Source of the DNA: an uncultured Nitrospiraceae bacterium
GTDB taxonomy: Bacteria > Nitrospirota > Thermodesulfovibrionia > Thermodesulfovibrionales > UBA6898
Assembly (NCBI GenBank): GCA_964345225.1
Contig: CAYFQB010000053.1
Coordinates: 238,572 to 262,571 of the forward strand
Length of the DNA stretch: 24,000 bases
Reading direction: 5' to 3'
The notes under the pieces were generated by a model. It made no database searches. It worked only from the letters and a program-made list of their open reading frames with translations, and had not been told where the DNA came from. Positions 1 through 24,000 of this stretch are shown here, in pieces. The position numbers and the translations under genes were made by a program. Each line of letters begins with the position of its first letter. Within the stretch, counting starts at the first letter, position 1.

Positions 1-58
1 TCCAGGAAGAAATTGACAAGGAATGGGAAAAACTGCAGAAAGAAGCAAAATGCGGTTG
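1..58 (+). CDS. 3' end of a CDS entering from the left edge, product unknown
   Basis: The frame starting at base 2 is open from the edge and reads QEEIDKEWEKLQKEAKCG, followed by TGA at 56-58. It is charged and coding-like but too short to classify. Confidence 0.3.
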
Positions 59-93
59 ATAAAGATAATAAAATGTGATATTTTCAAATTGCA

Positions 94-588
94 ATGAGTG
101 GTTCTGATCTAGTTATGTATGAAGAGGAGTTCCAAAAAATTAACGAGGAACTCCAGAGACTTTATCAACAGACAAATGCTAAAGTAGTCTTCCTTGTGGA
201 CAAGAATGGCCAGCTGATTGCATCAGCCGGTGAAACACGTGACCTGGATACAACCTCGCTTGCATCTCTGACTGCAGGCAATATAGCAGCTACAGGTGGA
301 ATAGCACGACTGCTCGGTGAAAAAGAGTTTTCAATTCTCTTTCATGAGGGTGAAAAAGACAACATACATATCTCACTTATTGGAAAGAGAGTTATTCTTG
401 TAGTTATTTTCGACAACAAATCTTCACTTGGACTTGTCCGCTTAAGGGTTAAGAAGGCTTCAGAATCTTTTGTCAGTATGTTTAATGAAATAATCGCCAA
501 GGCAGAACAAGAAAAGGTTGAGGGCAAATTTGATGAATCACCATTTGCAGAAATCAGTGATGATGATATAGACAATCTATTCAGGTAG
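94..588 (+). CDS. mglB: Roadblock/LC7-domain protein, MglB-like GTPase-activating partner of MglA
   Basis: 164-aa ORF with Roadblock/LC7-like core (VVFLVDKNGQLIASAGE...LASLTAGNIAATGG...ILVVIFD) and an acidic tail. It lies 12 nt upstream of mglA, the classical mglB-mglA order. Confidence 0.8.
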   Translation: MSGSDLVMYEEEFQKINEELQRLYQQTNAKVVFLVDKNGQLIASAGETRDLDTTSLASLTAGNIAATGGIARLLGEKEFSILFHEGEKDNIHISLIGKRVILVVIFDNKSSLGLVRLRVKKASESFVSMFNEIIAKAEQEKVEGKFDESPFAEISDDDIDNLFR

Positions 589-600
589 GTACCCTATTAA

Positions 601-1188
601 GTGTCTTTTATAAACTATTCCTCACGTGAAATTAACTGCAAAATTGTTTACTATGGGCCAGGGCTCTGTGGGAAAACAACAAACCTTCAATACATATATA
701 AAAGAACAAATCCGGTACAGAAAGGAAAGCTAATTTCTCTTGCAACCGAAACTGAGAGAACACTTTTTTTCGATTTCCTTCCACTTGCCCTAGGTGATAT
801 CAAAGGCTTCAAGATACGTTTTCATCTCTATACAGTCCCGGGGCAAGTCTTCTATGCCGCCAGCAGAAAACTTATCCTGAAAGGTGTCGATGGTGTTGTA
901 TTTGTTGCCGACAGCCAGATAGAGAGAATGGAAGCAAACGTGGAAAGCCTTGATGACCTTAGAATCAACCTCGCCGAACAGGGCTACGAACTGGAGAAAC
1001 TGCCTTTTACGATACAATACAACAAAAGAGACCTGCCGAATATAGCACCGATTGATAATATGAATAAATTATTAAACCACCGGAGTGTGCCCTGGTTCGA
1101 GGCTGTTGCTCCTTCAGGTTCTGGAGTTTTTGAAACATTAAAAAGTGTTGCAAAGCAGGTCTTAACCGAACTGAAAAAACATTATTAG
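601..1188 (+). CDS. mglA: Ras-like small GTPase MglA (motility/polarity regulator)
   Basis: 195-aa ORF with GTG start. The N-terminus MSFINYSSREINCKIVYYGPGLCGKTTNLQYIY and the blocks FHLYTVPGQVFY and VFVADSQIERMEAN...QYNKRDLP match MglA of Myxococcus as I recall it. The P-loop GPGLCGKT is present. Confidence 0.95.
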   Translation: MSFINYSSREINCKIVYYGPGLCGKTTNLQYIYKRTNPVQKGKLISLATETERTLFFDFLPLALGDIKGFKIRFHLYTVPGQVFYAASRKLILKGVDGVVFVADSQIERMEANVESLDDLRINLAEQGYELEKLPFTIQYNKRDLPNIAPIDNMNKLLNHRSVPWFEAVAPSGSGVFETLKSVAKQVLTELKKHY

Positions 1189-1207
1189 TTTTCAAAAAAC
1201 AAATTTT

Positions 1208-1242
1208 ACCCTGTTAAAAAGGCTAAGGTCTTCTAACAGGGT
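1208..1242. repeat. REP-like palindromic hairpin, copy 1 (accctgtta...taacagggt)
   Basis: 9-bp perfect inverted repeat accctgtta / taacagggt with partly pairing extensions. Flanks tttacc... and ...ggtttactt are shared with the copies at 6921-6957 and 19825-19863. It lies 20 nt after the mglA stop. Confidence 0.6.
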
Positions 1243-1366
1243 TTACTTAAGATCATTATTCCCCCTTTCTCAACAACCAAACCCTTTTCTTTTATCCATG
1301 AAATAAAAGAAGCATAAAAGGTAAAATATTAATATTACAGTTCAGAGTACGTTTTAAAAAAACAGT

Positions 1367-1483
1367 AAACCCCGTTAAAAAGTAGTTGCGTGTCGGTGGC
1401 TTTAGACACAGACTGCAACCTGCCTGCCGGCAGGCATTTTTTTAAATTCCGATTTCATCGAAGGCTTTTTTTTACGGGGTAAA
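1367..1483. repeat. Expanded REP-like element: outer arms aaaccccgttaaaaag / cttttttttacggggtaaa enclosing about 85 nt of internal hairpins
   Basis: The outer arms are near-complementary and use the same CCCCGTTA / TAACGGGG-type word as the other copies. Inside are the hairpin gttgc-gtgtc...gacac-(agact)-gcaac (1385-1419) and a terminator-like hairpin (1421-1443). Confidence 0.5.
1421..1443 (+). terminator. Rho-independent terminator-like hairpin
   Basis: tgcctg ccgg caggca (6-bp GC-rich stem, 4-nt loop) followed directly by ttttttt. There is no U-run on the opposite strand. Confidence 0.6.
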
Positions 1484-1530
1484 TAATCTAAAATATTAAT
1501 AGTTCCATCATAATATAAGGGAAAATCTCT

Positions 1531-1698
1531 ATGAAGTGTAAGATCTGCGGAGGAGAGTTAAATCTGCTGCTTGGTTGACGGACAGTCAATCTATGCTGCC
1601 TGGACTGCAGCAAAAGATTCCAGCTGTATGAATATATTGACGAGATCGATGAAAAGATTTGGCAACTGATATCCAACCGTTCCTGTGATAGGGCATAA
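1531..1698 (+). CDS. Small CxxC...CxxC zinc-ribbon ORF interrupted by an in-frame TGA (possible recoding/selenocysteine, or a pseudogene)
   Basis: ATG at 1531 is preceded by aaggga 8 nt upstream. The reading is MKCKICGGELNLLLG-TGA(1576-1578)-RTVNLCCLDCSKRFQLYEYIDEIDEKIWQLISNRSCDRA-TAA(1696-1698). Both halves are in the same frame, there is no canonical start after the TGA, and the ORF ends 2 nt before the next gene's ATG. Confidence 0.35.
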
Positions 1699-1700
1699 AT

Positions 1701-2324
1701 ATGAACCTACCCATATACAGTATAAACACTAAACTTCTTATCCCGCACATTGAAAAAATCAGAAGACTGTACTCTGAAATGGACAAAGCATACAATGAAG
1801 CTGTTTCTTACTATGGATTTGAATGTTCGGGATGCAATGAGAACTGTTGTGAAGAGAGGTTTTACCATTACACTCTTATAGAGAATATTTATCTCATTGA
1901 AGGGTTTAAAACACTTGATGTAGAAACCAGAAAAGATTTAGTGGTAACGTCTGAAGAAGTCATTCATATATATGGTCTGCATGATCTAAAGGCTATTGTA
2001 AGAAGGGTAATGTGTCCGTTGAATTTAAACGGCCTCTGCATACTCTATGAATACAGACCAATGATATGCCGACTCCACGGGATTCCTCACGTTATAAAAA
2101 GACCGGGTCAACCGGAGCAAAGTGGTCCAGGTTGTCATAAGTTTAACGAGGATATTATGCCTAAAAACCTGCCATATTTAGACTTTGACCGTACCATTTT
2201 CTACTCGAAGATGGCAGCAATTGAGATTGAAGTCAGAAGGGTCTTGGATTTTAAAGGCCGCTACAGGAAGACTGTTGCCGGGATGATAATAGATCTAGCT
2301 GACAGCATCACAAATTCTACATAA
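1701..2324 (+). CDS. YkgJ-family cysteine-cluster protein (putative Zn/Fe-chelating CxxCxxCC-type domain)
   Basis: 207-aa ORF with ECSGCNENCC near the N-terminus and downstream MCPLNLNGLCILYEYRPMICRLHG, which is typical of the YkgJ/UPF0153 family. Confidence 0.75.
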   Translation: MNLPIYSINTKLLIPHIEKIRRLYSEMDKAYNEAVSYYGFECSGCNENCCEERFYHYTLIENIYLIEGFKTLDVETRKDLVVTSEEVIHIYGLHDLKAIVRRVMCPLNLNGLCILYEYRPMICRLHGIPHVIKRPGQPEQSGPGCHKFNEDIMPKNLPYLDFDRTIFYSKMAAIEIEVRRVLDFKGRYRKTVAGMIIDLADSITNST

Positions 2325-2340
2325 ATTGGTTTCATCTCGA

Positions 2341-2582
2341 CCCGCTCCTTTTTTGAGTCATCAGTCATTAGTCATTGGTCAATAAAAAAGTAGGCAGTTA
2401 GGAGTAAGGAGTAAATAACAAAAAGTAAGAAGTAGGCAGTAAGCAGTAAGCAGAATGAAGAATGAAGATTTAATATCTAATTTTCAATCTTCAATTTTCA
2501 ATCTTCAATTTTCTTTGCGCCGAGCGCCATGCGCCATGCGATGAGTAAACGGGCATCGTAACCATAACCGTATGATGTAACC
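2341..2582 (+). repeat. Mosaic short-tandem-repeat intergenic element, locus A
   Basis: Tandem units: gtcatYR x3.5 (2357-2381); gtaNNNa heptamers (2390-2417 and 2425-2452); aatgaag x2 (2454-2467); ttttcaatcttcaa x2.4 (2481-2513); gcgccat x2 (2524-2540). These are followed by gagtaaacgggcatcgtaaccataaccgtatgatgtaacc. The core 2446-2582 is repeated in inverted orientation at 9211-9347. Confidence 0.9.
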
Positions 2583-2725
2583 TCCAGACAAAAACGGCTT
2601 AGATAAATTGTTTTCTGATAACTAATCTAGAAAAGAATTAACATTTTAAATTAATATAAAATAGATAAAAATATTTTAGGTATATTATTATAATCATTTA
2701 TAAAAACTGATAAGAGGGGGATACC

Positions 2726-3433
2726 ATGAGCATTAGAGAAAATATATATCAGGTCATAGATTTGCTTACACCATCAAACATACTTGTGAGTGTTTTTGAC
2801 AAGAGCGGTCTTGAGGAACTGGTGAAAGGGATATTAGAGTCTAATGACGAAGCGAAATTTTACTCTACGGGCGGAACTGGAAAAAAGATTATTGAGATAT
2901 TGGGTATAAATGCCTCTAAAAATTACATATCTGTGGAGGATTTTACTGGAGCACCTGAAATGGAAGGTGGCCTTGTAAAAACACTCCATCCAAAGATACA
3001 TGCCGGACTGCTTGCAGAAAGAGGTAATCCTGCCCATGAGGAATACCTGTATAAAACACTTGCACAGATGGGCGGAAGTCCCGGAGTCTATTTCGACGTT
3101 TTTGTTGGGAATTTATATCCATTCACTTCAGTCATTTCAAAGGGAGATGCAACGCCTGAAACTGCAAGAATCAATATTGATATAGGCGGGCCTGCAATGA
3201 CAATGGCATCTGCAAAAAACTGGCATAGTATTGCTGTCCTGACCTCATCTTCCCAGTATACAGAATTTGTACAGTCTCTTAAAAACAATGACGGTAAAAT
3301 CAGTCTTGAATTGAGGTTCAACCTTACTAAGCAGGCGATGAAAGCGATCGGAGAATACAGGACAGCTATAGGCAGTTATTTTTCAGCACTTGATTTTCAG
3401 AAAGATGTTAAACCTCTTCTTGATATTAAGTAG
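2726..3433 (+). CDS. Stand-alone IMP cyclohydrolase-like protein (PurH N-terminal MGS-like domain only)
   Basis: 235-aa ORF with RBS aagaggggg. PurH N-domain blocks are present: SVFDKSGL, STGGTGKKI, FTGAPEMEGGLVKTLHPKIHAGLL, GNLYPF, NIDIGGPAMTMASAKNW. No AICAR formyltransferase domain follows. Confidence 0.75.
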   Translation: MSIRENIYQVIDLLTPSNILVSVFDKSGLEELVKGILESNDEAKFYSTGGTGKKIIEILGINASKNYISVEDFTGAPEMEGGLVKTLHPKIHAGLLAERGNPAHEEYLYKTLAQMGGSPGVYFDVFVGNLYPFTSVISKGDATPETARINIDIGGPAMTMASAKNWHSIAVLTSSSQYTEFVQSLKNNDGKISLELRFNLTKQAMKAIGEYRTAIGSYFSALDFQKDVKPLLDIK

Positions 3434-3504
3434 TTCAGGAGAAAATTTTTTACATAGTGGCCACATGACATGATTTTAACTTTGCTAACAGTATTTGCCG
3501 CTTT

Positions 3505-4011
3505 TTGGAGGTGATTGGCATTTCCTCTATACTTATAGACGGCTATAATCTTATAGGTATTTATCATGACAATCTCAGCAGACAGAGGGAGAATATTATT
3601 AATTTTCTTATAAAATACAAGAAAATTAAAGGTCATGATATTACAATTGTATTTGACGGATGGAAAACAGGCAGCCATAAGGAAGAATATTTCGCCATTG
3701 GCGGTATTAATGTTATATATTCGAGGCTCGGAGAAAAAGCTGATACCATTATAAAAAGGATTATAAGTAGAGAAAAAAGAGAATTTATTGTGATAAGCTC
3801 TGACAGAGACATTATGGCATATTCCTGGTCATGTGGTTCTGTCCCGGTTTCGTCGAATAAATTCCTGTCAATTATTGAAAATGCAGGAAAATCTCTCTCT
3901 GGTAAGTATGAACTCTTAGAGGGGGATGACCATGTTAAACATAAAAAGGGTAATCCCAGACATCCCTCCAAAAAAGAAAAAGCTTTAATAAGGGTGCTCA
4001 GAAAATTGTGA
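3505..4011 (+). CDS. NYN-domain / YacP(Rae1)-like predicted ribonuclease
   Basis: 168-aa ORF. LIDGYNLIG...ITIVFDG...VIYS...ADTIIKR...VISSDRD matches the YacP-like NYN pattern. The start is uncertain (TTG 3505 or GTG 3511). Confidence 0.7.
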   Translation: MEVIGISSILIDGYNLIGIYHDNLSRQRENIINFLIKYKKIKGHDITIVFDGWKTGSHKEEYFAIGGINVIYSRLGEKADTIIKRIISREKREFIVISSDRDIMAYSWSCGSVPVSSNKFLSIIENAGKSLSGKYELLEGDDHVKHKKGNPRHPSKKEKALIRVLRKL

Positions 4012-4871
4012 TCAGAAAAGTTATTTTAAATCTCAGGGCTGCTGATGCACTGAATCTTACCTTCCTGCTTTTTTTAATAATTATTACTTTCTTATTTCAT
4101 CAAAAAATCAACGAGCCATCTTTATTATTTTTGTATTCAGGACTGATTTTCATTCAGGTTGTACTTATAAACCTTAAAGATAAAGGAAGTTTTCTCCGTT
4201 TAGTATACGATCTGATATTCCCGATAATATCAATAATTGCCATCTTTGACAGTCTCGAAATACTTGTCCATAATATAAATCCCAGAGACATAGATCCGCT
4301 TCTTATAAAACTTGATTACCTGTTATTTAACTACCATCCAACTGTCATGCTTGAAAAGATTACGACTCCTTTATTAACTGACATAATGCAGCTTGCTTAT
4401 ACAAGTTATTATTTTCTTCCAGTAATACTGGCTATTGCACTTAAGATTGAAAAAGAAGATTCTGCATTTGACCGTTCCCTGTTCCTTATAATGTTCTGCT
4501 TTTATATTTCCTATATTGGATATATGCTAATGCCTGCTCTGGGCCCGAGATACACCATTAATCACCTGCAGAATATAGAACTCGAGGGTCTATTTATTAC
4601 CCTTCCACTACAGGAGTTTTTGAACAGACTTGAAGGTATCAAGAGAGATGCCTTCCCAAGCGGCCATACAGGTGTAGCCCTTACTGTACTGTATCTGTCC
4701 TTTCTATTCAAAAAGAGATACTTTTGGATATTCTTGCCATTTGTGGTCGTGCTTATTTTCTCAGCAGTTTACTGCAGATACCATTATGTGGTAGATGTAT
4801 TAGGAGGGGTTTTACTTGCCTTAATTACAATATCACTTGGAGAGATGTACTATGAATTCAGGAAAAAGTGA
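4008..4871 (+). CDS. PAP2-superfamily integral membrane protein (Aur1/sphingomyelin-synthase-like PAP2_3 type)
   Basis: 287-aa multi-pass hydrophobic ORF with FPSGHTGVA and CRYHYVVDVLGG, the PAP2 C2/C3-like motifs. The GTG start overlaps the upstream stop (GTGA). Confidence 0.65.
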   Translation: MIRKVILNLRAADALNLTFLLFLIIITFLFHQKINEPSLLFLYSGLIFIQVVLINLKDKGSFLRLVYDLIFPIISIIAIFDSLEILVHNINPRDIDPLLIKLDYLLFNYHPTVMLEKITTPLLTDIMQLAYTSYYFLPVILAIALKIEKEDSAFDRSLFLIMFCFYISYIGYMLMPALGPRYTINHLQNIELEGLFITLPLQEFLNRLEGIKRDAFPSGHTGVALTVLYLSFLFKKRYFWIFLPFVVVLIFSAVYCRYHYVVDVLGGVLLALITISLGEMYYEFRKK

Positions 4872-5556
4872 GTCAATATTAATAGTTGAAGACGAAAAAA
4901 AGATTTCCGAGATAATCAGGGCATATCTCGAAAAGGAAAAATACAGGGTAAAGCTTGCCGAGACCGGGCAGCAGGCCCTCAACTATCTCAAAGATCCTTT
5001 CGACCTTATTGTACTGGATCTTATGCTTCCGGATATGGATGGTGAAGAGATTTGCAGGATGATACGTAAAACTTCAGATGTGCCGATAATAATGCTAACC
5101 GCTAAAATAGATGAAGAAGACAGGATTAAGGGTCTCGGTATCGGGGCGGATGACTATGTTGTTAAACCATTCAGTCCCAGAGAGCTTGTGGCAAGGGTAA
5201 AAGCACATCTTAGAAGGGCTGGGAAATCAAAGAAAACAATATTGAGTTTTAACAGAGGTGCTCTGAGGATTAATGTTATTAATTACGAGGTCTTCAGAGA
5301 AAATAAACAGGTATTTCTAACACAAACAGAGTTCAAGATACTGCTCTCTTTTGCTGAAAATCCCGGGAGAGTCTTCTCAAGAGATCAGATAATAAATATA
5401 GTGACGGGATATGATTTCGAAGGGTATGACAGAACAATAGACGCACATGTAAAAAATTTGAGACACAAGATTGAAAAAAAATCAAGAGAGCCCGAATTCA
5501 TTAAAACAGTCTATGGTGTAGGATATAAATTCATAGGTATCCCTGATGAGAACTAA
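4852..5556 (+). CDS. OmpR/PhoB-family response regulator
   Basis: Receiver domain (ILIVEDE...DLIVLDLMLPDMDG...LTAK...DDYVVKPF) plus winged-helix output (LTQTEFKILL...VYGVGYKF). ATG 4852 with ggagag 8 nt upstream is preferred over the track's TTG 4837. The gene overlaps the end of the PAP2 gene. Confidence 0.9.
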   Translation: MNSGKSESILIVEDEKKISEIIRAYLEKEKYRVKLAETGQQALNYLKDPFDLIVLDLMLPDMDGEEICRMIRKTSDVPIIMLTAKIDEEDRIKGLGIGADDYVVKPFSPRELVARVKAHLRRAGKSKKTILSFNRGALRINVINYEVFRENKQVFLTQTEFKILLSFAENPGRVFSRDQIINIVTGYDFEGYDRTIDAHVKNLRHKIEKKSREPEFIKTVYGVGYKFIGIPDEN

Positions 5557-6916
5557 ACTGTTTCTTGCATTCTTTGCTGTAATAATAATTGCACTGATAT
5601 CAAACCTTATATACGAAAACTTTATTGTAAAGGATTTTGAAGATTACGTAAGCGGCACAAAAGAAGATAAGCTCTACTGGATCCTTGCTGCTGTTGAGGT
5701 CAACTATTCAGACGGCAAATGGGACAAAAAGTCACTCCAGGATGTTTCACACTGGGCTATGATGCTCGGTTTCGATATTAAAATATTGAACATCTCTGAT
5801 GAAGAAATATTAGATTCCAAAATAGTTATGAGAAATCTCTCTCCCTTGATGAAACGCCGGATGGAAGCGATTATTGATATTGACTCTGCTACAGGTGAGT
5901 TTGAATCTTACCCCCTTTATGTGGGAGGTAAAAGGATAGGAACAATGCTTGTTCGACATCTTAGCAGGTTTGGGAGCATCGAAGAAAAGGAGTCCATATT
6001 CAAGCAGAGGGGAAGAGATTTTCTTCTTATATCATTCGTTATAGCGGGTGGTGGGGCTTTATTTCTCTCGTTGATTTTCAGCATTTTCCTGTCAAGTCCT
6101 TTGAAAAAAATGAAAAAGGCAGTCGAATCCATGGCAAAAGGTGACTTCAGCATTCGTGTTCCCACCGGATCAAAGGATGAGATTGGAAGACTCGCTGAAA
6201 GTTTTAATTTTATGGCAGAAGCACTGCAGAGAGAAGAGGCCTTGAGGAAACATCTTACCTCTAATATTGCACATGAACTCAGAACACCACTTGCTGTTTT
6301 AAAGGCAAATGTCGAAGCTATAATTGACGGAGTCATCAATAACAATCTGACAGGTCTTCAAAATATAAGAATGGAAATCGAAAAACTGATCAGACTTGTT
6401 GAGGGTATTGAAAATATAACAAAGGCAGAGGCCAGCTTTTTCTCAAGGAGAGAGCATATAGAGATAAATCTTGCAGAATTTCTTAACGGGATTGTGGTAA
6501 AGATGACACCTCTGGCTACCGAAAAAGGCCTTGTGATGAGACTAGTAAGCGATAGAAATATCAATGTTCTAACTGATCCTGATAAACTTGAAACTATAAT
6601 TCAAAACACCCTGTCCAATGCAATTAAGAATACAGAAACAGGCGGGGTCTGGATAGATTTTGGCACTGAAAATCAGATGTTTTTTGTTGAGATCAGTGAC
6701 TCCGGAATAGGCATACCGGAGGATAAATTACATCTCGTGTTTGAAAGATTTTACAGTGGTGACGATTTAAAAGGTATAGGACTGGGGCTTGCGATAGTTA
6801 AAGAGTTAGTAAATGTTATGGGCGGCCGCATTGACCTTAAAAGCAGACTTGGAGAAGGTTCAGTATTCAGGATATGGCTGCCTTTAATTAAAAAAATTAA
6901 AGTTGCCGGTGAATAG
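5546..6916 (+). CDS. Sensor histidine kinase (two TM segments, HAMP, HisKA, HATPase_c)
   Basis: 456-aa ORF with an N-terminal TM segment, a second TM around FLLISFVIAGGGALFLSLIFSIFL, HAMP (PLKKMKKAVESMAKGDFSIRV), H-box NIAHELRTPL and G-boxes DSGIGI / GIGLGLAIV. It overlaps the response-regulator gene by 11 nt. Confidence 0.9.
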   Translation: MRTKLFLAFFAVIIIALISNLIYENFIVKDFEDYVSGTKEDKLYWILAAVEVNYSDGKWDKKSLQDVSHWAMMLGFDIKILNISDEEILDSKIVMRNLSPLMKRRMEAIIDIDSATGEFESYPLYVGGKRIGTMLVRHLSRFGSIEEKESIFKQRGRDFLLISFVIAGGGALFLSLIFSIFLSSPLKKMKKAVESMAKGDFSIRVPTGSKDEIGRLAESFNFMAEALQREEALRKHLTSNIAHELRTPLAVLKANVEAIIDGVINNNLTGLQNIRMEIEKLIRLVEGIENITKAEASFFSRREHIEINLAEFLNGIVVKMTPLATEKGLVMRLVSDRNINVLTDPDKLETIIQNTLSNAIKNTETGGVWIDFGTENQMFFVEISDSGIGIPEDKLHLVFERFYSGDDLKGIGLGLAIVKELVNVMGGRIDLKSRLGEGSVFRIWLPLIKKIKVAGE

Positions 6917-6920
6917 CATG

Positions 6921-6957
6921 CCCCGTTAGAAGGAAATAACAACATTTTCTAACGGGG
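6921..6957. repeat. REP-like palindromic hairpin, copy 3
   Basis: Perfect 11-bp inverted repeat ccccgttagaa / ttctaacgggg with a 15-nt loop, 5 nt after the kinase stop. Its reverse complement aligns with 19825-19863 at roughly 34 of 38 positions by hand. Confidence 0.75.
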
Positions 6958-7033
6958 TAAACCCGTAGAATCGTGAGTTATTCATCAATACAAACTAATT
7001 CAGGGTCAAAGCAGAATAAAATAAGAATTAAAT

Positions 7034-7300
7034 ATGCAGATACCTTTTAAAAAAACCGGGGACGGTGTACAAATAGAAATAAAGGTAGAACCCAGATCCT
7101 CTAAAAAAAGGATTTCAGGTGTTATGGATAATATACTGAAAGTAAAGCTGACTGCACCTCCTGTCGGAAATGCAGCAAACGAGCAGTTGATTGAACTTAT
7201 TTCTAAAGAAACCGGTATAAAAAAATCCAGTATTAGGATTATTAAAGGGCTAACCTCAAAAAGAAAAATAATTGAGATCAAGGGGGTTGACAAGATTTAA
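7034..7300 (+). CDS. yggU: DUF167 / YggU-family protein
   Basis: 88-aa ORF. The pattern ...VQIEIKVEPRSSKKRISGV...LKVKLTAPPVGNAANEQLIELISKETGIKKSSIRIIKGLTSKRK is characteristic of UPF0235/YggU. Confidence 0.8.
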   Translation: MQIPFKKTGDGVQIEIKVEPRSSKKRISGVMDNILKVKLTAPPVGNAANEQLIELISKETGIKKSSIRIIKGLTSKRKIIEIKGVDKI

Positions 7301-7354
7301 CATATTATTTTTTCTTCATATTTTCTTCACTAATGTTTATTAATATGTTAACAA

Positions 7355-7374
7355 AGGATTACTTAGGATTACTT
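7355..7374 (+). promoter_or_regulatory. Exact 10-bp tandem direct repeat aggattactt x2, a candidate protein-binding site
   Basis: aggattactt occurs at 7355-7364 and again at 7365-7374, 12 nt upstream of the ATG at 7387. A second direct repeat, tttcttca, lies at 7311-7318 and 7322-7329 with 11-bp spacing. Confidence 0.3.
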
Positions 7375-7386
7375 AAAGAGGTTTGA

Positions 7387-7701
7387 ATGTACAAGGCAAC
7401 GATAATATTGACTTTATTCTTTTTGCTGGCGATTGCCTTAAGTGCATATTCTGATGAAAAAAATGTTACGCCATACGGAGATTACTGTAAAGGCTGCAGT
7501 TCATATGGTACATGCAGGAATGTCCTGTCTCCCAAAAAAGCATTAAATTTGCTGAATGGATATTATGAAGAGAAAGGTTACAGTGTCAGAAAAGCACATC
7601 ACGTAGGGAGGTTTATAGAGGCCGATATATATAAACATGACAAACAGGTAGATAAAGTGATTTTTGACAGAAAAACTGGGAGGCTCAGGTCTGCTTATTG
7701 A
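7387..7701 (+). CDS. Small exported protein, PepSY-like C-terminal half (hypothetical)
   Basis: 104-aa ORF with RBS aaagagg and signal peptide MYKATIILTLFFLLAIALSAYS. It has a CxxCxxxxxC motif, and the C-terminal ...GRFIEADIYKHDKQVDKVIFDRKTGRL resembles a PepSY fold pattern. Confidence 0.55.
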   Translation: MYKATIILTLFFLLAIALSAYSDEKNVTPYGDYCKGCSSYGTCRNVLSPKKALNLLNGYYEEKGYSVRKAHHVGRFIEADIYKHDKQVDKVIFDRKTGRLRSAY

Positions 7702-7734
7702 AGATTTATATATAGAAAGTTTGAATATAAAAAA

Positions 7735-7761
7735 AGCTCCCCGGTCAATTCCCGGGGAGCT
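7735..7761. terminator. Bidirectional rho-independent terminator
   Basis: aaaaaa-gctccccgg-tcaatt-ccggggagc-tttttt. A 9-bp GC-rich stem is flanked by an A-run and a T-run, between the convergent genes ending at 7701 (+) and 7771 (-). Confidence 0.85.
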
Positions 7762-7770
7762 TTTTTAGTA

Positions 7771-9183
7771 CTAAATGTCATAATAGAGGAAAAACTCGTA
7801 TGGATGCGGTCTAACTCTCAGGGCATCCACATCCCTTAACCTCTTATAATTTATCCAGGTCTCGATCACATCAACTGTGAAGACATCACCCTTTAACAGG
7901 AATTCATTGTCAGTTTCAAGGCTGTCAAGTGCTTCCTCAAGGCTTGCAGGTAAAGCAGGTACCGAGGCAAGCTCCTCAGGTCCAAGTTCATAAATGTCCT
8001 TATCAAGAGGTTCACCTGGATGAATCTTGTTTTCTATCCCATCAAGCCCTGCCATTAACATAGCAGCAAATGCAAGGTACGGGTTACAGGAAGGGTCAGG
8101 GAATCTCACCTCTATCCTCTTTGTCTTTGGATTTGCTGAGTACATTGGAATCCGGATCCCGGCAGAACGGTTGCGGCCTGAATAGGCAAGGTTTACCGGT
8201 GCCTCAAACCCTGGTGTTAGACGCTTGTAGGAATTGGTAGTCGGACTTGTAATAGCAGCAAGTGCAGGTGCATGTTTCAGTATTCCGCCAACGTAGTAAA
8301 GTGCAAGCTCGCTCAGGCCTGCGTAACCGTTACCTGCAAAAAGTGGCTTGCCATCTTCCCAGAGGCTCTGATGGGTATGCATTCCTGAACCGTTGTCACC
8401 AAATATGGGTTTTGGCATAAATGTAACCGTCTTTCCGTGTTTTCTCGCCACATTTTTCAGAATGTATTTGAATACCATGATCTGGTCTGCCATCTGCAGA
8501 AGAGGGGCATACCTCATATCTATTTCACCCTGACCGGCAGTTGCAACCTCATGGTGCTGCTTCTCAACATATATGCCGCACTTCTGCATCTCAATGACTA
8601 CTTCATTTCTCATGTCTTCCAAACTGTCAGTTGGTGGTACAGGGAAATAACCTTCCTTATGCCTCGGCCTGTATCCGAGGTTTGGATTCTCTTCCCTGCC
8701 TGAATTCCAAATCCCCTCTTTTGAATCAACAAAATAATAACCACTATTGGCAGTCTGGTCGAAACGAATATCGTCAAAAACAAAAAATTCAGGCTCAGGG
8801 CCAAAAAAGGCTGTATCTGCAATTTTTATGGATTTCATATAATTTTCAGCCTTCTGTGCAATATATCTTGGGTCCTTCGAGTAAAATTCTTTAGTAATGG
8901 GATCAACAATATTACATGTAAGGCTCAGGGTTGAATATTCCCTGAAAGGATCCATAAACGCTGTTAAAGGATCAGGGATTATCAGCATGTCCGATGTATG
9001 TATTGCCTTCCAACCTCTTATAGACGAACCGTCAAAGCCAAGTCCTTCCTCAAAAACCTCCTCTCTAAGTTCATCCACTGGCACCGAGAAGTGCTGCCAG
9101 ATGCCAGGCAGGTCAAGGAACTTAAAATCAACGATTATTGCCTTGTTTTCCTGTGCAAACTTGATTACATCTTTAGGTGTCAT
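7771..9183 (-). CDS. glnA: Glutamine synthetase, type I
   Basis: 470-aa ORF with RBS ggagga. GS-I blocks are present throughout ([57 protein letters not shown]). Confidence 0.95.
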
Positions 9184-9210
9184 CTCATCCTCCTCTAAGT
9201 AATTTTATAA

Positions 9211-9375
9211 GGTTACGTCTAACGGTTACGGTAACGACGCCCGTTTACTCATCGCATGGCGCATGGCGCTCGGCGCAAAGAAAATTGAAGATTGAAAATT
9301 GAATATTGAAAATTAGATATTAAATCTTCATTCTTCATTCTGCTTACTCCTTACTTCCTACTTTTTAATTCTCAC
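9211..9375 (-). repeat. Mosaic short-tandem-repeat intergenic element, locus B (inverted copy of locus A)
   Basis: The reverse complement of 9211-9347 aligns with 2446-2582 over 137 bp with about 8 mismatches by hand alignment. 9348-9375 continues with tccttac / ttcctac units. It lies between glnB and glnA. Confidence 0.9.
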
Positions 9376-9387
9376 TTTATACTGGTT

Positions 9388-9747
<360 letters not shown>

Positions 9748-9756
9748 CTATATACA

Positions 9757-9870
9757 CCTTACTCCTTACAAATCGCATAGCGCAAAGCGCTTGGCGCATA
9801 GCGTTATTTTTTACTCCTAACTCCTCACTTTTTACTTCTTACTTCTTGCCTTTACCCGCCTCAGGCGGGT
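9757..9870 (-). repeat. Mosaic short-tandem-repeat element, locus D, plus GC hairpin, in the glnB upstream region
   Basis: Contains ccttactccttac; cgcatagcg...cgcatagcg flanking aaagcgctt; and ttactcctaactcctcactttttacttcttacttctt. A 7-bp hairpin acccgcc-tca-ggcgggt follows at 9854-9870. The word set matches loci A, B and C. Confidence 0.75.
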
Positions 9871-9900
9871 TAACCTGTACCTATATCTATGTACTTTTAT

Positions 9901-9916
9901 TACAAGAACCTTGCCA
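9901..9916 (-). promoter_or_regulatory. Candidate sigma-54 (-24/-12) promoter upstream of glnB
   Basis: The minus strand reads cTGGCAaggttcTTGTA. GG and the TTG are correctly spaced versus the TGGCAC-N5-TTGCW consensus, but -12 is GT rather than GC. It lies about 175 nt upstream of the glnB start. Confidence 0.3.
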
Positions 9917-10014
9917 GCTAAATTCCTTTTAAAATCAAAGGTATTTTGTTTACTTGAAGGTATAAACTGCCTAATTCCCAAGCATACATGCCTAAAAAAT
10001 AGGCAATCAATTAA

Positions 10015-10047
10015 GAAAAAATAAAAAGTCCCTGTGTATAAGGGACT
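10015..10047 (-). terminator. Rho-independent terminator of the 10077-10460 gene
   Basis: On the minus strand agtccct-tatacac-agggact is followed by tttttatttttt, about 30 nt after the stop. Confidence 0.65.
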
Positions 10048-10076
10048 CTTTAAGCAGGTATGGGTTGTGAATTATA

Positions 10077-10460
10077 TTATTGTTGCTTGACGTCGTCTTC
10101 GGGTCTTTCAGCTTTCTTTTGGTTTGATTCCTTGTTATTCTTTTTCTTGCCTACAAGATAAGACTCGCTTGGCCTCCACCCAAAGGATGCACTGCTTTTG
10201 GTTAAACTGAAAACTCCACCGCCAATCTTCTGAACTGTCATCTTTAGTAACATTGCGATACCTATAAATGGAAGAAAAGCAGCATACAGTAAACCGAGAA
10301 TCGGCCCTAAAATTAGAATTCCTGTTGCTGGAAGCCTGAAATATACAGTTTTTCTATCTCCCGGAAGTACTCCTTCATTGGAAATGTCCACCCTCTCACC
10401 TGTGGTGAAATTCCAGTATGTGCCTTTATTTACTTTATGTCCTCCTTTATACCTTAACAT
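10077..10460 (-). CDS. Hypothetical small membrane protein
   Basis: 127-aa ORF with a purine-rich leader and RBS aaaggaggg. It has a soluble N-terminus (YKGGHKVNKGTYWNFTTGERV), a hydrophobic stretch that could form two TM helices (ATGILILGPILGLLYAAFLPFIGIAMLL) and a lysine-rich tail. I do not recognise the family. Confidence 0.55.
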   Translation of the reverse strand: MLRYKGGHKVNKGTYWNFTTGERVDISNEGVLPGDRKTVYFRLPATGILILGPILGLLYAAFLPFIGIAMLLKMTVQKIGGGVFSLTKSSASFGWRPSESYLVGKKKNNKESNQKKAERPEDDVKQQ

Positions 10461-10628
10461 TGTCTTTCCCTCCTTTCTCGTCCCCTCGTTTCCTCTTTCC
10501 TGATTATAGATTATACAAAATAAGAATCTTTAACAATTGGAGGAATTTCCTATTTAAACAGGAATTTGTTCTTAATATAACTTGAGAAAACTTTAATTAG
10601 ACCATAAAGAACAGATATATCTATATTT

Positions 10629-10662
10629 CTAACCCAAAAAATGCGTTTGAAGCATGTATACA
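10629..10662. repeat. Solo copy of the left end of the 14199-14340 element
   Basis: ctaacccaaaaaatgcgtttgaagcatgtataca compares with ctaacccccaaaatgcgtttaaagcaggtataca at 14199-14232. I found no matching right end nearby. Confidence 0.6.
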
Positions 10663-10708
10663 AGCAGTCTACGACTCTTAGATAATGTGCCTTAGTACCA
10701 TAAAAAGT

Positions 10709-11806
10709 CTATACAAGAAGGTGTAAATTACCTATCTTTACTTTTTTCAGACCTTCTTTCAAGGCAGCATCAAGACATCTCTGGGCAAGAGCCTTTGAAG
10801 TCAGTGGCATATCAGACATGAGAAAATGGGGATAAAATGCAAGCAGGGTGTATGGTATATCAGGATTTATTGAAGCAATAAACTTTGCGATACTACTTAT
10901 CTCATCTTCATCAATATAACCAGGGACGATCAGGGTGCTTGCAATAAGAAGGGGCGGGACAGGCCTTGATTTGACAGTATCACCTACCCTTGAGAAATTC
11001 TCAATAGTTCTCCTATTCGTAGTCCCCGTGAGTATAATATGCAGATTTTCATCCCATGCCTTCAGATCAAATTTTATACAACCACCGGACCCTGCTGCAA
11101 TTTCTATCATCTTATCAAGTAAGCCCTTATGCATGGATCCATTCGTCTCCCAGCATATTCTAAGTATTCTCCCCTTGTTTGCTTCAATTGCAGTCCTTGA
11201 GGCATTAAGTGAAAAAGGAAGCTGAGGTGTGGGGTCACCTCCGAAATAGCAGATACAAGATGTCTTTTTATCAACGTATGAAACGAGCTCATTCATGGAA
11301 GCTGTTTGAGAACCGAGGGTATGTTGCCTGAAATGCCAGTTCTGACAATAAAGGCAATTAAATGAACATGCATGGAAGAACACAGCAAGATTCTTGTATC
11401 CATACTCAGGTCCTGAACGGCATGCATATTCTGGAAAGCCTGCTCCTGTCCCTCCAGGGCATACCCAGTCTCCGACACAGTTTGTTGGAAGTGGATCATG
11501 ATACCATGAGAGTTTTCCTTCTCTGGGTGTTACTCCTTTGAGCCTCCCTTTTTCATTGAGCCTTGATCCACAATATCCTAATCCATTTTCAGGAATCCTG
11601 CACTCATTTACACATACCTTACATGGAACTCCTTCGGGATCCTTTGGAGGCCTTTCTGGCAGGCCGAAGCTGGCTCTGATCTTGGAATGGGCCTTCATAG
11701 CAAAGGGCAGTGCATCATACGGTCTCTCCCTTATGCATTTGAGGCACACCCCTAGTTCTTTTGAAATTTGCATTGATGTATCATGGCATAATGTGCACTG
11801 AGCCAT
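10709..11806 (-). CDS. Radical SAM enzyme, PflA/AmrS-like (COG1180-type), with extra N-terminal Cys-rich segment
   Basis: 365-aa ORF. The CxxxCxxC motif is in FHACSFNCLYCQNWHF. The upstream CKVCVNECRIPENGLGYCGSRLNEKGRL resembles the AmmeMemoRadiSam-type N-terminal region. An additional CTLC...CLKC lies at the extreme N-terminus. Confidence 0.85.
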   Translation of the reverse strand: MAQCTLCHDTSMQISKELGVCLKCIRERPYDALPFAMKAHSKIRASFGLPERPPKDPEGVPCKVCVNECRIPENGLGYCGSRLNEKGRLKGVTPREGKLSWYHDPLPTNCVGDWVCPGGTGAGFPEYACRSGPEYGYKNLAVFFHACSFNCLYCQNWHFRQHTLGSQTASMNELVSYVDKKTSCICYFGGDPTPQLPFSLNASRTAIEANKGRILRICWETNGSMHKGLLDKMIEIAAGSGGCIKFDLKAWDENLHIILTGTTNRRTIENFSRVGDTVKSRPVPPLLIASTLIVPGYIDEDEISSIAKFIASINPDIPYTLLAFYPHFLMSDMPLTSKALAQRCLDAALKEGLKKVKIGNLHLLV

Positions 11807-12049
11807 TATCTTTTCCGGACTTCCATAGTGTCAAATCACCATATTATGGTCTTATATTATTTATTATTTTTTAACTTTATTCATAATAATGTCAAAAATA
11901 ATAATGTACCGGGTTTTGTCAAATTACTGGAAACCGAATATTTCCAAAAAAGTTATTTTGTTAAATATAACCTTTTAAAAAATAACTGGCAAAAATCAAC
12001 ATGTTGCATGACAAGTGGAATTTATGCACTCTGGAGTATACAATAAACA

Positions 12050-14197
12050 ATGCTCATAGAACTTCAGGGACAGTTAGAGCACATTACATATTTTAACGCG
12101 GAAAATCATTATACAATCGCCAAAATAAAAGTAGAGGGCAAAAAAGAGCTGGTTACCGTAATCGGTAATCTTTTTTCTGTATCCCCCGGAGAGGTACTAA
12201 AGCTGAAAGGATTATGGGAAATCCATCCTAAATATGGTGAACAGTTCAAGGTACTCTCTTATGAACCAATCCCGCCCGTTACTGAAAAAGGAATTGAAAG
12301 GTATTTAGGTTCAGGCCTGATTAAAGGTATCGGGCCTGTCATGGCAAAGCGTCTTGTAGATAAATTCAAGGGTGAAACACTAAATATAATAGAGACAGAC
12401 ATTGAGAGACTGAAAGAAGTCGAGGGTTTCGGCCATAAAAGGATCCAGATGATCAAGACCGCATGGGCAGAACAGAAAGAAATTCGTGATGTAATGATCT
12501 TTCTTCAAAGCCACGAGGTCAGTTCTAGTTATGCAGCGAAAATTTTCAAACACTATGGTAAAGATTCAATAAGAATTGTTAAAGAAAATCCTTACAAACT
12601 TGCCACCGATATATTCGGAATCGGATTCCATACCGCTGATAAAATATCCGAAAAGCTCGGTATCCCCAGGGACTCGCAGATAAGAGCTGAGGCAGGCATA
12701 CTGTATGTTCTACGACAGCTTGCTGATGATGGACATGTATTTTATCCATACGAATCTCTTATTTCAGAATGCAGAAAGATTCTTGATATCGAAGAGCATA
12801 TTATCGCCAGTGCATTAAAAAAAATTTCCTCAGAAAAAAGGGTTGTAATCGAAGATCGTTCGGTCTTTCTTGCTGAACTCTATATCTCAGAAGTCGGCAT
12901 CGCCGGTAATCTTATGACGATTTTCAATACTCTGAAAAACCTCAGGCATTTTGATAAATACAAAGCTGTTGAATGGGCACAGCATGAACTGAACATTGCA
13001 CTCGCCAATGACCAGATTAAAGCAATAAATGAATCCATAGTTAAGAAAGTGATGGTAATAACAGGTGGCCCTGGTACGGGCAAAACCACTATCATCAATG
13101 CAATAATCAAAATCTACAAAAGACTGGGACAGAAAGTAATGCTTGCTGCACCGACCGGAAGGGCATCTAAAAGAATGTCTGAGGCTACAGGTCATGAGGC
13201 AAAGACAATCCACCGCTTGCTGGAGTACAGCCCAAAACAGGGTGGTTTTAAGAAGAACGAGGGAGACAAACTTGAAGCAGATTTAATAGTAATAGATGAG
13301 GCATCAATGGTAGATACAATACTTATGCATCATCTCCTGAAGGCGGTACCTTCTGCAGCAACACTGATCCTTGTTGGTGATGTTGATCAACTGCCTTCTG
13401 TAGGAGCCGGAAATGTGCTTAAGGATATTATAGATTCTGGTGTTATACCTACTGTCAGGCTTAATAAAATATTCAGGCAGTCCAGAGAAAGTCTGATTAT
13501 CGTCAATGCTCATAGAATAAATAAAGGTGAATTTCCGATCATTACATCAGACAAAAACTTGCATCAGGACTTCTATTTCATTCAGATTGAGGAACCTGAA
13601 AAGGTATTTGAGATGATAATAAAGATGTGCAATGAAAGTATCCCCAGGAAATTCGGCTACCACCCTGTTAACGATATTCAGGTATTAACCCCGATGTACA
13701 GGGGGATTGCAGGTGCATCTAATCTTAATCACGAATTACAGAGACAACTGAACCATTCAACTGATGAACTGATCAGAGAGGGGAAGGTACTGAAGACCGG
13801 TGATAAGGTAATGCAGATAAGAAACAACTATGATAAAGATGTCTATAACGGCGATATCGGGAGGATTTCTGTAATCAATAGAGCAAACAATGAGGTGACT
13901 GTTGACTACGAGGGGAGACCTGTTGTTTATGATTTTACAGATCTCGACGAAATAGTGCTGGCCTATGCGGTCTCTGTTCATAAATCACAGGGCAGCGAAT
14001 ATCCTGTTGTTATAATGCCATTATTGACACAGCACTATATGTTACTGCAGAGGAACCTGCTTTACACCGCTATCACCAGAGGGAAAAGGTTGGTTGTAAT
14101 TATAGGTACAAATAAAGCACTGGCAATCGCAGTAAAGAATAATAAGCCTGAGAAGAGATTTACAAATTTAAAGAACAGGCTTAAAACTGTTTATTAG
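12050..14197 (+). CDS. recD2: RecD2-type (RecD/TraA family) ATP-dependent DNA helicase
   Basis: 715-aa ORF. It has an N-terminal OB/HhH region (GLIKGIGPVMAKRLV, EVEGFGHKR), Walker A ITGGPGTGKTT, LAAPTGRASKRM, Walker B LIVIDEASMVD, LVGDVDQLPSVGAGNV and the C-terminal YAVSVHKSQGSEYP...LLYTAITRGK. Confidence 0.9.
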   Translation: MLIELQGQLEHITYFNAENHYTIAKIKVEGKKELVTVIGNLFSVSPGEVLKLKGLWEIHPKYGEQFKVLSYEPIPPVTEKGIERYLGSGLIKGIGPVMAKRLVDKFKGETLNIIETDIERLKEVEGFGHKRIQMIKTAWAEQKEIRDVMIFLQSHEVSSSYAAKIFKHYGKDSIRIVKENPYKLATDIFGIGFHTADKISEKLGIPRDSQIRAEAGILYVLRQLADDGHVFYPYESLISECRKILDIEEHIIASALKKISSEKRVVIEDRSVFLAELYISEVGIAGNLMTIFNTLKNLRHFDKYKAVEWAQHELNIALANDQIKAINESIVKKVMVITGGPGTGKTTIINAIIKIYKRLGQKVMLAAPTGRASKRMSEATGHEAKTIHRLLEYSPKQGGFKKNEGDKLEADLIVIDEASMVDTILMHHLLKAVPSAATLILVGDVDQLPSVGAGNVLKDIIDSGVIPTVRLNKIFRQSRESLIIVNAHRINKGEFPIITSDKNLHQDFYFIQIEEPEKVFEMIIKMCNESIPRKFGYHPVNDIQVLTPMYRGIAGASNLNHELQRQLNHSTDELIREGKVLKTGDKVMQIRNNYDKDVYNGDIGRISVINRANNEVTVDYEGRPVVYDFTDLDEIVLAYAVSVHKSQGSEYPVVIMPLLTQHYMLLQRNLLYTAITRGKRLVVIIGTNKALAIAVKNNKPEKRFTNLKNRLKTVY

Positions 14198-14198
14198 G

Positions 14199-14340
14199 CT
14201 AACCCCCAAAATGCGTTTAAAGCAGGTATACATGTTGTGTAGTTGGGCATGTTTCTTGAACGGACATAGGGAGCGAAAGGGTTATGTCCAACTACATAAT
14301 TTACCAATTCTTTTTATACTGAAAAGCATTTTTGGGTTAA
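14199..14340. mobile_element. MITE-like 142-bp structured element with imperfect terminal inverted repeats
   Basis: The ends ctaacccccaaaatgcgttt and aaaagcatttttgggttaa are complementary at about 16 of 19 positions. Internal inverted repeats are tgtgtagttgg / ccaactacata (14236-46 / 14288-98) and ggacata / tatgtcc (14262-68 / 14283-89). TA dinucleotides lie on both sides (14200-01 and 14338-39). The element fills the gap between the recD2 stop and the hgcB stop. Confidence 0.55.
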
Positions 14341-14636
14341 CAGCAGTTGTTGCTGTTCTTATCGGTACAGCAGTCGTCGCAAGATGGTTCGCCGCCGGTT
14401 ATCTTGCTTGTAATAAGTGCATAGGCACAGCCTACGCCTGAGTCAACCTTTATTGCACCGGATTCACAGTTATTGGCACATGCACCGCATTCCATACATA
14501 AATTTCTGTCTGTAATGACTGCCTTTTTATCATTCATCTCAAAGACTCCACGCGGGCAAACCTCAATGCATCTCCAACAACCCGTACATTCTTCCGGAGA
14601 AAATTCAATGCTTGCAACATCTAACAGGTATTTCAT
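14337..14636 (-). CDS. hgcB: Mercury methylation ferredoxin HgcB (2x[4Fe-4S])
   Basis: 99 aa from MKYLLDV. Two CxxCxxCxxxC motifs (CTGCWRCIEVCP, CMECGACANNCE), an extra Cys in GVGCAYA and a C-terminal vicinal Cys pair (...CDDCC...NNCC-stop). The ATG overlaps the hgcA stop (ATGA). The longer 152-aa track ORF is rejected as an upstream extension. Confidence 0.85.
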   Translation of the reverse strand: MKYLLDVASIEFSPEECTGCWRCIEVCPRGVFEMNDKKAVITDRNLCMECGACANNCESGAIKVDSGVGCAYALITSKITGGEPSCDDCCTDKNSNNCC

Positions 14637-15838
14637 ACAATCCCCCATTGACCGAGTTTGTATGCGATCATTAAGAGTACAGATAATACAGCGGATGATA
14701 TATAAACCGGCATTGCAAATTTTAGTTCTTTTTTTACACCTGACATGCTTGTAAATGTTGTTGATCCTGTAAACTGCAAAGCAATATAAGAACATGCCAG
14801 TGGAAAGAATATATAGGTAAAAACGAGTAGAATCATACTCGTTTGATCAAGAATTCCGGCAAAGTGCTGCAAGAGAAATACAACAAATAATCCTGTTATC
14901 CAGCCCTTTACTGCAAAGGACCGGGATGGTATAAATGGAAGCAGCACCGGCGTTACAAAAGCTCCTGCAAAAACGGTTATTAGCCCTAAAATAAGAAATG
15001 GCAGCCCTCCTGACCAGGCATCACTGAATAAAATACCCAATGGCTGAATACCGAATAATATTAATACGATTAAAGCGTATATTAAAAACTTCTTCATGAC
15101 AGGATTAATCTCCATTGGAGTTAGCACAAGCCTGTCCAGAATACCAAACTTGATGAGCCTCATTTCCCTTGCTGCTTTGTATCCGGCTTCAAGATAAGCC
15201 GGTATATTCCTTGCGTATACAGGTCCGAAATAGACCTTGAAGCCTGTATTCTGCTTTACTGCCATGGCGTTAACTCCAGTAGCTCCAAGCTGAGGGACAA
15301 CAATCCTCTTGTGATTAACTAGTCTTTCAAGCTGTACCTCAAAAATCCGTCTTATCAGTTCATTTGTTCCAAAAGTGCCCTTCCCTGCAGCACACCATAC
15401 ATTAATGCCCTCGGTATCCAGCACGAGTATCCATGCACTCAGTCCCCTTAATGAGCGCCTGAGCATATCAAAGCTGAGCTTGTAATTGGCACTTACTAAT
15501 ACATCGGATTTCTGATCCGGCTTACCAACCGCATAAAGGCCGGGTTGAACACTATATTTCATCCGGAACTGGCTGATCCTGCATTTAATCTGCCCAAGGT
15601 GATCCGCCCATGTCCATTCAGTAGTTACCCTGAAAACATTTCCTACAGGTGTTCTCAAGGTGCCACAGACCCATTCAGGCCAGTTGCTAAGCCCTTCATC
15701 AGGATGGCCCTCTTTTTCGCTTACAATCTTAGTTGTACCAGATTCTACAAATGTAACGGTAGGGCGACAGGGGTTTCCTGACTTTATAAAGTTTTTCCCT
15801 TCTACATTCGGTAGTTTTATGAATCTTAATTCACTCAT
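14633..15838 (-). CDS. hgcA: Mercury methylation corrinoid protein HgcA
   Basis: 401-aa ORF containing the diagnostic cap-helix motif GINVWCAAGKGTFGT within ...ANYKLSFDMLRRSLRGLSAWILVLDTEGINVWCAAGKG.... The N-terminal half resembles a corrinoid-binding (CFeSP-like) domain. The C-terminal ~160 aa are strongly hydrophobic, with about five TM helices by eye. The gene is followed by translationally coupled hgcB. Confidence 0.9.
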   Translation of the reverse strand: MSELRFIKLPNVEGKNFIKSGNPCRPTVTFVESGTTKIVSEKEGHPDEGLSNWPEWVCGTLRTPVGNVFRVTTEWTWADHLGQIKCRISQFRMKYSVQPGLYAVGKPDQKSDVLVSANYKLSFDMLRRSLRGLSAWILVLDTEGINVWCAAGKGTFGTNELIRRIFEVQLERLVNHKRIVVPQLGATGVNAMAVKQNTGFKVYFGPVYARNIPAYLEAGYKAAREMRLIKFGILDRLVLTPMEINPVMKKFLIYALIVLILFGIQPLGILFSDAWSGGLPFLILGLITVFAGAFVTPVLLPFIPSRSFAVKGWITGLFVVFLLQHFAGILDQTSMILLVFTYIFFPLACSYIALQFTGSTTFTSMSGVKKELKFAMPVYISSAVLSVLLMIAYKLGQWGIV

Positions 15839-15975
15839 TATGAACGGCTTGTATTTATAATATATCCTTAATAACGGTCCAGAATAAATCCTTCACAGCC
15901 TGCGGTTCCCCTGTTAATTTATTATATCATTTTGCAATTTTTATAAAATTTTTAAAAAATTCACTGTTTTTCTGT

Positions 15976-16908
15976 TCACTTGATCATACCAAATGCCTTA
16001 TACAGCCCGACAACAAGTTCATCCATTCTGTCATAGTCAAGGGTATCGGCTGTATCTCGGGCGGTGTGGTAGTTGAAATTCCTGTAAAATGCCGTGTCAG
16101 TTATCATGAATGCCGGGTAGCCGAATTTCCAGAAACTGCGGTGGTCAGAAAAACTCACACCTATAATGCATGAGACAGCGTTGAGAGATTCTACGGGCAG
16201 GGAGGATACGGTCTTGAAAGAACTCTTCAATTCATTTGTAAATGTCCTTGAGGATATATTCCCAACAAATGCTATGAAATTACCCCTGTCAGGATAAAAA
16301 AAACCAAATCCGGGAAAGGGGTAATCCTGACAACCTTTTTGGTCGCAGTAATACCCGAGCATCTCAAGGGAAACCATACCATAGACATTTTCGCCTCTTG
16401 ACTTAAGGCTTTTTGCATAAAAATAGCTTCCCATATTTCTTGTCCTGAATACAGGAGGTTCCTCAAGACTGAAAGCAACAAAACGAACAGTTCTAGGGTG
16501 AGGATTTACTGCAGTAAGCCTTGCCAGCTCAAGTAAAGCAGCCACACCGCTTGCATTGTCATCTGCACCAGGTGTGCCGACCACTGTATCATAATGTGCA
16601 CCGATAATTAAGACGCCGTACTCTGCATCAAGGGCACCTTTTACCTCTGCGATTATGTTGTAATAGTTGTTTTTCTTATAAGTAAAGCTCTGTCTCATTA
16701 CAATACAACCGTATGAGCGAAATCTCTCCTCAATATAGTCAGCAGTTATATTAAGCTTTGTTACATCAAGATAACTTCTCTGTCCGATATCCTTGGATAG
16801 ATATCTGACCGTTTCAATAATTCTCGGCTTGATCTCTTCCACTTTTACATCCTGAAATGGGTTTAAATTCAAAAATACAAATGTCAGAAATAACTCAATG
16901 ACATTCAT
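15976..16908 (-). CDS. M28-family metallopeptidase (aminopeptidase-like)
   Basis: 310-aa ORF with IGAHYDTV...PGADDNASGVAALLELAR...FVAFSLEE...SDH, the M28 zinc-ligand pattern. Confidence 0.85.
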   Translation of the reverse strand: MNVIELFLTFVFLNLNPFQDVKVEEIKPRIIETVRYLSKDIGQRSYLDVTKLNITADYIEERFRSYGCIVMRQSFTYKKNNYYNIIAEVKGALDAEYGVLIIGAHYDTVVGTPGADDNASGVAALLELARLTAVNPHPRTVRFVAFSLEEPPVFRTRNMGSYFYAKSLKSRGENVYGMVSLEMLGYYCDQKGCQDYPFPGFGFFYPDRGNFIAFVGNISSRTFTNELKSSFKTVSSLPVESLNAVSCIIGVSFSDHRSFWKFGYPAFMITDTAFYRNFNYHTARDTADTLDYDRMDELVVGLYKAFGMIK

Positions 16909-17007
16909 CCCTGACTAAGTATAAGCGGATGGTTCCTATAAACTCAAGAATCAGTTGTAAATATAAATTTTTAAAATCCCTTTGCTGCGGCTAACCAAAG
17001 CATGTTC

Positions 17008-17016
17008 TGTTATAAT
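17008..17016 (+). promoter_or_regulatory. Candidate extended -10 promoter element (TGtTATAAT) for the nucleoside transporter
   Basis: tgttataat lies about 85-90 nt upstream of the nupC-like start. I could not identify a convincing -35. Confidence 0.35.
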
Positions 17017-17097
17017 ATGATAGCCCGAAAATGTTAATCTCAGGGTCAGCTAAAAAAGAAAAGGCAGAACTGTAAGAGTGGTAAAAAAGGATATCCG

Positions 17098-18342
17098 TTG
17101 CAGATGAGAATCCAGAGCATCATAGGGTTGTTCGTCCTGATTATGATTGCATGGTCCATCAGCGAAAACCGGAGGAGGGTCAATTGGAAAGCCGCCTTTA
17201 TCGGGATCTTTTTACAGTTATTACTTGCAGTAATAATGCTTAAAGTACCCCTCTTCAATAACATCTTCCTATTATTGAATAAACTCGTCACTTCACTTGA
17301 GGAAGCTACAAGGGAAGGAACTTCATTTGTCTTCGGCTATCTCGGTGGTGGTACCCTCCCTTTTGATGAGAAATTCCCCGGATCAAGTTTCATACTCGCC
17401 TTGCAGGCACTGCCACTTATTCTTGTAGTAAGTGCCCTGTCATCTCTCCTCTTTTACTGGCGCATCCTGCCTGTTATAGTCAAGGCCTTTTCCTTTGTCC
17501 TTGAAAAAACCCTGAAAATAGGTGGTGCACTCGGGCTTGGAACTGCTGCCAATATCTTTGTCGGAATGGTTGAGGCACCCCTCCTTATCAGGCCTTATCT
17601 TATAGAGATGACAAGGAGTGAACTTTTCTCAATAATGACATGCGGAATGGCAACAATAGCAGGAACTGTAATGGTTCTATATGCCAGCATTCTGAAGAAT
17701 GTTATTCCTGATACAATAGGACACATCCTTATTGCTTCACTAATCAGCGCACCCGCTGCAATAACGGTCTCCAGGATAATGATTCCAGAGACTATGGTGC
17801 AGACTACCGGCAAGCTGTTACCACCGCAGGCAGCAACAAGCTCTATGGATGCTATCACAAAGGGTACATTTGAAGGTCTGAAGCTTCTCCTGAATATTGT
17901 CGCAATGCTAATAGTGCTTGTCGCGCTTGTTCACCTCGCAAATCAGGCACTCGGCCTGCTCCCTGATATAGGCGGAGCCCCTGTTACACTTCAACGTATA
18001 CTCGGCTATGTTATGTCTCCAGTAGTATGGCTTATAGGTATACCCTGGTCTGAAGCCCAGACTGCAGGTGCACTGATGGGCACAAAGACAGTCCTTAATG
18101 AATTCATAGCATACATTGACCTTTCAAATCTCCCTAAAGGTGCATTGAGTGCCAAGAGCAAGTTAATAATGACCTATGCCATGTGCGGCTTTGCAAATTT
18201 CGGAAGCCTGGGGATAATGATAGGCGGTTTAGGTGGTATGGCCCCTGAGAGGAGAAATGAAATAGTTGCACTGGGTATAAAATCCATTGTGGCCGGGACA
18301 ATAGCTACATGCATGACCGGTGCAATTGTCGGAATATTATAA
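17098..18342 (+). CDS. nupC: NupC/CNT-family concentrative nucleoside transporter
   Basis: 414-aa polytopic ORF. The N-terminus (IIGLFVLIMIAWSISENRRRVNWK), GTSFVFG and ...MCGFANFGSLGIMIGGLGGMAPERR are typical of NupC. The start may be ATG 17104 rather than TTG 17098. Confidence 0.9.
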   Translation: MQMRIQSIIGLFVLIMIAWSISENRRRVNWKAAFIGIFLQLLLAVIMLKVPLFNNIFLLLNKLVTSLEEATREGTSFVFGYLGGGTLPFDEKFPGSSFILALQALPLILVVSALSSLLFYWRILPVIVKAFSFVLEKTLKIGGALGLGTAANIFVGMVEAPLLIRPYLIEMTRSELFSIMTCGMATIAGTVMVLYASILKNVIPDTIGHILIASLISAPAAITVSRIMIPETMVQTTGKLLPPQAATSSMDAITKGTFEGLKLLLNIVAMLIVLVALVHLANQALGLLPDIGGAPVTLQRILGYVMSPVVWLIGIPWSEAQTAGALMGTKTVLNEFIAYIDLSNLPKGALSAKSKLIMTYAMCGFANFGSLGIMIGGLGGMAPERRNEIVALGIKSIVAGTIATCMTGAIVGIL

Positions 18343-18727
18343 CCCTTTACTCCTAGCACCATTTGTACAATTTTCAATTTCTGATTGTGCATGGCGTTCT
18401 TTTTACTTCCTACTGCTTACTTCCTACTTTTTACTCTTTGAGAACTAAAAGGTTACGTCATACGGTTACGGTAACGATGCCCGTTTCGGTTATCGTCTAT
18501 CGGTTACGTGTTTATTTAGTTTCTCTGGTTTCTCTGGTTTCTCTGGTTTATCTGGTTTATCTATTTCGCCCTGCTCCTTACCCCCTGCCCTGTTAGTCCT
18601 GAGCCTGTCGAAGGATTACTCCTCACTCCTCACTCCTTACTCCTCACTGTTTATTCTTTTTATTTAGTGCTTACTGCTTACTGCCTACTGCTTACTCCCC
18701 GCTCCTTGCCCCCTGCTCTTTGCTGGT
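18343..18727. repeat. Mosaic short-tandem-repeat element, locus C, filling the whole gap between convergent genes
   Basis: Contains ttacttcctac-type units (about 18403-18436). The block ggttacgtcatacggttacggtaacgatgcccgttt (18451-18486) matches 9211-9246 with 3 mismatches. Five 9-mers (a/g)gttt(c/a)tct lie at 18518-18562, 7-mers ctcactc/cttactc at 18615-18648, and 7-mers gcttact/gcctact at 18669-18696. Two related C-rich words lie at 18568-18592 and 18697-18723. Confidence 0.9.
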
Positions 18728-19177
18728 TTACCTTTTCCTTTCTGACAATACACTATCTATTGAAAAGAGGCCTCCTCCTTTGATCGCAAGTGCAATGGCA
18801 ATCCCTATAACCAGGATATGGAATTCAATCCCTTCACCTTTCTGATTTCCAAACCAGTTCATGAAAAATCCGTTTTGTATGTGATTCATGTATGCACATA
18901 TGGCAATGGATATCCCTATAGCTGTTGCAAAGACCCTCGTCAGCAGACCTAAAACAAGACATATCCCTCCAAACAGCTCTGTAATCATAAGGACAATAAC
19001 TAGAGAAACCGGGATATACATTTTTGTTGTGAATATATCTATTGTTTTTTCAAAGCCGGGACCACCGAACCACCCGAGAACCTTCTGGGCCCCATGGGGA
19101 AACATGACAATTCCCAGAGAAAGTCTTATTAAAAGGAGGTCTATACTCTTGTCTGTTTTTATTATAGACTTCCGCAC
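18728..19177 (-). CDS. DoxX-family membrane protein
   Basis: 149-aa ORF with GTG start. LLLIRLSLGIVMFPHGAQKVLGWFGGPGFEKT and four hydrophobic segments are typical of DoxX. Confidence 0.85.
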   Translation of the reverse strand: MRKSIIKTDKSIDLLLIRLSLGIVMFPHGAQKVLGWFGGPGFEKTIDIFTTKMYIPVSLVIVLMITELFGGICLVLGLLTRVFATAIGISIAICAYMNHIQNGFFMNWFGNQKGEGIEFHILVIGIAIALAIKGGGLFSIDSVLSERKR

Positions 19178-19224
19178 AATTAATTACTTTATTAATTTTA
19201 TTATCAGGAAAGAATTTAAAATAT

Positions 19225-19638
19225 TTAATTATTGTGTAAAAATCTTTTTATGATTAGACTTCTTACAACTTCTAATAAATGCCTAGGTATAAAAGGTTTC
19301 ATAATCCATTCATCAGCTCCTGCCTGTATGCATTCCCGCTTTTTAATTTCTCGAGATTCAGATGTAAGTATTATTATAGGTATGGACTTGTATTCATCTA
19401 TGCTGCAGAGTGTTCTTATGAATTCAATTCCATCCATCTCCGGCATTTTGAGGTCGGTTATCACCATCTCAATCTTTGTAGTTTTTAATTTATCAAGTGC
19501 ATCTTTCCCATTAACTGCCTTGATAGCATTATAGCCTGCTCTCTCTAATATAATTGCTACAAGTTCTCTAATGTAGTCCTCGTCATCTACTATCATTATA
19601 GTTTTTGATATAGTTGTATTTTTTACAGTACCTAACAT
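19225..19638 (-). CDS. Single-domain CheY-like response regulator receiver
   Basis: 137-aa ORF. IMIVDDEDYIRE...MVITDLKMPEMDGIEF...IIILTSE...GADEWIMKPF. There is no output domain. Confidence 0.9.
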   Translation of the reverse strand: MLGTVKNTTISKTIMIVDDEDYIRELVAIILERAGYNAIKAVNGKDALDKLKTTKIEMVITDLKMPEMDGIEFIRTLCSIDEYKSIPIIILTSESREIKKRECIQAGADEWIMKPFIPRHLLEVVRSLIIKRFLHNN

Positions 19639-19824
19639 GCTCTAACCTTTCATTCAATATATTTCATTAGATAGGTGGGCATATTGCATTTCTTTATCCT
19701 TTAAGTATATTTAAAGAAGAATCCCCTATATTTTTTTTATCATATTAATCATGACTTGTCTAATTAAATTATTATATTACCTTATAATTAAAACTTTAGA
19801 TTAATTAAAAATAAAGGCACTTTA

Positions 19825-19863
19825 CCCCGTTTAGAAAGTGTTGTTATTTTCTTCTAACGGAGG
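19825..19863. repeat. REP-like palindromic hairpin, copy 4 (degenerate, opposite orientation to copy 3)
   Basis: ccccgtttagaaagtgttgttattttcttctaacggagg compares with the reverse complement of 6921-6957, ccccgttagaaaatgttgttatttccttctaacgggg. The flanks tttac... and ...gtttactt are shared with copy 1. Confidence 0.65.
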
Positions 19864-20052
19864 TTTACTTTTATTTTTAATTTTATGTATTAAAGTGTAT
19901 GTACTTATAAATAAAATTAATCCTTCAGAAGAAAATGATTTATTGACTGTCTTTTGACTTGGCTAAACAAACTCGGAAAACGAGTTATAGCATTTTGCGA
20001 TACTTGGTCTTCACATTACACACAGTTAGGAATTGAATAAGAATCTTATCTT

Positions 20053-21021
20053 TTATCTGAAATCAATGATCACTTTGAGAGAGCTTTTCTCTGCAGCCTT
20101 CTCAAATGCCTCCCTGGCTTCATTAAACGTGTATATTCCTGTTATGAGCGGTCTGACATCAAGTAGCTTTCTTGAAAGCGCATTTAAAGCAGGTTTAAAA
20201 GGACCGCATCTTGAACCGACCACGGCAAGTTCATCTGTAACAAGATGTGCAAGGTTCATCTCCCTGCCCTCTGTAACAGTGCTTTTCAATATGATTATTC
20301 CCATTGGCTTTATCAATTTTAAAGCCATTTCAAAACCGTCAGCAGAGCCTGTGGCATCAACCACTATATCGTAATTTTTTCCAATTTTTAAATCTTCTAG
20401 AATAAAGGTCTTTATATTCTTTTCTGTGGCAATTTTGAGTTTATTTTTATGCTTTCCGGTCAGACTTACATTATAGTTATAAAGACCGAAGACAAACGAA
20501 ACAAGCAGCCCTAGCTTCCCGTCACCCATAACGAGTATCCTGTCATCAGGTTTGATGCTAACCTGTCTGGTAATCTCAAAGGCTGATGCCAAAGGTTCAA
20601 TGAAAACCGCCTCTTCATCAGAGATGATCTCAGGAACCTCGAATAAATTGTTTAATGGCAGTGTAATATATTCAGCCATGGTACCGTCTTTATCAAGAAT
20701 CCCAAGGACTTTTCTTCTCTGGCAATGATTCTTTAATCCTTTTAAACAGTATTCGCATATGCCACATGCACAGTTGATTTCACCTACAACCCTCCTGCCT
20801 GTCAAGCCCCTGTCTTTTCCATTTATCCTCTCTACCACACCAACAAACTCGTGTCCGATCACCCCTTTAAATCCCTTATATCCCTTTATGATCTCAAGGT
20901 CAGTGTTACAGATACCGGCCATACTTATCCTGATAAGCGCCTCGTTTTCCAAAGGTTCAGGCAGTGGATGATCTTCAACAAATCTAAGTTCTTTGTCAAA
21001 AACTACTGCTTTCATTTCCAT
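20053..21021 (-). CDS. Zinc-dependent alcohol dehydrogenase family (MDR) oxidoreductase
   Basis: 322-aa ORF. Catalytic zinc region GICNTDLEIIKG...GHEFVGVV, structural zinc CACGICEYCLKGLKNHC, and Rossmann segment VMGDGKLGLL. Confidence 0.9.
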   Translation of the reverse strand: MEMKAVVFDKELRFVEDHPLPEPLENEALIRISMAGICNTDLEIIKGYKGFKGVIGHEFVGVVERINGKDRGLTGRRVVGEINCACGICEYCLKGLKNHCQRRKVLGILDKDGTMAEYITLPLNNLFEVPEIISDEEAVFIEPLASAFEITRQVSIKPDDRILVMGDGKLGLLVSFVFGLYNYNVSLTGKHKNKLKIATEKNIKTFILEDLKIGKNYDIVVDATGSADGFEMALKLIKPMGIIILKSTVTEGREMNLAHLVTDELAVVGSRCGPFKPALNALSRKLLDVRPLITGIYTFNEAREAFEKAAEKSSLKVIIDFR

Positions 21022-21178
21022 ACTGTTCCTGTTACATTCTAACGGAAATAATACAATATATCACATAACAATTCATTCCATCCAGACCGTGCAGACAAAA
21101 TTAGTCGTTGTAGTTGTTTGAGTTTATTGCATCTGTATCGTAAAATAAATAATATATTTTGGAGGGAAAGGTTTTAAA

Positions 21179-24000
21179 ATGTATAAAGCAATTATATTTT
21201 TATCACTGTATCTGTTTTTATTTTTACCTTTAGTTACTACTGCTGAGGACAATACTCCATTAAATAATCTTGTTGTAAGATTTGACCTTGAGAACCATAC
21301 AATAAGTGGCATCTCAAGAATTTCCCTGCCTGAAGGACATGCTGCAGTTGTAAATATTTCCGGTCTGAAGGTTCTTTCCGCATCAGTCAATAATAAAGCA
21401 ATCATAACAGAACCAGGTATTACAGCAATCAATTTTCAGCCAGAAGAAGCCAATGATGTTCTGGAAATTATTTACAAAGCAGTATTTGATTTTTTGCCCG
21501 AGACTGACAGAAGTAAGAATCCTGGTGTTGTAAAGGGGAACCTCATCAGTCCCGATGGAATAGCTCTCATTGACGGGTGGTACCCTTCTATAGAGGGAAT
21601 CTCTAACTATAATCTAACTGCAATCCTGCCAAACGATTTCGAAGGAATATCGGAAGCTGAAGAAATAAAAATAATAGAAAAAACAGATGTAAGCAGAGAA
21701 TTCTCTTTTACATTCCCTAATCCGATAGAAAAGGTAACGCTGGTCGCTGGAAGATACATAATAAAAAAAGACAGGCATAATAACACAGACATATTTGCGT
21801 ATTTTCTTCCCAAGGATAGAGATCTTGCAAAAACCTATATAAAATATACAAAAAAATATATCGATATGTATGAAGGCCTTATCGGCAAGTATCCGTTTAA
21901 AAGATTCTCAATCGTTGAGAACATTTTACCAACAGGTTATGCCATGCCTACTTTTACACTTCTCGGGCAGGATATTGTCAGACTGCCGTTTATACTGGAG
22001 ACCTCTTTAGGACACGAGATACTCCATCAATGGTTAGGCAATTCAGTCTATGTCGATTATGCAAGCGGGAACTGGAGTGAGGGGCTGACAACCTTCCTCT
22101 CAGACCACATGTACAAGGAAATTAAAGGTGCAGCATGGGATTACAGAAAACAGGCTCTTATATCATTTGAAAGTTATGTGATACCTGAAAACGATTTCCC
22201 ATTGAAATCTTTCACAAATAGAACTGACAGGACGTCAGAGGCAATTGGATATGGAAAGTCCTTAATGGTATTTCATATGCTGAAAAATCTTGTTGGCGAG
22301 GAGATATTTTATAATTCGCTCGTACTATTTATCGAAAAGAATAAATTCAGACCTGCATCATGGAATGATATCAGGAACGCATTTGAAAAATCTTCTGGTA
22401 AAGATCTGGATTGGTTTTTCAAACAATGGACAGAAGAAAAAGGTGCTCCAGAAATCAATATACAGAATATTGAGGTAAAATACAGGGGCTCAAAAACTAT
22501 AGTATCCTTTGAAATCCACCAGAAGGGGAAAAATTTCAAATTTCCACTTAATGTATTATTAAATCTAAGGGACGGCGAGGTCAAAAGAACATTTGAGATT
22601 GAAGAAGAATCAACTGTCATTGAGATAGAGACAGAGGGCATTCCAGTTAATTTGGTTATCGATAACAACTACGATATATTCAGAATACTTGCAGAGAAAG
22701 AGTTACCACCCGTAATTTCCAGGCTCCTTGGCGACAAGAATAAAATATTTGTTGTACCCCAGGGTAAAAGCGAAGAATATACAGCCTTATCAGAGTCTCT
22801 TAAAAATCACGGATTCACAGAGAAAAAAGAGGAAGATATAAAATATCTCGACTTGAATTCATCTTCACTCATTATTCCTGGTATAGAAACTGGAATCGTA
22901 AAAAGACTCTTCAGCAAACTAACAAAACAGCCTCAGGATTTTTTTCTAATTGTTAAAGAAAATCCGCTCAACAGCAATGGGGTAATAGCGATTATTGACG
23001 GTGCCTCAACAGAGGAACTCTCAGGATATATTAATAAGATTACTCATTACGGAAAATACAGCAACATTTCTTTTAAAGACGGGAAAAACACCTTGAAAAC
23101 TGTAAACAGCAGCGATAAAGGCATACTTGCAGATATCAGCATAGATTATATCGGGGTCGAAGTCCCGCGTACTATTAATACTGCTGACATAATCGAAAAG
23201 GTAAAAAACAAGACCATAGTATATGTCGGTGAATCACACGACAAATTTGAACATCACCGTGTCCAGCTTGAAGTAATAAGGGAATTGCATGAAAAAAATA
23301 AAAATATAGCTATCGGCATGGAGATGTTTCAGAAGCCATTCCAGAAAGTACTTGATGATTATATTGAAGGGAGAATTGAAGAAAAGGAGTTTTTAAAGAA
23401 ATCAGAGTATTTTAAGCGCTGGGGATTCAACTACAACCTGTACAGAGAAATTTTATTATATGCGAGAGAATACAAAATACCCGTTATAGCACTTAATATT
23501 AGCAGAGATATAGTATCCAAAGTCTCCAAAGAAGGCCTTCATGCACTTACAGAAGAAGAACTGAAGGAAGTCCCTGAAGACATTGATCTTACCGACATGG
23601 AATACAAAGAAAGACTAAAAGAAATCTTTGAACATCACAAAAACTCATGGAAGAAAAACTTTGACCTTTTTTATGAGGCACAGGTCCTATGGGACGAATC
23701 AATGGCACACAACCTTAATGAGTTTATTCAGAAGAATCCTGAATATCAGGTTGTTGTCATCGCTGGTGTGGGTCATTTGGCTTTCAGATCGGGAATACCT
23801 AAACGTTGCTACCGGCTTAATAATAAAGATTATTCCATCATTCTGAGCAGTGAGGACATAGAACAGGACATTGCAGATTTTGTCCTTTACCCCGTCCCTA
23901 TTAAGCCGCCCAGGTCTCCGAAACTCGGAGTTATACTCAGGGAAGAAGAAGGGAAAGTGAAAATAACCAGCTTCATACCAGGCAGCATTTCAAAAAAGGC
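21179..24000 (+). CDS. Secreted multidomain protein: M1-type zinc peptidase domain fused to a ChaN/Tiki-superfamily (PF04187-like) domain, with a probable PDZ start; truncated by the window edge
   Basis: Not in the ORF track because there is no stop before the edge. I translated 940 codons from ATG 21179 (RBS ggaggg) without a stop. Features seen: signal peptide MYKAIIFLSLYLFLFLPLVTTAED; gluzincin motif GHEILHQW...NWSEGLTTF; ChaN-like VYVGESHDKFEHHRVQLEVIRELH...IGMEMFQKPFQKVLDDY...IPVIALN...VIAGVGH; final residues LGVILREEEGKVKITSFIPGS look PDZ-like. Confidence 0.8.
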   Translation, partial: MYKAIIFLSLYLFLFLPLVTTAEDNTPLNNLVVRFDLENHTISGISRISLPEGHAAVVNISGLKVLSASVNNKAIITEPGITAINFQPEEANDVLEIIYKAVFDFLPETDRSKNPGVVKGNLISPDGIALIDGWYPSIEGISNYNLTAILPNDFEGISEAEEIKIIEKTDVSREFSFTFPNPIEKVTLVAGRYIIKKDRHNNTDIFAYFLPKDRDLAKTYIKYTKKYIDMYEGLIGKYPFKRFSIVENILPTGYAMPTFTLLGQDIVRLPFILETSLGHEILHQWLGNSVYVDYASGNWSEGLTTFLSDHMYKEIKGAAWDYRKQALISFESYVIPENDFPLKSFTNRTDRTSEAIGYGKSLMVFHMLKNLVGEEIFYNSLVLFIEKNKFRPASWNDIRNAFEKSSGKDLDWFFKQWTEEKGAPEINIQNIEVKYRGSKTIVSFEIHQKGKNFKFPLNVLLNLRDGEVKRTFEIEEESTVIEIETEGIPVNLVIDNNYDIFRILAEKELPPVISRLLGDKNKIFVVPQGKSEEYTALSESLKNHGFTEKKEEDIKYLDLNSSSLIIPGIETGIVKRLFSKLTKQPQDFFLIVKENPLNSNGVIAIIDGASTEELSGYINKITHYGKYSNISFKDGKNTLKTVNSSDKGILADISIDYIGVEVPRTINTADIIEKVKNKTIVYVGESHDKFEHHRVQLEVIRELHEKNKNIAIGMEMFQKPFQKVLDDYIEGRIEEKEFLKKSEYFKRWGFNYNLYREILLYAREYKIPVIALNISRDIVSKVSKEGLHALTEEELKEVPEDIDLTDMEYKERLKEIFEHHKNSWKKNFDLFYEAQVLWDESMAHNLNEFIQKNPEYQVVVIAGVGHLAFRSGIPKRCYRLNNKDYSIILSSEDIEQDIADFVLYPVPIKPPRSPKLGVILREEEGKVKITSFIPGSISKK

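Follow-up and report, generated by a model that had tools for sequence, protein, structure and literature searches.

Inverted repeats bracketing a glnA-containing gene block are probably two members of a dispersed, heptamer-based intergenic repeat family

The window (the whole stretch of DNA analysed, 24,000 nt in length) carries a block of genes bracketed by two long inverted repeats, termed arm A and arm B, with an inter-arm distance of 6,626 nt. Genes were assigned by Pfam scans of the window ORFs, and the gene content and strands proposed in the first-pass annotation were correct. The genes and signals in and around the block are as follows.

1701-2324, plus strand: CxxCxxCC (ykgJ-like) gene, upstream of arm A
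2726-3433, plus strand: AICARFT-like (purH-like) gene, 235 aa
3505-4011, plus strand: NYN_YacP gene
4008-4871, plus strand: PAP2 gene
4837-5556, plus strand: OmpR-type response regulator
5546-6916, plus strand: HAMP histidine kinase
7034-7300, plus strand: YggU/DUF167 gene
7387-7701, plus strand: 104-aa ORF
7771-9183, minus strand: glnA, glutamine synthetase type I, 470 aa; the sole minus-strand gene within the block
9388-9726, minus strand: glnB (P-II), upstream of arm B
10022-10052, minus strand: terminator-like hairpin (12 pairs and a T run), after a 127-aa ORF

The position of the hairpin suggests that glnB and glnA may be transcribed together as a separate unit that begins downstream of the hairpin. 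The arms and the related repeat material in the window are as follows.

2356-2583, plus strand: arm A, a full-length copy of the composite; the 401-nt spacer that holds it separates the ykgJ-like gene from the AICARFT-like gene
2356-2381, plus strand: arm A module 1, (AGTCATT)~4
2388-2453, plus strand: arm A module 2, AGTAAGG/AGTAGGC-type heptamers
2452-2468, plus strand: arm A module 3, (GAATGAA)2, with a spacer next
2479-2513, plus strand: arm A module 4, (TTTCAAT/AATTTTC)5
2516-2540, plus strand: arm A module 5, (GCGCCAT)~3.6
ending at 2554, plus strand: arm A core, GCGATGAGTAAACGGGC
2555-2583, plus strand: arm A tail, ATCGTAACCATAACCGTATGATGTAACCT
9210-9370, minus strand: arm B, the same composite without the 5' (AGTCATT)n, in the 204-nt glnB-glnA spacer
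2445-2554 (plus) against 9239-9348 (minus): near-identical core of A and B, 110 nt with one mismatch, exact runs of 44 and 65 nt
9769-9850, minus strand: third, degenerate family copy upstream of glnB on the sense strand, AGTAAGA/AGGAGTT and then GCGCYAT-type heptamers
18394-18725, minus strand: further family material between the convergent DoxX (minus) and nucleoside transporter (plus) genes
18399-18435 and 18618-18723: heptamer arrays within 18394-18725
18450-18486, minus strand: tail module within 18394-18725
18510-18562: 9-mer array within 18394-18725

The tail of arm A ends 142 nt upstream of the ATG at 2726, and that of arm B 26 nt upstream of the glnA ATG (9183). Period-7 arrays were located by TRF at 2356-2540, 9253-9341, 9774-9847 and 18399-18723. 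The arms gave no Rfam match at the gathering threshold (noise only at E<=10), RNAalifold returned seven invariant pairs and no compensatory changes and thus no covariation support, and fold z-scores of -0.23 and -1.06 correspond to no exceptional RNA fold. A structured cis-regulatory RNA (riboswitch or leader) is thus not supported, there being no Rfam match, covariation-backed structure or unusually stable fold. Promoter and terminator signals were not in excess in the arms, and inspection of the A and B ends by eye revealed no recognisable terminal inverted repeats (TIR) or target-site duplications (TSD).

The inverted match had first been aligned by hand, as 137 nt with about eight mismatches, most of them in the last 30 bp. 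The exact pairwise alignment proposed there as a check gave seven mismatches (ungapped, 2446-2582 against the reverse complement of 9211-9347), six of which fall at offsets 109-130, and the similarity was neither lower nor shorter than the hand alignment had indicated. The best local alignment of the arms extends further, pairing 2423-2583 with 9370-9210 over 161 nt without gaps at 93.2% identity (237 bits, 11 differing positions); a repeat finder returned 174 nt at 90% (2410-2583 and 9210-9383). In 40 dinucleotide-preserving shuffles, the best inverted match did not exceed 41.7 bits. The longest exact runs common to A and B are 65 nt (2490-2554) and 44 nt (2445-2488), and the 110-nt core that they make up includes a hairpin-forming (GAATGAA)2...(TTTCAAT)5 module present only in A and B.

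Similar composites were found elsewhere in the source assembly. Members consist of purine-rich heptamer runs (AGTAAGG, AGTAGGC and similar), GCGCCAT heptamers, the core GCGCCATGCGATGAGTAAACGGGC and the tail NTCGTWACCRTAACCGTNNGAYGTAACC; many of the purine-rich heptamers contain a Shine-Dalgarno-like AGGAG followed by TAA. In a partial census based on exact matches to the core 24-mer, run on a metagenome collection in which the window region itself seems to be masked, at least four additional sites were identified on JABAOC010000356.1, the source contig (from a Nitrospirota-like metagenome assembly), and five in the sibling assembly JABAOH; all nine further copies have the same module order, with AGTAAGG-type heptamers in front. 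The 837-kb source contig holds at least six full copies and two partial ones, every one in a spacer; beyond A and B, three partial copies lie within the window. We consider it probable that A and B are two members of this genome-wide intergenic family of 7-base units. No mechanism of spread, such as a transposase or target-site duplication, was identified for the family, which occupies 5' UTRs, that of glnA included, in an anaerobic Nitrospirota-like genome.

Membership of the family also offers an explanation of the geometry. In eight of ten determinable cases (A, B, L123, L124 at uvrA, L125, L128 between glmU and glmS, L129 and L130), a copy precedes a gene and has its purine-rich strand as the sense strand, a bias that is suggestive at most (two-sided binomial p of about 0.1); only the L126 copy is antisense among those listed by locus. 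In the window, the heptamer-bearing spacers are co-oriented with the adjacent upstream gene in all four instances. Since copies are mostly placed in this way and the two operons converge (the ykgJ-like/purH-like unit on the plus strand, the glnB/glnA unit on the minus strand), one copy in each spacer would yield an inverted pair by default. In genomes rich in oriented intergenic repeats, any two converging operons can in this manner come to lie between long inverted repeats, and such an arrangement should not be taken for a switch.

Within the family, A and B are mutual nearest relatives, agreeing at 178 of 223 aligned positions, compared with about 55-65% against the nine other copies. Their tails are different family variants. 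The module shared by A and B only, combined with tails of different variants, constitutes a mosaic. The earlier suggestion that copies in a degenerate family underwent a recent duplication or a gene conversion is borne out. The near-identity over some 110-160 nt may have arisen by recent copying into the other site or by gene conversion between the arms, with A and B retaining different tail variants through the event; heptamer counts would later have drifted by replication slippage. The mosaic implies past exchange between the arms, or between one arm and a third copy, and hence that they are recombinationally competent.

The first-pass annotation had raised the possibility that the block can invert and so swap operons, and had proposed a comparison of synteny in related genomes. 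In the relative L119 (kinase 68% identical), the order Robl-Arf-ykgJ-like-purH-like...RR-HK-yggU-ORF followed by glnA(-)-glnB(-) is in the same orientation, and the spacers (83 and 42 nt) are without the element. The relative L117 (kinase 70% identical) agrees at the right junction, where the spacer measures 88 nt, contains different simple repeats and also lacks the element. As order and orientation are the same where the element is absent, the present orientation is older than the arms; judged from these spacers, the arms are lineage-specific additions to an ancestral gene arrangement. Both outer junctions occur in one orientation in all three long contigs encoding the exact ykgJ-like and GlnB proteins, which are weak as independent evidence on orientation because they may be one assembly deposited in several sources, and consensus assemblies hide minority orientations. 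The short-read contig L002 breaks in both arms and is uninformative on orientation. Within these data the inversion idea fails, also by the refuting condition named in the first-pass annotation (a single orientation across related assemblies): the arms are generic family members, contigs and relatives show one orientation, and no recombinase lies in the window. The block would thus be a stable part of the chromosome and not a programmed switch.

The heptanucleotide tandem repeats of cyanobacteria are known as STRR. TAACTGA direct repeats have been described in marine Beggiatoaceae, Cyanobacteria and Bacteroidetes (MacGregor, 2015; PMC4679880). As in STRR and TAACTGA arrays, the arrays here are short (2-6 units of 7 nt), intergenic and often directly upstream of start codons, and copies are numerous per genome in phylogenetically scattered lineages, with no known mobilising enzyme; the present family has period-7 arrays, scattered intergenic copies and, in L119 and L117, element-free orthologous spacers. 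In contrast to those repeats, the units here are AGTAAGG, GAATGAA, TTTCAAT and GCGCCAT, and several distinct arrays follow one another in constant order and are joined to a non-tandem core and tail of about 60 nt, giving composites of 160-250 nt that are copied whole. The Geobacter metallireducens genome contains multicopy intergenic sequences with tandem hepta- or octanucleotide repeats, often paired on opposite strands, with dozens of copies, unknown function and absence from the sister species (Aklujkar, 2009; PMC2700814). These resemble the present family in having 3-5 tandem units of 7-9 nt, inverted pairing and variable spacing, but their consensus sequences are GGGACCG, MTYCTGA and GTTGCTYN, and the ACGGGCATCGTAACC core is not known from them.

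Candidate roles of the repeats are binding of a translational or mRNA-stability factor in the 5' UTR, or purely selfish spread. Compatible with the dispersed-family explanation is the tentative alternative that the repeats are cis-acting 5'-UTR or intercistronic RNA elements, whose AGGAG heptamers and core bind the ribosome, S1, CsrA or a Csp-like factor, the similarity of A and B then being due to a common control of the glnA operon and the purH-like operon. Consistent with this are the sense-strand bias upstream of start codons, the short distance from the end of arm B to the glnA ATG and the SD-like AGGAG within the heptamers; a comparable role has been proposed in Beggiatoaceae for the TAACTGA heptamers that immediately precede start codons (PMC4679880). 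The downstream genes, however, are functionally unrelated (glnA, purH-like, glmS, uvrA and ArsR-like), some copies are antisense or between convergent genes, and the orthologous spacers of relatives function without the element. The null Rfam, covariation and fold results given above also argue against it.

We regard as unlikely a low-frequency, RecA-type inversion between the arms, an unprogrammed polymorphism in which a minority of cells would have swapped upstream units, the purH-like/two-component cluster being read from glnB and glnA from the ykgJ-like unit. As the first-pass annotation had pointed out, each copy lies between cistrons and points in the sense direction, and exchange would swap the upstream partners with polarity intact; the inversion need not therefore meet strong counter-selection. 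The homology between A and B (161 nt at 93%, exact runs of 65 and 44 nt) exceeds the minimum needed for bacterial homologous recombination, and the mosaic pattern indicates an earlier exchange involving the arms. Against this, a single orientation was observed across the contigs and relatives examined. As with inversions between rRNA operons, IS copies and REP clusters, where perfect identity over more than 40 nt can support rare RecA-dependent events, the identical runs could allow occasional homologous inversion as an accident of repeat content; those repeats, however, are usually kilobases in length, and here the repeat is 161 nt at 93% and the inverted isoform was not observed.

Separately, the 21-mer of the tail was observed to be one arm of a palindromic intergenic element of about 130 nt that occurs at more than 110 loci in many phyla. 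Its window copies are as follows.

2549-2569, plus strand: ACGGGCATCGTAACCATAACC, corresponding to the right arm of the palindromic element
9224-9244, minus strand: further copy of the 21-mer
18464-18484, minus strand: further copy of the 21-mer

The layout of the element is GGTAACGAAGCCCGT ... ACGGGCATCGTAACCGTAACC, with two inverted arms of about 25 nt separated by a spacer of about 60 nt. Both arms are present in 81 of 110 pan-phylum loci; the window copies consist of the right arm only, and no left arm was found in the window. The identical 21-mer occurs in Omnitrophota, Desulfobacterota, Nitrospirota, Planctomycetota, Gemmatimonadota, Cyanobacteria and others. Through it the heptamer family is connected with a short sequence that is identical in every letter even between very distant phyla. 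No associated gene was found within 2.5 kb of the pan-phylum copies, and the element is absent from Rfam, the searchable literature and the plasmid and virus collections searched. The inner segment of about 60 nt occurs in both orientations, and the A/A asymmetry of the outer arms remains strand-specific, as would be expected if a trans-acting machine worked at the GCCCGT/ACGGGC core. It is conceivable, if rather speculative, that the arm tail is a half-site of this undescribed, widespread element, worked by a conserved machine of this kind (candidates are a recombinase, a single-strand transposase or replication template-switching at the hairpin), in which case A and B would serve the machine as a pair of substrates in inverted orientation, and it could flip the 6.6-kb block. 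Like REP/BIME/REPIN and MITE-type repeats, the sequences are non-coding, extragenic and multicopy, and the pan-phylum form resembles a REPIN; no RAYT or transposase was linked to them, no TIR or TSD was identified and the window copies are one-armed. To our knowledge, REPINs are lineage-specific, whereas the tail 21-mer is identical across phyla. If the cross-phylum element is functional or mobile, it would offer a new means of studying how very small non-coding elements spread or are maintained in uncultivated bacteria.

A programmed, inverton-like switch, in which a site-specific recombinase acting at an arm site such as the ACGGGC/GCCCGT-centred tail would rewire nitrogen-regulated expression, is very improbable. 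The arms carry the motif in inverted copies, and in other phyla the motif forms palindromes of about 130 nt with an inner segment that occurs either way round; this would fit such a switch, as would glnB and glnA being regulatory targets where flipping would have a phenotype. Pfam scans of 30 ORFs across the 24-kb window, however, detected no recombinase, integrase, resolvase, invertase or transposase domain, and no dedicated serine or tyrosine recombinase in or next to the segment. The motif occurs at many genomic sites in both orientations, where activity would scramble the chromosome; synteny is conserved, and relatives are without the arms. In fimS, hin/gin, Bacteroides invertons and shufflons, inverted repeats likewise bracket a segment whose inversion would re-pair promoter and genes, but these have a nearby dedicated recombinase, short specific repeats and both orientations in any population. 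Here, the flanking inverted repeats are generic, the core 24-mer being present at nine further sites (source and sibling assemblies combined), and the assemblies compared (three long contigs, L117 and L119) all show the same orientation.

That the arm pair is an assembly artefact, a repeat collapsed or duplicated by the assembler, is a negligible prospect: repeat-rich spacers are error-prone and the sibling-assembly contig L120 has many frameshifted genes, suggesting noisy long reads, but the 11 differences between A and B are not expected from collapse, and contig L002, from an independent short-read run (ERR2564001), again contains the inner block flanked by the tail variant specific to each arm, the A-specific tail adjoining the purH-like gene and the B-specific tail adjoining glnA. 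An error confined to one assembly is thereby ruled out.

The inverted pair described in the first-pass annotation is real and longer than reported. In a computed ungapped alignment, 2446–2582 and the reverse complement of 9211–9347 differ at seven of 137 positions, and six of the seven mismatches lie in the last 30 nt, where they had been said to cluster. The likeness extends to 161 nt (2423–2583 against 9370–9210; 93.2% identity, no gaps), and a repeat search of the window returned the pair as 174 nt at 90%; the longest exact runs are 65 and 44 nt. The pair scored 237 bits, whereas no inverted match in 40 shuffles that preserved dinucleotide composition scored above 41.7 bits; the repeat is therefore real beyond doubt, and chance is excluded. 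The annotated gene order was also correct: a CxxCxxCC/ykgJ-like gene (+), arm A, a gene for a 235-residue AICARFT-like protein, NYN, PAP2, a response regulator, a HAMP kinase, YggU and a 104-residue ORF (all +), glnA (−), arm B and glnB (−). A short-read contig from another run (L002; ERR2564001) carries the inner block with the A-specific tail beside the purH-like gene and the B-specific tail beside glnA; an artefact confined to a single assembly is thereby excluded. As a test of orientation this contig is uninformative, because it breaks inside both arms. Logan short-read contigs of the same organism end within the arms or heptamer arrays (L002 at window positions ~2530 and ~9237, a second contig, L004, at ~2433), and these repeats fragment de Bruijn assemblies.

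Both arms are chains of short tandem arrays with a period of 7. Their modules and the related copies in the window are listed below.

Repeat features of the window and modules of the arms
2356–2583, + strand: arm A, in the spacer between the ykgJ-like and AICARFT-like genes
9210–9370, − strand: arm B, in the spacer between glnB and glnA
9769–9850, sense strand of the neighbouring gene: partial family copy upstream of glnB
18394–18725, sense strand of the neighbouring gene: partial family cluster downstream of DoxX, holding a third copy of the tail
2549–2569 (+), 9224–9244 (−) and 18464–18484 (−): tail 21-mer, ACGGGCRTCGTWACCRTAACC
Arm module 1, sense strand of neighbouring genes: AGTAAGG/AGTAGGC-type heptamers
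Arm module 2, sense strand: (GAATGAA)2, 15-nt spacer, (TTTCAAT)5
Arm module 3, sense strand: (GCGCCAT)3–4
Arm module 4, sense strand: non-tandem core, GCGATGAGTAAACGGGC
Arm module 5, sense strand: tail, NTCGTWACCRTAACCGTNNGAYGTAACCT

Arm A additionally opens with about four copies of AGTCATT, and arm B ends 26 nt upstream of the glnA ATG. A 9-nt tandem array of about five copies (GTTTCTCTG / AAACCAGAG) is present at 18510–18562 and in the upstream parts of two family copies (L122 and L129); it accompanies the family at several loci and seems to be a further module of the heptamer repeat system.

The arms best fit a new family belonging to a known class of repeat, the dispersed, heptamer-based intergenic repeats. 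The invariant 24-mer GCGCCATGCGATGAGTAAACGGGC was found at nine loci in metagenome contigs: the source contig JABAOC010000356.1 (assembly GCA_012975005.1) has four of them outside the window, and the sibling assembly JABAOH has the other five; this count excludes the window region, which was apparently masked from the metagenome collection scanned. An ~85-nt module (...AACGCCATGCGCCGAGCGCCAT-GCGCCATGCGATGAGTAAACGGGC-NTCGTTACCGTAACCGTNNGACGTAACCTTTTAGTTC...) is common to all nine and is preceded by AGTAAGG-type heptamers in each. Crude ORF calling allowed ten cases to be determined: in eight the module precedes a gene and lies on its sense strand (glmU>glmS, uvrA and an ArsR-like gene are among them), in one (L126) it is antisense, and in one (L122) it points at the 3′ end of a gene on the opposite strand. 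With one copy in this usual orientation in the spacer of each of two converging units, A and B are expected to form an inverted pair. Three of 11 copies (L122, L124 and L126) contain a 30-nt hairpin (CCTGTAAAGTAGAAAAGCTTACTTGACAGG) inserted exactly after the ACGGGC of the family core; this small insertion, nested in the module, recalls the very small mobile repeats of heptamer arrays.

In the family alignment, arms A and B agree at 178 of 223 aligned positions and are ~55–65% identical to any other copy, and the hairpin-folding (GAATGAA)2...(TTTCAAT)5 module is confined to these two. Their tails are different family variants, that of A resembling L127 and that of B resembling L128. The pair is thus a mosaic, in which ~110 nt with a single mismatch are joined to tails as divergent as those of unrelated copies. 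From this pattern we infer recent copying between sites with a boundary within the element, or a gene-conversion tract, in agreement with the recent duplication or gene conversion suggested in the first-pass annotation. Other close sub-pairs on the same contig (L124 and L126; 83%, with the hairpin insert in common) indicate that local homogenisation is not peculiar to the A/B locus.

A regulatory role would be compatible with membership of such a family. In sense-strand bias, nearness to start codons and heptamers with AGGAG-TAA, the arms resemble the TAACTGA repeats of Beggiatoaceae, for which post-transcriptional action has been proposed, not shown (PMC4679880). These features favour regulation, but the downstream genes are functionally unrelated and orthologous spacers function with the element absent, so such a role is a fairly unlikely, unproven possibility. 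Another analogue is found in Geobacter metallireducens, where multicopy intergenic sites consist of tandem hepta- or octanucleotides, often paired on opposite strands (PMC2700814); the Geobacter 'class 4' sites were rejected as a match, being a different, pentanucleotide-based element. Rfam searches returned nothing relevant at the gathering threshold in the window or in 14 full-palindrome loci (described below), or at E ≤ 10 for arm A. Structured RNA was discarded because arm A and the arm B spacer fold no better than shuffles (z of −0.2 and −1.1), as was the idea that the arms supply a promoter or terminator, since consensus scans stayed at background with no notable sites there.

The proposal that the arms bracket an invertible, operon-swapping block was not borne out. 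The exact ykgJ-like and GlnB proteins each occur on three long contigs, with the immediate neighbours always ykgJ-like>purH-like>NYN and glnB>glnA. No alternative outer junction was present among these contigs, which may be one assembly deposited several times and are thus weak evidence on orientation. Kinase homologues place the organism within Nitrospirota (names include Nitrospirota and Ca. Sulfobium). One relative (L119; kinase 68% identical) has the order POR-Robl-Arf-ykgJ-like-purH-like-...-PAP2-RR-HK-YggU-ORF followed by glnA(−)-glnB(−)-amt, and another (L117; kinase 70%) has purH-like...HK-YggU-ORF followed by glnA(−)-glnB(−), both oriented as in the window. In more distant relatives just the NYN-PAP2-RR-HK-YggU core persists, between different flanks, and in no relative examined does glnA adjoin the ykgJ-like gene or glnB the purH-like gene. 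As far as the data reach, synteny in related assemblies therefore gives a single orientation. The window spacers holding the arms measure 401 and 204 nt, against repeat-free counterparts of 83 and 42 nt in L119. Since the relatives' spacers are short, free of the element and in the same orientation, the arms were added to an arrangement already in its present orientation. The glnB-glnA spacer of L117 (L117:14140-14227; 88 nt) holds a simple palindromic repeat of another kind (CAGTGA/CAGTGT ... CTGACA units); short repeats of different types have thus entered this spacer independently in separate lineages.

Occasional inversion of the block by homologous recombination is improbable on this single-orientation record, although the 65 and 44 nt identical runs between the arms could serve it. 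A programmed DNA switch is very improbable indeed, as no recombinase, invertase, integrase or transposase domain was detected in the 30 window ORFs scanned and the contigs and relatives show one orientation. An attachment site at a tRNA or tmRNA gene was dismissed because the window has no tRNA. In a more distant relative (L131:5153-7634, L132:270-2751) a truncated phage-integrase gene and an AbiEi-like gene precede NYN-PAP2-RR-HK-YggU, which shows that genomic turnover takes place at the left flank of this conserved cluster.

The tail 21-mer belongs to a palindrome that crosses phyla and merits follow-up of its own. The 21-mer occurs at no fewer than 110 loci in a 596-Gb genome collection (L006–L115; for example L006:2906-3026:- and L019:1895-2015:+), where ~2 chance matches are expected by our estimate from the information content of the pattern; two matches within GC-rich ORFs (L042 and L085) look like these. 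The matches listed include many Omnitrophota (some of them single-cell genomes), Desulfobacteraceae and other Desulfobacterota, Nitrospirota, Planctomycetota, a Gemmatimonadota chromosome, Bacteroidota, a Leptolyngbya (Cyanobacteria), Zixibacteria, WOR-3 and Fibrobacterota. In 81 of the 110 matches listed, a ~130-nt palindrome (GGTTAnGGTAACGAAGCCCGTATCG ...~50–70 nt... CGAAACGGGCATCGTAACCGTAACC) has the 21-mer as its right arm. The palindrome is intergenic and multicopy within assemblies, has a 6–7-nt periodicity in its interior, and faces either way with respect to genes, same-sense copies being in ~2:1 excess among the matches listed. It has no gene of its own, flank conservation ending after ~75 nt with no shared gene beyond, and was accordingly rejected as an IS or transposon end. 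Two species with 81.6% identity over 2.5 kb both keep it at one orthologous site. A plasmid or phage vehicle was also rejected: blastn gave no palindrome match in PLSDB or INPHARED and the exact 21-mer had none in IMG/VR; arm A gave no more than a 38-nt low-complexity match. Literature searches by sequence string and by accession returned no relevant paper, and the strings of the palindrome are absent from the searchable literature. Fragmentation of de Bruijn assemblies may be the reason why many of its copies sit at contig ends.

Both palindrome arms carry an A on the same strand beside the GCCCGT/ACGGGC hexamer, giving a conserved A/A mismatch in any hairpin. The ~60-nt inner segment (between GCCCGT and ACGGGC) exists in two mirror forms between constant outer arms (36 forward, nine reversed and ten ambiguous in alignment A1 of 56 elements; for example L015, L055, L074 and L091 versus L006, L019 and L073). 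With two orientations of the inner segment between fixed outer arms, the bases at its boundaries co-vary as A...A or T...T. A consensus fold of the 56 elements gave invariant pairs only, with no compensatory changes supporting RNA structure. The three copies of the window are right arms only, no left arm being present within three mismatches; this genome therefore has a derived half of the element, joined to the GCGCCAT module.

An apparent gene-free stretch at 21–24 kb proved to be a 950-residue ORF running past the window end. The purH-like gene (2726–3433; 235 residues) matches, through residues 162–221, only the first 59 of 311 positions of the AICARFT_IMPCHas profile, and the short form also heads the NYN-PAP2-RR-HK cluster in relatives (L116, L117 and L119); with this conserved, partial match it is probably not a bifunctional PurH. 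A 40-nt hairpin sequence (CCGTTAGAAGGAAATAACAACATTTTCTAACGGGG) occurs inverted at 6923–6961 and 19821–19860 (92.5% identical), one copy directly after the kinase stop codon, and probably represents another family of small, dispersed, terminator-like repeats, the second in this genome. A 43-nt direct repeat (CTAACCCnAAAAATGCGTTTnAAGCAnGTATACA; 81% identical) lies at 10629–10671 and 14199–14241, just downstream of the unrelated radical SAM and RecD2 genes; a related string in L126 makes it a third dispersed repeat type.

What the first reader, a model, noticed from the sequence alone, without database searches (positions are those of the whole stretch)
2341..2582. Family of mosaic intergenic elements built from tandem 6-14 nt words, oriented with transcription and rich in Shine-Dalgarno-like words
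Four loci share one vocabulary of short units, each repeated 2-5 times in tandem: 2341-2582, 9211-9375, 9757-9870 and 18343-18727. The units are heptamers gtaagca/gtaggca/gtaagga/gttagga, aatgaag, gtcatYR, gcgccat or cgcatagcg, a 14-mer ttttcaatcttcaa, and gttacg/gtaacc blocks around gtaaacgggc. The module order is conserved between loci A and B but shuffled in C and D. In the three loci where transcription direction is unambiguous (A on plus; B and D on minus), the purine-rich reading lies on the sense strand. That gives words such as TTAGGAGTAAGGAGTAA, GTGAGGAGTTAGGAGTAA and GTAAGGAGTAAG, that is, SD-like (A/G)AGGAG flanked by TAA. This strand consistency argues for an RNA-level role. Candidates are ribosome or CsrA-type GGA-binding-protein decoys, processing or stability elements, or intercistronic insulators. 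A DNA-level role as slippage-prone recombination substrates is also possible. I do not recognise these as any described repeat family, though my recall is not a database search.
Basis: partly seen in the sequence, partly recalled or inferred. Interest (0 to 1): 0.7.

Follow-up and report, generated by a model that had tools for sequence, protein, structure and literature searches.

The report
Mosaic intergenic heptamer-repeat family, Nitrospirota
The four loci are real copies of a previously undescribed, lineage-specific family of dispersed intergenic "mosaic" repeats (tandem 7-nt word arrays plus half of a REP-like palindrome) in an uncultured Thermodesulfovibrionales bacterium; this belongs to a known kind of bacterial junk-like or accessory DNA, and a dedicated RNA function is possible but not shown.

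Summary
Four intergenic loci are built from tandem 7-nt words (also 9- and 14-nt). Lag-7 self-similarity is far above neighbouring lags and confined to these loci. A and B share 174 nt at 90% identity in inverted orientation, and a 34-nt module is shared by A, B and D.

The source is a Thermodesulfovibrionales (Nitrospirota) MAG. A metagenome scan found about 20 further loci, in the same assembly and in JABAOH contigs. They carry the same vocabulary in one conserved module order, so D is canonical, not shuffled. The gttacg/gtaacc block is one arm of a roughly 110-nt imperfect palindrome. That palindrome occurs complete in other MAGs.

Element B is an insertion: the glnB-glnA spacer is 35-119 nt in relatives and 204 nt here. 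Between co-directional genes the elements are sense in 11 cases and antisense in 3 (p=0.057). This is a bias, not a rule. They sit close to the upstream stop codon, as published heptamer repeats do. Only about 40% of purine-rich units are SD-like, whereas 96% carry a stop triplet. There is no Rfam match and no significant whole-element fold.

Best reading: a BIME/NIME/STRR-like dispersed repeat family shaped by slippage and recombination, passively transcribed, with orientation filtered by selection. It is a new member of a known kind, of moderate-to-low interest.

The parts
2341..2640 (+). Locus A: mosaic element between two + strand genes (stop at 2324, next start at 2726), in sense orientation
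   Evidence: Order: 5' motif cccgctccttttttga, then the GTCA array, purine-rich (PUR) arrays, AATGAAG, the TTTTCAATCTTCAA units, the GCGCCAT array, the half-palindrome and a tail shared with L025.
2357..2384 (+). GTCAYYR heptamer array (GTCATCA GTCATTA GTCATTG GTCAATA)
   Evidence: The same array opens the element in L018, L021a, L025, L026, L029 and L032.
2390..2452 (+). Two purine-rich GTARGNA heptamer arrays (2390-2417 and 2425-2452)
   Evidence: 15 window hits against 0 expected. Unit census.
2452..2513 (+). AATGAAG array, spacer and TTTTCAA/TCTTCAA array. The two arrays are imperfect inverse complements and form a hairpin with one mismatch per unit.
   Evidence: z -2.1 in A, z -3.2 in the B copy.
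2516..2540 (+). GCGCCAT/GCGCCGA heptamer array
   Evidence: Recurs upstream of the type-2 half-palindrome in L014, L016, L017, L025 and L029.
2547..2583 (+). Single (right) arm of the GGTTACG...GCCCGT palindrome: AAACGGGCATCGTAACCATAACCGTATGATGTAACC
   Evidence: (I7). Does not fold on its own (z +0.66).
9205..9383 (-). Locus B: the same element as the 3' part of A, inserted in the glnB-glnA spacer in sense orientation. Subparts are the half-palindrome 9211-9246, GCGCCAT array 9253-9277, TTTTCAA array 9280-9314, AATGAAG array 9325-9341 and PUR array 9341-9361.
   Evidence: (I1: 174 nt, 90%). The orthologous spacer is 35-56 nt in most relatives, 119 nt in L034 (which holds a different array) and 204 nt here.
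9745..9875 (-). Locus C: upstream of glnB, sense. Contains PUR array 9808-9842, CGCATAGCG/CAAAGCG array 9769-9803, TAAGGAGTAAGG 9757-9770 and a nested small hairpin AACCCGCCTGAGGCGGG at 9855-9875.
   Evidence: The same nested hairpin occurs in L027b. A terminator-like hairpin of the upstream gene lies at 10052-10022.
18343..18727 (-). Locus D: a near full-length canonical element that fills the whole spacer between convergent genes. The purine-rich strand is the sense strand of DoxX.
   Evidence: Same module order as L018, L022b, L025, L027b and L032. A short-read assembly of the same organism breaks inside it at window 18619.
18451..18509 (-). Type-1 half-palindrome (acgtaaccgatagacgataaccgAAACGGGCATCGTTACCGTAACCGTATGACGTAACC)
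   Evidence: (D4, I7). No significant fold (z -0.6 and -1.5).
18510..18565 (-). 9-nt array AACCAGAGA/AACCAGATA
   Evidence: (period 9, 4.9 copies, 97% matches). Conserved just 5' of the half-palindrome in L013, L018, L022b, L027b and L032.
18566..18727 (-). 5' part of D: GCAGGGR/GCAAGGA words, the ccttcgacaggctcaggactaac module, GTGAGGA array 18620-18647 and GTAAGCA/GTAGGCA array 18668-18695
   Evidence: The same modules occur in L016, L021a, L021b, L022b, L028 and L029.
18343..18450 (-). 3' part of D: ttttagttctcaa linker, PUR array 18400-18434, a remnant of the GCCATGC word and a GAAATTGAAAATTG word
   Evidence: In D the TTTTCAA word is inverted relative to the PUR units compared with A.

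Best explanation
The loci are full or truncated copies of a lineage-specific, dispersed mosaic extragenic repeat of an uncultured Thermodesulfovibrionales (Nitrospirota) genome.

**Composition**
- Arrays of degenerate heptanucleotide words, belonging to the simple-sequence-repeat / STRR class.
- Single arms of a REP/REPIN-like imperfect palindrome (GGTTACG..GCCCGT / ACGGGC..CGTAACC).
- Small nested GC-rich hairpins.

**Shown**
- The composite has a conserved module order and an intrinsic polarity.
- It is multi-copy in at least two assemblies.
- It is strictly intergenic.
- It usually begins within a few tens of nucleotides of the upstream gene's stop codon.
- It can sit inside an operon spacer (glnB-glnA), where relatives have no such element.

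**Inferred**
- The arrays arise and change length by slipped-strand mispairing.
- Whole composites are copied between loci by DNA-level processes. These could be recombination or gene conversion between dispersed copies, or an unidentified transposase acting on the palindrome.
- The elements are passively transcribed as 3'-UTR or intercistronic RNA.
- The roughly 4:1 sense bias results from selection on that transcript rather than from a dedicated function. In sense the RNA is purine-rich, unstructured and full of stop triplets, which is harmless. In antisense it would be C/U-rich, anti-SD-like and free of stop codons, so potentially rut-like or SD-sequestering.
For: **Non-random repeats.** Periodicity and vocabulary are far beyond chance.

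**Dispersal as a unit.** A and B share 174 nt at 90% identity. Twenty-one further stretches carry the module. Most JABAOC and JABAOH copies show the same module order. Similarity between the two assemblies' loci is confined to the elements, at 80-95% over 60-220 nt.

**Insertion.** The glnB-glnA spacer is 35, 46, 55-56 or 119 nt in relatives whose GlnA is 86-89% identical. It is 204 nt here.

**Intergenic placement.** 80 of 83 pattern hits are intergenic. In the 13 of these intergenic regions (between co-directional genes) for which I could set element edges, the distance is about 20 nt (median) from the upstream stop and about 85 nt from the next start. I read the element edges by eye off the printed sequences. 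This matches published heptamer repeats, which average 28 versus 160 nt (PMC4692102).

**Slippage and rearrangement in the lineage.** Two near-identical strains of a relative differ by a 23-nt indel inside an array and lose synteny right after the arrays. A short-read assembly of the source organism breaks inside D.

**Orientation.** 11 sense to 3 antisense, following the local gene strand.

**Composition.** The sense strand is 64% purine. It holds AGGAG 55 times against 2 on the antisense strand, and 475 stop triplets against 223. The coding strands of this organism are themselves 55.5% purine.

**No sign of a structured RNA.** Rfam gives no match. Whole-element z-scores run from -1.1 to +1.6.

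**Precedents.** Heptamers are the commonest class of long simple-sequence repeats in bacteria (Mrazek 2007 as summarised in PMC4679880). Geobacter metallireducens has multicopy elements of 4-5 tandem heptamers (PMC2700814).
Against: - A 79% sense bias, a conserved polarity and a conserved module order are more regular than expected for purely neutral DNA.
- Every purine-rich unit keeps a stop triplet. TAA, TAG, TGA and TTAG account for 96% of 149 units. TGG occurs 0 times against 4.6 expected. This hints at selection on the reading of the RNA.
- No transposase, target-site duplication or terminal inverted repeat was identified, so the copying mechanism is unproven.
- The sample was ascertained through the half-palindrome module and covers only about 150 kb.
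- No transcript data are available.
- Copy-number polymorphism was shown in a relative with a different vocabulary, not at the window loci themselves.
Confidence: 0.55

Rival explanations
1. RNA-level cis element. In sense orientation, the unstructured purine-rich arrays act just after stop codons or between cistrons. Their TAAGGAG/GAGGAG cores could capture 30S subunits or a GGA-binding protein such as CsrA. Their stop triplets in all three frames could terminate stray translation. Either way they would insulate or tune expression of neighbouring genes.
For: - Sense bias of 11:3, following the local gene strand.
- B must be transcribed if the ancestral glnB-glnA operon is intact.
- AGGAG occurs 55 times on the sense strand and 2 times on the antisense strand.
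- 96% of purine-rich units contain a stop triplet, and TGG is absent against 4.6 expected.
- The elements start about 20 nt after stop codons.
- A published proposal of the same type exists for TAACTGA heptamer repeats (PMC4679880).
Against: - Three well-supported antisense copies exist.
- The commonest units (GTAAGCA, GTAGGCA, GTAAAAA) have no SD or GGA core.
- GGA motifs are not presented in hairpin loops, and there is no significant structure.
- There is no Rfam relative.
- Relatives manage glnB-glnA with a 35-56-nt spacer and no element.
- Stop-proximal placement also occurs for heptamer repeats that have no strand bias.
- The unit counts are not independent events, because units are copied by descent.
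Confidence: 0.2
2. DNA-level protein-binding arrays. The repeated words would be operator or architectural sites for a regulator, a nucleoid-associated protein or a recombinase, and the arrays would organise DNA or regulate adjacent promoters. An example is GGTTACG at 13-14-nt spacing (two heptamer units); another is the CGCATAGCG words upstream of glnB.
For: - The GGTTACG/CGTAACC words recur at a fixed register, and the palindrome core is invariant across MAGs labelled as different phyla.
- Locus C lies in the glnB upstream region.
- Geobacter tandem hepta- and octanucleotide families were annotated as putative global-regulator sites.
Against: - Most copies lie downstream of genes rather than in promoter regions.
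- Flanking genes have unrelated functions: glnA, DoxX, guaA-like, topA-like, ilv-like and two-component genes.
- Word sequences are highly degenerate within arrays.
- A binding site for a symmetric dimer would not explain the strand bias.
Confidence: 0.12
3. Non-autonomous mobile element in the strict sense (a REPIN or MITE). The palindrome would be mobilised by a RAYT / IS200-IS605-type single-strand transposase, and the heptamer arrays would be cargo or insertion-site scars. Orientation bias would then come from the strand specificity of transposition.
For: - Complete hairpins of about 110 nt with z-scores of -4 to -5 occur in several MAGs.
- Near-identical arms appear in MAGs labelled as different phyla.
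- Small hairpins are nested at one fixed site, GCCCG^ / ^CGGGC.
- REPIN biology provides a precedent (PMC3116915, listed; details from my own knowledge).
Against: - In the source genome almost all copies are single arms, which would be immobile as REPINs.
- No Y1-transposase domain appears among the called genes of the 39.5 kb.
- Orientation follows gene strand within one replichore, not replication direction.
- No target-site duplications were seen.
- Several of the cross-phylum hits are short contigs from one study and may be mis-binned.
Confidence: 0.08
4. Inert low-complexity filler generated purely in situ by replication slippage at each locus, with no copying between loci.
For: - Period-7 arrays are the commonest long simple-sequence repeats in bacteria.
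- Relatives carry arrays with other vocabularies at other sites.
Against: - A and B share 174 nt spanning five different modules at 90% identity.
- More than 20 loci share multi-module order and non-repetitive linkers such as ttttagttctcaa and ccttcgacaggctcaggactaac.
Confidence: 0.03

Closest known systems
Heptanucleotide simple-sequence repeats: cyanobacterial STRR, long SSRs sensu Mrazek 2007, GGGAATC repeats of Xanthomonas/Nostoc (PMC4692102) and TAACTGA repeats of Beggiatoaceae (PMC4679880)
   Same: - Head-to-tail 7-nt units, 2-8 per array.
- Almost exclusively intergenic.
- Closer to the upstream ORF's end than to the next start.
- Length variation among close strains.
- Function unknown, or only proposed to be post-transcriptional.
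   Different: - Here several different word families are concatenated in a conserved order together with non-repetitive linkers and a palindrome arm.
- The composite is copied between loci.
- The vocabulary (GTARGNA, GTCAYYR, GCGCCAT, AATGAAG) differs from the published ones.
- There is a sense bias of about 4:1, whereas the Xanthomonas repeats are balanced.
BIMEs of E. coli and NIMEs of Neisseria (mosaic extragenic repeat clusters). The comparison rests on my own knowledge of these families.
   Same: - Mosaic combinations of a palindromic unit with other short conserved motifs.
- Multi-copy and extragenic.
- Often located at 3' ends of genes or between co-transcribed genes.
- Transcribed passively.
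   Different: - No sequence relationship is known.
- The non-palindromic modules here are tandem heptamer arrays.
- Mostly only one arm of the palindrome is present.
- No evidence for gyrase, IHF or Pol I binding, or for mRNA stabilisation.
REP / REPIN-RAYT systems (PMC3116915)
   Same: - An imperfect palindrome of roughly 20-40 nt per arm.
- Pairs form a hairpin of about 110 nt in some genomes.
- Extragenic and multi-copy.
   Different: - No cognate RAYT gene was seen.
- The window copies are singlets embedded in heptamer arrays.
- The core is near-identical in MAGs assigned to different phyla, which is unusual for REPs.
Multicopy tandem hepta- and octanucleotide elements of Geobacter metallireducens (PMC2700814)
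   Same: - Dispersed families of 16-49 copies, each built of 3-5 tandem 7-8-nt units.
- Found in an anaerobic environmental bacterium.
- Function unknown.
   Different: - The consensus words differ (GGACCGG, MTYCTGA, GTTGCTYN).
- Some Geobacter families are intragenic or occur as paired sites.
- No mosaic with a palindrome arm has been described there.
CsrB/RsmZ-type sponge RNAs and SD-like ribosome decoys
   Same: Multiple GGA/AGGAG motifs in a purine-rich, probably transcribed sequence.
   Different: - Not a discrete sRNA gene.
- The motifs are not displayed in hairpin loops.
- Most units lack GGA.
- No Rfam match.
- Antisense copies exist.

Membership tests
Heptanucleotide simple-sequence repeat (STRR / long SSR) arrays | Head-to-tail iteration of a 7-nt unit, longer than chance allows | tested here: met
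   Lag 7 gives 417 positions against 0-15 for neighbouring lags. The three-unit pattern gives 15 hits against 0 expected.
Heptanucleotide simple-sequence repeat (STRR / long SSR) arrays | Predominantly intergenic, and nearer to the upstream ORF than to the downstream ORF | tested here: met
   80 of 83 hits are intergenic; about 20 nt (median) from the upstream stop and about 85 nt to the next start. Compare PMC4692102.
Heptanucleotide simple-sequence repeat (STRR / long SSR) arrays | Unit-number polymorphism between strains | tested here: inconclusive
   The only second assembly of the source organism is identical where it overlaps. A relative shows a 23-nt indel inside an array between two near-identical strains. 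Copies within the genome differ in unit number.
BIME/NIME-type mosaic extragenic repeats | A palindromic unit combined with other conserved motifs in recurrent order at many extragenic sites | tested here: met
   the same module order recurs in more than 10 loci of two assemblies.
BIME/NIME-type mosaic extragenic repeats | Sequence homology to REP/PU or dRS3/RS units, and binding of IHF, gyrase or Pol I | not tested
   No comparison with enterobacterial or neisserial consensus sequences was run. The binding properties need experiments.
REP / REPIN-RAYT | Two inverted REP sequences forming a long imperfect hairpin | tested here: inconclusive
   Met in L001, L002, L005, L006, L019 and L032 (z -4 to -5). 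Not met by the window copies, which are single arms with z -0.6 to +0.75.
REP / REPIN-RAYT | A cognate RAYT (Y1 transposase) gene flanked by the repeats | not testable with these tools
No Y1_Tnp domain appears among the called genes in the 39.5 kb.
CsrB/RsmZ-like protein-sponge sRNA | A discrete sRNA gene with many GGA motifs in hairpin loops, plus a covariance-model match | tested here: not met
   No Rfam hit even at E<=1. No significant structure. GGA occurs in about 40% of units only. B lies inside an operon spacer.
Intrinsic transcription terminator | A GC-rich stem-loop followed by a U-tract on the sense strand | tested here: not met
   no sense-strand terminator-like site lies inside A, B or D. 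The only sites within a locus (9786-9806) are on the + strand, antisense to glnB.
Integron attC site (considered for the palindrome) | R'' RYYYAAC ... R' GTTRRRY boundaries, and location in gene-cassette arrays | tested here: not met
   The sequence shows GGTTACG / CGTAACC ends that do not fit the consensus. The attC consensus is from my own knowledge. Flanking genes are housekeeping genes.

The most novel reading that the evidence does not exclude
The purine-rich heptamer arrays could be selected RNA elements rather than passengers. Each 7-nt unit keeps a stop triplet (TAA, TAG or TGA, never TGG), so three units close all three reading frames. About 40% of units carry a TAAGGAG/GAGGAG Shine-Dalgarno core. 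Placed about 20 nt behind stop codons and mostly in sense, they would act as orientation-dependent translation stoppers and ribosome-capturing insulators between genes. The adjacent GTCA arrays supply TGA in every unit of the opposite strand.
Probability: 0.12. Interest if true: 0.6.

Novelty: new member of a known kind. Interest (0 to 1): 0.35.

Why it matters
If the main reading is right, this is a previously uncatalogued repeat family of an uncultured Nitrospirota lineage.

- **Assembly and binning.** Short-read contigs break inside the elements, so the family matters for assembling and binning these genomes.
- **Strain typing.** Unit numbers vary, which makes the arrays usable as markers.
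- **Annotation.** About 200-400-nt intergenic stretches, including one inside the glnB-glnA operon, should not be mistaken for regulatory RNAs.
- **Evolution of mosaic repeats.** It is another case in which heptamer arrays and REP-like palindromes combine into BIME-like mosaics. The measurable sense bias could be used to study how selection on transcripts filters selfish DNA.
- **If the minority reading is right.** A natural three-frame stop and ribosome-capture insulator would be a new class of bacterial intercistronic element.

Tried and rejected
- **Rfam.** I ran the gathering threshold on the window, E<=1 on seven related loci and E<=1 on the window. Nothing falls on the elements.
- **Viral origin.** The module is absent from 2.9 million viral contigs.
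- **Structured RNA.** Whole elements A, B and D (both strands of D) fold no better than shuffles. The window half-palindromes do not fold. Only the AATGAAG/TCTTCAA inverted arrays make a modest hairpin.
- **Covariation in the complete palindrome.** Ten copies give 16 pairs and 0 compensatory changes, because the core is invariant. This is uninformative.
- **attC site.** Rejected on end motifs and gene context.
- **Intrinsic terminator.** Rejected.
- **Sigma-54 promoter in or near locus C.** TGGCAAGGTTCTTGTA has GT where the conserved GC should be, and GGTGTATATAGTTTGCA has the wrong spacing. I read these by eye and left them as speculation.
- **Orthologous comparison of element-bearing loci between the JABAOC and JABAOH assemblies.** blastn found similarity only in the repeats themselves, so no occupied-versus-empty site pair could be built.
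- **Extending the source contig.** Two look-ups with window ORFs failed, probably because the start codons are called differently. Only about 39.5 kb of the 837-kb contig could be read.
- **Literature on the source assembly.** Searches for JABAOC, GCA_012975005, ERR2564001 and FWPV01 found nothing relevant.
- **Replication-strand explanation of the orientation bias.** Rejected, because opposite orientations occur within 16 kb and each matches the local gene strand.
Full report

Yes. Tandem Repeats Finder lists period-7 arrays, with 14- and 9-nt variants, exactly in the four stretches.

I assembled 39.5 kb of the source contig from the window and its two flanks. On this sequence a self-match scan gives 417 positions at or above 0.6 identity at lag 7. 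Lags 5, 6, 8, 10, 11 and 13 give 0-15. All strong lag-7 signal lies in loci A-D.

A three-unit pattern of the purine-rich word (GTDRRNA x3) occurs 15 times, only in the four loci, against 0 in shuffles. A 34-nt module occurs three times (A+, B-, D-) against 0 expected. A and B share a gapless 174-nt stretch at 90% identity in inverted orientation.

- D lies between convergent genes, so only A, B and C have an unambiguous transcription direction.
- D is not shuffled (see section 3).
- A extends to about 2640 and C to about 9875.
- SD-like words are a minority of units.

**2. Where does it come from?**

An exact-protein look-up places the window on NCBI assembly GCA_012975005.1, contig JABAOC010000356.1 (837 kb). 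The closest named GlnA homologues are from Thermodesulfovibrionales / Nitrospirota MAGs.

Flanking genes are ordinary housekeeping genes: glnB, glnA, RecD2, a nucleoside transporter, DoxX and two-component systems.

**3. The family is much larger than four loci.**

A metagenome scan with the window-specific variant of the gtaacc block returned 21 stretches:
- four more on the same contig;
- one on another contig of the same assembly;
- eleven on JABAOH contigs;
- a few from other metagenomes.

Oriented on the module, nearly all JABAOC and JABAOH copies show the same vocabulary in the same order:

[cccgct..tttta] - [GTCAYYR array] - [GTARGNA array] - [aaagacaggtaaagg] - [GCAGGGR words / ccttcgacaggctcaggactaac] - [AACCAGAKA 9-mers] - [type-1 half-palindrome ...ccgAAACGGGCnTCGTTACCGTAACCGTnaGACGTAACC] - [ttttagttctcaa] - [GTARGNA array] - [GCGCCAT array] - [type-2 half-palindrome gagtAAACGGGC...GTAACC].

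Locus D is a nearly full-length copy of this composite. A and B are a subfamily of its 3' part with an AATGAAG/TTTTCAA insert. C is a short version.

Similarity between the loci of the two assemblies is confined to the elements, at 80-95% over 60-220 nt. The elements are therefore dispersed repeats copied as composites, not products of local slippage alone.

A short-read assembly of the same organism breaks inside D, in the GTGAGGA array at window 18619.

**4. What is the gttacg/gtaacc block?**

A scan of one genome per species found the core AAACGGGCRTCGTWACCRTAACCGT in seven contigs. The MAGs are labelled Nitrospirota, Desulfobacteraceae, delta-proteobacterium, Pseudomonadota and Omnitrophota. 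Several are short contigs from one study, so their taxonomy is uncertain.

In those contigs the core is the right arm of an imperfect palindrome of about 110 nt: GGTAACGAAGCCCGTATCG ... CGAAACGGGCATCGTAACC. It folds far better than shuffles (z -4.1 to -5.0; L003, which carries a nested insertion, gives z -3.0), with a single mismatch every 4-6 pairs.

The window copies are single arms and do not fold (z -0.6 to +0.75). Ten complete copies show an invariant core and no compensatory changes, so covariation is uninformative.

Small GC-rich hairpins are nested at one fixed site of the arm (GCCCG^ / ^CGGGC) in several copies. A different one (CCCGCCTGAGGCGGG) sits in locus C and in L027b.

This anatomy resembles REP/REPIN elements with singlet remnants. 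A cognate transposase could not be searched for.

**5. Position and orientation.**

My own gene calls reproduce the database calls for the source contig. Eighty of 83 pattern hits over 153 kb of non-redundant sequence are intergenic.

For the 14 element-bearing spacers flanked by co-directional genes:
- 11 are sense: A, B, C, L015, L016, L021b, L022a, L022b, L026, L027a and L027b.
- 3 are antisense: L013, L028 and L031.

The flanking genes of the three exceptions have clear Pfam domains in the stated orientation. The binomial probability is 0.029 one-sided and 0.057 two-sided. This is a real-looking but moderate bias.

The bias follows the local gene strand, not the replichore. A is + and B, C and D are - within 16 kb, and L021 has one copy in each orientation.

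I read the element edges by eye from the printed spacers, which was possible for 13 of these 14 spacers (L027a, a short GTCA array, was not measured). The element usually starts about 20 nt (median) after the upstream stop codon and ends about 85 nt before the next start. Two of the three antisense copies keep the same stop-proximal position.

This placement is what Rehm et al. reported for GGGAATC heptamer repeats, which lie on average 28 nt from the 5' neighbouring ORF and 160 nt from the next. Those repeats have no strand bias (PMC4692102).

**6. Element B is an insertion into an operon spacer.**

In relatives with 86-89% identical GlnA, the glnB-glnA spacer is 35 nt (L038/L039), 46 nt (L040) or 55-56 nt (L036/L037). 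In L034 it is 119 nt and holds a different array, TGGAGYR words arranged as an inverted pair that folds with z -4.9. In the window it is 204 nt. L040 shares the window's gene order downstream of glnA.

B is therefore lineage-specific. If the ancestral operon is intact, which is an inference, B is transcribed in sense.

Relatives carry 7-8-nt arrays of other or similar vocabularies elsewhere. Two near-identical strains of one relative differ by a 23-nt indel inside an array and lose synteny just beyond the arrays. That supports slippage and recombination as the processes shaping such arrays in this order. It was not shown at the window loci themselves.

**7. What the words say.**

A census of 149 purine-rich units in 35 arrays gives:

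| Unit | Count |
|---|---|
| GTAAGCA | 29 |
| GTAGGCA | 25 |
| GTAAGGA | 24 |
| GTAAAAA | 15 |
| GTGAGGA | 14 |
| GTAGGAA | 13 |

Only about 40% of units contain GGA or GGAG.

The more constant feature is a stop triplet at positions 2-4: TAA 79, TAG 43, TGA 16, plus TTAG 5, which is 96% of units. TGG is never seen, against 4.6 expected if the two positions varied independently (Poisson p about 0.01). The units are not independent events, so this is suggestive only.

Because 7 is not a multiple of 3, three units close all three frames. The GTCA arrays carry TGA on the opposite strand in every unit.

Over 5.5 kb of elements, the sense strand is 64% purine. It contains AGGAG 55 times against 2 on the antisense strand, and 475 stop triplets against 223. 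Antisense open runs reach 70-105 codons. The coding strands of this organism are themselves 55.5% purine.

**8. RNA-level evidence.**

There is none beyond orientation:
- No Rfam family matches.
- Whole elements fold like shuffles (z -0.9, -1.1, +1.6 and -0.8).
- The only local structure in A and B is an imperfect hairpin between the AATGAAG and TCTTCAA/TTTTCAA arrays (z -2.1 and -3.2), with one mismatch per unit.
- No sense-strand terminator-like site lies in A, B or D.

**9. Explanation.**

The best-supported model (confidence 0.55) is a lineage-specific dispersed mosaic extragenic repeat. It is functionally comparable to BIMEs or NIMEs and built largely from STRR-type heptamer arrays plus REP-like singlets.

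- *Shown:* non-random periodicity, dispersal as composites, strictly intergenic and stop-proximal location, the insertion at glnB-glnA, a moderate sense bias and strongly asymmetric composition.
- *Inferred:* growth and shrinkage by slippage; copying by recombination, gene conversion or an unknown transposase; passive transcription; and an orientation filter. The antisense RNA would be C/U-rich, anti-SD-like, stop-free and possibly rut-like, and so costly inside operons.

The rivals and their confidences are:
- a true RNA cis-function (0.20);
- DNA-binding arrays (0.12);
- a strict REPIN/MITE with strand-specific transposition (0.08);
- purely local filler (0.03), which is contradicted.

**10. 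Comparison with the known, and novelty.**

Heptanucleotide repeats are the commonest class of long simple-sequence repeats in bacteria (Mrazek 2007, as summarised in PMC4679880). Published examples include:
- TAACTGA repeats with a proposed translational role;
- GGGAATC repeats;
- multicopy tandem-heptamer elements in Geobacter metallireducens.

Mosaic extragenic repeats (BIME, NIME, BOX) and REPINs are textbook categories. That statement rests on my own knowledge; the REPIN paper is listed.

I found no description of this particular family or of such repeats in Nitrospirota. It is therefore a new member of a known kind.

Interest is modest (0.35). The finding is real and tidy. The strand bias and the stop-triplet regularity are worth a whole-genome and transcriptome check. 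Nothing so far requires a new mechanism.

Noticed in passing
window 14199-14300 (full copy, directly after the RecD2 stop at 14197); 10629-10671 (partial); 20175-20197 (weak); also L021 ~2796-3112, L025 ~3392-3646, L028 ~4590-4680: A second, unrelated dispersed repeat: AACCCMAAAATGCGTTTRAAGCAGGTATACATGTTGTRTAGTTGGGCATGTTTCTTGARCGGACATAGGGA. Its 3' part forms a long hairpin (z -2.3). It is shared between the JABAOC and JABAOH assemblies.
   Followed up: partly
window 6919-6958 (+) and 19826-19860 (-); similar sequences at window 1208-1245 and in L007 (~440-480): A hairpin family CCCCGTTAGAA-N13-TTCTAACGGGG. One copy lies just after the histidine-kinase stop codon (z -5.2). The two window copies are 89% complementary. 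It is possibly a terminator-like or another small repeat family (I8).
   Followed up: partly
L013, L026, L031, L032 (inside AAACGGG^C of the half-palindrome); L003, L007, L019 (mirrored GCCCG site); window 9855-9875 and L027b: Small GC-rich hairpins are nested at one fixed site of the palindrome arm. Examples are the 36-nt CCCTGTAAAGTAGAAAAGCTTACTTGACAGGGCGGG and the 15-nt CCCGCCTGAGGCGGG, flanked by short direct repeats (GGGC / CCCG). From my own knowledge, they resemble the very small mobile repeats described in cyanobacteria.
   Followed up: partly
L001-L007 (genome contigs), L019, L030, L033: The roughly 110-nt palindrome with an invariant core occurs in MAGs labelled as different phyla: Nitrospirota, Desulfobacteraceae, delta-proteobacterium, Omnitrophota and Pseudomonadota. 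Either it has moved horizontally or some short contigs are mis-binned. The A.A mismatch (GTATCG/CGAAAC) is conserved and appears as T.T in flipped copies.
   Followed up: partly
L001 1143-1398: A 54% GC delta-proteobacterial MAG contig has a convergent-gene spacer filled with similar short arrays: GAGTTGC/GAGTTAC, CTATGCG/CTTTGCG (the same word as window locus C), and TTCTTCT. Vocabulary is therefore partly shared across distant genomes.
   Followed up: no
L034 3882-4000; L036 5700-5850; L041 8601-8694; L038 5822-5888: In related Thermodesulfovibrionales, heptamer or octamer arrays often come as inverted pairs. These form hairpins with one mismatch per unit. The TGGAGYR pair in the glnB-glnA spacer of L034 is an example (z -4.9). 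The A/B AATGAAG-TCTTCAA pair has the same architecture.
   Followed up: partly
window 9786-9806 (+ strand): The CGCATAGCG array of locus C, together with the run of T from the complement of GTAAAAA, scores as a terminator-like site on the + strand. That is antisense to glnB.
   Followed up: no
window ~9915-9930 (- strand): TGGCAAGGTTCTTGTA upstream of locus C resembles a sigma-54 promoter (TGGCAC-N5-TTGCA), but has GT where the conserved GC should be. If it is used, locus C would lie in the glnB 5' UTR. I read this by eye only.
   Followed up: no
window 1189-1700: A 500-nt spacer with hairpins and T-runs, for example CCTGCCTGCCGGCAGG followed by TTTTTTT at 1419-1441. The short-read assembly of the same organism ends here, at window ~1481.
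   Followed up: no
L025 ~13030-13120: A tRNA-like 3' end (TGGCGGAGAGAGTGGGATTTGAACCCAC, reverse strand) lies just downstream of an element copy. I did not check it with ARAGORN.
   Followed up: no
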